From the sequence record OR427838.1: DNA of 64,000 nucleotides. One strand, 5' to 3'. Below are positions 1 through 64,000 of this stretch, piece by piece. Within the stretch, counting starts at the first letter, position 1, and every line of letters begins with the position of its first letter. Source of the DNA: Escherichia phage fDHCT2. The notes beneath the pieces are model-generated. The model ran no database searches. It worked only from the letters and a program-made list of their open reading frames with translations, and was not told where the DNA came from. The position numbers were made by a program, and so were the translations under genes.

Positions 1-415
1 CATCAAATACCTTAGATGGGTCTGTATAGAGGTTACGCATGATATGGGTATATGAACGAGAGTGAATGGTTTCACTAAATGTCCATGTTGCCACCCAAGT
101 ATCAAGGCTAGGGTCGGAAATCAAGGCTTGAAGAGCAGCAGAAGGAGCACGACCCTGGATACTATCCAGAAGTGATTGATACTTCAGGTTATTGGTAAAA
201 ATATTTTGTTGGAATTGCGGAAGCTTATTAAACTGGGCTGCATCCATCATCAAGTTGACTTCTTCTGGACGCCAGAAAAAACTCAACTGCTTCTCACAAA
301 GCTCTTCGAACACTTTATGACGTTGGATATCATATCGAGCAATACCCAAACCTGAACCAAAGAACATCGGTTCGGCTAAAACATCAACCGGAGTGGTATT
401 AAAAACTGTAGACAT
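1..415 (-). CDS. nrdB: Ribonucleotide reductase beta subunit, N-terminal part (gene runs off window start)
   Basis: Minus-strand translation from ATG at 415-413 reads [33 protein letters not shown]..., matching my memory of T4 NrdB N-terminus; sits downstream of nrdA as in T4. Confidence 0.85.
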
Positions 416-450
416 GTTATTCTCATTTGTTATGGGTTTAAATTATTTTA

Positions 451-1254
451 TCACATATTATGTATAAGCACTTCAGTCTGGAATGACACACCTTTTGATA
501 CTTTTTGATATCTAGTTTCAAAATATTCAATTTTGAAATTGTTAGAAAGGGCCCAATCTTTTAGAATGTTATTATCAATATCATCTGATAGATTATTAGT
601 GATAATAAATTTAGACTTTGATCGTTTAATTTTATCTAATAATTCTAATTCATCCTTTTCTTCCCACCCCGAATATTTAAATTTAGTAGAAAGATATGGT
701 GGATCGATAAATAAGTTCCTGTTTTCAAAATCTAAATCTCTGAATGATTTATTTGAAAAACTTAGCAGATGTTGTCGATTTTTAAAAGCGGCGAATTTAT
801 CCTGTTGCGATTTATTAAAAGAAGTTCTAGAGTATTTAGCCCTATCCGCAAAAGAAGCTATATACTTATCATCTTTAGAAAATTTTAGCATTGAGCTGAA
901 TGCAAATAAATGTAGAACATACAAATACAACCCGTTTTTGGTTTTATCGTATTCCTTTGCCAGAGAGTAAAACGGTTTAGGGTCCACATCATTTAAACCG
1001 AAATCATCAATAATTTGGACAACGTCATTCATTGTTGAAGTTTTCATCGCGTTGTACATATTGATGACATGATAATTAATATCATTACACTCAACTCGCC
1101 GCCCACAATTCATAGAAAATCCAAGCCCACCACAAAAGGCATCTAAAACTATGGAGTCATCAAACCCCGTCACGAATTTATTAATAAAATCCATATATTT
1201 GTATTTTGAACCCGGGTAGGTTATCGCTGAATAATATTTCATCATATTTGCCAT
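451..1254 (-). CDS. dam: Dam-like N6-adenine DNA methyltransferase
   Basis: 267 aa; FCGGLGF SAM-binding motif and DPPY catalytic motif; blocks resemble T4 Dam (LYLYVLH, IDPPYL, WEEKDELELL). Confidence 0.8.
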   Translation of the reverse strand: MANMMKYYSAITYPGSKYKYMDFINKFVTGFDDSIVLDAFCGGLGFSMNCGRRVECNDINYHVINMYNAMKTSTMNDVVQIIDDFGLNDVDPKPFYSLAKEYDKTKNGLYLYVLHLFAFSSMLKFSKDDKYIASFADRAKYSRTSFNKSQQDKFAAFKNRQHLLSFSNKSFRDLDFENRNLFIDPPYLSTKFKYSGWEEKDELELLDKIKRSKSKFIITNNLSDDIDNNILKDWALSNNFKIEYFETRYQKVSKGVSFQTEVLIHNM

Positions 1255-1297
1255 TTTGTTAGTGACTCATCCATGAGTCAATTATAATCAGATTTTA

Positions 1298-3553
1298 TTA
1301 AAGCTTACAAGCTGCACAATCGTCGGCTTTAGGAGTTTCGATTTCATAATCGTCAGTACCAGAGCCATCACGGGTATTATGATAATAAAGGTTCTTACCA
1401 CCAAAGTACCAGAAATATAACAGGTCATCAAGCATTACCGACATAGGAACTTTTCCTTTCTCATAATTCTGAGGGTCGTAATACGTATTCGCTGATGCTG
1501 ATTGGCAAACCCATTTCAACATAATTGCTACTTGGGTAAGATAAGGTTTATTACCTTTCTTAGCGAGGCTCCAAGCATAATCATAGAGGCCTTGGTTATG
1601 TTCTACATTAGGAACTACCTGACGGAAGTTACCTTCTTTAGATTCTTTAATACTTACCGGACCACGCGGAGGTTCGATACCGTTGGTAGAGTTGGAAACC
1701 TGGCTGCTTGACTCGCATGGCATAAGTGCTGATAATGTGCTATTACGGATGCCATGTTTAACCAAGTCTTCCCGCAACGACGACCAGTCACAAACATAGT
1801 TTGGGGCTGCGATTTGGTCAATCTTTTTACTGTACCAGTCGATAGGAAGCTCGCCTCGAGACCATTTAGTGTCTGAATAATACTCGCAAGGTCCTTTTTC
1901 TTCGGCCAGCTTGATTGATGCTCGGATAAGTCCATACTGTAATCTCTCAAACAGTTCATGAGTTAAATCGTTTGCGTCTTCATAAGAAGCAAAGTTGCTT
2001 GCCAGCCATGCTGCGTAGTTAGTAACACCGACACCCAGGTTACGACGTTTCTTAGCCTTCAAAGCTTCAGGAACAGGATAGCTTTGATAATCTAATAGGT
2101 TATCAAGTGCACGTACCTGTACTTCAGCGAGTTCGTTGATTTTGTCTTGGTCTTGCCAATCAAAGTTATCCAACACGAATGCAGACAGCGTACACAACCC
2201 GATTTCAGCGTCCGGACTATTCACATCGGTAGTTGGGATAGCAATTTCACAGCATAGGTTACTTTGGCGAATAGGAGCCTTTTCACGAATAAATGGTGTG
2301 AAGTTATTAGTGTTATCAACGAACTGAGGATAAATTCGTGCAGTGCCTGAACGTTCAGTCATGAACAATTCAAAGAGGTCACGTGCTTTAATACGTTTCT
2401 TACGAATACTAGAGTCTTTTTCAGCCGCTTCATACAATTCACGGAAACGTTCTTGGTCTTCAAAATAAGAATAATAAAGCTCACCACCCATTTCATGAGG
2501 ACTGAACAGCGTGATGTAATCATTTTTACCGAAACGTTCCATCATAAGGTCGTTCAACTGGATTCCGTAGTCCATATGGCGAATACGGTTCTCATCGACC
2601 CCTTTGTTGTTTTTCAGAACGAGCAGATTTTCAACTTCCAAATGCCAAATAGGATAATAAGCAGTAGCAGCGCCGCCACGGATTCCACCTTGTGAACATG
2701 ATTTAACAGCAGTCTGGAAATGTTTCCAGAATGGAATAACGCCTGTATGTTTGACTTCACCCATGCCAATACGAGAACCTTCAGCACGAATCATACCAAC
2801 GTTGATACCAATACCTGCACGTTTAGAAATGTATTCAATTATTGAGTTAGCAGTTTTGTTAATAGATTTCAGTGAGTCGCCTGCTTCAATAACCACACAA
2901 GAACTAAATTGACGGGTTGGTGTACGTGCCCCAGCCATAATAGGAGTTGGTAATGAAACCTGACGGGTACTTACAGCATCATAAAAACGAATAATATGGG
3001 CTAAACGGTTCCCTGGCTCGTCTTGGTGTAAGGCCATGCCAATACACATGATAGCGAACTGAGGGGTTTCGTAGATTTTACCGGTTGTTTTATCTTTAAC
3101 CAGATATTTCTCTTTAAGCTGCATCGCCCCAGCATAAGTCAATTCGAAATCGCGTTCATGCTTAATATGAGATTCTAAGAAAGTAATTTCTTCTGCAGAG
3201 TAACGAGATAACAACTCAGGGTCATATTTACCTTCGTTAACACAATAGGAAATATGGTCAATAAAACTACGCGGTTCAAACTGGCCATAAACTTCTTTAC
3301 GCAGGGCAAACATCAATTGCTTTGCAGCAACATACTGATAATCAGGTTCTTCAACCGAAATAAGGTTAGCTGCTACCTTAACAGTCAGATTCTGGATATC
3401 TTTGGTAGTCATACCATCACGAAGGTGGGTTTTGATTTCTTCGTATAATTCATATGGGTCGATTTGGGTTCCTTCACAGCCCCAAGTCAGAACTTTAATA
3501 ATTTTTTGTGCGTCAAAATCTTGGGATACACCACTACTCTTTTGTACTTGCAT
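1298..3553 (-). CDS. nrdA: Ribonucleotide reductase alpha subunit
   Basis: 751 aa (T4 NrdA about 754); class I RNR large-subunit blocks incl. C-terminal redox cysteine tail CAACKL. Confidence 0.95.
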   Translation of the reverse strand: MQVQKSSGVSQDFDAQKIIKVLTWGCEGTQIDPYELYEEIKTHLRDGMTTKDIQNLTVKVAANLISVEEPDYQYVAAKQLMFALRKEVYGQFEPRSFIDHISYCVNEGKYDPELLSRYSAEEITFLESHIKHERDFELTYAGAMQLKEKYLVKDKTTGKIYETPQFAIMCIGMALHQDEPGNRLAHIIRFYDAVSTRQVSLPTPIMAGARTPTRQFSSCVVIEAGDSLKSINKTANSIIEYISKRAGIGINVGMIRAEGSRIGMGEVKHTGVIPFWKHFQTAVKSCSQGGIRGGAATAYYPIWHLEVENLLVLKNNKGVDENRIRHMDYGIQLNDLMMERFGKNDYITLFSPHEMGGELYYSYFEDQERFRELYEAAEKDSSIRKKRIKARDLFELFMTERSGTARIYPQFVDNTNNFTPFIREKAPIRQSNLCCEIAIPTTDVNSPDAEIGLCTLSAFVLDNFDWQDQDKINELAEVQVRALDNLLDYQSYPVPEALKAKKRRNLGVGVTNYAAWLASNFASYEDANDLTHELFERLQYGLIRASIKLAEEKGPCEYYSDTKWSRGELPIDWYSKKIDQIAAPNYVCDWSSLREDLVKHGIRNSTLSALMPCESSSQVSNSTNGIEPPRGPVSIKESKEGNFRQVVPNVEHNQGLYDYAWSLAKKGNKPYLTQVAIMLKWVCQSASANTYYDPQNYEKGKVPMSVMLDDLLYFWYFGGKNLYYHNTRDGSGTDDYEIETPKADDCAACKL

Positions 3554-3616
3554 AATTTCCTCAATATGTTAGGTTCTACATCTATAATAACATAGAACCT
3601 GTTAAGCATGGACTGA

Positions 3617-3624
3617 TATTTATA
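3617..3624 (-). promoter_or_regulatory. Late-promoter-like TATAAATA motif upstream of nrdA
   Basis: Exact TATAAATA on minus strand, about 60 nt upstream of nrdA ATG. Confidence 0.3.
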
Positions 3625-3974
3625 GGTCTTCTAATGAGAACGTATCTTTGAAAAGTTTGTTAACAACCAGGGCTATCACATCCCCATGACAGTCCTTAGG
3701 TTTACAGGTACACGCTATTCGCATACCTCTAAGGGTTTCAAGGTGTTCTCTTTTAATTTCACCTGATTTTATTTTAGCAATAAAGTATTCTTTAAAGTTC
3801 TTGATGTTTTCCTCACGAGTCCCATCTTTAAATGGATTACCCCACATAGTTCCACGTTGGATGTTTACATCAAAATCTTCTTTATACTTGTTAACAACTC
3901 TACAGACTCTCATTATAGCACCAAATTCAGTCCGACCATAATAACCAAAAACAGAGTACAGATTATTTGAATTT

Positions 3975-5658
<1,684 letters not shown>

Positions 5659-5668
5659 TATATTTTCC

Positions 5669-5908
5669 TCACGCTTTCTTAGCGATTTTCCAGTCAGCTT
5701 TAAATTGGTCAACATCAGAATGGTGAATCCAGAAACCGGATGAGCTACCATCTTCATAAAGAGGACATCCATCACACTCATCTTTCCACCCCATCGCGCA
5801 TAAAGCTTGTTCAGCTTTTTCCAGAGCTTCCGGGTTATTACCTTGGATTGTGAAGTACCATTTGCCTTTAACTTCAGAATCGTTGATTGATTCACGTTGT
5901 AATTTCAT
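5669..5908 (-). CDS. Hypothetical small protein (start refined to ATG 5908, AGGAGA SD 5 nt upstream)
   Basis: Track ORF 5669..5929 begins at TTG; in-frame ATG with strong SD; downstream of early promoter element. Confidence 0.45.
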   Translation of the reverse strand: MKLQRESINDSEVKGKWYFTIQGNNPEALEKAEQALCAMGWKDECDGCPLYEDGSSSGFWIHHSDVDQFKADWKIAKKA

Positions 5909-5920
5909 TTTATTCTCCTT

Positions 5921-5963
5921 AGTTGACAAGGCTATAGTATCACTACCATAGCCTGATGTAAAC
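5921..5963 (-). promoter_or_regulatory. Early-type promoter element (GTTTAC -35, extended -10, conserved downstream box)
   Basis: Member of repeated element family. Confidence 0.5.
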
Positions 5964-6191
5964 TTATTTTTGAATTAAGCCCATATAAAATTTAGCGTCT
6001 TCCGGGTGCATACCGTCACAATACTCATCAGCCATAAAGCGGGTAAGGTCTTCAAGAGGACCTTGGACTTCAATTTGCATACTACAGAATTGAGTATCTT
6101 TAATATGGGTCATAACTAAAGAAGGATAACGATTACGGATAACTTCGTAAGTGTATTCAAAATCAACGATATCAATATTAACCTTAGCCAT
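5964..6191 (-). CDS. Hypothetical small protein (start refined to ATG 6191, GAGGA SD)
   Basis: Track ORF 5964..6209; SD position supports internal Met. Confidence 0.45.
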
Positions 6192-6210
6192 TTTATTTTC
6201 CTCACTCATT

Positions 6211-6253
6211 AGTTGATAGATCTATAGTATCACGTTTAAAGGCGTTATAAACA
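6211..6253 (-). promoter_or_regulatory. Early-type promoter element (GTTTAT -35 variant)
   Basis: GTTTAT-N17-TACTAT plus conserved downstream box. Confidence 0.5.
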
Positions 6254-6514
6254 TTTATTTTGAATTTTATCAAGCCACTTACCAAGTTTAATCATTTCTT
6301 TAGTAGCTTTTTCCATACTTCTGAATTTAACCAGTAAAGGTTGTGCATCAACACCCATAACTAAAGTGGTTACAAGACTATGTTCACCTACAAGCCATAA
6401 TGAATAAGTTTGGATATCGAGCCCGTAATTTCGGTCTTTATGAACTCGTACGCCCATAACTTCAAACTGTTCGCTGGCTTTTTCTACGGCATCCAGGAAA
6501 TCATCTTTAGTCAT
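6245..6514 (-). CDS. Hypothetical small protein (ATG 6514 immediately follows stop of upstream gene)
   Basis: Track ORF 6245..6526 starts at TTG; ATG 4 codons in. Confidence 0.45.
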   Translation of the reverse strand: MTKDDFLDAVEKASEQFEVMGVRVHKDRNYGLDIQTYSLWLVGEHSLVTTLVMGVDAQPLLVKFRSMEKATKEMIKLGKWLDKIQNKCL

Positions 6515-6515
6515 G

Positions 6516-6878
6516 TTAAATTCCAAAGGTAGCTTTAATCAAGGCAACAACTTCCGCCGCATTTTTATGATTGACTTGTACATGAATGGTTTGGGTATCT
6601 ATTACAGGGGTATCATCTACTTCTATGAAGTGTTTGAATTCCCATTCAGCGAGTTCAAAATATTCATCAGCATTATCTAGGCTATCTAAGATAGTACCGT
6701 CTTTCATTTCAACTTTTTCAACAAAATAATCACCGTCGATATAACACATATCCAGGACTTTAAAGGAACCACCGTGTTGTTCCATCAGTTTGACCATACG
6801 TGAGTTATCGTCAGGACTACCCTCAATGAATTTTCTTTTAGAAGAAGGGTCTAATGCGTAAGTTTTACCAGTTTCCAT
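6516..6878 (-). CDS. Hypothetical protein
   Basis: 120-aa ORF; GAGGAAAT SD before ATG; downstream of early promoter element at 6894-6937. Confidence 0.5.
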   Translation of the reverse strand: METGKTYALDPSSKRKFIEGSPDDNSRMVKLMEQHGGSFKVLDMCYIDGDYFVEKVEMKDGTILDSLDNADEYFELAEWEFKHFIEVDDTPVIDTQTIHVQVNHKNAAEVVALIKATFGI

Positions 6879-6893
6879 TTTTATTTCCTCATG

Positions 6894-6937
6894 TAGTTGA
6901 TAAGTCTATAGTATCATGTTTAAAGGCATTGTAAACC
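6894..6937 (-). promoter_or_regulatory. Early-type promoter element
   Basis: Minus-strand GTTTAC-N17-TGA-TACTAT-AGACTTATCAACTA then SD and ATG. Confidence 0.55.
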
Positions 6938-6947
6938 ATTAAATGCC

Positions 6948-6972
6948 AAAAAGGGAAGACCGAAGTCTTCCC
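6948..6972 (-). terminator. Rho-independent terminator downstream of gene 32
   Basis: GGGAAGAC-UUCG-GUCUUCCC hairpin followed by U run on minus strand. Confidence 0.6.
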
Positions 6973-6988
6973 ATTATAAATCAATAAC

Positions 6989-7894
6989 TTATAGACCAGC
7001 TAACAAATCGTCCAGACCGTCGTCATCAGAAGGACTTACTGACGGCTCAGGAGTAGTGGAACGAGCAGGTGTAGACGGTTTGGAATCATACGCATCAAGG
7101 TCTGCACTGAATGCGTCCAGGTCATCACCAATCTTATCAGCGGCTGCAGAAGCTTTAGCGGCAGCACCACCAAGAGCAGCTGTACCAACAACTTTCTTAA
7201 ACTTGGCTTCGTTAGTTTCGAATGATTTGAAATCGAGCAGTTTAGAAAGGTCGTGCATTTCTTCCATCAATTTAGCTTGGTAAGCTTCGTCATTGATGTT
7301 AGGAATTTCAGACTGACCCATGAATTTGGAATCGTCGTAGTTTTTGAAGTCGCCAACTTTCTTAGATTTCAGTACGAAGTTCGCACCATCAAATGGACAT
7401 GTTACGTCAACCGGCACTTCACCAATATCAGTATCAACTTCAACCATCTGGTTGATTTTATCCATAATTTTCTGACCGAAACGGAATTTAAACACTTTAC
7501 CTTCGTTAGCAGGCACTGCACTATCCTTAATAACAAGGATGTTAGCCCAGAAGGAAGTTTTACGTTTCATCAGTTTGTATTCGGCATTATTAGTATTATA
7601 CGTATCGTTCTGGTTCATGTATTTACATACAGGACATGAATCGAAATCACCGTGTGTAGACGTACAGTTTTCAATGTACCATTGACCATTTTTCTTGAAG
7701 CCGTGGTTAACGAGCTTAATGAATGGAGATGGATTTTCTTCGTTTTTCGAAGGTAGGAAACGAATTACCGCAGTACCAACACCGTTGTCATCTTTCAATT
7801 TCCATTCAGCTTTATCATCGGAAGAGAAAGAAGAACCACCTTTCATTGCAGACAGTTGAGCAGCCAGTTGAGCAGGGTCACGACGTTTAAACAT
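6989..7894 (-). CDS. 32: Single-stranded DNA-binding protein gp32
   Basis: 301 aa as T4 gp32; blocks [20 protein letters not shown], acidic C-terminal tail. Confidence 0.95.
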
Positions 7895-7958
7895 ATTATT
7901 TACCTTAGCAGATTTATCAGTTGTATTTTATTGACAGTTTTTAACAGATTGAGTTAGT

Positions 7959-7983
7959 ATATTAACACAGTTGATTTGAAGCA
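7959..7983 (-). promoter_or_regulatory. Candidate MotA-dependent middle promoter for gene 32
   Basis: AATGCTTCA (MotA-box-like) then 12 nt then TAATAT on minus strand. Confidence 0.4.
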
Positions 7984-8637
7984 TTAAAACTTGCAAGATT
8001 TGATAGTTTCAATGAACAATTTACGAGCTTCTAAATTATCGATTATAAGAATTTTCTTATAAGCATTTAATTTAGTCGAATACTTAGACCACACTAAATC
8101 GTTGGTCTGTTCATCATGTTTATTTATTATATCCATAAATGAATCAAGCAAAATAAACGTTTCGAACGAAATAACATTCGATTGAAGGAGCTTAAAAATA
8201 TAGCTCGAGTTAACTTTTTTATTATACTCAAAAATTTCAGAAAGCGCTTGAACTTCCACTTTCTTACTAAAATAATAAATGTTTTTGATATCATCCTCAA
8301 AAACTTGTTTTATTCTTTTAAGTCTACCGATATATTCTCGGTAAAAGACTAAGGCGTCAGCATCACTGATGTCGCCAATCCATGCGTCTTGGTTAGCCAC
8401 CAAGTTACTCATGAAGATAAGAGCAAGCTCTTTCAAAGTGTATTTATCACTCAATTTCTCGAAGAAATATTTGTCACGACGTTTTTGGTAAGCCGTATCA
8501 GAGATTCGCATGACCCAGTTATATTTTATAACGTCGTATTTGGCGTTGAAGTGATGTTTGAGCATTAAGTATAGTGAATATACGCTCTTACCATTCACCA
8601 TACGATTATTGTTTGGTGGCATGCGAATCTTAATCAT
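7984..8637 (-). CDS. 59: Helicase loader gp59
   Basis: 217 aa; near-colinear with my memory of T4 gp59 (YDVIKYNW, ALIFMSNLVANQDAWIGDISDADALVFYREYIGRL). Confidence 0.9.
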   Translation of the reverse strand: MIKIRMPPNNNRMVNGKSVYSLYLMLKHHFNAKYDVIKYNWVMRISDTAYQKRRDKYFFEKLSDKYTLKELALIFMSNLVANQDAWIGDISDADALVFYREYIGRLKRIKQVFEDDIKNIYYFSKKVEVQALSEIFEYNKKVNSSYIFKLLQSNVISFETFILLDSFMDIINKHDEQTNDLVWSKYSTKLNAYKKILIIDNLEARKLFIETIKSCKF

Positions 8638-8936
8638 AACAAGAAATCCAAGGTATTAGTTTTTTGCGTTCGTGCCATTGAAGGACGAAGCAAGTTATCA
8701 TCAATGGCTTCGTTCATAATTTTATCAATAATTCCTGCAGGCAAATAACGAGCAAAGTTACCTTCAGGGATGCTGTTCTCTTCCAACCATGCGGTAGCCG
8801 CTTCGAGGTAACTACAACCTTCAGCCTCAACAAAGGCCTCAATATCAAGGCCATTCTGTTGTTTATTTACCAATACATGGACAGGTTCAGAAGCGGTATT
8901 AACCGCTCCATCAAAATCATTCAAAGATTGTGTCAT
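8634..8936 (-). CDS. 33: Late transcription co-activator gp33
   Basis: 100 aa; position between 59 and dsbA as in T4. Confidence 0.8.
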   Translation of the reverse strand: MTQSLNDFDGAVNTASEPVHVLVNKQQNGLDIEAFVEAEGCSYLEAATAWLEENSIPEGNFARYLPAGIIDKIMNEAIDDNLLRPSMARTQKTNTLDFLL

Positions 8937-9186
8937 ACAGTTCTACCACTTCAGTTTTTTCGTCTTCGAAACGTTCACGAGTGCCTTTATGATACAGTGA
9001 GAACAGCTGGTTAAACATTTTACCGTCGACACCAAGTTCAGTCTTAGCACGGTCTTTGATATCTTTAATTTCATCGCCATAGGCTTCCATTTTTAATTTA
9101 GTATCGGAAGCAGACTTAATCAGTTGTGCCAATGTGTTACCATGTTCTTCTTGATTGAATTCAACTTTCACTTTTTCTTTAGCCAT
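8917..9186 (-). CDS. dsbA: dsDNA-binding protein DsbA
   Basis: Start refined to ATG 9186 (MAKEKVKV...); synteny with T4 dsbA upstream of rnh. Confidence 0.75.
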   Translation of the reverse strand: MAKEKVKVEFNQEEHGNTLAQLIKSASDTKLKMEAYGDEIKDIKDRAKTELGVDGKMFNQLFSLYHKGTRERFEDEKTEVVELYDTIFE

Positions 9187-9196
9187 TATATTCACC

Positions 9197-10144
9197 TTAA
9201 TAAAAATCAGCTACCGTAGCAGTTAGTTTAGACAAACCAGATTTAACGAAATAAGGATAGACTTTAGATTTCGAAGGTTTGTTATACGTATTATATCTTT
9301 CGGTAATTAAAGCAACAATATCATCTGGAATAAAGTCCATATCAATTAAGATTTGGTTTTCACAGAAACGTTCATATTGTTCCTCAGTAAGAAGTGTTTT
9401 AATTATATCATGGTCATAATAATTCAGAGCAATCGCTTCAAGTTCCTTGGCACGGGTGCTAGGAGTACGTTCGCCTTCAACCATTGTCAACCAGTAGTCA
9501 CCACGAACTTTAATACTTGCAACGTTATCCTTGCGGTCACCTTTAATAACCTTAGTCACACAATCAAGCAGAGCATCACCAGATTTTGTTTTGACGAATT
9601 TTTTCTGCATTGGAGACCATTGTTTTACACCAGGGAATTTATGAAGTTGGGTAAAGTCGCCATCAGAAGAACCAATCATAACAGGATGGCCTAAAGCCGT
9701 AAGGATGCGAGTCAATACAGCAATATGGTCATCGGCCTCTATTGTATCGATATTCATAACAATATAAGGCATGTTTTGTTCCAGTTCATCCACAATAATA
9801 TGCATTGCAGTGAATAAGCCTTCCCAATCAAATGGTGATTCGTCACGAGCCTTAGCACGGTTTTTCTTATAATAAGAAGAATAACGACGACGCCAATAAC
9901 CCGATTTAGAGTTATCAACACAAATGATTAGTTGGTTGTAACCTTGTTTACGGAAGTCTTTAATATTTTTCTTAATTGAATTCAAGACGAGGTGTCGAAG
10001 CATTGCTGTAGTTACTTTAGGAAATCCAGCGTTTTCACCAAATTCTTGGAAGGCCGCCGCCATAATGATTTGGCTGAAATCTAGGAGTAAAAATCCATCT
10101 TTTTGTTGGTCTTCTTCAGGAAGTAAAAAATCTAAATCGTTCAT
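9197..10144 (-). CDS. rnh: RNase H (5-prime to 3-prime exonuclease)
   Basis: Start refined to ATG 10144 by alignment to T4 RNase H; FEN-family acidic-residue blocks (IDNAKSGYWRR-like, YEADD, SSDGDFTQL). Confidence 0.9.
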   Translation of the reverse strand: MNDLDFLLPEEDQQKDGFLLLDFSQIIMAAAFQEFGENAGFPKVTTAMLRHLVLNSIKKNIKDFRKQGYNQLIICVDNSKSGYWRRRYSSYYKKNRAKARDESPFDWEGLFTAMHIIVDELEQNMPYIVMNIDTIEADDHIAVLTRILTALGHPVMIGSSDGDFTQLHKFPGVKQWSPMQKKFVKTKSGDALLDCVTKVIKGDRKDNVASIKVRGDYWLTMVEGERTPSTRAKELEAIALNYYDHDIIKTLLTEEQYERFCENQILIDMDFIPDDIVALITERYNTYNKPSKSKVYPYFVKSGLSKLTATVADFY

Positions 10145-10175
10145 ATGAACCTCTGTCCAAGTAGTTGAGAGGTTC

Positions 10176-10204
10176 ATTATATCATGACCCTAGAAGAAGT
10201 AAAC
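10176..10204 (-). promoter_or_regulatory. Sigma-70-type promoter for rnh
   Basis: GTTTAC-N17-TATAAT on minus strand. Confidence 0.55.
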
Positions 10205-10211
10205 ACTTTGC

Positions 10212-10219
10212 TATAAATA
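10212..10219 (+). promoter_or_regulatory. Late promoter TATAAATA for gene 34
   Basis: Exact TATAAATA about 30 nt upstream of gene 34 ATG. Confidence 0.6.
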
Positions 10220-10251
10220 GTTCTATACCCTGAAAACGAAAAGGAAATAAA

Positions 10252-13200
10252 ATGGCCGATATTTTAAAACCTGCATTCCGTGCTACATCCGGACTCGATG
10301 CTGCGGGCGAGAAAGTTATCAATGTTGCCAAAGCCGATTACAATGTATTAGATGATGGCGTCAACGTTGAATTCTTTATAGATGAGAACACCATCCAGGC
10401 GTACGACGAGACGCGCGGATATAAGAAAGGGTTTGCAGTAATCCATGACCAACGTATCTGGGTTGCTCAACGTGATATCGCTGCACCAGCCGGAACTTTT
10501 GTGCCTGGTTATTGGACCGCTACCCGTACTGACCCTAAATGGATTACCGTAGCGTCTCCTACACGCCAGCTGGCTTCCGGTGAATATATTGCGGTGGATT
10601 CTGCTGCTAGCTTTACTACATTTACCCTGCCTCCGAACCCTACTGACGGTGATACAATCGTAATCAAGGATATTGGTGGTCGTGTAGGTTATAATGAAAT
10701 TAAGCTCCAGTCTAGTTCTGCTCCAGGCGGCGGTAATCAGAAAATTGTTCGTTTTGGTAATCAGTTCACTGAGACCTTAATTACGAAGCCTTTTTCTTAT
10801 AATATGATTATCTTTGCCAACCGTTTATGGCATTTCTGGGAAGCAGCTAATGAAGAACGTGGTATTCGTGTAGAACCGAACACCGCTCAGTTCCAATCAC
10901 AAGCGGGTGATAACGTTTTGCGCCGTTATACTTCAGGTGCAGTAATTAAGTTTACTCTTCCTAAGTATGCGAACCAAGGCGATATGATTAAAACCGTTGA
11001 TATTGATGGTTTAGGAAGTAAGTTCCATTTAATCGTTGAAACGTTTGATGCTTCATCTTCATTAGGTAAGCTCGGCCAACATAGCATGGAATTCCGTACT
11101 TCCGGTGATGGATTCTTTGTTTATAACTCTACTGAAAAATTATGGTATGTTTGGGACGGTGATCGTCAAACTCGTTTACGCGTAATTCGTGACGATGTTG
11201 AACTCTTGGCTAACGAAAGCGTTATTGTTTTTGGCCCTAATAATACAACACCGCAGACGATTAATATCACTTTACCTACAGGCGTAGCCCAGGGTGATGT
11301 AGTTAAGATTGCTCTGAACTATCTCCGTAAAGCTCAGACGGTAAATATTAAGGCCGCTGTAGGAGATAAAATAGCTTCTTCGGTTCAATTGCTCCAGTTC
11401 CCTAAACGTTCTGAATATCCGCCAGATACTGAATGGGTATTGAATGATGTATTGACCTTCAATGGTAACTTAAGTTATACTCCGGTTATTGAACTGAGTT
11501 ATATTGAAGACTCCACTACAGGTGGCAAATATTGGGTTGTTGCTCAGAACGTTCCTACTGTAGAACGTGTAGATTCTAAAGATGATTTAACCCGTGCTCG
11601 TCTTGGTGTTATTGCTCTGGCGTCTCAGACCCAAGCAAACGTCGACCATGAAAATAATCCTGAAAAAGAACTGGCTATCACCCCACAGACTTTAGCCAAT
11701 CGTGTAGCTACCGAATCACGTCGTGGTATTGCTCGTATTGCTACTACTGCTCAGGTAAACCAGAACACAACTTTCGCGTTCCAGGACGATTTGATTATTT
11801 CTCCTAAGAAATTAAACGAACGTACTGCAACCGAAACTCGTCGTGGTGTTGCTGAAATTGCTACGCAAGTTGAAACTGATGCCGGTGTTGATGATACAAC
11901 CATTATCACTCCTAAGAAGCTACAGACGCGCCAGGGAACTGAAAGCCTGTCTGGTATAGTAAAATATGTATCTACCACAGGAACCACTCCTGCGGACTCC
12001 AGAGCAACTGTAGGTACTAACGTTTATAATAAGAATACAACTACTTTAGTTATTTCTCCTAAAGCTTTAGACCAGTATAAAGCCGACCAAAATAACCAAG
12101 GTGCTGTATATCTTGCTACGCAAGCCGAAGTTAATGCGGGTGCTACTAACCCAGGTTTTAGTAACTCGGTTGTCACACCTGAAACATTAGGTGCTCGTCG
12201 TTCTACTGATACTAATCATGGTTTAATTGAAATTGCTACGCAAGCAGAGACTGATACTGGAACTGATTATACTCGTGCGGTAACGCCTAAGACGTTAAAT
12301 GACAGGAATGCTACTCAAACACTTACTGGTATTGCTCGTATTGGTACTCAAGTAGAATTTGATGCAGGTGTATTAGATAATGTTATTTCAACTCCGTTGA
12401 AAGTTAAAACAAGATTTAATGATACTGCTAGAACTTCTGTCTCAGCAGCCAGTGGTTTGATTGAATCAGGAACCTTATGGAACCATTATACACTAGATAT
12501 CCGTGAAGCAAGTAATACTCAACGTGGTACAGCTCGTTTGGCGACCCAAACTGAAGTTAATACTGGTACCGATGATAAAACAATCATCACTCCGCTTAAG
12601 CTTCAAGCTAAAAAGGCTACCGAAAACGCTGAAGGTATTATCCAACTCGCTACTCAGGCCGAAGTTATTGCGGGTACGATAAGTAATAAAGCGTTTAGTC
12701 CCAAGCATTACAAATATGTCGTCCAACAGGAAAAATCCTGGGAAGCTACTTCTGCTCGTAGAGGATATGTTAAATTAACCACAGGTACCGCCACTTGGGA
12801 AGGCGATGATACTAATGGCTCTGTTGCTAACCTGGCTAAATTTGAAGACGATGGTTTTGCTATTTCACCACTTCAGATGAACACCGCATTAACTCACTAT
12901 CTTCCTATTAAAGGTAAGGCTTTTGACTCCGATAAATTGGACAACCTGGATAGCTCTCAGTTCGTCAGGAGAGATATCGACCAAATAGTTGAAGGAACAT
13001 TAACCCTTCGTAAAAACATCAGAGTGGATGGCCAGTTGGCTACAGGCGGTACCGGTGAATTTGGTGGTTCTTTAGCAGCTAATAGTACATTTACCCTCCG
13101 TAATACAGGAACGGCTACTCGTATAATATTTGAAAAAGGTCCTCAAACAGGAACTAACCCTGTTCAATCTATGAGTATTCGCGTATGGGGTAACCAGTAC

Positions 13201-14151
13201 GGCGGTGGTTCTGATACATCCCGTTCTACGGTATTTGAAGTCGGCGATGAAACATCTAATCACTTTTATTCTCAACGCAATAAAGATGGTAATATAGCAT
13301 TTAGCATTAATGGTACTGTAATGCCAATAAATGTTAATGCTTCAGGCTTGATGAATGTGAACGGCGTTGCAACATTTGGTCGTTCAGTGACTGCACAGGG
13401 CGAATTTATAACCTATAGTGCAAACGCATTTAGAGCTATTAGTGGACAGTACGGGTTCTTTATTCGTAATGATAACTCGAACATCTATTTCATGCTTACA
13501 AATGCAAATGACCAGACTGGTGGCTTTAACGGATTAAGACCATTAGCTATTAGTAATACATCTGGCCAAGTAACGATTGGTGAAAGCTTAATCATTGCCA
13601 AAGGTGCTACTATAAATTTGGGTGGTTTAACAGTTAACTCGAGAATTCGTTCGCAAGGTACTAAACCCGCTGACCTTTATTCGAGAAAACCAAATGCTGA
13701 TAACACCGGGTTTTGGTCTGTTGACGTTAATGATTCAGCCACATATAATCAGTTCCCTGGTTATTTTGAAATGGTCGAAAAAGTTAACGAAGTAACAGGA
13801 TTGCCTTACTTAGAACGTGGTGCAGAGATTAAATCCCCTGGCACATTGACCCAGTTTGGTAATACCCTGAATTCGTTATACCAAGATTGGATTACTTATC
13901 CTGCTAATGCCAACGCACGTACTACTCGTTGGACCCGTACATGGCAGCAAAGTAAAAATGCATGGTCGGGTTTTGTTCAGGTGTTTGATGGCGGTAACCC
14001 TCCTCAACCTTCTGATATCGGCGCCCTTCCGGCGGATAACGCTTCGATGAGTAACTTGACCATTCGTGATTGGTTACGTATTGGTAACGTTCGTATAGTT
14101 CCTGACCCGGTAACTCGTTCTGTTAAATTCGAATGGATTGATACACCATAA
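10252..14151 (+). CDS. 34: Long tail fiber proximal subunit gp34
   Basis: 1299 aa; T4 gp34 about 1289; internal fibre repeats; late promoter motif upstream. Confidence 0.92.
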   Translation: MADILKPAFRATSGLDAAGEKVINVAKADYNVLDDGVNVEFFIDENTIQAYDETRGYKKGFAVIHDQRIWVAQRDIAAPAGTFVPGYWTATRTDPKWITVASPTRQLASGEYIAVDSAASFTTFTLPPNPTDGDTIVIKDIGGRVGYNEIKLQSSSAPGGGNQKIVRFGNQFTETLITKPFSYNMIIFANRLWHFWEAANEERGIRVEPNTAQFQSQAGDNVLRRYTSGAVIKFTLPKYANQGDMIKTVDIDGLGSKFHLIVETFDASSSLGKLGQHSMEFRTSGDGFFVYNSTEKLWYVWDGDRQTRLRVIRDDVELLANESVIVFGPNNTTPQTINITLPTGVAQGDVVKIALNYLRKAQTVNIKAAVGDKIASSVQLLQFPKRSEYPPDTEWVLNDVLTFNGNLSYTPVIELSYIEDSTTGGKYWVVAQNVPTVERVDSKDDLTRARLGVIALASQTQANVDHENNPEKELAITPQTLANRVATESRRGIARIATTAQVNQNTTFAFQDDLIISPKKLNERTATETRRGVAEIATQVETDAGVDDTTIITPKKLQTRQGTESLSGIVKYVSTTGTTPADSRATVGTNVYNKNTTTLVISPKALDQYKADQNNQGAVYLATQAEVNAGATNPGFSNSVVTPETLGARRSTDTNHGLIEIATQAETDTGTDYTRAVTPKTLNDRNATQTLTGIARIGTQVEFDAGVLDNVISTPLKVKTRFNDTARTSVSAASGLIESGTLWNHYTLDIREASNTQRGTARLATQTEVNTGTDDKTIITPLKLQAKKATENAEGIIQLATQAEVIAGTISNKAFSPKHYKYVVQQEKSWEATSARRGYVKLTTGTATWEGDDTNGSVANLAKFEDDGFAISPLQMNTALTHYLPIKGKAFDSDKLDNLDSSQFVRRDIDQIVEGTLTLRKNIRVDGQLATGGTGEFGGSLAANSTFTLRNTGTATRIIFEKGPQTGTNPVQSMSIRVWGNQYGGGSDTSRSTVFEVGDETSNHFYSQRNKDGNIAFSINGTVMPINVNASGLMNVNGVATFGRSVTAQGEFITYSANAFRAISGQYGFFIRNDNSNIYFMLTNANDQTGGFNGLRPLAISNTSGQVTIGESLIIAKGATINLGGLTVNSRIRSQGTKPADLYSRKPNADNTGFWSVDVNDSATYNQFPGYFEMVEKVNEVTGLPYLERGAEIKSPGTLTQFGNTLNSLYQDWITYPANANARTTRWTRTWQQSKNAWSGFVQVFDGGNPPQPSDIGALPADNASMSNLTIRDWLRIGNVRIVPDPVTRSVKFEWIDTP
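11650..12740 (+). repeat. Intragenic tandem protein repeats within gp34 (about 40-aa units, pattern RRG.A.IAT....V..G.D....ITP..L)
   Basis: At least 7 repeat units visible in translation and as recurring DNA strings (cgtcgtggt..attgctac). Confidence 0.7.
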
Positions 14152-14159
14152 GAGGTAAT

Positions 14160-15284
14160 ATGGAAAGATTTATGGCTGAATTTGGACAAGATTACGTTCA
14201 AATTCCTGTACTATCTGAAAATAATGCCGTTAGTTATAAACTTAGTATAGCAGGGAGCTGTACTAAGTCTACTAAAAAGGCTTATATCAAATTTCAAGAT
14301 GAGGACTTCGGTCCTCAGAATTTCCAATCTGGCCTAAATTTGGTTGAAATAGACCCAACAAATAACACAATAGTAACTACAAAATCATACGCATTTACCA
14401 AAGACCATGATGTTATTTCCCAAGCGTTTATAACTTATATTTCATCTATACCCGCTGGTAGAATTGTTTGCTTTATTTCTTCTGGTAAATTAAACGCCTC
14501 ACAGATATTAATTGATTGGTTTAGAGCTTCCGGTTCTACAGCATTTCCGGATAAATGGCTTATTGATAAAGTGGATACTTCTTATTCAGCTTTTTACGTT
14601 TCAGGAAGAAATGCTATTGTAATGGAACATGTGCTTTATAACGACGGCGCTTTGGTAGAAGACGTTTCTACTCCATTAGAAGTCGTTTATGACAATTTTA
14701 ATGATGTAGGAGGAACTGGGTTCCCTGTTAGAGTCATTGAAGATGAAAACACTTACTATAGTGGAGCTACTCAAGAAATTAAAAGGTTTCCTACCAATTC
14801 CGCTATAACTCCTTGTGCCGGTTATAATATGGCCCCTGGAGATTTCTTTTATCTTAAATTCCAAATGACCTATGACCAGGCTTTAAAAGATTTAGGGACG
14901 ACCCAGATGTCCATACGATTTTTTAATGGCCAAGAAATGCTTCAATCCACTGATATCAATATTCCTGTAGGAGCAGGCTCTCCACCGGCAGGCGCATGGA
15001 TGACTTTTGAGCGCGTAATAGAAGTTCCGCCAAATGCCAATGGTTTTACATTATATTGTAGAAAAACTGTCTCAGGCGGAGTAGGAGGTGTTAGGAATGT
15101 TATGTTTGGTGAAATAGCTAGACCTGAAGATACCCCTAAATCCGCTGAAATCGGTGTTAATGGTATTCGTATGAGCTATGGTACCGAAACCCGTTCAATG
15201 GGTAATGTTATTGCACAATTGAATGACAAATCATCTGGTAACGCAGGTAAAGTATTTGTTCAAGAATTTAAAGAAAAATATTAA
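14160..15284 (+). CDS. 35: Long tail fiber hinge/connector gp35
   Basis: 374 aa (T4 gp35 about 372); position after 34. Confidence 0.85.
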   Translation: MERFMAEFGQDYVQIPVLSENNAVSYKLSIAGSCTKSTKKAYIKFQDEDFGPQNFQSGLNLVEIDPTNNTIVTTKSYAFTKDHDVISQAFITYISSIPAGRIVCFISSGKLNASQILIDWFRASGSTAFPDKWLIDKVDTSYSAFYVSGRNAIVMEHVLYNDGALVEDVSTPLEVVYDNFNDVGGTGFPVRVIEDENTYYSGATQEIKRFPTNSAITPCAGYNMAPGDFFYLKFQMTYDQALKDLGTTQMSIRFFNGQEMLQSTDINIPVGAGSPPAGAWMTFERVIEVPPNANGFTLYCRKTVSGGVGGVRNVMFGEIARPEDTPKSAEIGVNGIRMSYGTETRSMGNVIAQLNDKSSGNAGKVFVQEFKEKY

Positions 15285-15305
15285 GGGACCGTAAGGTCCC
15301 TTTTT
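15285..15305 (+). terminator. Rho-independent terminator after gene 35
   Basis: GGGACC-GUAA-GGUCCC hairpin followed by UUUUU. Confidence 0.65.
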
Positions 15306-15307
15306 GC

Positions 15308-15315
15308 TATAAATA
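15308..15315 (+). promoter_or_regulatory. Late promoter TATAAATA for gene 36
   Basis: Exact TATAAATA immediately after terminator, 25 nt before gene 36. Confidence 0.6.
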
Positions 15316-15340
15316 CGTTATCTAATAAAGAGGAATAACT

Positions 15341-15988
15341 ATGGCTGATTTAAAATTAGGCTCAACCGCCGGAGGTTCCGTTATATGGCACCAAGGCAAC
15401 TTTCCGCTGACGCCGGTATCAAATGATATTTTATATAAAACCTACAAAATCTATACCGAATTTAATAAGCCCCAAGCTACAGATAACGACTTTGTTTCTA
15501 AGGCAGCCGGAGGTACATATAAAGGTACTGTTAATTTTGAAAAAGGTATAACTTTTAACGACTCTGCCGGGTATGCTATTAAATTGGGTGCCAGAGAAGG
15601 CGGGCAACCTTTTACCGCTTCATTTAAGATTAAAGGGTCTTTTGGCCTTGAAACTGAAACGGGGACCCCATTTGTAATCTTCAACCCGAGCACTACAGTA
15701 GGAGCTAACCGTCTTACAGTAATGGGTGATATCCTTGGTCGTCAAATTAAAGACGAATCAGGTCGAGTGTTTTCTCCAGGGAATGCTCCGACAAAAGCCC
15801 AGGTAGGATTAAGTGATGTGGATAACGCAAAACAGGTCCAAATAAATAATAGTAACATACAATCTATGGCTGGCGTTCTTTCAGCCCCGAATTTCATATC
15901 TAGGAGCCCAGGTACATTGAACGAACACGTTCCTCGTATTGACCAGGTTGTTCTTAGAGGTACATCTGAAGATTTTGGATATTATTAA
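15341..15988 (+). CDS. 36: Long tail fiber distal connector gp36
   Basis: 215 aa (T4 gp36 about 221); late promoter and terminator upstream. Confidence 0.85.
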
Positions 15989-15996
15989 GAGGCATT

Positions 15997-18900
15997 ATGG
16001 CTACTTTAAAATCGATACAATTTAAAAGAAGTAAAACACCAGGAGCCAAGCCTACTGCAGCTCAGTTAGATGAAGGCGAACTGGCTATTAACTTGCGTGA
16101 CCGCACTATTTTTACCAAGTCAGACCAAGGACAGATTATTGATTTAGGTTTTGCTAAAGGTGGTACTGTCGACGGCGATGTGACTATTAATGGAACTTTA
16201 CGCATTAACGGTCCATTAAACAATTTTGGAAACTTTTCTACAAGCGGGTCGATTACAGCGGGCACTAGTATTTCGGGCCAAACTTTTAGAGCGTTGCAAG
16301 GCTCGTTTTATGCAAGGGCACCAAACGACGCATCGAATGCCCATTTATGGCTTGAAAATGCCGATGGTGTTGAACGGGGTGTTATATATGCTCGGCCTCA
16401 AACTACAACCGCTGGTGAAATACGTCTTAGAGTTAGACAAGGAACCGGAAGCACTATTAATAGTGAATTCTATTTCCGTTCTATAAACGGCGGTGAATTT
16501 CAAGCCAACCGTATTTTAGCATCAGATTCGTTAGTAACTAAACGCATTGCAGCTGATACAGTTATCCACGGTGGCAAAGCCTTTGGTGTATATGATACGG
16601 ATTCATTAGTTAATTATGTATATCCAGGCACCGGCGAAACAAATGGTGTAAACTATCTTCGTAAAGTTCGTGCTAAATCCGGCGGCACTATGTGGCATGA
16701 ACTTTGCACTGCCCAACTAGGCCAAGCCGATGAAATGTCTTGGTGGACAGGTAATACCCCACAGTCAAAACAGTATGGTATTCGTAACGATGGCCGAATG
16801 GCTGGCCGTAATAGCCTTGCATTAGGTACATTCACTACAGATTTCCCGTCTAGCGATTATGGTAACGTCGGTGTAATGGGTGATAAGTATCTTGTTCTCG
16901 GTGACACTGTAACTGGTCTGAAATATATTAAACAATATGTTTATGATTTAGTTGGTGGGGGTTATTCAGTTGCTTCTATTACTCCTGATAGTTTCCGTAG
17001 TACTCGTAAAGGTTTATTTGGACGTTCAGAAGACCAAGGCGCTACATGGATTATGCCAGGCACGAATGCTGCATTTTTATCAGCCCAAACTCAGGCTGAC
17101 GGGAATACAGCTGGTGATGGTCAGACACATATTGGTTATAACTCTGGTGGAAAAATGTCACACTATTTCCGCGGTAGAGGTCAAACCAATATTAACACCC
17201 AAGAAGGTATGGAACTTAACCCAGGTATTCTTAAACTAGTAACCGGTGCAAATAATGTAATGTTTTATGCTGATGGTGGTATTACATCCACTAAGCAGCT
17301 TTCAATTTATAATGGTGTTTATCTTGCAGCTAATAACTCAACCGCAGGTTTGACTTTTTCGGCAACTACCACTATTGATGGCACCAAACAAATTCTTTGG
17401 GAAGGTGGTACTCGAGCAGGCCAGAATAAGAGTTATGTAACTGTTAAAGCATGGGGTAATTCATTTAACGCCACTGGCGATAAATATCGTGAAACTGTAT
17501 TTGAAGTTAGTGACGGACAAGGATACCATTTTTATTCTCAACGTGGTGCGCCTACAGGTGACGAAACTATCGGCCCTGTATTAATGCAAGTTTCAGGTTC
17601 TTTAAATGCAAGAGGAACATTAAACGCCGGTGCCAATCTTTATGTGGGAGGATTGAGTACACATGAAGGTGCTGTGACCATGAATAATGGGCTTAATTTA
17701 ACTGGTGGGGCTTCAATTAACGGACAAGTTAAAATGGGTGGTACCGCTGATGCATTAAGAATTTGGAATGCCGAATATGGTATGATTTTCCGACGTTCGG
17801 AATCCGGTTCTTCTTCTTCATTCCATCTTATTCCTACCCTCCAGAATGCTGGCGAAAACGGTGGAATAAGTGACCTTCGCCCGCTTTCCATTAATTTGGC
17901 TAATGGCACGGTTCTAATGGGTAATAAAAGTGCTGGGTATGGTCCACTTTTCACAGTCGACAACGTAAGTAAATTTGTTCGGACCGACTGTAGACTGCGC
18001 GTTAATATGGATTCCGATGCCATTGTAATAAATGCTTCATCCCAGGCGTCATCTAACTTTATCCAGGGACGTAAAGCAGATGTTACAAAATGGTATCTCG
18101 GTATTGGCGACGGCGGCAACGTTGTTCGTTTACATAACTATACCTACTCCCACGGTATTGCATTAAACTCTGACACTGTTGATATAACCAAGGCACTTAA
18201 AATTGGTTCCGATGTTCGTATTGGTCCTGACGGTAATATTACAGGCAGCACTGCATTAGAAAACTTTAAAAACCTGAACACAACGTTAGACCGTAAAGTT
18301 AACACAGGCGGGTGGTCGGGTGGTGCTACTACAGGTTGGTATAAATTTGCTACTGTAGAAATGCCACAATCGACAGGTACAGCATCCTTTAAAATATCAG
18401 GTGGGTCTGGGTTTAATTTTAAAAGTTATGGTCAGGCTTCAATAGCCGAAATAGTCCTTAGAACCGGCAATAATAACCCTAAAGGCCTTAATGCTACGCT
18501 GTGGAATAGAACTTATGAAGCCATTTCCCAGATTGCTTCGGTTAATACAAGCGAAGATATCTATGATATTTACGTTTACATTGGTGGGTATTCTAATTCT
18601 TTGGTGGTAGAATATACCTGCAGCAGCAATAGTAAAGTAACCGTAGTGGGTATTAATAGCGGTGTCCAGCCTTTGGTAGAAACATTACCTGAAGGTCATG
18701 TTGTAGGTAAATCTGTAAGAATGCTGAACAACCTTGACGGAATGTTTGCTGCCGGCGAATCAGATATTGTTACACGTGGTGAATACGTCGCTAATAACAA
18801 AAAAGGTATGCGTATTAAATCTAGTGGTAATGATATAGATTCTAATGCCGCTTTAATTAGAAACGATGGCGGAAGTTTTTATATTTTATTTACGGATAAA

Positions 18901-19899
18901 AATACCGCAGAAAACCCAAATGCAACCGATGGTGATTGGAATGGCTTAAGACCTTTCTCTATCAACATAGCTGATGGCCGCGTTGGTATGAACCATGGGT
19001 TAAATATTACTGGCGGTGGTCTGAACGTGGCAGGTGGCCTTAATGTTACCAGTGGTAATACTAGTTTAGGTAATATCTCATCTCGTGTGGTTGCAGGTTG
19101 GCGCGGTGCCTCTGGTTGGGGTGATAACTCAGACGCAATGAAATCTAAAATCACCTTTATGGCAGACCACGGTGATTTATCTAATTCAGGTAGTTATTAT
19201 CCTATTGTCGGTGCATACAGTAACTATGGTTCGGCGGGTTATCGTCAAACCTTTGAATTTGGTTGGGTCGGTTCCGGTACCACCGCTGGATGGCGTGACG
19301 GTATTATTCGTATACGTGGCGACAATGCCAACGGCCAACAGGCAAGATGGCGCTTTACAATGGACGGTCTTTTAGATTGCCCTGGTAAAGTACAGATGCC
19401 ACAAACAAGTGCCTTTGGCGTCAACACAACTAACTCACTCGGTGGAAGTAGTATAACATTTGGCGATAGTGATACCGGTATTAAGCAAAACGGTGATGGT
19501 TTACTTGATGTTTATGCGAACAGTGTACAAGTATTCCGTTTCCAAAACGGCGATTTGTACTCGTATAAAAATATAAATGCTCCTAACGTTTATATTCGCT
19601 CTGATATTCGTTTGAAATCTAACTTCAAACCAATTGAAAACGCTCTCGAAAAGGTTGAACAGCTTGATGGTTTAATCTATGATAAAGCTGATTATATTGG
19701 TGGTGAGGTTGTTCACACTGAAGCAGGTGTTATTGCACAGAGCCTGGAAAAAGTATTACCTGAAGCTATTCGTGAAGTTGAAGATATCAAAGGTAATAAA
19801 GTTCTGACCGTTTCGACTCAGGCCCAAGTGGCGCTGTTACTTGAAGCGGTTAAAACCCTGTCGGCTAAAGTAAAAGAACTTGAAGCTAAATTAAATTAA
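15997..19899 (+). CDS. 37: Long tail fiber distal subunit gp37 with C-terminal intramolecular chaperone (peptidase S74-like) domain
   Basis: 1300 aa; C-terminal SDIRLKSNF...[13 protein letters not shown]...[15 protein letters not shown]... matches self-cleaving chaperone domains of endosialidase and T5 L-shaped fibre. Confidence 0.88.
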
Positions 19900-19908
19900 A
19901 TTAAGAAA

Positions 19909-19924
19909 AGGGCCTTCGGGCCCT
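19909..19924 (+). terminator. Stem-loop after gene 37 (weak terminator or RNA stability element)
   Basis: AGGGCC-UUCG-GGCCCU hairpin; no strong U run. Confidence 0.35.
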
Positions 19925-19935
19925 AAGGATTTATT

Positions 19936-20724
19936 ATGGCAATCGTAGGATTACCCGGTTGGGTCGGCCAATCTGCAGTTGACGAAACAGGTCAACGTTG
20001 GATGGATGCAGCAATGCGTGATGTTCGTGTAGCTGTTCCAGGTTGGATGGGTTCGATGGCTAACCAATCAAAAGAAATTTACTTATCTATAGGGGCTAAT
20101 CATAACTATGATAGGAATACCCTTATAAACTGGATGAGAGCCCAAGGCAGTGCGCCTGTAGTTATCACAATTACCGGCAACATAGTATCAAATAGCCGCG
20201 GAAACCCGTGTCTGGAATTCCCTAGCAACTTACCTAATGCATATATTCAACTTACTATTAATAGCGGTGTAACTGTTTATGGGCGAGGAGGTAACGGTTC
20301 TACTAATGGTTCTGCAGGCCAAGCAGGCGGTACAGCAATCCATAACGCTGCCGGAACCAAATTGCGTATTCGAAACAATGGTGCTATCGCTGGCGGTGGT
20401 GGTGGCGGTGGTGCTGTATCGTTACAGAACAGCTATCCAACTAACGGTACCTGTGGTGGTGGCGGTGGTAGACCATTCGGCGTCGGTGGGAAAATAGGGT
20501 CTGATGCCATATTGTCCGGTGCAAACGCATCTCTAACTGCCGCCGGTTCAGGTGGTACCACGGTCCAATACGGTGCAGGTAACGGCGGTAATGTTGGTGC
20601 TGGCGGTGGACGAGGATGGGGCAAAAACGTTTATACCTCTGCAGGTGGTTCTGCTGGAGCTGCCGTTACAGGCAATGCTCCTTCTTGGCAGAACGTAGGA
20701 ACCATCTACGGAAGCCGTGTTTAA
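19936..20724 (+). CDS. 38: Tail fiber adhesin gp38 (T2-type, glycine-rich motifs)
   Basis: 262 aa; conserved N-terminal part then multiple poly-Gly segments (GGGGGGGAV, CGGGGG) separating short variable segments. Confidence 0.8.
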   Translation: MAIVGLPGWVGQSAVDETGQRWMDAAMRDVRVAVPGWMGSMANQSKEIYLSIGANHNYDRNTLINWMRAQGSAPVVITITGNIVSNSRGNPCLEFPSNLPNAYIQLTINSGVTVYGRGGNGSTNGSAGQAGGTAIHNAAGTKLRIRNNGAIAGGGGGGGAVSLQNSYPTNGTCGGGGGRPFGVGGKIGSDAILSGANASLTAAGSGGTTVQYGAGNGGNVGAGGGRGWGKNVYTSAGGSAGAAVTGNAPSWQNVGTIYGSRV

Positions 20725-20735
20725 TACTTCTGTAT

Positions 20736-20743
20736 TATAAATA
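20736..20743 (+). promoter_or_regulatory. Late promoter TATAAATA for holin t
   Basis: Exact TATAAATA about 20 nt upstream of t start. Confidence 0.6.
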
Positions 20744-20761
20744 TCTTTAAAGGAGAAAAGT

Positions 20762-21415
20762 ATGGAACCAAAAGTAGGATTTTCATTATCAGACCTACTT
20801 TTTGGACTTCTTGATAGAATTTTTAAAGATACTTCTTCCGGGAAAGTAGTTTTTTCCCGGGTCCTAGTCGTAATATTATTGTTCTTTATGGCACTGGTTT
20901 GGTATAAAGGCGAGTATATTCTAAACTTTTACAAAGAGACAACTTATGCCTCTTATACTGAAATGATTAGACAAGACCAGGACAATAGATTTAAAATTGC
21001 GGCTATCGAGCAGCTCCGAATAGTGCATTCTTCTTCAGGCGCGGACTTCACAGCAATATATTCTTTTAGACCGACCAACATGAATTATTTTGTGGATATG
21101 GTTGCTTACGAGGGTAAATTACCGGAAACGGTAGACGCAAAAAATACGGGAGGGTTTCCGATTGACAAAACGTCAGTAGAGTATATGGCGGGAGTTAACG
21201 GGAATTACTTTGAATCAAGTACCGAAACTGTATTCCTTCCTACAAAGAAGAAAACACAATTCACGTATATGTTTTCATGCCCGTTTTTTAATTTGGATAA
21301 CGTCTACGCCGGCTCGATATCGTTGTACTGGTATGATATCAAACCGGATTTAGGATTTCCTAGACTTTCGTCTATGTGTGGTCAAGCCGGGAGGACATTA
21401 GGTCGAACACGTTAG
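20762..21415 (+). CDS. t: Holin T
   Basis: 217 aa (T4 T is 218); N-terminal TM segment; late promoter motif upstream; position after 38. Confidence 0.88.
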   Translation: MEPKVGFSLSDLLFGLLDRIFKDTSSGKVVFSRVLVVILLFFMALVWYKGEYILNFYKETTYASYTEMIRQDQDNRFKIAAIEQLRIVHSSSGADFTAIYSFRPTNMNYFVDMVAYEGKLPETVDAKNTGGFPIDKTSVEYMAGVNGNYFESSTETVFLPTKKKTQFTYMFSCPFFNLDNVYAGSISLYWYDIKPDLGFPRLSSMCGQAGRTLGRTR

Positions 21416-21687
21416 AAATTGGAGGTATACATCATTAAATAACGGTGTATATCTTCATATCCTTCATTAAATTGCTCTATAAGAGTATCACGTTCATCTT
21501 CAGTTAAAGACTTAAATAATTTGTTATAAGACAAACCATTAAGTTCCTTTCCATGTTCATTACGAATACCTAATTCATTCAAAAAGGCAATAAACTCATC
21601 ACGACGTTGCATGATGTCTTCACAATCCGTTTTAATCAAAATGGAAACAATAGTAGCAATTTCGGAAACGATTTCAATTTTAGTCAT
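21412..21687 (-). CDS. asiA: Anti-sigma-70 factor AsiA
   Basis: 91 aa; strong match to remembered T4 AsiA (VSILIK, FIAFLNE, DTLIEQFNEGYE..YRYL). Confidence 0.85.
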   Translation of the reverse strand: MTKIEIVSEIATIVSILIKTDCEDIMQRRDEFIAFLNELGIRNEHGKELNGLSYNKLFKSLTEDERDTLIEQFNEGYEDIHRYLMMYTSNF

Positions 21688-21727
21688 AATATTCTCTTCA
21701 ATTCAGTACGACATCATCTGATAGGGC

Positions 21728-21767
21728 TATACTAACATATCCTTAGGGATTGTAAACATGTTCTTCG
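21728..21767 (-). promoter_or_regulatory. Early-type promoter element upstream of asiA
   Basis: GTTTAC-N17-TAGTAT-AGCCCTATCAG. Confidence 0.5.
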
Positions 21768-21990
21768 TTCTTTTTAACATATTCCTGATACATCTCTTCT
21801 ATTGGTTCCTGGAACTTAAAATCAGCTCCCAGGAATTCCTCAAAGCACTCCTGCTCACGTGTACGCATGCCTGTTACGGTATTCTCTAAGTTATGACTCA
21901 TAGCCTTTACCCTTATGTTTCTGCTTACGCTTGGACTCTTTAAAATTTTTCTTCTTATCTTTATGGACAGAAGCCTTATTGAAATCGTGC

Positions 21991-22275
21991 TTAGCTACCA
22001 GATTGTTCATCACGTAATTTCCTTAATTGATATTCAAGAGAGCTAATAATTTCTTTATTAGTCGCAATATACATATCACGTAGGAACGGCTTCAACCCTT
22101 CCATATTCCCATGAATTGTCTTGGAACTAATATTCTTTATATATTCATGGTCTAATGCATCCCAAGCCGGTTGGTTGACATAAGTTCCCCAATTGTCTTC
22201 CACCGTGACATTCAGTCGTTTAACATGGTTAATATAGGCTTCGATTGCATCAATCTGGAGTTGTTTAAGATTCAT
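21991..22275 (-). CDS. Hypothetical protein
   Basis: 94-aa ORF in asiA-motA interval. Confidence 0.45.
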   Translation of the reverse strand: MNLKQLQIDAIEAYINHVKRLNVTVEDNWGTYVNQPAWDALDHEYIKNISSKTIHGNMEGLKPFLRDMYIATNKEIISSLEYQLRKLRDEQSGS

Positions 22276-22772
22276 TAGTAAAGGTCCTCAGAGTAAAGTT
22301 CTTTTTCACTACCACCACGTTCAATACGAACCTGATTAGCATACGTTGCAATAATCATTGCTTCTTCGCGAGTCCAATAATTTGAGTATTGGTCGATAAA
22401 TCCTTGGTCATCACCGCAGACGTGCTCGGATACAAGTTTATCACTTACCTGGTCAAGCACTTCTGCCATATCTTTAGAATAATGACGAGCTCCTGGAATA
22501 ACCAATGTCCCACCGTCTTTTAACTTAAAACGGTTGGCCGCGCATACAATTCGACGTTGGTATTTTTCATTGTTGTTCCAATAGGCAATCTGCCAACAGA
22601 TTTCTGGGACTTCATTCAAAACATCCTCTTCTGTATATTCGGTGTAATCGCCATAGGCCTGTAATTTAGCTGCTAGACTTTCAGGCGTCTCGCGAGAAAG
22701 AGCTTTATCTAACAAGGCCATTCGGTCTTTGAAGGATAATTCTTTACCTTTTAATGGATTCATTTGAACCAT
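22275..22772 (-). CDS. Hypothetical protein
   Basis: 165-aa ORF; start/stop overlap with neighbours. Confidence 0.5.
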
Positions 22773-23089
22773 CCTTTAACACGTTGCCAGAGGCTTTTCT
22801 GTTGGGCTTTATTAACACCAATTGAACGAATAACCGGCTGTGATTCCTGGTATTCTTTGTAGTCGGCTTTATAGACTTCATAAGCGGCTGGAACAAAGGT
22901 GCTGATTGCTGCCATAAAGTTCTTACGAATTCCCATAGAAGCTTCAGAACCGCCACGGATGATTAAGTATTTACCCGCTTTAATCTTAACAATAGTGCCG
23001 AGATAAGCGCCATGGTACCAAATATCCCAACCTTCTTGAGTAGGTTCTGCACAACGACGAAGTTCATTAACAATATTCAGCTTGTTCAT
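22760..23089 (-). CDS. Hypothetical protein
   Basis: 109-aa ORF. Confidence 0.5.
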
Positions 23090-23107
23090 AATAATTTCCT
23101 CAGTCAG

Positions 23108-23740
23108 TTAAATTGCGTTGGTTACGGTTTTGATAACTTCAGATGATACGTTTTGGAAGTCGATATAAGTATTCTTACCACCGGTCTTAATCTTAACATC
23201 AAGGTTCAAGGAAGTAAACACTTGTTTTTCTTTATCAGTCATATTATAACCGAAGATACGCATCATTCCATCACGACGGACTTCGATTTGACGAATACCG
23301 TTGGTACGTTTAGCGAATCGAACTTCAAGATTGCTACGGTTTTCAGCGATTTCACGAATCTCTATACGGTCTTCTAACAAAGATTTAACTTCATCCGCCA
23401 ATACCACCATTTCAGGAGTAACACCACGTGAACTACGCGTTTTACGTTTTTCCAACATCTCTGGAGCATTTTCAGAAGCGAACAGGTCAGCAGCTTTTTG
23501 AACTAGGTCCATTGCTTCACCTGTAGCCACCAGACCATCACCAGATTTTTCGATAAATCCTTTCTTAATCAATACACCGATATTAGAGTTAACTACAGCA
23601 GCACTAAATTGCTCACTCAGGGCTTCACGGACTTCGCCTGAAGTGATGAAGTTATGCTTGATGATATGTACTAAGATTGAAGCCGTTTTTTCATTCAGGG
23701 CGTCTTCAGAAGCTTTGATGATATAAGTAATTTTAGACAT
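23108..23740 (-). CDS. motA: Middle transcription activator MotA
   Basis: Start refined to ATG 23740 (MSKITYIIKAS...); colinear with remembered T4 MotA (NSNIGVLIKKG, EKSGDGL, KRTNGIR). Confidence 0.85.
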   Translation of the reverse strand: MSKITYIIKASEDALNEKTASILVHIIKHNFITSGEVREALSEQFSAAVVNSNIGVLIKKGFIEKSGDGLVATGEAMDLVQKAADLFASENAPEMLEKRKTRSSRGVTPEMVVLADEVKSLLEDRIEIREIAENRSNLEVRFAKRTNGIRQIEVRRDGMMRIFGYNMTDKEKQVFTSLNLDVKIKTGGKNTYIDFQNVSSEVIKTVTNAI

Positions 23741-23763
23741 TTTAATCTCCGATAACCATTTAT

Positions 23764-23803
23764 TTGATAGGTCTATAGTATCATGTTTAAAGCAGAAGTA
23801 AAC
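23764..23803 (-). promoter_or_regulatory. Early-type promoter element upstream of motA
   Basis: GTTTAC-N17-TGA-TACTAT-AGACCTATCAAAT; spacer contains TGCTTTA. Confidence 0.55.
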
Positions 23804-23822
23804 ACTTTTTTGCACTAAACCC

Positions 23823-23846
23823 AAAAAAGGAACCCGAAGGTTCCTT
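23823..23846 (-). terminator. Rho-independent terminator downstream of gene 52
   Basis: GGAACC-UUCG-GGUUCC hairpin plus U6 on minus strand. Confidence 0.6.
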
Positions 23847-23949
23847 ACTTTTTAAAGTGGGCTGCTATTAAACCTATAGCTAAGCCTGTTGCCAGGCCTA
23901 GGATAACAGCAAAGATACAGAGTAACAAGAACTCGACTCCAAGGCTCAT
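23845..23949 (-). CDS. Putative 34-aa membrane peptide (not in ORF track)
   Basis: ATG overlaps gene 52 stop (ATGA); fully hydrophobic MSLGVEFLLLCIFAVILGLATGLAIGLIAAHFKK. Confidence 0.3.
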   Translation of the reverse strand: MSLGVEFLLLCIFAVILGLATGLAIGLIAAHFKK

Positions 23950-25325
23950 AGAGCCTCCAAATCTTTAACATACTCAGTTACAACATCAGTGGTTTTCCAG
24001 TATTGATGCTCTTCTTTCTTGGCCTTGGCTTCCAAAGCCAGTTTCTTAGCTTCATCAGACGTGATATGGAAAATGTTCATTGCTACGAGTTTATCAGCAT
24101 ATTCGCCATAGACTTTATTGCCGGCCAATTCTTCGGTTAAAACCTTACGGGTCTTACCTTGGATAACCACTACACCATCAATAACATCTTTAATGAATGT
24201 AGCTTTAGCTAGGGCCAGTTTGAAAGCTTCTTCGGTTTCGATGATTTTACCATCAATACGTTTTTGTACAAAGGTCTTACGGACCTCAACGAAATCACGA
24301 ATCAGTTCAACTGCATCTTCGTAAACCTTAAGTTTACCTTTCTCATTAATGACAGTCAGGTTTTGTGAACGGCGTTCGATTAACCCGAAGTCCTTCATGA
24401 TTTTTTCATGCTTCTTGTTTTCTTCGGTAGGCAATTCATATTCTTTACGAATCTTAACCTTGAAGCCGAAACCGTTCTCGTCACAGTCATCGTCATACGT
24501 GATATACCCTTTGTCTTCCAGAGGGTCCAAGACCTTGGCCACATATGTTTCACGGTCGTATTTGTACGGGATTTCCGTGATATGCATTTGGGTTCGGGAT
24601 GTGAACTTATATGTTCCACGAATCTCATAACTTCCAGGTTCAATCTCAACAACATCACCACGGAATTCAGGATAAGCCACTTTAGGTTTGGTTACGCGTT
24701 TTTCCTGAAGAACTTGCAATACAGCTTTCTTAACAGAATCAAAACTATGAGGAAGAATATTAGTTGCATAACCAGTTGCAATACCGGAAACGCCATTAAG
24801 AAGAACAGTAGGAATAATAGGCAGATAAAAAGCCGGTGGCTTATGTTCGACATCCGCATGAACCGGAGCATATTCTGTGTCCTTATAAACTTTTGCAAAG
24901 TTACTTCCAATACGAGCAAAAATATAACGAGAGGCTGCCGCCTTTTGAACCAAACGAGAACCAAAGTTACCCTGGCCATCCAACAGTGGGAAGTTGTTGT
25001 TCCATGTGTTAGCCATCAAAGCCCCTGCTTCCTGAGCAGAACCTTCACCATGGTGATATCCAAGGTCGGCTACGCCACCAGCGATAGAAGCCAGTTTGTG
25101 GAATTTTTCTTTATTACCACGAGCCATATCAAGACAACGAGCAACTACAAAACGTTGTACAGGTTTAAAGCCGTCAATCATATTTGGAATGGCACGGTTT
25201 TCGACAGTATACATTGCATAAGCCAATGCTTCGTTGTCGATAATACTTTTTAAGTCGCGAGGAGTAAAAGTATCGTCGTAAACATCTAAAGCCTGTTTAA
25301 AAAGGGTATCAATTACATCAGCCAT
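23946..25325 (-). CDS. 52: DNA topoisomerase II medium subunit gp52 (GyrA-like)
   Basis: 459 aa; GyrA N-terminal blocks incl. AAMRYTE-like ASRYIFARI and active-site region. Confidence 0.9.
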   Translation of the reverse strand: MADVIDTLFKQALDVYDDTFTPRDLKSIIDNEALAYAMYTVENRAIPNMIDGFKPVQRFVVARCLDMARGNKEKFHKLASIAGGVADLGYHHGEGSAQEAGALMANTWNNNFPLLDGQGNFGSRLVQKAAASRYIFARIGSNFAKVYKDTEYAPVHADVEHKPPAFYLPIIPTVLLNGVSGIATGYATNILPHSFDSVKKAVLQVLQEKRVTKPKVAYPEFRGDVVEIEPGSYEIRGTYKFTSRTQMHITEIPYKYDRETYVAKVLDPLEDKGYITYDDDCDENGFGFKVKIRKEYELPTEENKKHEKIMKDFGLIERRSQNLTVINEKGKLKVYEDAVELIRDFVEVRKTFVQKRIDGKIIETEEAFKLALAKATFIKDVIDGVVVIQGKTRKVLTEELAGNKVYGEYADKLVAMNIFHITSDEAKKLALEAKAKKEEHQYWKTTDVVTEYVKDLEAL

Positions 25326-25329
25326 AATT

Positions 25330-25470
25330 TTACCATACTAGTGAATGAATAGCCATAATAACATCGGAAATAAAAAGCACAACTTGGATAAGTCCGAACA
25401 TTACTCCATAATACAGCGCTACTAATAAAGCAGCAAGGGCTAACGAGTAGCCCAAGATTTTCTTAATCAT
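25330..25470 (-). CDS. Small membrane protein (start refined to internal ATG)
   Basis: Hydrophobic 46 aa; ATG overlaps stop of upstream peptide gene. Confidence 0.4.
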   Translation of the reverse strand: MIKKILGYSLALAALLVALYYGVMFGLIQVVLFISDVIMAIHSLVW

Positions 25471-25624
25471 TTTTAATCGTCTTAAGTAAACCGACGGAAG
25501 TAGAAAGAATCCAGCCAATAAACAGAAAACTTAAGAATAGCGTACCCGGGGTCCACACGCCTAAAAAGAAGCAAACCGAACAGACTATAGCCATAATAAG
25601 TTCAATAAAAACTAGGATAACCAT
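25463..25624 (-). CDS. Small membrane protein (53 aa, not in ORF track)
   Basis: GAGGA SD 5 nt upstream of ATG; two predicted TM helices. Confidence 0.35.
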   Translation of the reverse strand: MVILVFIELIMAIVCSVCFFLGVWTPGTLFLSFLFIGWILSTSVGLLKTIKND

Positions 25625-25711
25625 ATTTTCCTCATTAGCGTCCGAAGACGCCTTTAGTTTTAAGATTGTTACGATAGAACTGCATCACATGTTCGTTATG
25701 GAAATTACTCA

Positions 25712-26161
25712 TTAGTAAGCCTGCAGAACGAATTTGAAGTTATCAGCCAACATACGGTTCATTTCTTCCAGTGTCTGGAAGTCGGAACTATGATTGCGAG
25801 TGAAAGCCATTGCAATTTGACCCTTACCAAAACCTGTAGTCAGAGGTTTCATTTTAGAAGCTGGTACATAAAGAACTTCATACACAACACCATTCACTGC
25901 CATAGTACGAGCTGATTGGGAACGTTTCTTACGAATGTTAGCCACGATACCATCAAGACCTTGAGCAGAACGTTGATTACCGACATAAAAACGAGCAGCT
26001 ACGACACGAGAATCAGCGCCACCTTTAACAAAGAAGTAGAAGCCTGGCTGAGCAGAGATTTCTTTAGAAGGTTTACCATTTTGGTATTCACCATTCTTAA
26101 CATAAGCAACAGTGGTAGCACCAGCAGACAGAACGTTACGGCGAGTCATATAAGTATTCAT
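25712..26161 (-). CDS. Hypothetical protein (identity not resolved; could correspond to a T4 ndd-region gene)
   Basis: 149-aa ORF. Confidence 0.5.
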
Positions 26162-26238
26162 ATCAATTTCCTCAGTAGATTAATGTTTTGTTATCCAGTC
26201 AACGAGAACCATTATAACACGATTCTCGAGGTTGTAAA

Positions 26239-26583
26239 CTATTTTTGTAGCTGTTCTAAAATAAATCCGCTCGTATAAAAGGAAGCATTATAAACCTTAT
26301 TCAGTGGGTGCAAAGCACGTCCGTATGTATCACGCAATTCTTTGATAACATTTTCATAGCTCACATAGTAAGCACTACGATAGTCCGGGTCCATGCTCAT
26401 ACGGAATTTGATGAACCGATAAAAGCCTGTTTCCGGATCTTGAACGAAAACGAAATCCGCGCTTGCCATAGTTTTTGGATTTACGCCTGGAATCATACTT
26501 TGATTGAATGATACCGTTGCCTCCTGAAGGCTGAGTTGTTTAAAGAACATAACTTTAGAGTTACCAAAAAATACTTTAGACAT
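26239..26583 (-). CDS. Hypothetical protein (start refined to ATG 26583 with AAGGAAA SD)
   Basis: Track ORF 26239..26607. Confidence 0.5.
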   Translation of the reverse strand: MSKVFFGNSKVMFFKQLSLQEATVSFNQSMIPGVNPKTMASADFVFVQDPETGFYRFIKFRMSMDPDYRSAYYVSYENVIKELRDTYGRALHPLNKVYNASFYTSGFILEQLQK

Positions 26584-26593
26584 GATATTTTCC

Positions 26594-26806
26594 TTATTCA
26601 GCGTCAACAGAAATAGCCATCAGTTCATCAACGGTAAGACATTGTACACTTGGCCCTACACAAAAGCGCTTAGTTGAATCATAGAGGTCTGTAGCATTTA
26701 CAGGCTGCAATTCAGTACCAACTTGCAAAGGAGAAATGCGAATCAATTGTTGCCCATTATGTAATACAAAGCTCTCACCAACTGCGACATCTTTAAAAAG
26801 TTTCAT
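26594..26806 (-). CDS. Hypothetical protein (start refined to ATG 26806 with GAGGA SD)
   Basis: Track ORF 26594..26848. Confidence 0.45.
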   Translation of the reverse strand: MKLFKDVAVGESFVLHNGQQLIRISPLQVGTELQPVNATDLYDSTKRFCVGPSVQCLTVDELMAISVDAE

Positions 26807-26816
26807 AATATTTTCC

Positions 26817-26927
26817 TCAGAAGTTAAAGAATACACGTACATGGTCAATCATAAAAACTATTGGGAAAATGCTCAATACTACTAACAACACAAACATGTT
26901 CCAAATTGCTTTAAGTAAGTTTTTCAT
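26817..26927 (-). CDS. Putative 36-aa membrane peptide (not in ORF track)
   Basis: GGAG SD; hydrophobic MKNLLKAIWNMFVLLVVLSIFPIVFMIDH...; directly downstream of early promoter element. Confidence 0.3.
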   Translation of the reverse strand: MKNLLKAIWNMFVLLVVLSIFPIVFMIDHVRVFFNF

Positions 26928-26941
26928 AATCATCTCCATTA

Positions 26942-26982
26942 GTTGATAGGTCTATAATATCATGTCTAATGGAGATGTAAAC
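26942..26982 (-). promoter_or_regulatory. Early-type promoter element
   Basis: GTTTAC-N17-TGA-TATTAT-AGACCTATCAACTA. Confidence 0.5.
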
Positions 26983-27072
26983 TGATTTATGCCAATTTCC
27001 ACAACAATAAACTAAAACATACACAAATCACCGGGATACAGGTCAACCAAATAAGGCACCACATTTTGCTGC

Positions 27073-27333
27073 TCAAAACACCACCTCTTTAATTTCCATA
27101 AACCCATCATTCAGTGCATGGCGGAGTTCATAATGGATATCTATACCATCGACATTATCTAATTTACCGTCGATAAGTTTTTGTAAATCTTTTTTTGACG
27201 CTATCAAAGGACGAAGAAATCTACAATTAGAAAGGGATAATTCCGTAATAACATCTTCACCTGAGGCATCGTACATTGCGGCAACAACTTTACCTGTAAC
27301 TTTGTGTTTAGCGTAATATAATTTGATATTCAC
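27073..27333 (-). CDS. Hypothetical protein, tandem paralog A
   Basis: 86 aa; N-terminus M.IKLYYAKHKVTG shared with adjacent gene. Confidence 0.5.
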   Translation of the reverse strand: MNIKLYYAKHKVTGKVVAAMYDASGEDVITELSLSNCRFLRPLIASKKDLQKLIDGKLDNVDGIDIHYELRHALNDGFMEIKEVVF

Positions 27334-27593
27334 AATTCCACCTCAATGATTTCAAGTTGATTTTCTTTGATAGCTTTCTTGATACAATTATTCACAATAT
27401 TATCCCAAGAATCGTTTAGCTCGCCCTTCGCCATACGTTGAAGATGCTCTTTTGTGGACAAATAAGGCTGGTCTGAATCCCATCTAGATAAGAACAATGA
27501 AGTAAAAGTATCACCTTGGTTATTGGATGAAGTTGTAAATGCAATAAACTCCCCAGTAACTTTATGCTTAATATAATAAAATTTAAATTTCAT
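27330..27593 (-). CDS. Hypothetical protein, tandem paralog B
   Basis: 87 aa; MKFKFYYIKHKVTG; ATGA overlap with paralog A. Confidence 0.5.
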   Translation of the reverse strand: MKFKFYYIKHKVTGEFIAFTTSSNNQGDTFTSLFLSRWDSDQPYLSTKEHLQRMAKGELNDSWDNIVNNCIKKAIKENQLEIIEVEL

Positions 27594-27616
27594 TTTGTTT
27601 CTCCAGTTTGGTAACT

Positions 27617-27660
27617 CAGTATGGAATCATTATACATAGACTCCATACTGATGTACACTA
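27617..27660 (-). promoter_or_regulatory. Candidate promoter with -10 embedded in a 9-bp inverted repeat
   Basis: cagtatgga...tccatactg flanking TGTATAAT on minus strand. Confidence 0.3.
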
Positions 27661-27668
27661 CTTTTTAA

Positions 27669-27928
27669 TTAATTGTGCATTTGTTCTTTAACTTCTTTAT
27701 ATGCACCAACTGCATTCACGACCCCAGTAAAATCTGCTGTTCCGCGATAGAGATAGAAAGCAATTTCAGTCAGGTGATAGACTTCAAATTCTGAAAGATA
27801 AACGATAACGTCATAATATGCAACTTGACCCTGGACTTCGTTGAATGCTACATCAAAAATTTCATGGGTCGGAAAATTGATGCTTGAATAAGAATTTGTT
27901 TGATGTTTTGAGTAGTAACTTGTTCCAT
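27669..27928 (-). pseudogene. Small gene apparently split by a frameshift near a 5-nt homopolymer (27855-27859)
   Basis: ATG 27928 with GAGGA SD opens a 26-codon frame ending 27848; adjacent frame is open for about 90 codons to stop at 27669 but has no start codon. Confidence 0.35.
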
Positions 27929-27975
27929 GATAATGTCCTCATTTGTTGGTGTAAGGACATTATTACATGGTTGGT

Positions 27976-28569
27976 TCAGCTTGTAAACCGGTGATAGGGA
28001 AATTTTTCTTCTGAACAAGAACGGAGGTACCAACCATCCCCTTGTGACTTCTGCACAAAACCAGACTCAGGAACGAAAGCCCCAGGTCCAGCAAGGAATT
28101 TTGGTTTAAATCTATAGCCTTTGAGAGTCTCTTTTACATCGAACATAATCATAAGGTCAGCAAGCTTGTGTTGCATAAAAGGACCAAGATTGACCCCGTA
28201 ACCATGCGGATAATCACCCTGGTGACCAGTATGCACGGATATCCATTTGGAACCAGACTGATGAGTCTTGACTTCAATTCTTACGCCTTCCTTCGAAACT
28301 ACATCAAATGCAAAGGAATAAGGATTATCGTAATCTTCATCGCCACCACATAAAAAACCGGAGGTCCATTTAGCAATAGCTTGTTCAGCCATTGTAGCCA
28401 CCATACATCTTTGCATGACTTGCTCACGGTCCTGACCAGGGTCTTTACGCAATGAATACCTGGCAGTGTCTACAATCTTTTGCAGGGATTCGGGTGTTAA
28501 GTCTTCCTTTGTATAAAGAAAGGAGGGCATCTTTTTCAGATGCTCCCATGTTTTACTCTTCTGAATCAT
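27976..28569 (-). CDS. Hypothetical protein
   Basis: 197-aa ORF downstream of rIIB region. Confidence 0.5.
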   Translation of the reverse strand: MIQKSKTWEHLKKMPSFLYTKEDLTPESLQKIVDTARYSLRKDPGQDREQVMQRCMVATMAEQAIAKWTSGFLCGGDEDYDNPYSFAFDVVSKEGVRIEVKTHQSGSKWISVHTGHQGDYPHGYGVNLGPFMQHKLADLMIMFDVKETLKGYRFKPKFLAGPGAFVPESGFVQKSQGDGWYLRSCSEEKFPYHRFTS

Positions 28570-28822
28570 CTTTTACCTCATCGATACCGACGATTCCCCG
28601 GATATGAAGCTCGCCATAGTACAAACGGTCATTATCATCAAATGTATCAGAATCCGGGTCAGGGAATTCCCCAACAACTACTTCATCACATTCCAACCAG
28701 CCATAGTGAACATCACCTTCATGCTTGATGAGCTTACCGCAGTAAACTATTCCTGCATAATGGTGACCCCGGAGATTTGAAACTTTGATGCCACGGTCTG
28801 ACACATTGAAATGCTTAATCAT
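28553..28822 (-). CDS. Hypothetical protein
   Basis: 89-aa ORF. Confidence 0.45.
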   Translation of the reverse strand: MIKHFNVSDRGIKVSNLRGHHYAGIVYCGKLIKHEGDVHYGWLECDEVVVGEFPDPDSDTFDDNDRLYYGELHIRGIVGIDEVKDDSEE

Positions 28823-28825
28823 AAT

Positions 28826-29023
28826 TTATTCACCAAAATAAGAGATACGAGTTGCCAGTACATGAGCATAAGCGCCCATCGCATCCAACTGGGCAATCAG
28901 TAACCCTTGTTGACGGATATCAAGAGTTTCAAAAACACCACCTTTAATAAACTCTTCAAGAGCATTAATTTTCAGGACCAGTTGGTCGTATTCTTCAATT
29001 ACACGTGCTTGGAAACCTAACAT
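28826..29023 (-). CDS. Hypothetical protein
   Basis: 65-aa ORF; GAGGAA SD; hairpin just upstream. Confidence 0.45.
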   Translation of the reverse strand: MLGFQARVIEEYDQLVLKINALEEFIKGGVFETLDIRQQGLLIAQLDAMGAYAHVLATRISYFGE

Positions 29024-29061
29024 AATTCCTCATTAGGAGGCCGAAGCCTCCGTTTATTGAT

Positions 29062-30030
29062 TTAGTATTTGTATTCGTTTGCGAACTGTTCAGTGACGTC
29101 TTCTAGAACTTCATAATAACATACACGCATTTTAGCATCACCGTAATCGACCGGAATACTAACAACATCACGTGGGTTAACTTTACACGAAACTACTTTA
29201 CAGCTTGAGTTACCAAAATGCCTGATATAGCTACGAGAGCAAACATGCAGACCTGTTGAACAAGTTACTTCGTCGTCATCATTTACACGCGAACGAGGCA
29301 TTTTAACTGGCTTACCTGGCGAGTTATCAAACGTGCCGGTACGGCAGTCGGTGTAATCGGAGTTAACTACCTTCCACGTAATAAAGTGGCCATCTTCAGT
29401 GATTTTGATATCGTTTGCAACCAGGAAGTCGAACAGACGCTGTACAGCTTTTTCGCTTGGGTTTTCTAACAGATTCTCAAGGAACGGCAGGTAGAATTCG
29501 AAGTCTTCACCATTTTCCATTGAGGTGATAATACGGTCAATCAACCCTGAACGCAATTCGATACCTTGATAAACCAGACGTCCACCTTCAATACGAACGT
29601 TACCTTTAACGAAAGCCTTAACAGCTTCTTTAATGGAAATCAGTTTAATCGCATCATCGAAACGAGATTCTTTAAGAGCCTGTACGATGGCATCAAAATG
29701 TTTGTTCTTATTAGTGGTATTCCATACTGTACGACCTTCAGTGATGGATACGAATTTAGAACTCGCATTCCAAATAATTTCAGGACGAGAACCACCAATA
29801 GTAGCTTCAACAGGAACTACACGAGGCTCGTTAGGAACTGTTACTTTGATATTTCCGGTAATAACCACTTGCGAACGTTTAGCTTCTTCAGCATTTTTCA
29901 GGACTTTACGAATGGTATCAACCGAAACACCATACCAGTCAGCTAGTTCTTGCTGGGTATAATTACCAGATTTATAGAGGGAAACTACTTTCTCTTGTTC
30001 AGATTTAGCCAGGCACTTAATATTGTACAT
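29062..30030 (-). CDS. rIIB: rIIB membrane-associated protein
   Basis: 322 aa; near-colinear with remembered T4 rIIB (MYNIKCL, GNYTQQELADW, FEFY.PFLENLLENPS). Confidence 0.88.
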   Translation of the reverse strand: MYNIKCLAKSEQEKVVSLYKSGNYTQQELADWYGVSVDTIRKVLKNAEEAKRSQVVITGNIKVTVPNEPRVVPVEATIGGSRPEIIWNASSKFVSITEGRTVWNTTNKNKHFDAIVQALKESRFDDAIKLISIKEAVKAFVKGNVRIEGGRLVYQGIELRSGLIDRIITSMENGEDFEFYLPFLENLLENPSEKAVQRLFDFLVANDIKITEDGHFITWKVVNSDYTDCRTGTFDNSPGKPVKMPRSRVNDDDEVTCSTGLHVCSRSYIRHFGNSSCKVVSCKVNPRDVVSIPVDYGDAKMRVCYYEVLEDVTEQFANEYKY

Positions 30031-30044
30031 AATATTTCCTTAGA

Positions 30045-32255
30045 TTAAGCCGCTTCCACGGCTTTCATGAATTTAACGATTTGAGCTACAGAAGCCTCGG
30101 TAATGGATGTTCCACGACGATACATGTAGTCCGAAACTAAATGGTAATCAGATTCAAACTGTACAGTCATTTTATCATTGTTACTTGAAGCATTATTGGT
30201 TAGCGTATTGAACGTCGTGTTACAGATTTTCTTGATAACGGAAAGCTTATCATCAGTGATATAACCATGGAAATTCATATAACGGAATATATCATAGAAA
30301 TTACTCAGACGAGTATATGCTTCAGACACCGGCTTGTCACTGAAATACTTAGTCATGAAACCAAGCTCAGGGAACTTAGCAATGATTTCAAGGTAATACC
30401 TTGCACGGGTATTACTACCAATGTAGTCATCAATATCTACCGCATCCAATGCTTCGGCATAAGCTTCTAATGTAGCTTCCATCAGGCATTCACATTGGCC
30501 TAACTTTTTAATCTTTTTGGCAATCTGAGGGCGAATGATATGGAATTCGGTAGCACCAATCAAATTAGCCATACGACACATGGTAGTGGTGTTGATGTCA
30601 AAGATACCATAAGCTTCATCCATTCCCATGATATCAGAACGACTACCAAACAATACGTACCCTGTAATTTCTTCTGCTTCGGCCGCAGTTAAGTACAGGG
30701 TTTCATTAGCCCAACGCCCGTCTTTAATGAACCAACGATAAGCACTTGGTGTTTTAGGACGAGGTTCGGATGAACGAACAGTAACCGGAATCCACGGCTT
30801 AACAATTTTATTCAGTTCAGAGACTTTATAAAAATGAATTGTGTCACCTTTAAAAAGTTCTTTAACCTTTTCGAGTTGTTGCATTTGCAGCATTGAATTC
30901 GGGTCGACAAAAATAAGGTCAGTTCCGTATTTAGGAACATTGTTCTCTTTAACAATTTTCTTAGCCGAAGCACTGCTGTCCATTGCCAGAGCCCAAAGTC
31001 CTCGAACTAGCGGTACGCGACCCTTTTCATCATCATAAACAACATGGATTTCTTTCTTATTAATGCCTAATAAACCACTAAGTCCTGCCACCGAAGAAGT
31101 ATTACCACTCGGCTTAATTCGTTTCAAACGTGGGTCTGAAACGATTTCATAAACAACGCCCAAATTAAGAAGGTCGTTTTGAAGTGTATATTTTTGATAC
31201 AGTTTTTCAAAGGTTAATTTTTCTGTAGTAAACAGGCTAGTTCCACCTTTTTTGGTAAGATAGTCACGAGCACTGTAACCAAGGTTAGAAAGGTCACGAT
31301 AAACATGGCGTGGATTATCAGATTCAACCCATTCCTTCGTATCATTTTTAAAGACCACCGCATCCAGTGCTTCGATACGGGTTGCGATATTTTCCATCGT
31401 ACGTTTATCAAGAGACAGCACTTCACGAGACGGAGCAATATCCAGTGAACCCATAGGGAACTTAATATAAACTACATCATGGCGAGTACGCATCCATGTG
31501 CCTTTATTATAAGCAGAATCCAATGGATAGACAATACCACCATAAACTGCATAAAGTCCTGAACGTTCGAAGTTGCCATAATTTGTAGTGGTTACAGGAT
31601 AGTAATCGTCAAATTCAGGGAAATAATCAACTTCAACACCGTCTACATCGCCAAGACCAATGAAAGGCCTCATGATATAACGAACTTCAGTTTCAAACTT
31701 ACGGAAATCCTCTTCGTCAACAGGAACTGTGATTTCGATACCCGTTTTATCACCAGGCTGCATAGGTTCTACGAAAGTAGGTTTAATCTGCGGTCCATCA
31801 CCGTCCATATACGCTACATATCCACGAACTTCGCCATTGTGCCATGAGGTGATATTAAACGTTTCGGTATAACTGAACGGAGATTTTGAACCAAGGCCAA
31901 AACCACCGATGAAATCGTTAGAAGCGGTTTTGGACGACGCGAAATAAGAGTTATACAAACCTGTTTCGTTTTCATCACCACGAATTTGGAAATCACTCAT
32001 GCCTGGCCCGAAGTCACGGCATACAAAACGAGGGTCCAGTTTACCAGGAACCTGTACTTTCCAACGTTCTTTATTACCATTCAGAATATGAGCATCAATC
32101 ATGTTGGTAATTAGTTCACGAACTACAGCACGCACCTTATTACTATAAAGGTCTGATGAAAGAATTTTAAAGACCTTAGGCGAGGCCTGGATAGTAAAGC
32201 CTGTGGACTTAGCGCCGTTACCAATGATTTGTTCTTTTTCGGTTTCAATAATCAT
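30045..32255 (-). CDS. rIIA: rIIA protein
   Basis: 736 aa (T4 rIIA about 725); GHKL-type ATPase-like N-terminal blocks; adjacent to rIIB. Confidence 0.9.
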   Translation of the reverse strand: MIIETEKEQIIGNGAKSTGFTIQASPKVFKILSSDLYSNKVRAVVRELITNMIDAHILNGNKERWKVQVPGKLDPRFVCRDFGPGMSDFQIRGDENETGLYNSYFASSKTASNDFIGGFGLGSKSPFSYTETFNITSWHNGEVRGYVAYMDGDGPQIKPTFVEPMQPGDKTGIEITVPVDEEDFRKFETEVRYIMRPFIGLGDVDGVEVDYFPEFDDYYPVTTTNYGNFERSGLYAVYGGIVYPLDSAYNKGTWMRTRHDVVYIKFPMGSLDIAPSREVLSLDKRTMENIATRIEALDAVVFKNDTKEWVESDNPRHVYRDLSNLGYSARDYLTKKGGTSLFTTEKLTFEKLYQKYTLQNDLLNLGVVYEIVSDPRLKRIKPSGNTSSVAGLSGLLGINKKEIHVVYDDEKGRVPLVRGLWALAMDSSASAKKIVKENNVPKYGTDLIFVDPNSMLQMQQLEKVKELFKGDTIHFYKVSELNKIVKPWIPVTVRSSEPRPKTPSAYRWFIKDGRWANETLYLTAAEAEEITGYVLFGSRSDIMGMDEAYGIFDINTTTMCRMANLIGATEFHIIRPQIAKKIKKLGQCECLMEATLEAYAEALDAVDIDDYIGSNTRARYYLEIIAKFPELGFMTKYFSDKPVSEAYTRLSNFYDIFRYMNFHGYITDDKLSVIKKICNTTFNTLTNNASSNNDKMTVQFESDYHLVSDYMYRRGTSITEASVAQIVKFMKAVEAA

Positions 32256-32262
32256 ATTTTTC

Positions 32263-32466
32263 TCAATTCAGGTTACGTTTAAAAAGGTCTGCTACTTCAA
32301 GGAGCTCGTCCTTAGTAGCGATGTCGTTGAGTATTTTATATCTGATTTCTTTAAAGCGTTCTTTAAAATCCTCAGCTGCATTGATATCAAAAAATCGTTG
32401 GATTAACCGGAATTCTTTATGGACGGCTTTATCGAACAAATCAATATTCACTTTAAAGTTTGTCAT
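32263..32466 (-). CDS. Hypothetical small protein
   Basis: 67-aa ORF upstream of rIIA. Confidence 0.45.
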   Translation of the reverse strand: MTNFKVNIDLFDKAVHKEFRLIQRFFDINAAEDFKERFKEIRYKILNDIATKDELLEVADLFKRNLN

Positions 32467-32803
32467 TTTTAACTACCTCATGTTGAACATATTCTCTGGT
32501 AGAACCGAGTTCAGCCAGAATTCTTCTCATAGAACCCATTGTACTTTTGTGCTCTCTGTGGCGATACAATATCTCCAGAACCTTTTCCTGGACAACAGGA
32601 GAGAGCGCCTGGTTATCTTTAATCTTTAAGGCAATAGATTTTACAGCCTTAAGATATTCTAGCCCCTTACCGCTTGTAATCACTACTCCTTCATCTTTAC
32701 AGTTACGAATAGCGGTTTCCATAAAGGATAAAGCCAGGTTGTCAGTGTTCACTATACTGTTATCTTGCATAATCATATTCTCACCTCTAGATAATCCTAT
32801 CAC
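32453..32803 (-). CDS. Hypothetical protein
   Basis: 116-aa ORF. Confidence 0.45.
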   Translation of the reverse strand: MIGLSRGENMIMQDNSIVNTDNLALSFMETAIRNCKDEGVVITSGKGLEYLKAVKSIALKIKDNQALSPVVQEKVLEILYRHREHKSTMGSMRRILAELGSTREYVQHEVVKNDKL

Positions 32804-32829
32804 AGTTTTGTTATGTTGTAAACCCCGAA

Positions 32830-32847
32830 AAGGGCCTTGCGGCCCTT
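32830..32847 (-). terminator. Stem-loop/terminator downstream of gene 39 region
   Basis: AAGGGCC-GCAA-GGCCCUU hairpin. Confidence 0.45.
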
Positions 32848-32852
32848 AATTA

Positions 32853-33002
32853 TTCAATTTTGTAGACTTGTCCTCGAACTTGATAAAATTCGCCTTCCCA
32901 GGTTTCTACCATAATGGTCACATACTCTGCGAACAAAGGTCTCTTCTCGGCCCAGAGATATCCAAATTCACCGGTGGCTAGCGTTATCCAGTACTTTCTC
33001 AT
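32853..33002 (-). CDS. Putative 49-aa protein (not in ORF track)
   Basis: Perfect AGGAGA SD 5 nt before ATG at 33002; between gene 39 and a hairpin terminator. Confidence 0.3.
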
Positions 33003-33045
33003 AAAGTCTCCTAATTGTATGGCACTCATGTACCATACATATTTA

Positions 33046-34863
33046 TTACGACATCCAGGCCTTACGGAGTTGAGGGTCGTTCCCGAGGAGCATTTCGAAC
33101 TGTTCTTTCCAATCTTCAGGCAATTGAACTACATCAAATTTAGGGTCTTGAATCATTCGACGGTATTCAGCCTTCTCAAGAGAACCTAGTCCTTTGATAT
33201 AACGAATAGAATGTTTTGGTAGAGAGTCCTTAGCTTTGGTATAACTAGGGACATCATAGAACCATTCTTGTTCTTTACCAATCTGAGCAATAATTACAGG
33301 AGTTTTACAGAATCGTACTCGGCCTTGTTCGAATAATTCAGGCCATTGACTAAAGAAGGCTAACAATGACGGATAAATCGAGCCTGTACCATCCACATCG
33401 GCATCAGTCATAATAGCGATATTACGATAGTTAGTTTTATCTGCAGGTTCGCCAATAACCAGTCCAGTGATTGCACAGATATCAAACAATTCTTTGTTCT
33501 TCATGATATCAACTGCAGGCATACCCCAGGTATTCATAACCTTACCACGTAATGGATAACCGCCTTGAAGGTCTTTATTACGTACTTCAATGAAAGGACC
33601 CATTGCTGAATCACCTTCAGTCAAGAACAGAGTTGTATCGGCATCTTTACCATACATATTGGCTTTAATATGCTTATGGACTTTAGCTTTCAAAGCTTTC
33701 TTAGCGGCTTTTGTTTCTGCTGCTTTTTCGGCTGCTAATTTACGTGCTAAAGCAGCTTCGACGATAGGCATAATCAACCCATCGACCTTAAGAATCATCG
33801 ATGCAATTTTCTTAGCATCAATTTGGATATGGCTACGAATCTCGCCAAACGGGGAGGTCAAACGCTCTTTAGTCTGGGAATCAAAACGCATATTACTCAT
33901 ATCACGAATGAACATTACCATCGTAAGGCATTCTTTAACACGAGCCTTAGTTACTTCAATTCCACGATATTTCTTTTTAATACCAGGCAGAAGGTGCTCA
34001 CAAATGTCATCGAATACACATTCAACGTGGTGTCCACCATTCTTGGTATGGATATTATTTACATACGTCAGTTGACGGAACCCATCCGGAGAAGGAGTAA
34101 ATGCCATCGAAACATTATCAGTTTCTTGGATTACAAAGTCATCACCAAATTGCTTAGCATACTTTTTAAAGTTGCCATCTACTTTTTTACCATTAAAAGT
34201 AAATTGGATATCAGGATAAATTACAGCTAGGGTTTTAAGACGATCTAAAGTAATATCCAGATAAATTTGGGTCAAACTATTTTCTTCGAAATGGTTAAAG
34301 TCTGGAGTGAATATAACCGAAGTGCCTTTATCTTTGGATTTCTTAGTAGTCCAACCTTTGTTTTCCATTCCGTTAGAACAGTTAACAGTAATCTCATTCT
34401 CGCCATCAGAGGTGATGCCTGTGAACAAAACAGAGAAGATATTAGTTAAACTACTACCGACACCATTCATGCCGCCTGTCTTACGCTCAGCGTCATCTCC
34501 AAAGTTACCACCAGCCTTTGGAATAGTCCATGCAGCTACAGGACCCGGAATTTGTTCCCTGTTTTGGTCAGTAACCATTGCTTGTGGAATACCACGGCCA
34601 TTATCGGAAACTGAAACCTGATTATTCTTAATTCGGACATCAATTTTGTTTGCGAATTTAAAATTAGTACGAATAGCTTCATCGACAGAGTTATCAATGA
34701 TTTCGTCAATTAATTTAACTAGCCCTGGAACATAGTTCACCTGGGTAAAATTACCAAACAGGAATCGACCGTGAGCTTCATTAGCACTTGAGCCAATATA
34801 CATCCCACTACGTTTTTTGATATGTTCAATGTCGGACAGTACTTTAATTTCATTCTTAATCAT
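33046..34863 (-). CDS. 39: DNA topoisomerase II large subunit (GyrB-like), continuous 605-aa form
   Basis: ATPase N-terminus; TOPRIM block DADVDG; the C-terminal region that T4 encodes as separate gene 60 is fused here. Confidence 0.9.
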   Translation of the reverse strand: MIKNEIKVLSDIEHIKKRSGMYIGSSANEAHGRFLFGNFTQVNYVPGLVKLIDEIIDNSVDEAIRTNFKFANKIDVRIKNNQVSVSDNGRGIPQAMVTDQNREQIPGPVAAWTIPKAGGNFGDDAERKTGGMNGVGSSLTNIFSVLFTGITSDGENEITVNCSNGMENKGWTTKKSKDKGTSVIFTPDFNHFEENSLTQIYLDITLDRLKTLAVIYPDIQFTFNGKKVDGNFKKYAKQFGDDFVIQETDNVSMAFTPSPDGFRQLTYVNNIHTKNGGHHVECVFDDICEHLLPGIKKKYRGIEVTKARVKECLTMVMFIRDMSNMRFDSQTKERLTSPFGEIRSHIQIDAKKIASMILKVDGLIMPIVEAALARKLAAEKAAETKAAKKALKAKVHKHIKANMYGKDADTTLFLTEGDSAMGPFIEVRNKDLQGGYPLRGKVMNTWGMPAVDIMKNKELFDICAITGLVIGEPADKTNYRNIAIMTDADVDGTGSIYPSLLAFFSQWPELFEQGRVRFCKTPVIIAQIGKEQEWFYDVPSYTKAKDSLPKHSIRYIKGLGSLEKAEYRRMIQDPKFDVVQLPEDWKEQFEMLLGNDPQLRKAWMS

Positions 34864-34915
34864 GTTATTTCCTCATGTAGTAGGAGAATATTATCCCATT
34901 TCACTTAAAGCATAA

Positions 34916-34931
34916 AAGGGCCGAGGCCCTT
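34916..34931 (-). terminator. Rho-independent terminator
   Basis: GGGCC-UCG-GCCC hairpin followed by UUUUAUG on minus strand. Confidence 0.5.
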
Positions 34932-35190
34932 AATCAAATCGAATGGTCGACTTTTTAAAGAATAACCCAGAACAAACTGTTCCTTCAACCCTTTTACCTG
35001 TCGGCCCTACAGCAATAAAGCCTGTACGCTGGAAATCATCTTCAGAACAGCCGAATAAGTTGTATCCTGTGATTTGGATTTGTTCGTAGCCATTTGCATC
35101 CAATACACGGGTAGCATTATCGGCATCAGTACAACCAACCAACGAAACTGCTAGTACAAGAGCCGCAATAGAACGATTAACATATTTCAT
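34930..35190 (-). CDS. Putative lipoprotein
   Basis: Signal peptide with lipobox LVGC. Confidence 0.55.
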   Translation of the reverse strand: MKYVNRSIAALVLAVSLVGCTDADNATRVLDANGYEQIQITGYNLFGCSEDDFQRTGFIAVGPTGKRVEGTVCSGLFFKKSTIRFD

Positions 35191-35196
35191 AATTTC

Positions 35197-35373
35197 TCAC
35201 TTAGTTAGCAGGTCATAGAACCCGCCGTTAACATGTTTAGGAGCTGAAACTAACCGAACAGCCAGCCGATGGCAATCAGGGCAAACATCATTATCTCTTT
35301 CAGAGATTTTCTTGATTTTTTCGTATTCTTTTGCACAGTCTTCGGATTGGCATTTGTAATCATAAAGTGGCAT
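35197..35373 (-). CDS. Zinc-ribbon protein, FmdB-like (58 aa, not in ORF track)
   Basis: MPLYDYKCQSEDCAKEYE...CPDCH; ATG one nt after upstream stop. Confidence 0.45.
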   Translation of the reverse strand: MPLYDYKCQSEDCAKEYEKIKKISERDNDVCPDCHRLAVRLVSAPKHVNGGFYDLLTK

Positions 35374-35374
35374 A

Positions 35375-35761
35375 TTATTCCTTAAAGTGGGCTTTCAACA
35401 TCTGGTAAACGGTCCAGGCTTCAGAATTATTGGAGATAGTGATTTTGGTCAAAGGGAATTCGCTTGGCTCAGATGGAGCTGCGTCTTCAGACTGGTCTTC
35501 GTCTTCACTGTCAACTTCAACCATTTCTGTAAAGAATTTACGCTCACTAGCGTATATAACCATATCTTTATTATCGCCGTAAACCAGGTCGAAGTTGATT
35601 ACGCATCCGTTTGAAATTTTAACCGGGGAAAAACCTTCACCTTCAATAATAACATCGGCTACAATATTATTGATATCTCTACGACGGAATTCAGCTTCTG
35701 CCGCATCATCTTTAAAATAGTACCATTTACCTTTTTCAAATTCGAGTTCTTGATTAAGCAT
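35375..35761 (-). CDS. Hypothetical acidic protein (start refined to ATG 35761)
   Basis: Track ORF 35375..35854; 8-nt ATGCTTAA overlap with upstream gene. Confidence 0.45.
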   Translation of the reverse strand: MLNQELEFEKGKWYYFKDDAAEAEFRRRDINNIVADVIIEGEGFSPVKISNGCVINFDLVYGDNKDMVIYASERKFFTEMVEVDSEDEDQSEDAAPSEPSEFPLTKITISNNSEAWTVYQMLKAHFKE

Positions 35762-35972
35762 TGTAAGTTTCCTTCCAGAAGTCAGTACCTTCAGCAGTGA
35801 TTTCACGGAACACTGCATAGATAGGGTTTTTATCACCTTGATTTTCGTATACATAAACCGACGTTAAATGAGAAAACGTATCAGAATGTTCCTTTTGAAC
35901 CACGATTAAATCAGGGTTGAACAGAACATCTTCAAATTCTTCACGAGTAGAGTTCACAGTAACTTTAGCCAT
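35754..35972 (-). CDS. Hypothetical small protein
   Basis: 72 aa; GAGGA SD; early promoter element upstream. Confidence 0.45.
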   Translation of the reverse strand: MAKVTVNSTREEFEDVLFNPDLIVVQKEHSDTFSHLTSVYVYENQGDKNPIYAVFREITAEGTDFWKETYNA

Positions 35973-35990
35973 TTTATTTTCCTCTCGTTT

Positions 35991-36032
35991 GTTGATAGGG
36001 CAATAATATCACTACCCTACCATAGTGTATAC
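35991..36032 (-). promoter_or_regulatory. Early-type promoter element (variant -35 GTATAC)
   Basis: Conserved downstream box TGATATTATTGCCCTATCAAC. Confidence 0.45.
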
Positions 36033-36046
36033 TGTTTTTTTAAACT

Positions 36047-36613
36047 TTATGCAAAATGAATATCAGCGTACTCAACGATAAAGCTCTCAGGAACAACCTT
36101 AAAAGTTCCAAGGAACACGATATTATACAATTTGACACCTTCTTCAACCCACTGGTCGGTGATGTAACCGGACATACTAGTGGTTTCATAAGTCGGACCG
36201 TACTTGCATTTGTATTCAAACGGTTTAGGTGAAACGAAAAAGACACCTTTACCTAATTTCCATTTGAAATCAACGCCGACATGAGATTGGTCAATAGTTT
36301 CAACGTCTTGAGCTACTACGCCACGGATATCATTGCTTTCACATACATACCCATCATGGGATTCAACTTCTTCAACTACAGGAGCGATGTATCCGGTAAA
36401 TTCAGTCGATTCCAAGAATTTAGCACGCACATAACCGAATTGAGTTTCAGTCTGGGGATTTTTAGGAATGATACGAACTTTTACTTCATAATTTTCTTCA
36501 CTGACACCTTCTTTAAGTTGGATGCTAACAACTTCAACTAAACTGCCCGCAGCTTTTGAACGAGACTTTTTGGATACACGAACGATACTGCCGATATCGG
36601 AAATAGTAATCAT
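36047..36613 (-). CDS. Hypothetical protein, paralog pair member 1
   Basis: 188 aa; C-terminal block GYITDQWVEEGVKLYNIVFLGTFKVVPESF shared with next gene. Confidence 0.5.
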   Translation of the reverse strand: MITISDIGSIVRVSKKSRSKAAGSLVEVVSIQLKEGVSEENYEVKVRIIPKNPQTETQFGYVRAKFLESTEFTGYIAPVVEEVESHDGYVCESNDIRGVVAQDVETIDQSHVGVDFKWKLGKGVFFVSPKPFEYKCKYGPTYETTSMSGYITDQWVEEGVKLYNIVFLGTFKVVPESFIVEYADIHFA

Positions 36614-36655
36614 AATTTTTCTCTCTTGGTTAAAGGTTTATAATCCATGAGAGCC

Positions 36656-36684
36656 ATTATAACATGGCTCTCGATAAAGTAAAC
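36656..36684 (-). promoter_or_regulatory. Sigma-70 promoter GTTTAC-N17-TGT-TATAAT with palindrome around -10
   Basis: Inverted repeat gagagccat / atggctctc flanks the -10. Confidence 0.5.
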
Positions 36685-36686
36685 TA

Positions 36687-37238
36687 TTAATTCAATACAT
36701 TAACCACTGCACTACGAGGTACTACGCTAAAATCACCAGCATGTACAACGTTCAGGAGTTCAACACCATCTTCAATCCACTGGTCTGTTACCCAACCACA
36801 GATAGGATTATCAAAAGGACGACGGATAGCCACTGCAGCACACAGAAGGTCGGTAGGGTCTTGTTCGACTTCGACTTCACGGAAAAGCCCAAATTCAGCT
36901 TCATAGACTAGGATTTTCTCTACTTTGTTATTATCTAACCGGCGGCCATGTATTACGTAAGATTTAGTAAACCAGTCACTTTTGGCGAATTCTTCAACAA
37001 TAAATTCGCCTTCGCCAAAAACATCAGTCAGAGTTTTATAACCGGAAATCAAGGCCTTAGTTTTAATTTCAGGTTCAACCAGTTTGTAGGTTTTGCCGAT
37101 TTCGATAGTCTGAGTAGTCATAGCGGTTTCCTTAATTTCCAGTGGTTTAACAGGGCATACATAAGTGCTTAAAACATCAAAATCAATCAGTTTAGCTGCC
37201 GGATTCGGGGTGTATTTAGGGTTGTAATTAAATTTCAT
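36687..37238 (-). CDS. Hypothetical protein, paralog pair member 2
   Basis: 183 aa; C-terminal block GWVTDQWIEDGVELLNVVHAGDFSVVPRSA. Confidence 0.5.
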   Translation of the reverse strand: MKFNYNPKYTPNPAAKLIDFDVLSTYVCPVKPLEIKETAMTTQTIEIGKTYKLVEPEIKTKALISGYKTLTDVFGEGEFIVEEFAKSDWFTKSYVIHGRRLDNNKVEKILVYEAEFGLFREVEVEQDPTDLLCAAVAIRRPFDNPICGWVTDQWIEDGVELLNVVHAGDFSVVPRSAVVNVLN

Positions 37239-37744
37239 ATTGTTCTCAATTCAATAAAATCTACGAGTTCGGCATAGGATTTGCGGAACATTACTTGGCG
37301 GTCACCAATGACAACCTCATCTTCAGGTATTTCGTAAACAGCAAGATAGAATCCTTTAGAAGATAATTCTTCACGCTCTTCACGAGTGAACCAGCGCATC
37401 ATATCATACTCGCTGGCAAAAGCAAAATGGTAGAGATTAACAAACCAACCTGGAATATAATCATCACAGCCTTCATAATCAGGCTGGTTCCACTTAGTTC
37501 TAATGCTTTTATTAGAATTTTCCACCAACAAATTGTCTTGACCGGGTAGCGGAATATTTTTATTATTGGTATGGTGGTGCCTAAAATTGGGTCTGTCGAA
37601 ACCTACTTCCAATAACCAGCCTTCACTCCATTCGTCAAATGAGCCTCTATACGGTGTTAATTGGCGGCACTGTAGGTGGGTGATTGCTATGACATCGCTG
37701 TTATCTAAGATACTAAACGATGACTCAACTCGATAAATTTTCAT
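37235..37744 (-). CDS. Hypothetical protein
   Basis: 169-aa ORF; ATGA overlap; early promoter element upstream. Confidence 0.5.
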   Translation of the reverse strand: MKIYRVESSFSILDNSDVIAITHLQCRQLTPYRGSFDEWSEGWLLEVGFDRPNFRHHHTNNKNIPLPGQDNLLVENSNKSIRTKWNQPDYEGCDDYIPGWFVNLYHFAFASEYDMMRWFTREEREELSSKGFYLAVYEIPEDEVVIGDRQVMFRKSYAELVDFIELRTI

Positions 37745-37759
37745 TTTGTTCTCCTCATG

Positions 37760-37800
37760 TTGATAGGGTAGATAATATCATGTCATGAGGAGAAGTAAAC
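37760..37800 (-). promoter_or_regulatory. Early-type promoter element
   Basis: GTTTAC-N17-TGA-TATTAT-CTACCCTATCAAC. Confidence 0.5.
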
Positions 37801-37804
37801 ACTT

Positions 37805-38479
37805 TTATCGATTTTTTACACTTAACGGGTCAGGATTCTCAGGGACATCTTCCAGGCCCAAGGCATAACGTTGAGCATATTTCAGCATCAAGATGTCCTT
37901 GGCACAGTCATGGATAGAGTCATGAGCAACAAAGCCATTCAATGTTCCGTTAGGCAGAGGACACATGCTCAATCCGCGAGTCAGTGAATAGGCTTCGATA
38001 GCCGTACGGATATCACGTTGGTTCCAGAATTTAACCGGTTCTAATTTACTGGTATCAATTTCATTCTCAGGAACACCTTCAGAACGATAAGCATCGCGAA
38101 TAAGGTCGACTAAGATAGGAAAGTCAAATGACATTCCACGACACCACATCTGTGATTTCCACTGGTCTACATCATTTTTACGGCAATATTCTAAGAAGTT
38201 GCCGATGCCGATAGAAGTGCTCACATCCATTTCGGACGGCGCCAGGTTTTTACGTGCTTCGGGCCCTTGTTCTTTCCACCACTGTAAAGTGCTTTTAGAA
38301 AACAGTCGTTTATCACGTTGAGAAGCTAGGTCAAATTTAATACGAAGGCCTCGTTGAGTAAGCTCTTCAAACGTTTCTACTACCTCTGGATTTGGGTCGT
38401 AAGCAATTACGGCTAGGTCAATAACCGCCGCATTTTGGGTAGTGGCAAAGGTTTCGAAGTCAATAATTACATCTTTCAT
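37805..38479 (-). CDS. dexA: Exonuclease A (DnaQ-like 3-prime to 5-prime exonuclease)
   Basis: 224 aa; colinear with remembered T4 DexA (IIDFET, CRGMSFDFPILVDLIRD, GFVAHDSIHDCAKDILM). Confidence 0.8.
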   Translation of the reverse strand: MKDVIIDFETFATTQNAAVIDLAVIAYDPNPEVVETFEELTQRGLRIKFDLASQRDKRLFSKSTLQWWKEQGPEARKNLAPSEMDVSTSIGIGNFLEYCRKNDVDQWKSQMWCRGMSFDFPILVDLIRDAYRSEGVPENEIDTSKLEPVKFWNQRDIRTAIEAYSLTRGLSMCPLPNGTLNGFVAHDSIHDCAKDILMLKYAQRYALGLEDVPENPDPLSVKNR

Positions 38480-38715
38480 TTAACGTACCTCATAAGGTCA
38501 CGGATTTGACCAACGGTGTAGTCTTCAATATAAACTGAAGAGATATTGTCGTCCATTAGACGCTGTATTGCGATAAAATCACTTTCAATCTCTTTAAGAG
38601 AATGCAAGACCTTATGAGCCTTGCCACGGATATTTGTATCGTCTTGGTTGACCTTAATAATATATTCTGTTTCAAATTTCAACTTATAAAATTGGTCTTT
38701 AGTTACTTTAATCAT
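38476..38715 (-). CDS. Hypothetical small protein (start refined to ATG 38715 with GAGGA SD)
   Basis: Track ORF 38476..38766. Confidence 0.45.
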   Translation of the reverse strand: MIKVTKDQFYKLKFETEYIIKVNQDDTNIRGKAHKVLHSLKEIESDFIAIQRLMDDNISSVYIEDYTVGQIRDLMRYVK

Positions 38716-38722
38716 ATTTTCC

Positions 38723-40054
38723 TCAAACATAGTAGGCATCAGTACGAGCACGAGTAATACTAACATAAGCTAGCTGTGAAGCTAAATTCGCATCAGCCAT
38801 GTGCATACATGGGGTATAGATGAAACTGTTCTGGACAGTAAGACCCTGTGATTTATGGACGGTACTCACCGGAAGAGCCCGAACCTTAGTGAACATTCGC
38901 TTGGCTTTCCAGAAATCAGCCCACTTAGGTTTCTTACCTGTTCCACGCATAGCTTTGTACTCTGTAGCAACCTTAGCCAAGAAATAATGGAACTTCTCAA
39001 CTGAAGCCTCATCGATAACCTTTAAATGCTCTACATAGTACTCGTCGTCTTCATCAACAGATTCTACTTGTAGGTCCCAGTAATTAATCATTTGACGAGT
39101 GCCTACGTCCTTAGCAGACAAGAACAATGAGGTATGATTCACATCCAGAATACGAACCATTTGCCCGTTATTAAAAATGGTTTCAGAGAATTTCTTACCG
39201 TCGTATTCGAGCTCCTTCATAAAAGGCTCTTGCATCACGAGGATTTCACCCTTGATATAAGGTGCATCAGTTTCATAAAGCTTTTTACGAATAATGCTAT
39301 TCAGCTTTTCAACCGATTTATTTGTATAAGCAAACATCCTATTTTCAAATAAGGCATCCGCGTCTTTTACGATGGAAAAATAATTCATCATAAAATCTTT
39401 TAAAGCCGTTTGAGATTTAAAACCATGGACCCCGTGACCTTCGAATATACAATCTCGGAACCATCCACCATTACGGATTTCAGTAGCAACCTCAATGATA
39501 GGGGCATTACTACGCATTACTTCAGTAAGGTGCAGCTGTTTAATTTTAGGATGGGTAAAGAATGGAGACAACTGAGGACTACCATCACTTCCTGGTTCTA
39601 CAGGTTGTAACTGTGCTCGGTCGCCAATCCCTAGTACAGTGCACCATGGTGGAACCGACGCTTCGATAATCTTAAACAACTTGCCGTCAATCATCGAGCC
39701 TTCGTCGACCACAAGAACATTACATTTGCTCAAATCAGGAGCTTCACGCTGTTCAAAAATATCCTGGTCTTCGTATGTAGTCGGGTTAATCTTTAAGATT
39801 CGGTGGATTGTTGATGCTTCTTGGCCTGCGAGTTTCGACAATACCTTCTTGGCCGCGTGTGTAGGTGCGGTCAAAATAACTCCGAGTTCGCCATTCTTGA
39901 CTAAGTGGTCAAGAATAAATTTAGTAAGGGTCGTTTTACCTGTACCCGCAGGACCATTCAATGTAATCCATTCACCCTTACGTCGTTTAATAGCTTCAAT
40001 GATTTCTTTAAAGGCCGTCCGTTGCCCAATATTCAAGTCTTCAAATGTAATCAT
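38723..40054 (-). CDS. dda: Dda DNA helicase (SF1B)
   Basis: 443 aa; Walker A GPAGTGKTT; near-colinear with remembered T4 Dda. Confidence 0.9.
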   Translation of the reverse strand: MITFEDLNIGQRTAFKEIIEAIKRRKGEWITLNGPAGTGKTTLTKFILDHLVKNGELGVILTAPTHAAKKVLSKLAGQEASTIHRILKINPTTYEDQDIFEQREAPDLSKCNVLVVDEGSMIDGKLFKIIEASVPPWCTVLGIGDRAQLQPVEPGSDGSPQLSPFFTHPKIKQLHLTEVMRSNAPIIEVATEIRNGGWFRDCIFEGHGVHGFKSQTALKDFMMNYFSIVKDADALFENRMFAYTNKSVEKLNSIIRKKLYETDAPYIKGEILVMQEPFMKELEYDGKKFSETIFNNGQMVRILDVNHTSLFLSAKDVGTRQMINYWDLQVESVDEDDEYYVEHLKVIDEASVEKFHYFLAKVATEYKAMRGTGKKPKWADFWKAKRMFTKVRALPVSTVHKSQGLTVQNSFIYTPCMHMADANLASQLAYVSITRARTDAYYV

Positions 40055-40350
40055 GCCAATTTTACTCGCTTAACATATAAAGTGTCTAAAACTAATTTCA
40101 ATTCTCGAGCTCGTTCTTCGGTAGGATATACTGTTTTAGTTTCCCACTTATCAAACCACCATTTTCTAGGTGTGCACACCGTTTCAAGGCGTCCAAGCCG
40201 AAGATACCTTTTTGTTGCCATTTCATAAACGGATAGAGCGGTGTCGGCTCCAATCTTTGTCGAATACAAAGTCACTTCACCGGCCTCTTCCAATGGAATT
40301 TCGTACCCGTCTTTGTCCTTGTGAACTAATACGTATGCATAGTACATCAC
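40051..40350 (-). CDS. Hypothetical protein (dda.1 position)
   Basis: 99-aa ORF. Confidence 0.45.
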   Translation of the reverse strand: MMYYAYVLVHKDKDGYEIPLEEAGEVTLYSTKIGADTALSVYEMATKRYLRLGRLETVCTPRKWWFDKWETKTVYPTEERARELKLVLDTLYVKRVKLA

Positions 40351-40351
40351 G

Positions 40352-41086
40352 TTAACCTCTAATCAGTGAAAAAATTGAAGCATTCAGCGGAAGACCTTTT
40401 TTCAACTTCATTTTGTCAATAAAAGAAAGGTGTTCTAAACGCTCCAGACCTTGGATAATTTTATCATACATATCGTAACGCGTTTCTGCTTCAGACAATT
40501 TAAACTTGACGCGCCAATCGGGCCCACCAATTAAAGATTTAAGGCCTTTTTCCATAGTACCGATTGAAGCGTTAGAACCGTGGATACGAGCCTTAACCGC
40601 GATGACAGAAGGGGTCTTATCAGTAGCTCCTGATTTAATAAGGTCCTTAAGACGTTTTTCACGCTTTTTAAGGCCTCTTTGAGTATCTTTAATATTTTTA
40701 ACTATTTTACGAATTTTATAATAGTTATCGGGGGTGACTTTAAAACTATTAGGCATTTTAGAACTACCTGAAATACGGACCGCTAAACGGGTTTGTGCAC
40801 GTTTCAATTCGTCTAGAGACAAATCAGCACGTAAGCTGTTGTACTTAACTTTAACCGGGATTACATTACCTTCAATATAACCGATATCATTATTAAAACG
40901 TTCAAATGAAATCTTATCACTAACTGAATTCTCATCAAAGCGCTCGCCTGAATAAGCACACACCTTTTGTTCGAGAAGTCTACGAACATACTTACTAGAC
41001 AGGTTGAAGTCCTTACCACGTTTTTTGGCGGAAGCTTTAGTGTGTTCGCGACGTTTATAAACCTTTAATTCAAATTCAGGGGTCAT
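40352..41086 (-). CDS. Hypothetical protein at the T4 srd position; contains an HNH-like segment
   Basis: 244 aa; segment CAYSGERFDE...SFERFNNDIGYIEGNV resembles HNH/His-Me finger cores; identity unresolved. Confidence 0.45.
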   Translation of the reverse strand: MTPEFELKVYKRREHTKASAKKRGKDFNLSSKYVRRLLEQKVCAYSGERFDENSVSDKISFERFNNDIGYIEGNVIPVKVKYNSLRADLSLDELKRAQTRLAVRISGSSKMPNSFKVTPDNYYKIRKIVKNIKDTQRGLKKREKRLKDLIKSGATDKTPSVIAVKARIHGSNASIGTMEKGLKSLIGGPDWRVKFKLSEAETRYDMYDKIIQGLERLEHLSFIDKMKLKKGLPLNASIFSLIRG

Positions 41087-41113
41087 GATATTTTTCTCAT
41101 CTTACGGACGATT

Positions 41114-41155
41114 AGTTGATATGTCTATAGTATCACGGTACTCGATAAAGTAAAC
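41114..41155 (-). promoter_or_regulatory. Early-type promoter element
   Basis: GTTTAC-N17-TGA-TACTAT-AGACATATCAACTA. Confidence 0.5.
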
Positions 41156-41224
41156 ACTTTTTTGCTTTAAATTTTCGACGGTATAATGAATCAAGGACTT
41201 TGCCTTTCAATTAAACCGGGTGGT

Positions 41225-41839
41225 TCAGTAAGAAAGAACGGAAAGATTCCAAATGGTGTAATTATTCCATTTAGGATTTCTCTCAATAGAGTCTACGCGC
41301 AGCGTAGTTCCCGCAGGGAACATCATCTCATCTTCATCATTGATTAATTGTAAGTTTGCTACACGGGTAGATTCAGGAAATGCGCCTGGGAACTCTTCAG
41401 GGGGCGCAGCACATAACATTTTAAAGATTTCTTCCTGATAATTGTATACAAATGGTGCATCATTAATACAAAAGATATTAAATGTTCCATAGAAGTTATA
41501 AGATGCAAAATTCCTTGCCACGTTGAAGTCTTTAGAGAAGCTCATTACTCGGTCGAATTCAATTACGGCACCTACACACATTGTGGACTCTAGATACTTC
41601 ATAGTCTTTTTAGATATGCCGCGATAGAGCTTATCAGGCACTACAGAAGTCAGGTTCTTACGGATAATTTTGTTCAGGGTTTCTTGGATGCAATCCGGTT
41701 TATTTTCCATACACTGCCAGAGGGTACTCTGTTCTAAATCAGAATACACCTCATCAATTTCTATCTGAGTATTCTCACGGAAATCATCGCATTTAGCGTT
41801 GTTGATAAATTCTGCTAATTTATGGCTTGGATATAACAT
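41225..41839 (-). CDS. modA: ADP-ribosyltransferase (ModA-like)
   Basis: 204 aa; R-S-E triad context (LYRGI, SFSKDF, EDE); paralog of next gene. Confidence 0.65.
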   Translation of the reverse strand: MLYPSHKLAEFINNAKCDDFRENTQIEIDEVYSDLEQSTLWQCMENKPDCIQETLNKIIRKNLTSVVPDKLYRGISKKTMKYLESTMCVGAVIEFDRVMSFSKDFNVARNFASYNFYGTFNIFCINDAPFVYNYQEEIFKMLCAAPPEEFPGAFPESTRVANLQLINDEDEMMFPAGTTLRVDSIERNPKWNNYTIWNLSVLSY

Positions 41840-41893
41840 ATTATTCTCCTCAGTCGATAGAAAGATAGTACCACAAGCTTCCTTGCCTGTAAA

Positions 41894-42463
41894 CTAAAAA
41901 TCCAACATTTTTAAATGAATTGTTTTATACTCGATTTCATACGGGTCTCTTTTGACGGTTTCGATTGCAACAATCTCAAATCGCGATTGGCTGGAGACCA
42001 TGAACTCACATTCAGTTTCAACCATATCATAGAGGTCAATACGAGTTTCATCAATTTCAAGTTCATCTACATTCCCTGCAAGAACAAGGTCGATAGCATG
42101 ATTGTAGTAGTCGAAAATGAACGGTGCATTCCTGAGACTTAAAATGGTTTTGGTTCCATATTCCCATGCCCCTGCGAACTGACGAGCCTGAGAGTATTGT
42201 GTACTAAAAGAAGTAACGCGACCAGGAGACCATTGACAACCTACTGAAAGGAGCTCTAATTGCTCAAGTTCTCTGGTGGTAATCCCGCGATAAAGCTCTA
42301 CAGGAACGGCCGAAGTAACATGCTTACGAACCAGTTTATCGAGGTCGTAATGAAAGTTAGGGTCCTTTTTAGCATCCAGACATTTCTCTAACAAGGCTTG
42401 TTCAGATTTTGAAAATTTGGAATTGATTCGGTCTTGATAAAGACATTTTCGTTCGATATTCAT
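41894..42463 (-). CDS. modB: ADP-ribosyltransferase (ModB-like)
   Basis: 189 aa; LYRGI, SFSTQY, ECE motifs. Confidence 0.65.
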   Translation of the reverse strand: MNIERKCLYQDRINSKFSKSEQALLEKCLDAKKDPNFHYDLDKLVRKHVTSAVPVELYRGITTRELEQLELLSVGCQWSPGRVTSFSTQYSQARQFAGAWEYGTKTILSLRNAPFIFDYYNHAIDLVLAGNVDELEIDETRIDLYDMVETECEFMVSSQSRFEIVAIETVKRDPYEIEYKTIHLKMLDF

Positions 42464-42487
42464 ATGACCTCCAGTGATTTAGAGGTC

Positions 42488-42516
42488 ATTATAACATGAA
42501 GGGAGGAGGTGTAAAA
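42488..42516 (-). promoter_or_regulatory. Sigma-70 promoter TTTTAC-N17-TGT-TATAAT upstream of modB-like gene
   Basis: Followed by GACCTC...GAGGTC inverted repeat spanning the SD. Confidence 0.5.
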
Positions 42517-42518
42517 CT

Positions 42519-42707
42519 TTATTTTACCCAAGGAGCCCAAGGTGGAGGGTCTAAGTAATAAGAAGCTAGGTCACTAAGGACCTCTTTAGGCAACTTAAAA
42601 CCATGCTTCTGTATAATCATATCAAGCTCATTGACGAGGTCAACAGGCGGCTCCTGAGTTGTTTCAGGCTCAGGATCCGGAATGACGAACATATCAAATA
42701 AGTCCAT
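42519..42707 (-). CDS. Hypothetical small protein
   Basis: 62-aa ORF. Confidence 0.4.
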   Translation of the reverse strand: MDLFDMFVIPDPEPETTQEPPVDLVNELDMIIQKHGFKLPKEVLSDLASYYLDPPPWAPWVK

Positions 42708-43198
42708 TAGTAACCACCGATAGGGCCGTACTCGTACATACGAGCTCGCACCTTAGCATCACGAATAGCGTCTTCAGTCATGGTAAAGCGCAATCCAATA
42801 TCAAAGTGCTTCCAAATCTGACGTTCAACTTCAGTAAGGTCTTCGATAGTAGAAATCAAATACGTACGGCCTTTAAGACGTTCATTGGACATTCTATCAG
42901 TATCTTTATAGAAAATATCCATGGTTCCTTCGGCATACGGGTCTGCCGGATAACGATAACCCTTGATATGCAATGCTTCAGCCAGGCTAAAAGGACAATC
43001 TTCAGCAACATCAACATTTTTGTTATGGTAAGCCTTCATCATAATATTTTCAGGCAGCTTAATATCTTTTAATCGTGTTTCTAACTGGGTTATAGAATTC
43101 ATACCATTGTCAACAAAGATAAGACACACTGTAGCATCATAAGGACGCGTTTGTCCGGCAGAATCACGAACAAAGAATTCTAGTTCATAAACTTTCAT
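42707..43198 (-). CDS. Hypothetical protein
   Basis: 163-aa ORF. Confidence 0.5.
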
Positions 43199-43352
43199 TA
43201 TGTTTTCCTCTTCTTAGTTTACCTACTAAAGGACCATCCGGAATATTATTTTCTCGGATGTATTTCTCGTTTTCTTCCATCATTTTACTACCAATTTTAA
43301 GAAGCAAATCCAATGCCTCTTTAGCTTGTTTTTCGGCCTCTTCAGTAGTCAT
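43185..43352 (-). CDS. Putative 55-aa protein (not in ORF track)
   Basis: ATGA start/stop overlap with upstream gene; GGGGA SD. Confidence 0.3.
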
Positions 43353-43549
43353 GATTTATCCCCATAGATGTCACGCATAATTCTAAGAGCTTCGCGTTCT
43401 AATTTCTTTTCGCGTTCTTCACGGATACCTTTAAGAATCCATTCTTCGGAGTCGCGTTTCATTTCTGCATTGGCTTGGTCTAACCACCCGTCATCAAGAT
43501 AATCGCCAGGACGGTCTAGCCAATCTTTAAGCCATGATAAAGGTTTCAT
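43349..43549 (-). CDS. Hypothetical small protein
   Basis: 66-aa ORF. Confidence 0.4.
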
Positions 43550-43884
43550 TAATCACACGAGCCGGACGATGAGTCACAGCTTCCTGAGTCATAAGACGAA
43601 TAAGAAGAATCACCAGTCCAAGAACTGACAGCCGCCGCAACCATAATAGGAGTGGTATCAATATGGCTTGTGCGACGAGCTTCTAGATGTTCTTTTAACT
43701 TTTTAGAATTCAATGGAAGAGCGCCAGGCCCCACATTACCTGCTTTTTCAGGTTGACGGATAACTTCTTCCATCATACCATCGCCCACATAAACATATTC
43801 CCTTAACTTAACGTCTGATGGACTAATAGGAACCGGACCTTCGCCTGGGGTAATTTTGAATAAATTCTTAAGCCACTGAATCAT
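43549..43884 (-). CDS. Hypothetical protein with Ser/Cys-rich C-terminal tail
   Basis: 111 aa ending DSSYSSYDSGSCDSSSGSCD. Confidence 0.45.
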   Translation of the reverse strand: MIQWLKNLFKITPGEGPVPISPSDVKLREYVYVGDGMMEEVIRQPEKAGNVGPGALPLNSKKLKEHLEARRTSHIDTTPIMVAAAVSSWTGDSSYSSYDSGSCDSSSGSCD

Positions 43885-44147
43885 AGGAAACCTCTCACAA
43901 ATTTTACATCGCCATTGTCTAAGCGGATTTCTGCATTAAATTCTACAGAATTATCTTCATACATCATAAAAGAATGCGTAATAACATCGTCATGATACCC
44001 TAACCCGTATTTAAGCGAAACTTCTTGAGCAATCAAAGCACCTACTGCATTATTAGGTTTAATCCAACGATTTAACATAGTGTTCTCCTCTATAAGATAA
44101 GACCATCTTAACACGGCCTTCCTAGAAAGTAAACCCTTAAAAACCAA
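43881..44147 (-). CDS. Hypothetical protein
   Basis: 88-aa ORF. Confidence 0.45.
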   Translation of the reverse strand: MVFKGLLSRKAVLRWSYLIEENTMLNRWIKPNNAVGALIAQEVSLKYGLGYHDDVITHSFMMYEDNSVEFNAEIRLDNGDVKFVRGFL

Positions 44148-44168
44148 AAAAGGAACCCGAAGGTTCCT
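44145..44168 (-). terminator. Rho-independent terminator downstream of soc
   Basis: GGAACC-UUCG-GGUUCC hairpin plus U6 (same hairpin sequence as at 23823-23846). Confidence 0.6.
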
Positions 44169-44173
44169 TATAA

Positions 44174-44407
44174 TTAAACTACTGGGGTCGGTGTGAACAT
44201 TGCTGCGTTCTTGGTCTTCCAGTCAGCAGCATCAGTCACTACAGTAGTATAGGCTGCAACGGCCGAAGGGAAAGTCTGATAATGAGAATCTGCAATACGG
44301 TGCTCGTTTGAATAAATCTCAAACGGGACAGACACTTCAACACCTTTAACTTCTTTACCTTCACCAGCTGGATGCGTAAAGGTTTTGATATTAACGAAAC
44401 CACCCAT
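44174..44407 (-). CDS. soc: Small outer capsid protein Soc
   Basis: 77 aa; VNIKTF...AHYQTFPS..AAY-type blocks as in T4 Soc; late promoter motif upstream; terminator downstream. Confidence 0.75.
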   Translation of the reverse strand: MGGFVNIKTFTHPAGEGKEVKGVEVSVPFEIYSNEHRIADSHYQTFPSAVAAYTTVVTDAADWKTKNAAMFTPTPVV

Positions 44408-44438
44408 AATAAACTCCTTTGTTGTTTAATTACAGGTG

Positions 44439-44446
44439 TATTTATA
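44439..44446 (-). promoter_or_regulatory. Late promoter TATAAATA for soc
   Basis: Exact TATAAATA on minus strand about 35 nt upstream of soc ATG. Confidence 0.55.
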
Positions 44447-44448
44447 AC

Positions 44449-44970
44449 TTAATAACCTCGGTCTTGACGAGCAAAGTTCTCGGCATTTTTCAGATAATAC
44501 AGTTTAAAGATTTCTTCAGCAGTCAGACCAAGACCTTGGAACATATTCAGAACAAAGTGCAGAATATCAATCATTTCGAATTTAATTTCGAGCTGGTCTT
44601 CAGGAGAGAGTTCGTCAATACGACGATTACGGAATTCGGCATGTTGTGCCTTCCACGGCTTCCACACACTGGATGCGGCTTTCTCACCATTACTCATACC
44701 GCCAAGAGAAGTCAGAAGTTCACGGAATTCATCATCAATATAATCTTTCTGGTTGCGAAGCCAATCAACAACTTGACCTGCTGTAGCTAGTTCATCAGGA
44801 TTGGTGTTGAATTCTGATTTTTCAGTAGCCAAACGAACCTGTAATGATTTCTGCATATCAAGCATAACCTGCAGAGGGTCTTTATCTTCGTGAATCAGAG
44901 CATTAAAATAAGCTTCTTCAGCTTTATCAACACCTGCAATAAGTTGTGAGCATTCGTTAAAGTGTGCCAT
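44449..44970 (-). CDS. 56: dCTP pyrophosphatase gp56 (MazG-like)
   Basis: Start refined to ATG 44970; size and position as T4 gene 56. Confidence 0.7.
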   Translation of the reverse strand: MAHFNECSQLIAGVDKAEEAYFNALIHEDKDPLQVMLDMQKSLQVRLATEKSEFNTNPDELATAGQVVDWLRNQKDYIDDEFRELLTSLGGMSNGEKAASSVWKPWKAQHAEFRNRRIDELSPEDQLEIKFEMIDILHFVLNMFQGLGLTAEEIFKLYYLKNAENFARQDRGY

Positions 44971-45060
44971 TATATTTTTCCTTTTCAATTCATTAGTAAG
45001 TTAGATAATTATAAACTGTTAGATTAAAGCGAATAAATATTAATTTAACAGGAGGATAAC

Positions 45061-45261
45061 ATGGGTAGTATTTTTTACCAAATCTGGAAATTGTCCGAAA
45101 AGAAAGACAAGAAAATGATGTTAGGTTTTCTTGCGCTAGACGTGTTCCTTTGGAATCTTCTAGTAGTCCCTGTAGCCGCTAGCCAAGGGATAATTTTACC
45201 AGCGGTTACAATGGAACACGTATTAAGCATAATTGGATTCTTTAGCGGAGTTCCTGCCTAA
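45061..45261 (+). CDS. Small hydrophobic protein on opposite strand
   Basis: 66 aa; strong AGGAGG SD 7 nt upstream; lies in the 56-61 intergenic gap. Confidence 0.4.
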   Translation: MGSIFYQIWKLSEKKDKKMMLGFLALDVFLWNLLVVPVAASQGIILPAVTMEHVLSIIGFFSGVPA

Positions 45262-46286
45262 ATTTTGGAATATTTAGAAAGTCTCATTTTGGCCATTAGA
45301 CCTTGGGCTATATTAGCTTTCATATATGTCAGTACATCATTTATATCAGCTTTATCTTTCATAATCATATCATTTATATCTTTAGAAGGCCATGGAGCCT
45401 TGTCCCAGAATAGAACCCTTTCGCCAGCATCAACTAATCGTTGCATACGCTTAATTGTGTCAGGATGGCGGGGTTCATTGTCCATTACCCAGGCACGAGT
45501 TTCTTTACATGGAACTATAGCCAAATCTAACGACCCACCAGTAATTGCTATTGCATTCGGTACGAATAATGAATCGATAGGACCTTCCATTACCCAGACC
45601 AATTGACGTTCGTCGACTGTATCCATTCCATATATTTTTGTAGCTTGGTCATGAGCTTTTATTGTAATATATTTTTGTGGAGCATCTTTACGCAAGGCTC
45701 GACCCTGAAAACTTTCTATTTGTTTATCCTTATTGAAAATAGGAATAACCAAACGAGGCTCAGGCATTTCTTTAGAATAGGTCCCTGGATTCACAGAGTT
45801 CACCAATGCCGGCCATTCTTTAGTAAACCACAGCCGGTTCCATTTGTTTTCAGGAATGCAACGTAGTGTTACATATTTGATAATAGGATGGTCCTTCGGC
45901 ATTCTATCTAATCGTTCACAGAAATTAAGCTTTTCGATGACAGGCATCTTAGCTTTAATTTTTTCAGATATCTCCACCTTAGGTGCAGCTTGTCTCCCGA
46001 ACGATTGCTCTTTATGTTTCTCAAGAATATATTCTCGATATAAATCCGGCTCATATTCGTATAGATACTTCTTAATTCCTGCTGAATAGTCGCAGTTAAA
46101 ACAGTGCAGCATTACGGAGCCATCATTAGCCGGATAGGCCCAAAAACGAGCTTTGTTCTCATCTTTTTGGGAGTCGCCACATACACGACAACGACAGTTT
46201 AATTTAAAATCACTACCAGTTACTTGTCTGAATTTAGGTTGGTAATTCAAGGCACGTACAGCAAATTCTCTATCGACATATGACAT
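45258..46286 (-). CDS. 61: DNA primase gp61
   Basis: 342 aa as T4 gp61; N-terminal zinc finger CRCRVC...CFNC; TOPRIM-like core. Confidence 0.9.
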   Translation of the reverse strand: MSYVDREFAVRALNYQPKFRQVTGSDFKLNCRCRVCGDSQKDENKARFWAYPANDGSVMLHCFNCDYSAGIKKYLYEYEPDLYREYILEKHKEQSFGRQAAPKVEISEKIKAKMPVIEKLNFCERLDRMPKDHPIIKYVTLRCIPENKWNRLWFTKEWPALVNSVNPGTYSKEMPEPRLVIPIFNKDKQIESFQGRALRKDAPQKYITIKAHDQATKIYGMDTVDERQLVWVMEGPIDSLFVPNAIAITGGSLDLAIVPCKETRAWVMDNEPRHPDTIKRMQRLVDAGERVLFWDKAPWPSKDINDMIMKDKADINDVLTYMKANIAQGLMAKMRLSKYSKI

Positions 46287-46324
46287 TATTTTTCCTTGGG
46301 CTCTAAATTAATAGAGCCATTATA

Positions 46325-46486
46325 TCATTCGTTTTCGGATTTTTCTTTACGCTTTTTAGATGGGATTTGTTCAGGCCCTTTATTGACGACTGCGCCTGAG
46401 GTAGTTCCGGAGGCAATAGCAGTAGGATTACCACCTGCATCGCCTGCGACCATATCTTCGTTCATAACTTCTTTAAAAGATTTCAT
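46325..46486 (-). CDS. Putative 53-aa protein (not in ORF track)
   Basis: AGGAG SD; hydrophilic. Confidence 0.3.
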   Translation of the reverse strand: MKSFKEVMNEDMVAGDAGGNPTAIASGTTSGAVVNKGPEQIPSKKRKEKSENE

Positions 46487-46502
46487 AGGCTCCTGGCCTT
46501 AT

Positions 46503-46694
46503 TTATATTACGAAAATAGCTTTATCACCATTTGCATCAGTGACTTCATAGGTATCTTCGTGGTAAAGTGGAATAATCCAAGTCACACCATCATCAGCAA
46601 TAATATGGATAGCTTCTTGGTCTTTTGATATGATTTCATATTCTTCGAATAACTCGAATACAGAAATCTTAGAGCCCGTACACATTGCACTCAT
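46503..46694 (-). CDS. Hypothetical small protein (start refined to ATG 46694)
   Basis: Track ORF 46503..46712 starts at TTG. Confidence 0.4.
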   Translation of the reverse strand: MSAMCTGSKISVFELFEEYEIISKDQEAIHIIADDGVTWIIPLYHEDTYEVTDANGDKAIFVI

Positions 46695-46890
46695 ATTGTT
46701 CCCTTCTTTCAATCAGTTGGCGATGGGCCTTTTTAAGTTTACGAAGCTGGCGCTTAGTCGGCCGTGCAACATAAGCTTGAGTAGTTACTCGCCCAAAAAC
46801 ACCGTACTTAGGTGAAGGAGAATCGATAAAGACTTCCCACTGGCAGGAGTAACCATATACCGCTTTAGAGAATTGAGTTAAAACAAACAT
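46669..46890 (-). CDS. Hypothetical small basic protein, dispersed paralog 1
   Basis: 73 aa; C-terminal block ARPTKRQLRKLKK. Confidence 0.45.
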   Translation of the reverse strand: MFVLTQFSKAVYGYSCQWEVFIDSPSPKYGVFGRVTTQAYVARPTKRQLRKLKKAHRQLIERREQYECNVYGL

Positions 46891-46891
46891 A

Positions 46892-47326
46892 TTAACCTCG
46901 ATTCATAAAGGCATTAAAAATCTGGTCGTCAATTGAATAAACCGGAGCTTCCAGAATTTTCAACAGACTGTTTTTGATATACTTGCTAGGGATATCCATA
47001 TTAACGCGGCCGTTCAATTCGTTGTCCGGGTGGATATCTTTAAATTCAAACCCATCAAACTCAACCTTGTCCGGAAACCCGTCAGCGAAAAAATAAACCA
47101 ATTGGTGCATTGCATTGAGCGAAAATAATTTAGACTTAACAGCAATAAGTTCTTGCCAATGGTTTAATTCTCTGTTAAGAAGTTTATGAGCCATTGTAAT
47201 TCGATCATCGCTATCAACAAGAAAATAACCTAGGTATTGGTGGTCGTCGCTCCAAAACATCCTGTATGCTTGTGCATTCGGATTTTTACAACGAAGCTTT
47301 TTAATAACCAAAGTTCTGTTAATCAT
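46892..47326 (-). CDS. Hypothetical protein (start refined to ATG 47326)
   Basis: Track ORF 46892..47410. Confidence 0.5.
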   Translation of the reverse strand: MINRTLVIKKLRCKNPNAQAYRMFWSDDHQYLGYFLVDSDDRITMAHKLLNRELNHWQELIAVKSKLFSLNAMHQLVYFFADGFPDKVEFDGFEFKDIHPDNELNGRVNMDIPSKYIKNSLLKILEAPVYSIDDQIFNAFMNRG

Positions 47327-47327
47327 T

Positions 47328-47621
47328 TTACTCACCTGTAACCTCTTTAACGATGTTTTTGTTATCGAAATTAGCGTCACAATACAAAACATAGTTGTAC
47401 TGCATAACACCTGTTGAAGCTAATTGGTCGGACACTTCTTTAACCATGTCAGGACGGTCACGTTTAGTGATGTTCATGATATCGGCATAAATCTGATGTT
47501 CAACATCAGTTTGGTCGGCAGTCATAGACCACTCACAAAGGTCTTTATCCAATCCGGCCGTTACTGGAGCTGTACCACATGATGCTACGGTAAGAATTGC
47601 TGCGATTAATAACTTTTTCAT
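47328..47621 (-). CDS. Exported protein/lipoprotein, 97 aa (size and position like T4 spackle)
   Basis: Signal peptide MKKLLIAAILTVASC; AGGAG SD; early promoter element upstream. Confidence 0.5.
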   Translation of the reverse strand: MKKLLIAAILTVASCGTAPVTAGLDKDLCEWSMTADQTDVEHQIYADIMNITKRDRPDMVKEVSDQLASTGVMQYNYVLYCDANFDNKNIVKEVTGE

Positions 47622-47636
47622 TTCAATCTCCTCGTT

Positions 47637-47679
47637 AGTTGATAGGTCTATAGTATCACCACCATAGACCGTTGTAAAC
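47637..47679 (-). promoter_or_regulatory. Early-type promoter element
   Basis: GTTTAC-N18-TGA-TACTAT-AGACCTATCAACTAACGAGGAG. Confidence 0.5.
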
Positions 47680-47680
47680 T

Positions 47681-47920
47681 TTATTTTAACGAATCTTCCA
47701 AATAAATTTTACGGAATTTACGTTTTGTCTGACGAATCTGACGTTTAGTAGGCTTCACAGGAAATTCGAAGAACTCCACGTATTCCTGTTCATAATCATT
47801 ATGACCTACTGAAAGAACTAGTTCCCAGCTGCTTACGGTGCGTTGGATAAACATATTATGCTTACCAAAAGATTTATTCCAAAAAGAACTAGGAGTTGGC
47901 TTCATTAGTACAATATTCAT
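47681..47920 (-). CDS. Hypothetical small basic protein, dispersed paralog 2
   Basis: 79 aa; C-terminal block VKPTKRQIRQTKRK. Confidence 0.45.
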   Translation of the reverse strand: MNIVLMKPTPSSFWNKSFGKHNMFIQRTVSSWELVLSVGHNDYEQEYVEFFEFPVKPTKRQIRQTKRKFRKIYLEDSLK

Positions 47921-48061
47921 TTATTCCTCGCCTTCATGTTTATGAGCAATTTCTTCGAATTCGTTGTCACAGTCTATACAGGTTGCATTGTCCCAAGCAT
48001 CAAATACTGCTTGGTCTTCGCGGACCGAACAACCACATACTACACATTCTACTTCTTCCAT
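47921..48061 (-). CDS. Zinc-ribbon protein (46 aa, not in ORF track)
   Basis: CVVCGC...CIDCDN; ATG directly follows upstream stop, stop directly precedes downstream ATG. Confidence 0.45.
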   Translation of the reverse strand: MEEVECVVCGCSVREDQAVFDAWDNATCIDCDNEFEEIAHKHEGEE

Positions 48062-48265
48062 TTAGATTTCCTCAATGCGGGCATCATATTCAAAAACTTT
48101 ATTGTCATTAACAAAGGCTTTCACCAGTGCATTATTCACTTCTGCATACTGCACTGTAACCCATTCAATCATTTTTTGGTCACTAACATCCAGCGCAGTT
48201 TCTTTGGTAAACATATTACCGTTTTCAAACCAACCAATAAATACTACGATCTCTAATTTAAACAT
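48062..48265 (-). CDS. Hypothetical small protein, tandem paralog A
   Basis: 67 aa; ends YDARIEEI. Confidence 0.5.
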   Translation of the reverse strand: MFKLEIVVFIGWFENGNMFTKETALDVSDQKMIEWVTVQYAEVNNALVKAFVNDNKVFEYDARIEEI

Positions 48266-48460
48266 TTAGATTTCCTCAATACGTGCATCATGTTCATAAA
48301 CTTCTACGTCATCAACATAGGCCTTAACCAAAATACTATTGACTTCGGCGAATTGGGTAGTCACCCACACAATATCATTTTCACGTACTGAAGCTTCTTT
48401 GGTAGTGGTATCACCGTTATTAAAACAGCATACAAATTTTACCTTAACCAATTTAGACAT
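48266..48460 (-). CDS. Hypothetical small protein, tandem paralog B
   Basis: 64 aa; ends HDARIEEI. Confidence 0.5.
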   Translation of the reverse strand: MSKLVKVKFVCCFNNGDTTTKEASVRENDIVWVTTQFAEVNSILVKAYVDDVEVYEHDARIEEI

Positions 48461-48778
48461 TTAGATTTCCTCGCAGAAGGCCCATTCAGCATGATAAACC
48501 GTAGCGCCTTTAGTATCATTTAAACAAACCACATCCACCGGAGCAATTACACGATAAAGACGAGGTTCTCCTCCCACCGAACGAGCAGCTCGTCCAGCAT
48601 AAATCTTAGCCAAACCAATGTCCTCAGTAAAGAACACACGATTCAAGTTTTTCTTACGACCCGTTTCAGACAGAACTCCTGTTTCCTCAGGAGGACAAAG
48701 CATATTACCAATATTAGCAACACTACAACTTCCATGGTAATACACTTTATATTCCGCTTTACAGTCGATGGTTTTCAT
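48461..48778 (-). CDS. Hypothetical protein (start refined to ATG 48778)
   Basis: Track ORF 48461..48790. Confidence 0.5.
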   Translation of the reverse strand: MKTIDCKAEYKVYYHGSCSVANIGNMLCPPEETGVLSETGRKKNLNRVFFTEDIGLAKIYAGRAARSVGGEPRLYRVIAPVDVVCLNDTKGATVYHAEWAFCEEI

Positions 48779-48790
48779 TTTGTTCTCCAA

Positions 48791-48831
48791 GTTGATAGGT
48801 CCATAGTATCATGCCTACAGGAGAAGTAAAC
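48791..48831 (-). promoter_or_regulatory. Early-type promoter element
   Basis: GTTTAC-N17-TGA-TACTAT-GGACCTATCAAC. Confidence 0.5.
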
Positions 48832-48840
48832 CATTAAAAC

Positions 48841-48863
48841 AAAAAAGGAGCCGAAGCTCCTTA
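48841..48863 (-). terminator. Rho-independent terminator at 3-prime end of gene 41
   Basis: AAGGAGC-UUCG-GCUCCUU hairpin plus U6. Confidence 0.6.
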
Positions 48864-50300
48864 AAATTTGATAGATGCTGCTAAATCATCTAAATCGCTT
48901 CTATTAACACGCGACTGGCGATTGACCTCTGCTTGGCGGTTCATTTCACCTGTGGCCTCACGAACGGTGTTCACTGGGCCTGGGTTGGAATCGTCTTCAA
49001 CTTCGTACCAACGTTGATTTCCTTTCTTAACACCAATCTTAAATTTGTTGTAGTAGCTCTTATCACCATAACGAGATTTAAGCTGCTTAACCATCTGCAT
49101 ACCCATCTGAGCAAATTCTTCTGTCTCGACCACACCCAACATGAAGTCTGCGGTATGTGCAATACCAAAGGATTCAGCAATATCAGCCATATCGATTTCG
49201 GCTGCAACGTTCGCGCCACGAGTAGTCTGGGCTGCAGTCCACAGCAATAATTTCTTCTCTACTGCAAGTCCACGTAGTTCTTCAGCAACCATCTTAATCA
49301 ATCCGTAACTGTTTTCAGAGAAAACTTTCGTACGAGACGATGCACAGATGGCCAAGTAGTCAACGATAACGACCTGTGGGACAAAGTTTTGTTTGAGCTT
49401 GTATTCGTTTAATAATGCACGGAATGTATCGGCATTCGCACCGCCGGTAGGATACTGTTTAATCTTTAAACGACCTAAGGTAGCAGTTGAACGCCATTTA
49501 TCCATCTTAGCTTTATATTCAGGCCACGAGACATGACCATCATCGATATCATCCAGTGATACATCCAGAAGGTTGGCATCGATACGCTTAGCACATACTT
49601 CCTCTGCCATCTCCATGGAGATATAAAGAACATCGTAACCCGATTGAAGGTAATCAGCAGCCAATGAACAAAGACCAAGAGACTTACCTACGTTTGTTCC
49701 TGCTAACAATACGTTTTCAGTACCAAACTCGGCGCCGCCCTTGGTAATCTTATTCAGAATATTAAGACGGAATGGAACCTTACGTGCTTTATCGGAATAA
49801 CTTTTGAATCGTTCTTCATAGTCATCCATCCAGTCATGACCTAATTCAGAATCGAAACAAATCGATAATGCATCACGCATGATATCTGGAATAGCACCAA
49901 TACCTGGAAGTTTTCTATTTTGTTGCTCAACCGGAAGGTCGGCATTAGTTTGGATTTCAATGATTTTTGAAGTTGCATTATACATCGCTGCTTTCTGAAC
50001 GTATTTCTCCGTCTCTTTAACCAACCATTCTTGGTCTTCAGGTCCGGCATTCAGCGAACTTAAAAGCTCTTTAGCGCCTTGGTGTTCAACTTCTGAAAGC
50101 GTACTGTTATCTAATGCAATGCTCAGCGCGTTCTTAGAAGGCACTGCATTATATTCATTGACATGTTTTTTAATTTCTTTGAAAAGGGTCTTTGCAGGAC
50201 CCTGGTCAAAATAAGAATCATTCATATAAGGCCAGACCTTAGTGAAATAATCACTATTGCCTAACAGTTGAGCCAAAATAGTTTCTACCACTTCCACCAC
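48861..50300 (-). CDS. 41: Replicative DNA helicase gp41 (DnaB-like)
   Basis: 479 aa (T4 gp41 475); Walker A GTNVGKS; N-terminus SDYFTKVWPYM. Confidence 0.92.
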   Translation of the reverse strand: MVEVVETILAQLLGNSDYFTKVWPYMNDSYFDQGPAKTLFKEIKKHVNEYNAVPSKNALSIALDNSTLSEVEHQGAKELLSSLNAGPEDQEWLVKETEKYVQKAAMYNATSKIIEIQTNADLPVEQQNRKLPGIGAIPDIMRDALSICFDSELGHDWMDDYEERFKSYSDKARKVPFRLNILNKITKGGAEFGTENVLLAGTNVGKSLGLCSLAADYLQSGYDVLYISMEMAEEVCAKRIDANLLDVSLDDIDDGHVSWPEYKAKMDKWRSTATLGRLKIKQYPTGGANADTFRALLNEYKLKQNFVPQVVIVDYLAICASSRTKVFSENSYGLIKMVAEELRGLAVEKKLLLWTAAQTTRGANVAAEIDMADIAESFGIAHTADFMLGVVETEEFAQMGMQMVKQLKSRYGDKSYYNKFKIGVKKGNQRWYEVEDDSNPGPVNTVREATGEMNRQAEVNRQSRVNRSDLDDLAASIKF

Positions 50301-50614
50301 CTCTTAGATTTAATTTTATCCAGTTCTTCTTGTATTTGCATTGTAACACATTTTTCTACATGAAGCGCTAGCTCTTCTTTTCGGTCTTCGGAAGGTGTTC
50401 CGAAATCAACCGACACTTTTCCATCTTTCTCAATAACAATATTCATCACATAAACGATGTGAGCAGTGCCATCGGGTAAAGTAAGCATAATTTCCTGCTT
50501 AACCGAACCCATTGACTTACGGATTATATCTAATGATTTCTCATAATAACGAGGGTCACTAGGACCCTCTTCGGTATCTTTAACAAAATTATCTAAATCA
50601 GATAAATCAGTCAT
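50285..50614 (-). CDS. 40: Hypothetical protein at gene 40 position (head vertex assembly chaperone in T4)
   Basis: 109 aa between 41 and uvsX. Confidence 0.5.
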   Translation of the reverse strand: MTDLSDLDNFVKDTEEGPSDPRYYEKSLDIIRKSMGSVKQEIMLTLPDGTAHIVYVMNIVIEKDGKVSVDFGTPSEDRKEELALHVEKCVTMQIQEELDKIKSKRWWKW

Positions 50615-51788
50615 GATCGCTCACAAAATTCATATTTTCTAAATCGTTTTCTATATCAGCGGCGCTTTGGGTATTTCCACCTAATTTAACAGCAACGTTC
50701 TTAGAGACACGAGAGTTAATAAGGTCGTTCACCGCATCGTCAACTTCTTTAATAGAATTAATTGCACCGAGCTTATACTTATTCTCGATTGCTTCACGGA
50801 ACGGAGCATGTTTAAACAGCGGTCCCCAGAACTCGACACAATCGGTAGCTTTAGCACGCCATGATTTTTCTTCTTGAACCATTTCACCTGTGGTTTCGTC
50901 AAGGAATGCACGATTATACCAACCAGCTTTAGGTTTCACAACAAAGCCAATATCAGTAGCCATTTCAAGCAATCCACTGAATGGGTCGATACCACCTTCA
51001 AAGTTCACAGTAATTGGGAACGTTGATTTCTCTTTAACAGTACGAGATTTTTCGGCCTTCAGGGTGAAGTCATAACCAGTGAGCTCGGTGCCATCTTTAA
51101 CCTGACGTTTAGAGATAAAGAATACGGTAGAAGCAGAGTACAGAATACCGGTACCGCCACCCATAATCTCTTTAGGATACATTCCACCAATTTCCATAGC
51201 CGTATGGTTAATTGCTACACAAGGGATATCCTTGATGGTCAGATAAGGTGTTACGATACGGAACAGAGATTTCAGTGACTTAGCACGGGTCATATCACCT
51301 ACAACTTTCTCGTTCAAAGCATCTTCGGTTTCTTTCTTAGAAGCGGTGTTACCGATGGAGTCGATAAAGATAATAACCTTTTCACCACGAGTAATTTCTT
51401 CTAATTGGTTGGTCATGTCAACCTTCAGTTGTTCAACTGACTGGATTGGCGTATGAACCACACGTTCCAGGTCAACACCCATTGAACGGAAATAAGATTC
51501 TGAAGCACCGAACTCAGAGTCATAGAACAAGCAAATTGCGTCTGGATATTTCTTCATATATGCTGCAACCATGGTAAGTCCAAACAATGTTTTAAAGTGT
51601 TTAGATGGAGCAGCAAAGATTGTCAAACCTGATTGTAAGCCTGCATTCAACGCACCACCCAATGCAATATTCAGCATAGGGATACGAGTAGGAACTTCGT
51701 CACGACCATTAAACAATTTGGATTTGGTCAGGTCGGCAGTCATTTTAGAAGTAGAAGCTTTAATCAAACGGGATTTTAAATCAGACAT
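50607..51788 (-). CDS. uvsX: UvsX recombinase (RecA-like)
   Basis: 393 aa (T4 UvsX 391); RecA-fold blocks. Confidence 0.92.
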   Translation of the reverse strand: MSDLKSRLIKASTSKMTADLTKSKLFNGRDEVPTRIPMLNIALGGALNAGLQSGLTIFAAPSKHFKTLFGLTMVAAYMKKYPDAICLFYDSEFGASESYFRSMGVDLERVVHTPIQSVEQLKVDMTNQLEEITRGEKVIIFIDSIGNTASKKETEDALNEKVVGDMTRAKSLKSLFRIVTPYLTIKDIPCVAINHTAMEIGGMYPKEIMGGGTGILYSASTVFFISKRQVKDGTELTGYDFTLKAEKSRTVKEKSTFPITVNFEGGIDPFSGLLEMATDIGFVVKPKAGWYNRAFLDETTGEMVQEEKSWRAKATDCVEFWGPLFKHAPFREAIENKYKLGAINSIKEVDDAVNDLINSRVSKNVAVKLGGNTQSAADIENDLENMNFVSDHD

Positions 51789-51840
51789 TATATTTTTCCA
51801 TAGGCATCATTATATTTTACTCACGTTTTAAGATAGGGTA

Positions 51841-51869
51841 ATTATATCACTTCACATTTACAGCGTTAA
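51841..51869 (-). promoter_or_regulatory. Candidate promoter for uvsX (extended -10 TGATATAAT)
   Basis: TTAACG-N17-TATAAT; downstream box resembles the early-element box (TTACCCTATC). Confidence 0.35.
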
Positions 51870-52759
51870 AGGACCACGTCCTCATAACTTGGCATTTCGT
51901 GCTCAGAATGGATATGGGCGCCGAAATAAATGAATTCAGCTAGACCAGGATGGAATACTAAACCTGGGTTCTCATGATAAATGATATGAGGTCTTGATTT
52001 CAGAATCTGATAATATTCAACCTTACTTGGTTTGAATTTAATAATCTCTACATCAGGACGATAGTCTTCACGCTTAAATGAATCATTCGGGTCGGTGATA
52101 TAAAGACGAGCACCTTCAGCCGCAGCTTGGTCTACAACTCTTTCGAATTGATAACACTTATCCGAAATACGGAATGGGTGGAAAATACCATCAATTTTAA
52201 TAGGCGCTAGACCTTCAGAGTAACGCTCAATTACTGCCGGATTAATTACCTTTTGGTCTACAAAAATCTTATCAGAGGACGCACCTCGTGACACCAGGAC
52301 GTCTTTCTGACATTGGTTCAAGACTGTAGTATAAATCGAACGTTCAACTGAAGACACGTCGGTATCAATAAACTCATCGATGTAATAACGAGGAACTTCA
52401 GGGTCCATTGTAATGTTAAAGTTGAATTGTACAGTCTGAGCACCATCATAACCAGTGATATCGGTTACTAATCCCGAGCAGTCATAGTATTCGATTAACG
52501 AATCAACGACAAACTCATTTTCGGACCAAAAATGTTTACGGGTCTCATAAGCATTTTCTTTATACCAAAGCGGCACGAAATTCAGTTCAGGAAATAATTC
52601 AATACATTCTTTGATATCGCTCGAATTTCTAGGATAAGCCAGATAATCACCTGGGCAAGCACGGTTTAAATGGAGTTGGAAATTACCGTCCTTAAGGACG
52701 GCATATTCACCTGTTTCGTAACTACGCATACTGAAAATAGGAACGATAAACAAACTCAT
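51866..52759 (-). CDS. Uncharacterised protein at the locus where T4 encodes beta-glucosyltransferase
   Basis: 297 aa; no motif I can assign; ATGA overlap with gene 42 homolog. Confidence 0.5.
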   Translation of the reverse strand: MSLFIVPIFSMRSYETGEYAVLKDGNFQLHLNRACPGDYLAYPRNSSDIKECIELFPELNFVPLWYKENAYETRKHFWSENEFVVDSLIEYYDCSGLVTDITGYDGAQTVQFNFNITMDPEVPRYYIDEFIDTDVSSVERSIYTTVLNQCQKDVLVSRGASSDKIFVDQKVINPAVIERYSEGLAPIKIDGIFHPFRISDKCYQFERVVDQAAAEGARLYITDPNDSFKREDYRPDVEIIKFKPSKVEYYQILKSRPHIIYHENPGLVFHPGLAEFIYFGAHIHSEHEMPSYEDVVL

Positions 52760-53454
52760 TTCAGGAATCCTCGAACGTAGTCAAAATCACGTTCAAATAC
52801 GTGTGCACTAACCATAGTATGGGAATACGTACCCAGACCAACACCACACTGTTCAGCAATAAAGGCCATCAGTTTACCCTGCAGATAGAAATCCAGCTGC
52901 ATAACGATAGCACAGTTCTGTGAACGCATATGAGTATGTGCATACAGACGTCCATCACGAATATAATATGTTACCGAATCGGTACATGGATATTCTAGGG
53001 ATTCGTCAGAATCAAGGAGGGCTTGGTCTTGTTCTTGGAGAATTTGGAACACAACTCGTCTCGAGTTAGGCTTTTCTTTAAGCTCTTTAAGTAGGGCTGG
53101 GAGTTGGGCCACAATTCGAGGTCCATAGAAAGTGTTGAAGTTTGCAGGCAATACGTCACTTTTCGGCTTATCAATGAACTTAGCAACATTAGGGTATTCC
53201 TTAAATGCTTCGGCAGCGTCAGTACCACCAGAAATCATAAATTTCCAAAAGGATTCGGCATATTCATAACTGATACGATTGATACGTGGGTCGGTGAATT
53301 TATAGGTGCTGGCATCCAGTACTTCTATAGAAGCAGAACCAATTTCATAACAACGTCCGATACGAGAATCAACTGCAAACTGTGGAGCTTCCAGGATTTC
53401 TTCGTTCATTTGTTTAAATGCATTTTCAAAACTAACAGCGGTAATGTGTTTCAT
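52756..53454 (-). CDS. 42: Thymidylate-synthase-fold pyrimidine hydroxymethylase/methylase, divergent gene 42 homolog
   Basis: 232 aa; blocks align to T4 dCMP hydroxymethylase: PNSRR, PCTDSVTYYIRDGRLY...MRSQN (catalytic Cys), SAHVFERDF. Confidence 0.7.
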   Translation of the reverse strand: MKHITAVSFENAFKQMNEEILEAPQFAVDSRIGRCYEIGSASIEVLDASTYKFTDPRINRISYEYAESFWKFMISGGTDAAEAFKEYPNVAKFIDKPKSDVLPANFNTFYGPRIVAQLPALLKELKEKPNSRRVVFQILQEQDQALLDSDESLEYPCTDSVTYYIRDGRLYAHTHMRSQNCAIVMQLDFYLQGKLMAFIAEQCGVGLGTYSHTMVSAHVFERDFDYVRGFLK

Positions 53455-53987
53455 TTATTCACCTTATTTTCAATATATTCGTTCAGACGTTTTAATTCTA
53501 CCATATCAACATTAAGCAAATTATTATGGCCGTCATGATTTAAGATTTTAAACACGTTTTCAAAACATGTTTCGTATTGCTGGATAGTTAGGTTGAACTC
53601 ATCTTTGGTTAATTTAATAAGGTCATCTTCGAAGTCTTCATCTAATGGATTACGGGTTAAAATAACCTCGATAACGTTAAATTCGGATTTAAACCCTTTC
53701 CAATCTTCCAGTTCTACATAAGGGTCCATTTCACCACGAAGGAATCCTGAGTAAACAATATTACTTGGATAACCACGGTCAAGGATGTAAACGAAATTAG
53801 GGTCTAAAAACTTATACAACGTCTCGACTAAAGCCTTATCATTATCAGTTCCTAATGAAATACACTTGCCATTAATCTTTTTAGGAAAATCAATAAGGCG
53901 GTATTTCTTATTGGATAACAGATTTTTAATTAAAGTGGACTTCCCGGAATTATCTGGGCCGTCTATAACAATGATTTTTGGATTCAT
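53451..53987 (-). CDS. P-loop nucleotide/nucleoside kinase (thymidylate-kinase-like)
   Basis: 178 aa; N-terminal IVIDGPDNSGKSTL Walker A. Confidence 0.55.
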   Translation of the reverse strand: MNPKIIVIDGPDNSGKSTLIKNLLSNKKYRLIDFPKKINGKCISLGTDNDKALVETLYKFLDPNFVYILDRGYPSNIVYSGFLRGEMDPYVELEDWKGFKSEFNVIEVILTRNPLDEDFEDDLIKLTKDEFNLTIQQYETCFENVFKILNHDGHNNLLNVDMVELKRLNEYIENKVNK

Positions 53988-54367
53988 GGATGATAGGCCT
54001 TATAACTATCAAGAGTTCCTTCACGAACCAATTCTTTAAAGTGGTCTGGACGGATTGCTCGGTCATCGATGATAAAAGTATAACTCGGCTTGTGTGTAAG
54101 CAAATTGTGATATTTCAATCCAATTTTTTCAAGGTTCTTAACCAATGCAGGAACTACTTCAACCAAGATTCGACCTGGGCCACATGAAGTCATGCCACGG
54201 GCAGTGAATAATGTAATCTCGTACCCTTCATCATAAAGCTTATTAATCATGGACACCATTTCGGTGTCCGGTTTAAAGTTCTCATAATCACGGTCATGGT
54301 TCCAAATCGTGATTGTGTTATCGATATCAAAACATAAATGTGGTTTATTTTCTACTCGATGCGACAT
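53984..54367 (-). CDS. HAD-superfamily phosphatase
   Basis: HAD motif I FDIDNT near N-terminus; start refined to ATG 54367 (TAATG overlap); alternative start 54382. Confidence 0.55.
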   Translation of the reverse strand: MSHRVENKPHLCFDIDNTITIWNHDRDYENFKPDTEMVSMINKLYDEGYEITLFTARGMTSCGPGRILVEVVPALVKNLEKIGLKYHNLLTHKPSYTFIIDDRAIRPDHFKELVREGTLDSYKAYHP

Positions 54368-56040
54368 TAAATTTTCTTCCATTGTTTGTGGAGTTCAGTA
54401 GAACCTGTAGGTTTATATTTTACACCAGTTTCCTGGTCAAGCAAAACCCACTTATCAGGACAACGAGTAATAATTTGAGCCGTGATAGGGTCACGAACTT
54501 CATCGACAAATTCACCAGTAATAAGCTTACGCTTACGAGGATGCCGCTTCAGCAGCACACTCAGTTGGTACAAACCGTTATAATAAGCACCCAGAGCTTT
54601 CAGAGGGTTATTCTTAAAGTAACCTGCCAGCGCCATCCAAATAACAGCAATCCAGAGCTTGTGCTTAAATGTGCACATAGGAATATCGTCTAAAGGCATA
54701 ACCTTTTCAATATCAACGAATACACGAGTTCCATTACGAGTTAATCCACCCCATAGAGGGTCTGAGTTAAATTTGTCATAGCCATCGATAGAATAAAGCA
54801 CCTTAGCTTCATCATAAATCGCAGGGCCTTTAGAACTATTACCGAAATAACCACGTGGGTCGATGATTTTAATATCACCTTCGTCCGACAGCATAATATT
54901 ACTGTAGTGCGGGTCACCATGAATAAGTTGGTACGGTTCTTTATGTTCAGACAGAATTTCTAATGCATGGCGGAGAAGTTTTTCAGGGTCGCCTACTTTG
55001 AAATCGTTGACATGGGTAATGCCCTGTGGAGCAAAGCCTTCAATCAATCCGGCAATAGAAGCATTACGAATAAGGACCTTGTCCAATACTTCTTTCTTAA
55101 CATCGGAATACCATTGTTCATCGGACGGATTATCAATAGTTCCACCAAATGAACGTAATGCACTAATGACCTTATAAACCATGAGGACTTTAGTTTCTTT
55201 GGACATAAACCGGTAGGCATCTGCCATGGTCCGACCAAAGATACGTTCCATTTTAATGAATTCGCCTGGAGAAAAGTCTACAATGCTAGGAACGAATTCA
55301 GAATCAATAGAATTATACCAATTGATTTCTTTAGATTGAATTTCTTTACCTAAATCGTTAGTTGGTACTTTAATAGCCAGATTCTCAGTGAACTCTAATT
55401 TATTAAATTCACGGTTAATTTCAGAATCTTCATGGGCCTTAGCCAGTTTCAATTTGTCACCGACATCAACCACAAAGTCCAGCTTACGTTCAGTCAAATG
55501 GACCATCGAATCCAGGTTGTCTGCAAGGTCTTCGCCATAATTAGAACGGTCGAAACCTGTCCAATTAGCCACCTGATACAAACCAACCACACCACCGCCA
55601 GTACCAATTTCACGCAAGTACGGTTCTTCAAATGTAAAACGACAGTCGGTCCCATAGGTATAACAGTAGTCGTTATCCCACTCAACTTTATGACCTTCAG
55701 GAATAATATCACACCAGTTAAACAAGACATTATGCCCAATGATATCTTCAGCAATGCAATCGATAGCATGAGCTGAACCATTAGCAACATCAACGTTACG
55801 AATAGTGAATTTAGGCTTATCACCAGTAATCATGTTAATGGATTTGATATAGCCTTTAACGAGGTCGTTAAATTTGCTGTGAATAACCAGAATAATTTCA
55901 TCTGATTGGTTACTATACAAATCATACAAATGCTTTAATACCGTATGTTGTTTGTAGTTAACCAATACCTTCGGGATTTCGTTAGTAATTGGATACAACC
56001 GTGAGCCAAGACCCGCGCCTAAAATAACAACCTTTTTCAT
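54367..56040 (-). CDS. Bifunctional sugar-1-phosphate nucleotidyltransferase (N-terminal) / sugar kinase (C-terminal)
   Basis: Start refined to ATG 56040 (GAGGAA SD); N-terminus ILGAGLGSRLYPITNEIPKVLV; C-terminal HGDPHYSNIML...IKIIDPRG Brenner-type kinase motif. Confidence 0.6.
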   Translation of the reverse strand: MKKVVILGAGLGSRLYPITNEIPKVLVNYKQHTVLKHLYDLYSNQSDEIILVIHSKFNDLVKGYIKSINMITGDKPKFTIRNVDVANGSAHAIDCIAEDIIGHNVLFNWCDIIPEGHKVEWDNDYCYTYGTDCRFTFEEPYLREIGTGGGVVGLYQVANWTGFDRSNYGEDLADNLDSMVHLTERKLDFVVDVGDKLKLAKAHEDSEINREFNKLEFTENLAIKVPTNDLGKEIQSKEINWYNSIDSEFVPSIVDFSPGEFIKMERIFGRTMADAYRFMSKETKVLMVYKVISALRSFGGTIDNPSDEQWYSDVKKEVLDKVLIRNASIAGLIEGFAPQGITHVNDFKVGDPEKLLRHALEILSEHKEPYQLIHGDPHYSNIMLSDEGDIKIIDPRGYFGNSSKGPAIYDEAKVLYSIDGYDKFNSDPLWGGLTRNGTRVFVDIEKVMPLDDIPMCTFKHKLWIAVIWMALAGYFKNNPLKALGAYYNGLYQLSVLLKRHPRKRKLITGEFVDEVRDPITAQIITRCPDKWVLLDQETGVKYKPTGSTELHKQWKKI

Positions 56041-56068
56041 TATCTGTTCCTCAAGTGAATGTAGGTAC

Positions 56069-56100
56069 ATTATACACTATTTTTAATAAATTGGTATTGC
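56069..56100 (-). promoter_or_regulatory. Candidate extended -10 promoter upstream of nucleotidyltransferase-kinase gene
   Basis: TGTATAAT on minus strand; weak -35. Confidence 0.3.
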
Positions 56101-56601
56101 TTAAATCTTATCTTTACCGATTTCAATACACTGTTCTATTGCCGCCGGTACTTTGGTCTTGAGCTTATCGATTTGTTTCTTATAATCACGAGCTTTACCG
56201 AAGCTCTCGGTTTCGAGCATTTCGTAATAACGAGCCTCGTGGATGGAAATCTGTAGATTGATATGGTTTACGCACATCGCATACAGTTTCTGCTTTTTGT
56301 ACAAATCATCTTGACGCTTCATTTCTGCCTGGTGTTTGGCTAGTACCGCTTCACGCTTAGACTCTTGTTCACGTTGGAATTCGATTTCCCTTTGAGCATA
56401 TTTTGCACAGTTATTACCGCATTGATTATTAGCTCGGGTATACACAAGTCCGGAACCAGCACGGAATTTCATTTCGCCATCGAATTGTTTCTGTTCAGCT
56501 GCGATACGAGCTTTACCAACTTCATCAGCCGAAACTGCATCGCCATATTGGACCGCGCAACCTGATAGGAGCATACTCATTGCGATAATTAACTTTTTCA
56601 T
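56101..56601 (-). CDS. Putative lipoprotein
   Basis: 166 aa; signal peptide with lipobox LLSGC; GAGGA SD. Confidence 0.55.
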   Translation of the reverse strand: MKKLIIAMSMLLSGCAVQYGDAVSADEVGKARIAAEQKQFDGEMKFRAGSGLVYTRANNQCGNNCAKYAQREIEFQREQESKREAVLAKHQAEMKRQDDLYKKQKLYAMCVNHINLQISIHEARYYEMLETESFGKARDYKKQIDKLKTKVPAAIEQCIEIGKDKI

Positions 56602-56608
56602 AATATCC

Positions 56609-56746
56609 TCAATTAAAACAGTTATACTTAATTTGTGCTATAAGAATAATCCATCCAATGATGAGTGTCGGAATCATTGGTGGAATTGCCACTGCCCAAT
56701 AAACGGTAAAGGCAGCCATTATAAGAAATAAAATAATTATCTTCAT
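56609..56746 (-). CDS. Putative 45-aa membrane peptide (not in ORF track)
   Basis: ATGA overlap with imm-like gene stop; two hydrophobic segments. Confidence 0.3.
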   Translation of the reverse strand: MKIIILFLIMAAFTVYWAVAIPPMIPTLIIGWIILIAQIKYNCFN

Positions 56747-56979
56747 TGTTTAACGATAATGATTTGTGCGTTTGATTTACGTTCAGCGACGATAGCCCAG
56801 ATTAAAGCCACTACCCAACCAATCATCGTCCACCCTAACAGGAGATTAAGGAAGAAAATTCCTACATTACTACGAGTGCCTCGCAGAAGGGCTAAAATCC
56901 ATGGTAAAAAGTAACCGATGAACATAATAACCAGAGAACCAAATCCTAAAACACCAGCACTAACGATTAAAGCTTCCAT
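56743..56979 (-). CDS. imm: Superinfection immunity protein, Imm-like
   Basis: 78 aa, two TM; LRGTRSN...LLGWTMIGWVVALIWA; T4 imm position upstream of 43. Confidence 0.55.
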   Translation of the reverse strand: MEALIVSAGVLGFGSLVIMFIGYFLPWILALLRGTRSNVGIFFLNLLLGWTMIGWVVALIWAIVAERKSNAQIIIVKQ

Positions 56980-56995
56980 TGTAATTTCCTCATGT

Positions 56996-57039
56996 AGTTG
57001 ATAGGAAGGATACTACCACGTTCCTTGTGGTATGTAAAC
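56996..57039 (-). promoter_or_regulatory. Early-type promoter element upstream of imm-like gene
   Basis: GTTTAC-N18-TAGTAT-CCTTCCTATCAACTACATGAGGAA. Confidence 0.5.
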
Positions 57040-57041
57040 AC

Positions 57042-59753
57042 TTAAAAGTCGAACATATCAAATAATGTTGCTTTTTTCTCGTAGTCGATTTTAGCAGACT
57101 CAGTAAAACCAGTCAGAGGCTTGATAAAGGTCTTTTGGAACAGTACGTTGTAGTCCATCCAACGGAGGACTTGGTCACGAATCTGAATCGGAAGTTCAAT
57201 ACCTGACGGCCACGCCATACAAGCTTCACCAAAAGGGTTGCCTTCTTTAAGCGGCAGCACATATACCTTTTCACCATCAACGATACGAGGCATGGTCAAA
57301 TCACCTGCAGAAGCACGCATGTAAGCTAAGCAACCTTTGATGTGATACGGACATTTAGAACCAGGGAAACCGCCTTCATTATATTTCTCGATGTTGTTAG
57401 CACTGGATACTGCAGCAATGCTTACATAGTTTAGTTCGTTAAATTCCTTATTAAACTGTTTGAAATACTCTTGCAAAGAGGCCTCGCCTTCTTGAAGCAT
57501 ACGACGGATACATTCTTTCAGTGCTTTCTGAACTGCTTTAGGTGTACTTGATTTCTGGGTTTCGAGGCCCATGATTTTCAAGTGTGGTTCGGCATAACGA
57601 GTACCTTCCATGTCCCAAACGTTCAGTGCATAACGTTTCTTGCCTGTCCAGAATCCACCAAGACCTTTAGAACCAAGTGGAGGACCAGCGATAGCTTCTC
57701 GGTCCATGAACATCAAGTGCTGTTTATTGTTCATGTATTCGCACATCTCACGGAAGCCTGCATCAATAGCCGGTTCCATACGTTCACGTGCAAATTTATC
57801 TAAGAAATCAACCCAGTGGTTAGTATCACGGAATTTATCTTCGCCTACTTTATTGATGATTGCGTCAGCCTTAACATAAATGGAGTCAGTATCACCATAG
57901 AGCACGAACTTCTGGTTTTCAGTCTTGCACACACCATTCAGATATTCGTTAACCTTACGTTCAATCCATTGGAGGGCCATTTGACCAAACAATGTGATTG
58001 CAGTCGCGTTCCTGAGGTCATAGTAACGGAACCATACGTTACCAAGTGCACCATAAAGGGAGTTGATAAGCAACTTACGGTTAATCTGAGCAGTCATACC
58101 TGCGACTTCAGTACGTTCGGCTTTGAACAACATTTCTTTTAAAGAAGATGCTGACAATTTTTTAATCTGAGCTTTGATTTCGTCAGAGAAGTCGAAACGA
58201 TAATCGATATCCAGTGGGCTATCAACAGACGGATTAGGATTTTCTAATGCTTCCTTAATTAACTCACCATTACGTTGAGCTGCAAGCATATAACCTTTAT
58301 GTTCTTTACGCTGTAAGAACACCTTCGTGATTTCTGTAGGAATCACGCCATCACGGTCTTTATAGTACATCATGCCGTTAGGAGAGCAACTGTAGGTGTC
58401 GCTAGGACGCGGAGCAGTTCCGGCAATATATTCATGTATCGGTGCGTTAGCGAATGTCCCTGCGATGGTCTCTGGGCTTATATTCACTTGTCGAATGATA
58501 CTCGGGTACAGAGATGTAAGGTCGAAACTCATTACATATTTGTACGCGTTAGGAATAGGTTCCTTAACGAAAGCACCTGGATAAGGTTGAACCGCATGCG
58601 ATTTGGCCTGAGGAATAACTTTACCCTGTTCTTTAAGGCTATTAAAGATAATAGCGTCCCAAGTCTTAATTGGACTGAACACCGACTGAATCTGCATCTT
58701 GGCATAGTAACCCATGTCCAGACTAAGAAGAATGAACTGGCGTTTCATATCAATCTGCACAACACGATATACGTCGATAATGTTATAGGAAATATATCGT
58801 TGGTGGTTCGTCTCACGTAACTTGGAGATAGGACCATCATATTTCAACTTACCTACTTTCAATTCATATTCAGAAACATAATCCAGAGAATAAGAAGGCT
58901 GGTTGGTAAAGCTGAATTTTTTATAAAGGTCGATATAATCCAGAACAGAGATACCGAACAGTGTAATAATTTCACGAACACCGTACATATTCTCGATAAC
59001 TTTAACACGAGTCTTACGATGCGGGCTTAATCGCTTAGCAGTGTTCTCACCAAACAGATTTTTCAGACGGTTATAAACGTATGGCACGTCAAATGATTCA
59101 ACGTTCCATCCAGTCAAAATCACAGGAGTTTTCTGTTGCCAGAAATTCAGATACTCAAGCATCATTTCTTCTTCAGAATTAAACGGAAGATAAACGATTT
59201 TGTCAATGATTTCTTGTGGAACTTCGTCACCACCTTCGTCTTGGAGTTTCTCAGCGATTTTAATCGACCACTCTTCGACCGTACCATAAGGTGAAACTAA
59301 AAGGTCAAATACATAGAATTTATCATCAATCGAGTCGTAGTGAGTAATGGCATCGATAGGATGTTTAGCCTGAGCAGGTTCAGGGAATCCATCAGGGGAT
59401 GTTACCTCGATGTCGAAGTTAGCAATACGAATCTTGGAAGAATCATACTTGATTTCTTTACGATAGGTATCAGACAAATAGGCTAATTTATAGTCGTCCA
59501 TACCAAGGGCTTCGAGACCCATATCGTCCATGCGCTTCATCCACTGAGAAGCATCGCGCATTGAATTGAATTCTTTCTTAACACAGCCCTTACCGTAGAT
59601 GTCAATATATTTTACGGCTTGCTCTGGGTTAGCATGCATAAACATTGTAGGCTTGTATGGAACTTCACGACTACGTTCGTTACCATTTTTATCGATGTAA
59701 CGTTCGAGAATATTATCACCGATTTGTTCGACTGTCAAATAGAATTCTTGCAT
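57042..59753 (-). CDS. 43: DNA polymerase gp43 (family B)
   Basis: Start refined to ATG 59753 (MQEFYLTVEQIG); 903 aa; exo motifs FDIEV, polymerase motif YGDTDS; very similar to remembered RB69 gp43. Confidence 0.95.
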   Translation of the reverse strand: MQEFYLTVEQIGDNILERYIDKNGNERSREVPYKPTMFMHANPEQAVKYIDIYGKGCVKKEFNSMRDASQWMKRMDDMGLEALGMDDYKLAYLSDTYRKEIKYDSSKIRIANFDIEVTSPDGFPEPAQAKHPIDAITHYDSIDDKFYVFDLLVSPYGTVEEWSIKIAEKLQDEGGDEVPQEIIDKIVYLPFNSEEEMMLEYLNFWQQKTPVILTGWNVESFDVPYVYNRLKNLFGENTAKRLSPHRKTRVKVIENMYGVREIITLFGISVLDYIDLYKKFSFTNQPSYSLDYVSEYELKVGKLKYDGPISKLRETNHQRYISYNIIDVYRVVQIDMKRQFILLSLDMGYYAKMQIQSVFSPIKTWDAIIFNSLKEQGKVIPQAKSHAVQPYPGAFVKEPIPNAYKYVMSFDLTSLYPSIIRQVNISPETIAGTFANAPIHEYIAGTAPRPSDTYSCSPNGMMYYKDRDGVIPTEITKVFLQRKEHKGYMLAAQRNGELIKEALENPNPSVDSPLDIDYRFDFSDEIKAQIKKLSASSLKEMLFKAERTEVAGMTAQINRKLLINSLYGALGNVWFRYYDLRNATAITLFGQMALQWIERKVNEYLNGVCKTENQKFVLYGDTDSIYVKADAIINKVGEDKFRDTNHWVDFLDKFARERMEPAIDAGFREMCEYMNNKQHLMFMDREAIAGPPLGSKGLGGFWTGKKRYALNVWDMEGTRYAEPHLKIMGLETQKSSTPKAVQKALKECIRRMLQEGEASLQEYFKQFNKEFNELNYVSIAAVSSANNIEKYNEGGFPGSKCPYHIKGCLAYMRASAGDLTMPRIVDGEKVYVLPLKEGNPFGEACMAWPSGIELPIQIRDQVLRWMDYNVLFQKTFIKPLTGFTESAKIDYEKKATLFDMFDF

Positions 59754-59821
59754 TTCATTTCCTTTATAGACGAGTGATTGTCTTTTGTTTGTTGATGAAT
59801 CATTATACTCCAAAAAGGGAC

Positions 59822-59843
59822 CGAAGTCCCTTTGCTTAAATTT
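59822..59843 (-). terminator. Rho-independent terminator between regA region and gene 43
   Basis: GGGAC-UUCG-GUCCC hairpin followed by U5 on minus strand. Confidence 0.55.
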
Positions 59844-60117
59844 CTATTGTTTGACGTTTAATGGTTGAATTACCATCTTCGTCTTTAGTTTTAATCATAG
59901 CCTGGAAGACTTTCTGACCTGGATGTAGCAACTTATGGAGTTCTTTTTGAAATTCTATTTGGAGCTCTTCGGAAAGGTCAAAAACAGTTTGAGTTGGTGA
60001 AAGTCCGTATACCTCTTTAAGACGTTCACACATTTCAATTTCAAGAATCATATTAATTACCGATGGTATACTTAGACAGTAGTTCCCAGTCATTTTTCTG
60101 CTTAAAGGAAATGACAC
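59836..60117 (-). CDS. Hypothetical small protein between regA and 43; 5-prime end overlaps regA, true start may be ATG near 60051
   Basis: 93-aa track ORF in another frame from regA. Confidence 0.3.
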   Translation of the reverse strand: MSFPLSRKMTGNYCLSIPSVINMILEIEMCERLKEVYGLSPTQTVFDLSEELQIEFQKELHKLLHPGQKVFQAMIKTKDEDGNSTIKRQTIEI

Positions 60118-60415
60118 GGAAATTATTAGTGATTTCGAACAGCTCAGAGTCGTCTACGATATCAATCAGTCCCCAGTCCTTAAGAAGCTGGGCGATAGAA
60201 TCACGGCGTTGGTAGTCTTCACCATCGATATCTACCTGGCGACCGTCCATACGCAACATCTCTTTAAAGTGGACAATATAATACCGTCCTTGCTTTTGCA
60301 AAATGTGGCAGGATTGATATAGTTTCTTTTCTTTATTATTAGCGATACCCATACGAGTCAGGGTCTCTTTCACTTTTAGGAAGTCTTCAGGTTGCTTCAG
60401 AGTAATTTCAATCAT
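60053..60415 (-). CDS. regA: Translational repressor RegA
   Basis: 120 aa; almost colinear with remembered T4 RegA (MIEITLK.PEDFLKVKETLTRMGIANNK, SCHILQK, HFKEMLRMDGRQV). Confidence 0.9.
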   Translation of the reverse strand: MIEITLKQPEDFLKVKETLTRMGIANNKEKKLYQSCHILQKQGRYYIVHFKEMLRMDGRQVDIDGEDYQRRDSIAQLLKDWGLIDIVDDSELFEITNNFRVISFKQKNDWELLSKYTIGN

Positions 60416-60421
60416 TTTAAT

Positions 60422-60994
60422 TTACCATTCCAATGCTTTCTTTTTCAAGTCTTTTTGTTCTTTCACATTTTTAGTTACGGATTTCAGGAACTCGTCCGTA
60501 ACCAACCCTTTCATCTTCTTAAGCATCGCCGGAAGATGGCCTTTAATTTTATAAGTCTCGAGATAACGATAAGCGTCATCATTATTAATTGAATGGTATT
60601 TCATCAATAAACGAGTAATAAAAACTACACTAACTTCATCATCATGGGCCTTAGCCCATTTACCAAATCTCTTACCCTTAGGAACAGCATGTAAAAGATA
60701 GTTGAAGTGACTTTGGTCGTCAAGTTTAAGACAGTTAACCATCGCGGCTTGCATAATGCAATCTACGTGTTGGCTCAAACTATTATCTAGCCAAAATTGA
60801 TTATAGTTTTCTGATTGAGCCAAGTTACGTTGGTTCTTACCATACGTGATGTCGTTCATAATGGCAAACAGTTCGTTTTCAGCCTTTTCTTTAAATGAAT
60901 CGGCTAAGGCTTGAATAGCAGCGTCGTTACGTTGTTTCCAAGCAACTTCATGTTCATTCAGTTCAACGTCATCATCAAAAAGACTTATAGCCAT
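60422..60994 (-). CDS. 62: Clamp loader small subunit gp62
   Basis: 190 aa (T4 gp62 187); position between regA and 44. Confidence 0.85.
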   Translation of the reverse strand: MAISLFDDDVELNEHEVAWKQRNDAAIQALADSFKEKAENELFAIMNDITYGKNQRNLAQSENYNQFWLDNSLSQHVDCIMQAAMVNCLKLDDQSHFNYLLHAVPKGKRFGKWAKAHDDEVSVVFITRLLMKYHSINNDDAYRYLETYKIKGHLPAMLKKMKGLVTDEFLKSVTKNVKEQKDLKKKALEW

Positions 60995-61944
60995 TGGAGC
61001 TCCAGAGCAAGTTGGATAAACAGATAAGTCAGGTGAATTTCTGGGTTAGCAGCAATACCGTGGTATTGGTTATTTTCACCGACAATTTCGTACATTCTAA
61101 CAATGCTTGGCCCAGGCAATTTACCATAGAGTTCGTTAGCCAGCGACATAATAAAGTTGGAATAATCATTGACATGACGTGGAGCTAATGCACGGAGTTC
61201 TTTAAAGTTTTTATCTTTCAGTGCGGCCACTACTTCATCAATAGGCGAATTGGTATTCATTACAATACTCAAAATGCCTGTATCGATTTTACCACTTGAG
61301 GAATAACGGTCTAGTTGGTTAATTGTTTTACGGAAGTCAGGGAAGTTTTGTTTAACTAAAGCAGCAATAACTTTAAGGTCTTCGACTTCGATATTTTCGT
61401 TTTTACAAATTGCTACTGCACGATGAATCATTTCTTTCATCATGGCAGTTTGGTCAGCTGGAGTGGCTTCACCAAATTTAATTACACGGCAACGAGATTG
61501 AAGTGGACCGATAATACCATCAATATTGTTTGCTGTAATAATTACAGAACAGTTTGAGGAATAGGCCTCTAAGAATGAACGAAGGTGGCGTTGAGCTTCA
61601 GCAACACCAGCACGGTCGAATTCGTCAATAACAATTACCTTACGTTTACCTTCGATAGATTTAGAAGATGCAAAACGAGTAAGTTCGTTACGAACGAAAT
61701 CAATACGGCAGTCAGAACCGTTAACAAACAACATGTCTGAATTTGTATCAGCACACAATGCTTTAGCTACGGTAGTTTTACCTGTGCCTGGTGAAGCAGA
61801 GACTAGGATAATGTTAGGGATTAGGCCCTTATTAACAATTGCTTGGAGAGTTTCTTTATCATGAGCAGGCAGAATACATTCAGATAAAGTACCTGGACGA
61901 TATTTCTGTTCGAACATGAATTCATTATTATTTACTGTAAGCAT
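60985..61944 (-). CDS. 44: Clamp loader large subunit gp44 (AAA+)
   Basis: 319 aa as T4 gp44; Walker A SPGTGKTT; Walker B VIVIDEFD. Confidence 0.9.
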   Translation of the reverse strand: MLTVNNNEFMFEQKYRPGTLSECILPAHDKETLQAIVNKGLIPNIILVSASPGTGKTTVAKALCADTNSDMLFVNGSDCRIDFVRNELTRFASSKSIEGKRKVIVIDEFDRAGVAEAQRHLRSFLEAYSSNCSVIITANNIDGIIGPLQSRCRVIKFGEATPADQTAMMKEMIHRAVAICKNENIEVEDLKVIAALVKQNFPDFRKTINQLDRYSSSGKIDTGILSIVMNTNSPIDEVVAALKDKNFKELRALAPRHVNDYSNFIMSLANELYGKLPGPSIVRMYEIVGENNQYHGIAANPEIHLTYLFIQLALELQWL

Positions 61945-62005
61945 ATTAATTTCCTCAGGTTTGTTTTTACATTATACTCCAAGGGAGGAATATCCTCCCT
62001 ATGCT

Positions 62006-62704
62006 TTAGAACGAGTGGCTTGAGCCTGCTTCCATGGCCAATACATAAGAAGCTTGTGAACCTTCAAACTTAGCTGCAAAACGAGCATCCTGACCTTCAC
62101 CGCGGGCCCATAACAACACATGATAATCGGCTGGCATCATTTTCATATTGGTTTTGTTAATGATGAACTTAAAGTCAGGACCATCATGGTCAGCTACTAC
62201 CAAAGAATACAGTGGACGAGTTAATTCTTTATCGTCGACTTGTTTATAACCGTTGATAACAATTTTACCATCGTCTACAGTGATTGCAAATGTATCAATA
62301 CTCAGACCAGAGGACACTCGCATCAGCTGCTGGTAATCTTCGGCTTTAAGGTCGAAAATAACTTCAGCCACAGGGAACGGGATAGCTTTGCTTGGGAATG
62401 CGATTGTGCTTGGGTCAGCAATAGGCCACTTAATTGTTGAACGTTGGTCTTTAATAATTAATGTGGTTTGGTCTTCACTTACCGAAACTTCAGCACTTTC
62501 CGATACCAAAGACAGAATACTTAAGAAGCCATTCAAATCATAGATTGCTGCTTCGATATCGAAGGTGTCGCTTACAGTGGCTTCACCATAACTTGCACCG
62601 GTAACAGATCGGGTCAGAATGGTGTTACCTGGTTTAAGCATAATGCCTGGGTTAATACCGGAGAAGTTTTTAAGAATGTTCAGGGTTTCTTTAGAGAATT
62701 TCAT
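62006..62704 (-). CDS. 45: Sliding clamp gp45
   Basis: 232 aa (T4 gp45 228); synteny. Confidence 0.88.
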   Translation of the reverse strand: MKFSKETLNILKNFSGINPGIMLKPGNTILTRSVTGASYGEATVSDTFDIEAAIYDLNGFLSILSLVSESAEVSVSEDQTTLIIKDQRSTIKWPIADPSTIAFPSKAIPFPVAEVIFDLKAEDYQQLMRVSSGLSIDTFAITVDDGKIVINGYKQVDDKELTRPLYSLVVADHDGPDFKFIINKTNMKMMPADYHVLLWARGEGQDARFAAKFEGSQASYVLAMEAGSSHSF

Positions 62705-62728
62705 AATGTTTCCTTATCAAGTCAAAAA

Positions 62729-63142
62729 TTAAGCAATAACGATCATTTGTTTACGGATTGATTCAGGCAGAGATTCAATATACTCTGGAATCTGGGAAGC
62801 AACAATAGCGCCGGCTTCAAGCAACTGCTCATCAGGGTCGACGCAATAATCATCTTCTAAACGTTCAGAACCGTCGCGGTCGATAACAAGTTTAGCACCT
62901 GCAGCCAGTGAATCATTATAATGGCGACGCATAATTTCTACCCACTTATCAGATACGTCGTTATCAATAATACCGTAGAGCATGAACTTAGTTTCTTGTG
63001 GAAGAGACTGCAATCGACGTGCGGAGTTGGTATCAATATTCAGTACCCATGATTTACGGATACGGTTCTGATTATGTGGGTTGGAATCAGTACGGATTGT
63101 TTTAACTTGGATATCTTTAACGGTAATAGCGTTAGCAAACAT
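62729..63142 (-). CDS. Hypothetical protein at rpbA position (start refined to ATG 63142)
   Basis: Track ORF 62729..63184 starts at TTG; lies between 45 and 46. Confidence 0.45.
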   Translation of the reverse strand: MFANAITVKDIQVKTIRTDSNPHNQNRIRKSWVLNIDTNSARRLQSLPQETKFMLYGIIDNDVSDKWVEIMRRHYNDSLAAGAKLVIDRDGSERLEDDYCVDPDEQLLEAGAIVASQIPEYIESLPESIRKQMIVIA

Positions 63143-63202
63143 AATATTTTCTCTCATTTGGTTGGTAGATGTATTATAAATCAATATTTTAAAGCACTTA
63201 AT

Positions 63203-63394
63203 TTAATCAAAGTATTCATAAACGAACCAGGCAGGGTTCCTGTTCGACATGATTCTATCATACTCTGACTTGAAAGCATTTCGGAGATAATCTTCAGTAA
63301 CAAGATGTTCGTCACCAGAGAAGTTATTAACTAAAACATACCGCTTTAGTTCAGGAACGGCCAACAAATGCTGGCCTGTTATAAAATCACTCAT
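63203..63394 (-). CDS. Hypothetical small protein (gene 45.2 position)
   Basis: 63 aa. Confidence 0.4.
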   Translation of the reverse strand: MSDFITGQHLLAVPELKRYVLVNNFSGDEHLVTEDYLRNAFKSEYDRIMSNRNPAWFVYEYFD

Positions 63395-64000
63395 TCCATC
63401 ACCGTGAATCGTCCAACTTTCTTCATTTGAAGATGCTGGCCATAAGCTTGTGGGTCATGGTCTCGGTGAGAGATAATGAACACGTTCGTATCCTCAAGGC
63501 TATTCAAGATGGTTGCAATGGTCTTAACGCCTTCAGCGTCAGTAGCGCTGTCAAAAACTTCATCAAGAATTAACGTGCTGATATTAACACCTGATACCTT
63601 AGAAGCAATATCACGCCATGTAAAAAGTAGTGCGATATCAATACGTGCTTTCTCACCCTGTGAAAATGAAGCATAACTAAAGTCTTCACGTCCACGTGAT
63701 TTAATCGTCTCATTGAACTCTTCGTCTAGGGTAAAGACGTAGTCGGCTTCCATAATCTTCAAATAAGAATTTATTTGCTTATTAAAGATAGGAATGTATT
63801 TCTTAATAATGGAACCTTTAATACCTGTATCCTTCAACATTTCTGTCAGAATTCCACGATGATATTTTTCCATTACCAATGACGATTTAGTAGAGACGAT
63901 TTTATCAAGCTCTGCTTGAAGCGCGGCAATCTCTTCGGCATTACTTACGAACTCAGCAGCGGCTTGGTCGATTAATACTTTAACCTTTTTAGCTTTCTCT
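63391..64000 (-). CDS. 46: Recombination endonuclease subunit gp46 (SbcC/Rad50-like), C-terminal part; gene continues past window end
   Basis: ABC signature FSQGEKARIDIAL and Walker B/D-loop LILDEVFDSATD; frame stays open upstream of the TTG track start through 64000. Confidence 0.85.
   Translation of the reverse strand, partial: EKAKKVKVLIDQAAAEFVSNAEEIAALQAELDKIVSTKSSLVMEKYHRGILTEMLKDTGIKGSIIKKYIPIFNKQINSYLKIMEADYVFTLDEEFNETIKSRGREDFSYASFSQGEKARIDIALLFTWRDIASKVSGVNISTLILDEVFDSATDAEGVKTIATILNSLEDTNVFIISHRDHDPQAYGQHLQMKKVGRFTVME

Follow-up and report, generated by a model that had tools for sequence, protein, structure and literature searches.

T4 Imm is an inner-membrane protein that keeps the DNA of superinfecting T-even phages from entering the cell, and T4 Spackle (Sp) inhibits the gp5 tail lysozyme in the periplasm. 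Beyond the T-even phages, a known receptor-blocking mechanism is that of T5 Llp acting on FhuA. In T4, the region following the DNA polymerase gene reads 43, imm.1, imm, an unannotated 49-aa ORF and 42. The first of the small genes, imm.1 (T4p046), lies directly upstream of imm and encodes a 125-aa lipoprotein with an LAGC lipobox and Cys15. It is listed as being of "unknown function", and its knockdown was scored "Not Fit" (PMC11879866 supplement); this is a neutral outcome, yet the assay would not detect exclusion. Our search of the literature on imm.1, DUF5481 and T4p046 found no functional study. We also observe that the "immunity protein" label attached to imm.1 in many records derives from proximity alone.

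Here we compare with this arrangement the corresponding locus of Escherichia phage fDHCT2 (OR427838.1), a Dhakavirus and hence a T4-like coliphage of the JS98/Bp7 type. The analysed stretch of 64,000 nucleotides, referred to below as the window, is 97-98% identical at the nucleotide level to 51 Dhakavirus-type records, which annotate the locus as two "hypothetical" products, "immunity to superinfection" and "DNA polymerase". The three small proteins of interest are 95-100% identical to proteins deposited from dozens of Dhakavirus genomes. We suggest that the locus is probably the form taken in Dhakavirus by a set of small early genes for envelope proteins that is conserved downstream of gene 43, as in T4. 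The relevant features are the following.

57042..59753, minus strand: gene 43 (DNA polymerase), upstream neighbour of imm in the direction of transcription.
57010..57038, minus strand: candidate sigma-70/T4-early-type promoter, TTTACA-17 nt-TAGTAT, a consensus match only.
56743..56979, minus strand: imm, 78 aa, homologue of the T4 superinfection immunity protein Imm.
56609..56746, minus strand: 45-aa hydrophobic micro-protein, phrog_3610, E 1.4e-21.
56101..56601, minus strand: 166-aa lipoprotein precursor, phrog_1754, E 6.9e-52.
56557..56601, minus strand: lipoprotein signal peptide (residues 1-14) and predicted lipidated Cys15.
47621..47331: homologue of sp (Spackle), 74% identical to Sp of phage p000v.

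Three minus-strand ORFs fill positions 56101-56979 (ORF scan and sequence). The original prediction had placed here an Imm-like protein with two transmembrane segments, a 45-aa membrane peptide and a 166-aa lipoprotein with an LLSGC lipobox, and all three are present. It erred in putting them upstream of gene 43, which runs from 59753 to 57042 on the minus strand; in the direction of transcription the order is 43, imm, 45-aa ORF, 166-aa lipoprotein, and the small genes are downstream. The gene 43 start is the ATG at 59753 (MQEFYL...), as judged from the match in length and N-terminus to the annotated gp43 of Bp7, JS98 and VR5, and the TTG at 59813 given in the ORF list is wrong. The claim of overlapping junctions holds for imm and the peptide, which share an ATGA (4 nt), and fails for the peptide and the lipoprotein, where the TGA stop is followed by 7 nt and then by the lipoprotein ATG. 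The GAGGA Shine-Dalgarno sequence of the lipoprotein gene nevertheless overlaps the peptide stop, and another GAGGA lies 8 nt 5' of the imm ATG. The ATGA overlap and the Shine-Dalgarno sequence over the peptide stop suggest coupled translation, and the three genes would be transcribed with the early replication genes. The candidate promoter sits inside the 62 nt that separate gene 43 from imm, but a scan of the region returned 11 promoter-like matches against 11.0 expected from shuffled sequences; such matches being as frequent as in shuffles, we treat it as a lead and not as a finding. A terminator scan of the same region found none. Compared with other Dhakavirus genomes, all three genes are under purifying selection (dN/dS 0.03 to about 0.3), and this, together with homologues in several genera, indicates that none of the three is a chance ORF. 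The next gene but one in the window is a homologue of RB69 ORF53_52c.

The first gene is imm. Its product matches the Pfam family Imm_superinfect (PF14373) with E 5e-18 and 65.1 bits, against a cut-off of 27.9, and phrog_1039 with E 3e-32, and its entire length (residues 1-78) aligns with T4 Imm at 43% identity. Hydropathy analysis delimits two hydrophobic stretches, residues 2-33 and 39-67. On these sequence grounds the 78-aa protein is assigned to the Imm family as an inner-membrane protein with two predicted transmembrane segments, and by homology to T4 Imm it would insert into the inner membrane and block DNA entry of superinfecting T-even phages. T4 Imm likewise has two hydrophobic segments and is encoded downstream of gene 43. 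The fDHCT2 protein is five residues shorter and otherwise nothing material differs; the gene follows gene 43 directly, whereas T4 imm comes after imm.1.

The 45-aa peptide is hydrophobic across residues 1-41, and its dN/dS against other Dhakavirus genomes is 0.05-0.32. In an alignment of seven phages from six genera, nine positions are invariant (Y16, P22, M24, P26, T27, I29, W32, Q38 and C43), and an eighth copy, unannotated, occurs in phage CIP9. In T4, the unannotated 49-aa ORF between imm and 42 (5377..5228 of T4 locus L006) matches phrog_3610 with E 1.2e-25 and aligns with the 45-aa peptide; it also overlaps the imm stop by ATGA, an arrangement common to T4, VR7 and Dhakavirus. Further counterparts are "42.1" in VR7 and ORF054c in RB69, the latter annotated as "similar to T4 42-imm intercistronic region". 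The 45-aa ORF therefore encodes a conserved membrane micro-protein, a homologue of the product of the T4 imm-42 ORF. The two are alike in length (45-49 aa), in hydrophobicity and in the motif Y...P-x-M-(I/V)-P-T-x-I...W...Q...C, and differ in what follows, which is the lipoprotein gene here and gene 42 in T4. We considered and rejected a chance ORF, given conservation over six genera and dN/dS below 0.35, and also a cleavable signal peptide (cut between WAVA and IP), as the residues at -3 and -1 vary among homologues.

The genomic company kept by the peptide raises another reading, in which it, and possibly the lipoprotein, serves DNA hypermodification, for instance as a membrane anchor or regulator of a sugar-nucleotide/arabinosyl-hmC pathway. 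In RB69, PM2, PEi20, CHI14, CIP9 and Q7622 the peptide gene lies between arabinose-5-phosphate isomerase and nucleotidyltransferase/kinase genes with no imm nearby; in T4 its ORF immediately precedes gene 42; and the RB69 ORF53_52c homologue is close by in the window. In VR7, however, imm, the peptide and the lipoprotein gene occur without modification genes downstream, where there is only uvsX, and the peptide is retained in T4 even though glucosyl-hmC is made there by another pathway. No enzymatic role is evident for a hydrophobic 45-mer, and its gene shares an ATGA with imm in T4, VR7 and Dhakavirus. We regard a function in hypermodification as highly unlikely.

The third gene encodes a precursor beginning MKKLIIAMSMLLSGC, with a single hydrophobic stretch (residues 3-18) and the features recognised by signal peptidase II: an MKK n-region, an LIIAMSML h-region and the lipobox L12-S13-G14-C15 (LLSGC), encoded at 56568..56557 and conforming to the pattern [LVI][ASTVI][GAS]C. 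The 166-aa ORF is accordingly classed, from its sequence, as encoding a predicted lipoprotein precursor, and it shares its PHROG with T4 Imm.1. Residue +2 is Ala, so that, with no Lol-avoidance Asp, sorting to the outer membrane is predicted; Asp at +2 was absent from all family members examined. The lipobox Cys is kept in nearly all homologues, but a few (P0034, P0043 and P0044) have an ordinary signal peptide and no lipobox, from which it follows that the family can do without a lipid anchor. The mature protein of 152 aa has further Cys residues at positions 61, 65, 110 and 158; in family alignments C15 and C158 are invariant and C110 nearly so. Its dN/dS relative to other Dhakavirus genomes is 0.03-0.09. 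AlphaFold2 (AF2) predicts helices at residues 64-131, 134-149 and 151-162, with pLDDT above 90 at about residues 100-160 and below 50 in the N-terminal half, and it is only as predicted helix that the coiled-coil-like body described earlier was recovered. We envisage that the protein exposes in the periplasm a flexible N-terminal tether carrying the motif C-x-x-Q-G-x-V-V-x-x-x-E/D-V-G-K, a small beta-hairpin (G-S/T-G-L-x-Y-x-R...QCGNNC) and a helical domain whose probable clamp would be a C110-C158 disulfide.

Searches for relatives of this protein by PDB sequence, NCBIfam and Foldseek against the PDB and BFVD gave no informative match, the PDB matches being generic helical hairpins (E > 2). 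We dismissed a Pfam match to MTBP_mid (E 0.008, below cut-off), which we attribute to the noise of a compositionally biased helix. The single large match in the exhaustive profile search, P0038 (1550 aa, nine GTGLTYTPxxNYCGxDSFTY repeats), matches only the beta-hairpin motif, residues 32-69, which we take as a likeness of motif with Ig-like/cadherin-like repeats rather than as homology. We likewise rejected a role as an o-spanin (Rz1-like): the protein is not proline-rich, its gene lies in an early replication region, and it has no i-spanin partner. Typical o-spanins are smaller than this 166-aa lipoprotein, and the T4 spanins are encoded elsewhere, at pseT.3/pseT.2.

How the lipoprotein relates to T4 Imm.1 requires more care. 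T4 Imm.1 scores E 6.1e-43 against phrog_1754, the family also matched by the fDHCT2 lipoprotein, and the CRISPRi-ART authors independently place T4 imm.1 in the same PHROG (PMC11879866 supplement). The homology search thus led to a T4 counterpart listed as of "unknown function", and not to an orthologue with an unrelated role. T4 Imm.1 also matches Pfam DUF5481 (PF17578) with 239 bits, whereas the window lipoprotein had no match to it at E up to 0.1 and is therefore filed only in the wider phrog_1754 grouping. Direct comparison is faint. BLASTP between the two proteins gives E 7.8. An HMM built from the non-T4 mature sequences scores T4-group members weakly, at 4-16 bits, with three of the six above the 99th percentile of 500 shuffles and with both conserved Cys in register in the alignment. 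An hhalign comparison of the two groups gives a probability of 24-28% (P about 7e-4), driven by a 14-15-residue N-terminal motif.

These scores leave room for the view that the lipoprotein is unrelated to Imm.1 and represents an analogous cassette replacement, perhaps with a different function, at a hot spot next to gene 43. Consistent with this, a profile search of 1.8 billion representatives did not retrieve T4-type proteins, Foldseek searches started from each AF2 model failed to reach the other family (the models being of low confidence, pLDDT 68 and 61), the mature lengths differ (152 vs 111 residues), and the region is mosaic. Yet both proteins score strongly against one PHROG, derived from remote-homology clustering; they have in common the mature N-terminal motif CxxQGxVVxxx(D/E)VGK as well as the two registered Cys; in both AF2 models a tether is followed by a small beta element and then by C-terminal helices; and the two types are mutually exclusive in distribution at the same position. 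In keeping with the last point, no DUF5481-type gene occurs elsewhere in the 64-kb window, which argues that the two lipoprotein types substitute for each other. We consider an unrelated cassette unlikely. The putative homology to T4 imm.1 accordingly rests on the shared PHROG, the position, the lipobox and the aligned cysteines. Both proteins have Cys15 and the N-terminal mature motif, and each is encoded by the sole such gene in its locus, beside imm; the fDHCT2 protein is 41 residues longer, and its gene comes after imm and the peptide and not before imm.

Gene order across the T4-like phages places the locus in a broader setting. In at least eight Tevenvirinae genera, the lipoprotein gene follows gene 43 immediately or nearly so. 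The order is 43-imm-42.1-lipoprotein in VR7 (Gaprivervirus), 43-lipoprotein-imm-42 in Melville (Gelderlandvirus) and Citrobacter phage Ursula, and 43-lipoprotein-API-peptide-nucleotidyltransferase/kinase in PM2, PEi20, CHI14, CIP9 and Q7622, while Mosigvirus p000v has dmd-imm.1-like lipoprotein-imm-spackle. Against this background, the original prediction that Dhakavirus carries an expanded exclusion module, with imm joined by two envelope partners that T4 lacks, appears extremely unlikely. The three genes are indeed contiguous and tightly spaced, and a patch divergent from phage VR5 (56950-56351, 72-79% identity, with flanks at about 94%) takes in imm, the peptide gene and the lipoprotein's N-terminal half, a pattern resembling a joint exchange. 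But T4 has at this locus both imm.1 (LAGC, phrog_1754) and the 49-aa phrog_3610 ORF, so that all three kinds of gene are present there, as they are in Gaprivervirus; the lipoprotein and imm also occur together in Gelderlandvirus, Ursula and Mosigvirus; and only the gene order is specific to Dhakavirus. What survives of the proposal is the idea of an envelope module, which is reasonable for three envelope-targeted proteins beside a genuine imm homologue; the expansion relative to T4 does not.

Our best inference for the lipoprotein is a periplasmic accessory protein, anchored in the outer membrane and made early in infection. Its most likely role, which we advance tentatively and at less than even confidence, is that of a non-essential envelope accessory that protects the infected cell or excludes superinfecting phages at the outer membrane or periplasm. 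In Mosigvirus the lipoprotein and imm have been relocated together beside spackle, a hint that they may have a role in common. In contrast, PEi20 (Kanagawavirus) has the lipoprotein and the peptide, and neither imm nor sp was found in the 9-34.6 kb examined, so a functional link to Imm is dispensable; the lipoprotein is not obligately coupled to Imm, and a possible superinfection-exclusion role for the lipoprotein and peptide is weakened by genomes that carry both without imm nearby. Gene order in the Tevenvirinae is moreover broadly conserved by descent, which makes adjacency alone weak evidence. None of the three matched a PADLOC model at E up to 1.

A receptor-masking mode of action, in which the lipoprotein would act like T5 Llp or Cor on the periplasmic face of a receptor, block adsorption or the triggering of ejection and shield progeny from debris, accords with a small lipoprotein predicted to reach the outer membrane and encoded in an early region beside imm, with its grouping with imm and sp in Mosigvirus, and with its fast divergence (49% identity between the window and VR7, compared with 78% for gp43), as might be expected for variable receptors. 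The only match to Cor, however, is to phrog_1119 at E 0.015 and covers the signal peptide (residues 1-18); there is no Llp/Cor likeness in sequence or fold, PDB sequence and fold searches having returned no significant match; and the neutral T4 imm.1 knockdown also counts against it. To our knowledge, classic T4 work attributed exclusion to Imm and Sp only, which is a further argument against masking, and we hold it to be distinctly unlikely. Returning to the envelope accessory, a bolder version, possible but on balance doubtful, would make the Imm.1-family lipoprotein, perhaps with the peptide, a third and periplasmic component of T-even exclusion or envelope protection alongside Imm and Spackle, with divergence between genera reflecting phage or receptor specificity. 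If the lipoprotein does contribute to exclusion, it would be an added component in the classic T-even system (Imm, Sp).

The three genes are ordinary and already annotated, with existing PHROG families and T4 counterparts. The comparison does show that a conserved membrane ORF of 49 aa, lying between imm and 42, is absent from the T4 RefSeq record, and that Imm.1-type lipoproteins are a widespread early-region feature of the Tevenvirinae, one that in one lineage has moved with imm beside spackle. Set against known systems, the lipoprotein resembles T5 Llp and phi80/T1 Cor in being a small phage lipoprotein of the early region with predicted outer-membrane location, but its body is larger and mostly helical, with no detectable relationship in sequence or fold. 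It is like T4 Spackle in being an early protein of the periplasm (by prediction, in the case of the lipoprotein), and in Mosigvirus the genes for the imm.1-like lipoprotein, imm and sp lie side by side; the two families are nonetheless unrelated, and the window carries its own sp homologue. T4 itself holds the same three kinds of gene in another order, and we therefore view the Dhakavirus locus as a conserved, already catalogued gene set.

All three open reading frames predicted for 56101-56979 are present on the minus strand, as confirmed by an ORF scan and the sequence itself, and the original prediction was correct as an observation save for small errors. It had placed the trio upstream of gene 43; since gene 43 truly begins at ATG 59753 and ends at 57042, the trio lies downstream of it by transcription. 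It had also described overlapping junctions, and an ATGA overlap indeed joins imm and the peptide gene, whereas 7 nt separate the peptide stop from the lipoprotein start, with a GAGGA Shine-Dalgarno overlapping that stop. A mechanical ORF list starts gene 43 too far upstream (TTG 59813, versus ATG 59753 in all annotated homologues) and starts the nucleotidyltransferase/kinase gene at ATG 56070, where all annotated homologues use ATG 56040.

Window genes of the trio and its surroundings
56979..56743, minus: imm, 78 aa (65 bits to Pfam Imm_superinfect, cut-off 27.9)
56746..56609, minus: peptide (45-mer), 45 aa (phrog_3610, E 1.4e-21)
56601..56101, minus: lipoprotein, 166 aa (phrog_1754, E 6.9e-52)
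from ATG 56040 (probable start), minus: sugar-1-P nucleotidyltransferase plus kinase-like protein, 557 aa, RB69 ORF53_52c homologue
54382..53984, minus: HAD-type 'capsule biosynthesis phosphatase'
47331-47621, minus: spackle (sp) homologue, 74% identity to Mosigvirus p000v Sp

In nucleotide comparison, 55900-57200 matches 51 phage records, 47 of them at 96-98% identity; they comprise JS98, JS10, Bp7, QL01, WG01, IME08 and relatives, all of the genus Dhakavirus (Tevenvirinae), and annotate the stretch as 'hypothetical protein (x2) | immunity to superinfection | DNA polymerase'. Deposited, annotated copies of the trio genes are hence already numerous. The lipoprotein gene is followed immediately, at 53984-56040 (minus), by a probable arabinosyl-hydroxymethylcytosine cluster, which continues downstream by homology with Bp7 (L001), where the phosphatase is followed by a dNMP kinase-like gene and a gene 42 homologue. 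RB69 ORF53_52c has been proposed to act in UDP-arabinose synthesis (Thomas et al., 2018; PMC6024577). The sp homologue lies about 9 kb from imm, so the two classic T4 exclusion genes are both present in this phage, each at its own locus.

The reading of the first gene as an Imm-like protein with two transmembrane segments holds: besides its Pfam match, hydropathy gives two hydrophobic segments, and identity to T4 Imm is 43%. T4 Imm blocks DNA entry by superinfecting T-even phages, and by homology window Imm should act likewise at the inner membrane. In the 45-mer, residues 1-41 are hydrophobic by hydropathy. The predicted 166-aa lipoprotein with an LLSGC lipobox is also borne out at the sequence level, opening MKKLIIAMSMLLSGC with a textbook lipobox (Cys15, Ala at +2) and a signal peptide that is its sole hydrophobic stretch. 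In an AlphaFold2 model built from a 19-sequence alignment, the N-terminal half is of low confidence and includes a small beta-hairpin at 42-56, followed by confident helices at 64-131, 134-149 and 151-162 (pLDDT >90 for about residues 100-160), so that the body is modelled as helical.

For what the lipoprotein does, the evidence bears on location only. The protein carries a Sec/SPase II signal, and since none of the family members examined has Asp at +2, the predicted anchor site is the outer membrane's inner leaflet; the conserved cysteines are consistent with periplasmic disulfides. In a few relatives among the matched database proteins (P0034, P0043, P0044) an ordinary signal peptide replaces the lipobox, and thus periplasmic location is the family constant and the lipid anchor is not. 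A 1550-aa metagenomic protein, P0038, has at residues about 400-1300 nine tandem repeats of ...GGGTGLTYTPAANYCGSDSFTY... that match family profile positions 32-69 (G-S/T-G-L-x-Y-T-R-x-x-N-Q-C-G-x-N-C), which probably reflects just a shared beta-hairpin motif.

The RefSeq order in T4 is 43 – imm.1 – imm – (153-bp gap) – 42. The imm.1 translation opens MKIAILVIALGLAGCVAQGPVVNQSDVGK..., a lipoprotein precursor with its lipobox Cys at position 15, and matches phrog_1754 (6e-43), the family of the window lipoprotein. The CRISPRi-ART supplement independently assigns imm.1 to phrog_1754, of unknown function, and in laboratory knockdown reports no fitness effect for imm.1 and scores imm as 'Fit' (PMC11879866). 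The gap holds a 49-aa ORF, MKSKIIAALLLILMIIISIYYSVTVPLMIPTIILGWSLLLLQVKYECIN, unannotated in RefSeq (5377..5228, minus, in L006, our T4 locus from NC_000866; record about 26227-26376). It has an ATGA overlap with the imm stop, scores 1e-25 against phrog_3610 and can be aligned to the 45-mer (invariant Y16, P22, M24, P26, T27, I29, W32, Q38 and C43), and is a conserved ORF of membrane type. VR7 annotation names such an ORF '42.1', and RB69 ORF054c is annotated 'similar to T4 42-imm intercistronic region'; homologues are likewise unannotated in VR5, CIP9 and many Dhakavirus records. T4 therefore holds the same three gene kinds, and the proposal of a module expanded relative to T4 imm was wrong.

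Profile matches strongly indicate co-membership of the two lipoproteins in phrog_1754. Because that model includes both subgroups, homology was tested independently on mature sequences, signal peptides removed. BLASTP against T4 Imm.1 was not significant (E 7.8), and Pfam DUF5481, which scores T4 Imm.1 at 239 bits, did not match the window lipoprotein. An HMM of 22, then 44, non-T4 members gave T4-group proteins 4-16 bits, above the 99th percentile of 500 composition-preserving shuffles for P0043, P0044 and T4 Imm.1. Between the subgroups hhalign returned a probability of 24-28% (P about 7e-4), with the match centred on CxxQGxVVxxx(D/E)VGK at the mature N terminus; once the alignment threshold was relaxed, window C110/C158 fell in register with T4 C89/C119. 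Exhaustive HMMER over 1.8 billion representatives found 24 proteins, all but one of 89-192 aa and phage-like, with no T4-type protein among them, and Foldseek with either AlphaFold2 model (weak, mean pLDDT 68 and 61) retrieved its own subgroup only. The window has no DUF5481-type gene, and hence the two types substitute at one position. We consider homology likely and replacement by an analogous cassette unlikely. Under either reading, a lipoprotein gene sits next to imm in T4.

Gene order in T4-like phages
Tequatrovirus (T4): 43 – imm.1 – imm – 49-aa ORF – 42
Dhakavirus (window): 43 – imm – peptide – lipoprotein – arabinosylation genes
Gaprivervirus VR7: 43 – imm – 42.1 – lipoprotein – uvsX
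Gelderlandvirus Melville, Citrobacter phage Ursula: 43 – lipoprotein – imm – 42
Mosugukvirus PM2, Kanagawavirus PEi20/CIP9/Q7622, Winklervirus CHI14: 43 – lipoprotein – arabinose-5-P isomerase – peptide – nucleotidyltransferase/kinase
Mosigvirus RB69, gene-43 locus: 43 – isomerase – peptide (ORF054c) – ORF53_52c
Mosigvirus p000v, second locus (L011 2995-4030): dmd – imm.1-like lipoprotein – imm – spackle, contiguous

By tblastn, 127 phage records carry the window-type lipoprotein, every one of them a T4-like phage of enterobacteria; the T4 type occurs in 657, which come from Tequatrovirus and also, with identity of about 32%, from Mosigvirus. A lipoprotein gene is conserved in the position immediately following gene 43, and it tends somewhat to accompany imm: in Mosigvirus, the lone informative relocation, both shifted together, leaving the 42.1-type peptide at the gene 43 locus (RB69 ORF054c, L014 2348-2458). 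Neither lipoprotein nor peptide needs an adjacent imm, which is absent within about 3 kb in PM2, PEi20, CIP9, Q7622 and CHI14; neither imm nor sp is detectable in PEi20 at 9-34.6 kb. The peptide is linked to DNA-modification genes as often as to imm, and its association with sugar-nucleotide genes in other lineages makes a tie to those genes a rival to one with imm. Annotations often drift: the labels given to T4-type imm.1 include 'immunity protein', 'Phage immunity', 'iduronate sulfatase' and 'membrane protein', and some window-type records read 'capsid and scaffold protein' or 'recombination endonuclease subunit-containing protein', none of which was backed by our searches.

Nei-Gojobori dN/dS against Bp7, JS98 and VR5 (imm 0-0.08, peptide 0.05-0.32, lipoprotein 0.03-0.09) identifies all three as real genes under purifying selection. 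The lipoprotein changes faster than its neighbours, with 49% identity to VR7 against 51% for the peptide, 73% for Imm and 78% for gp43. Against VR5 (L012), nucleotide identity drops to 72-79% in a 600-bp patch (56950-56351) between flanks of about 94%; the patch spans imm, the peptide and just the N-terminal half of the lipoprotein, and dS in it is about 0.8-1.0 versus 0.32 in gp43 and in the 557-aa gene. It has the look of a recombinational mosaic, and such behaviour is typical of accessory genes facing the host or competitors.

An accessory periplasmic or outer-membrane function, protecting the infected cell or excluding competitors, can be suggested only tentatively for the lipoprotein, and we doubt that it is a third exclusion factor alongside Imm and Sp. 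Receptor masking by an Llp-type mechanism, one specific version of the accessory role, seems improbable. In PHROG, PDB, fold and PADLOC searches the lipoprotein resembled neither Cor, T5 Llp and Spackle nor any of the PADLOC defence models. The trio genes are known and conserved, if uncharacterised, in the early region of Tevenvirinae, and the set's sole difference from the T4 set is the position of the lipoprotein gene.
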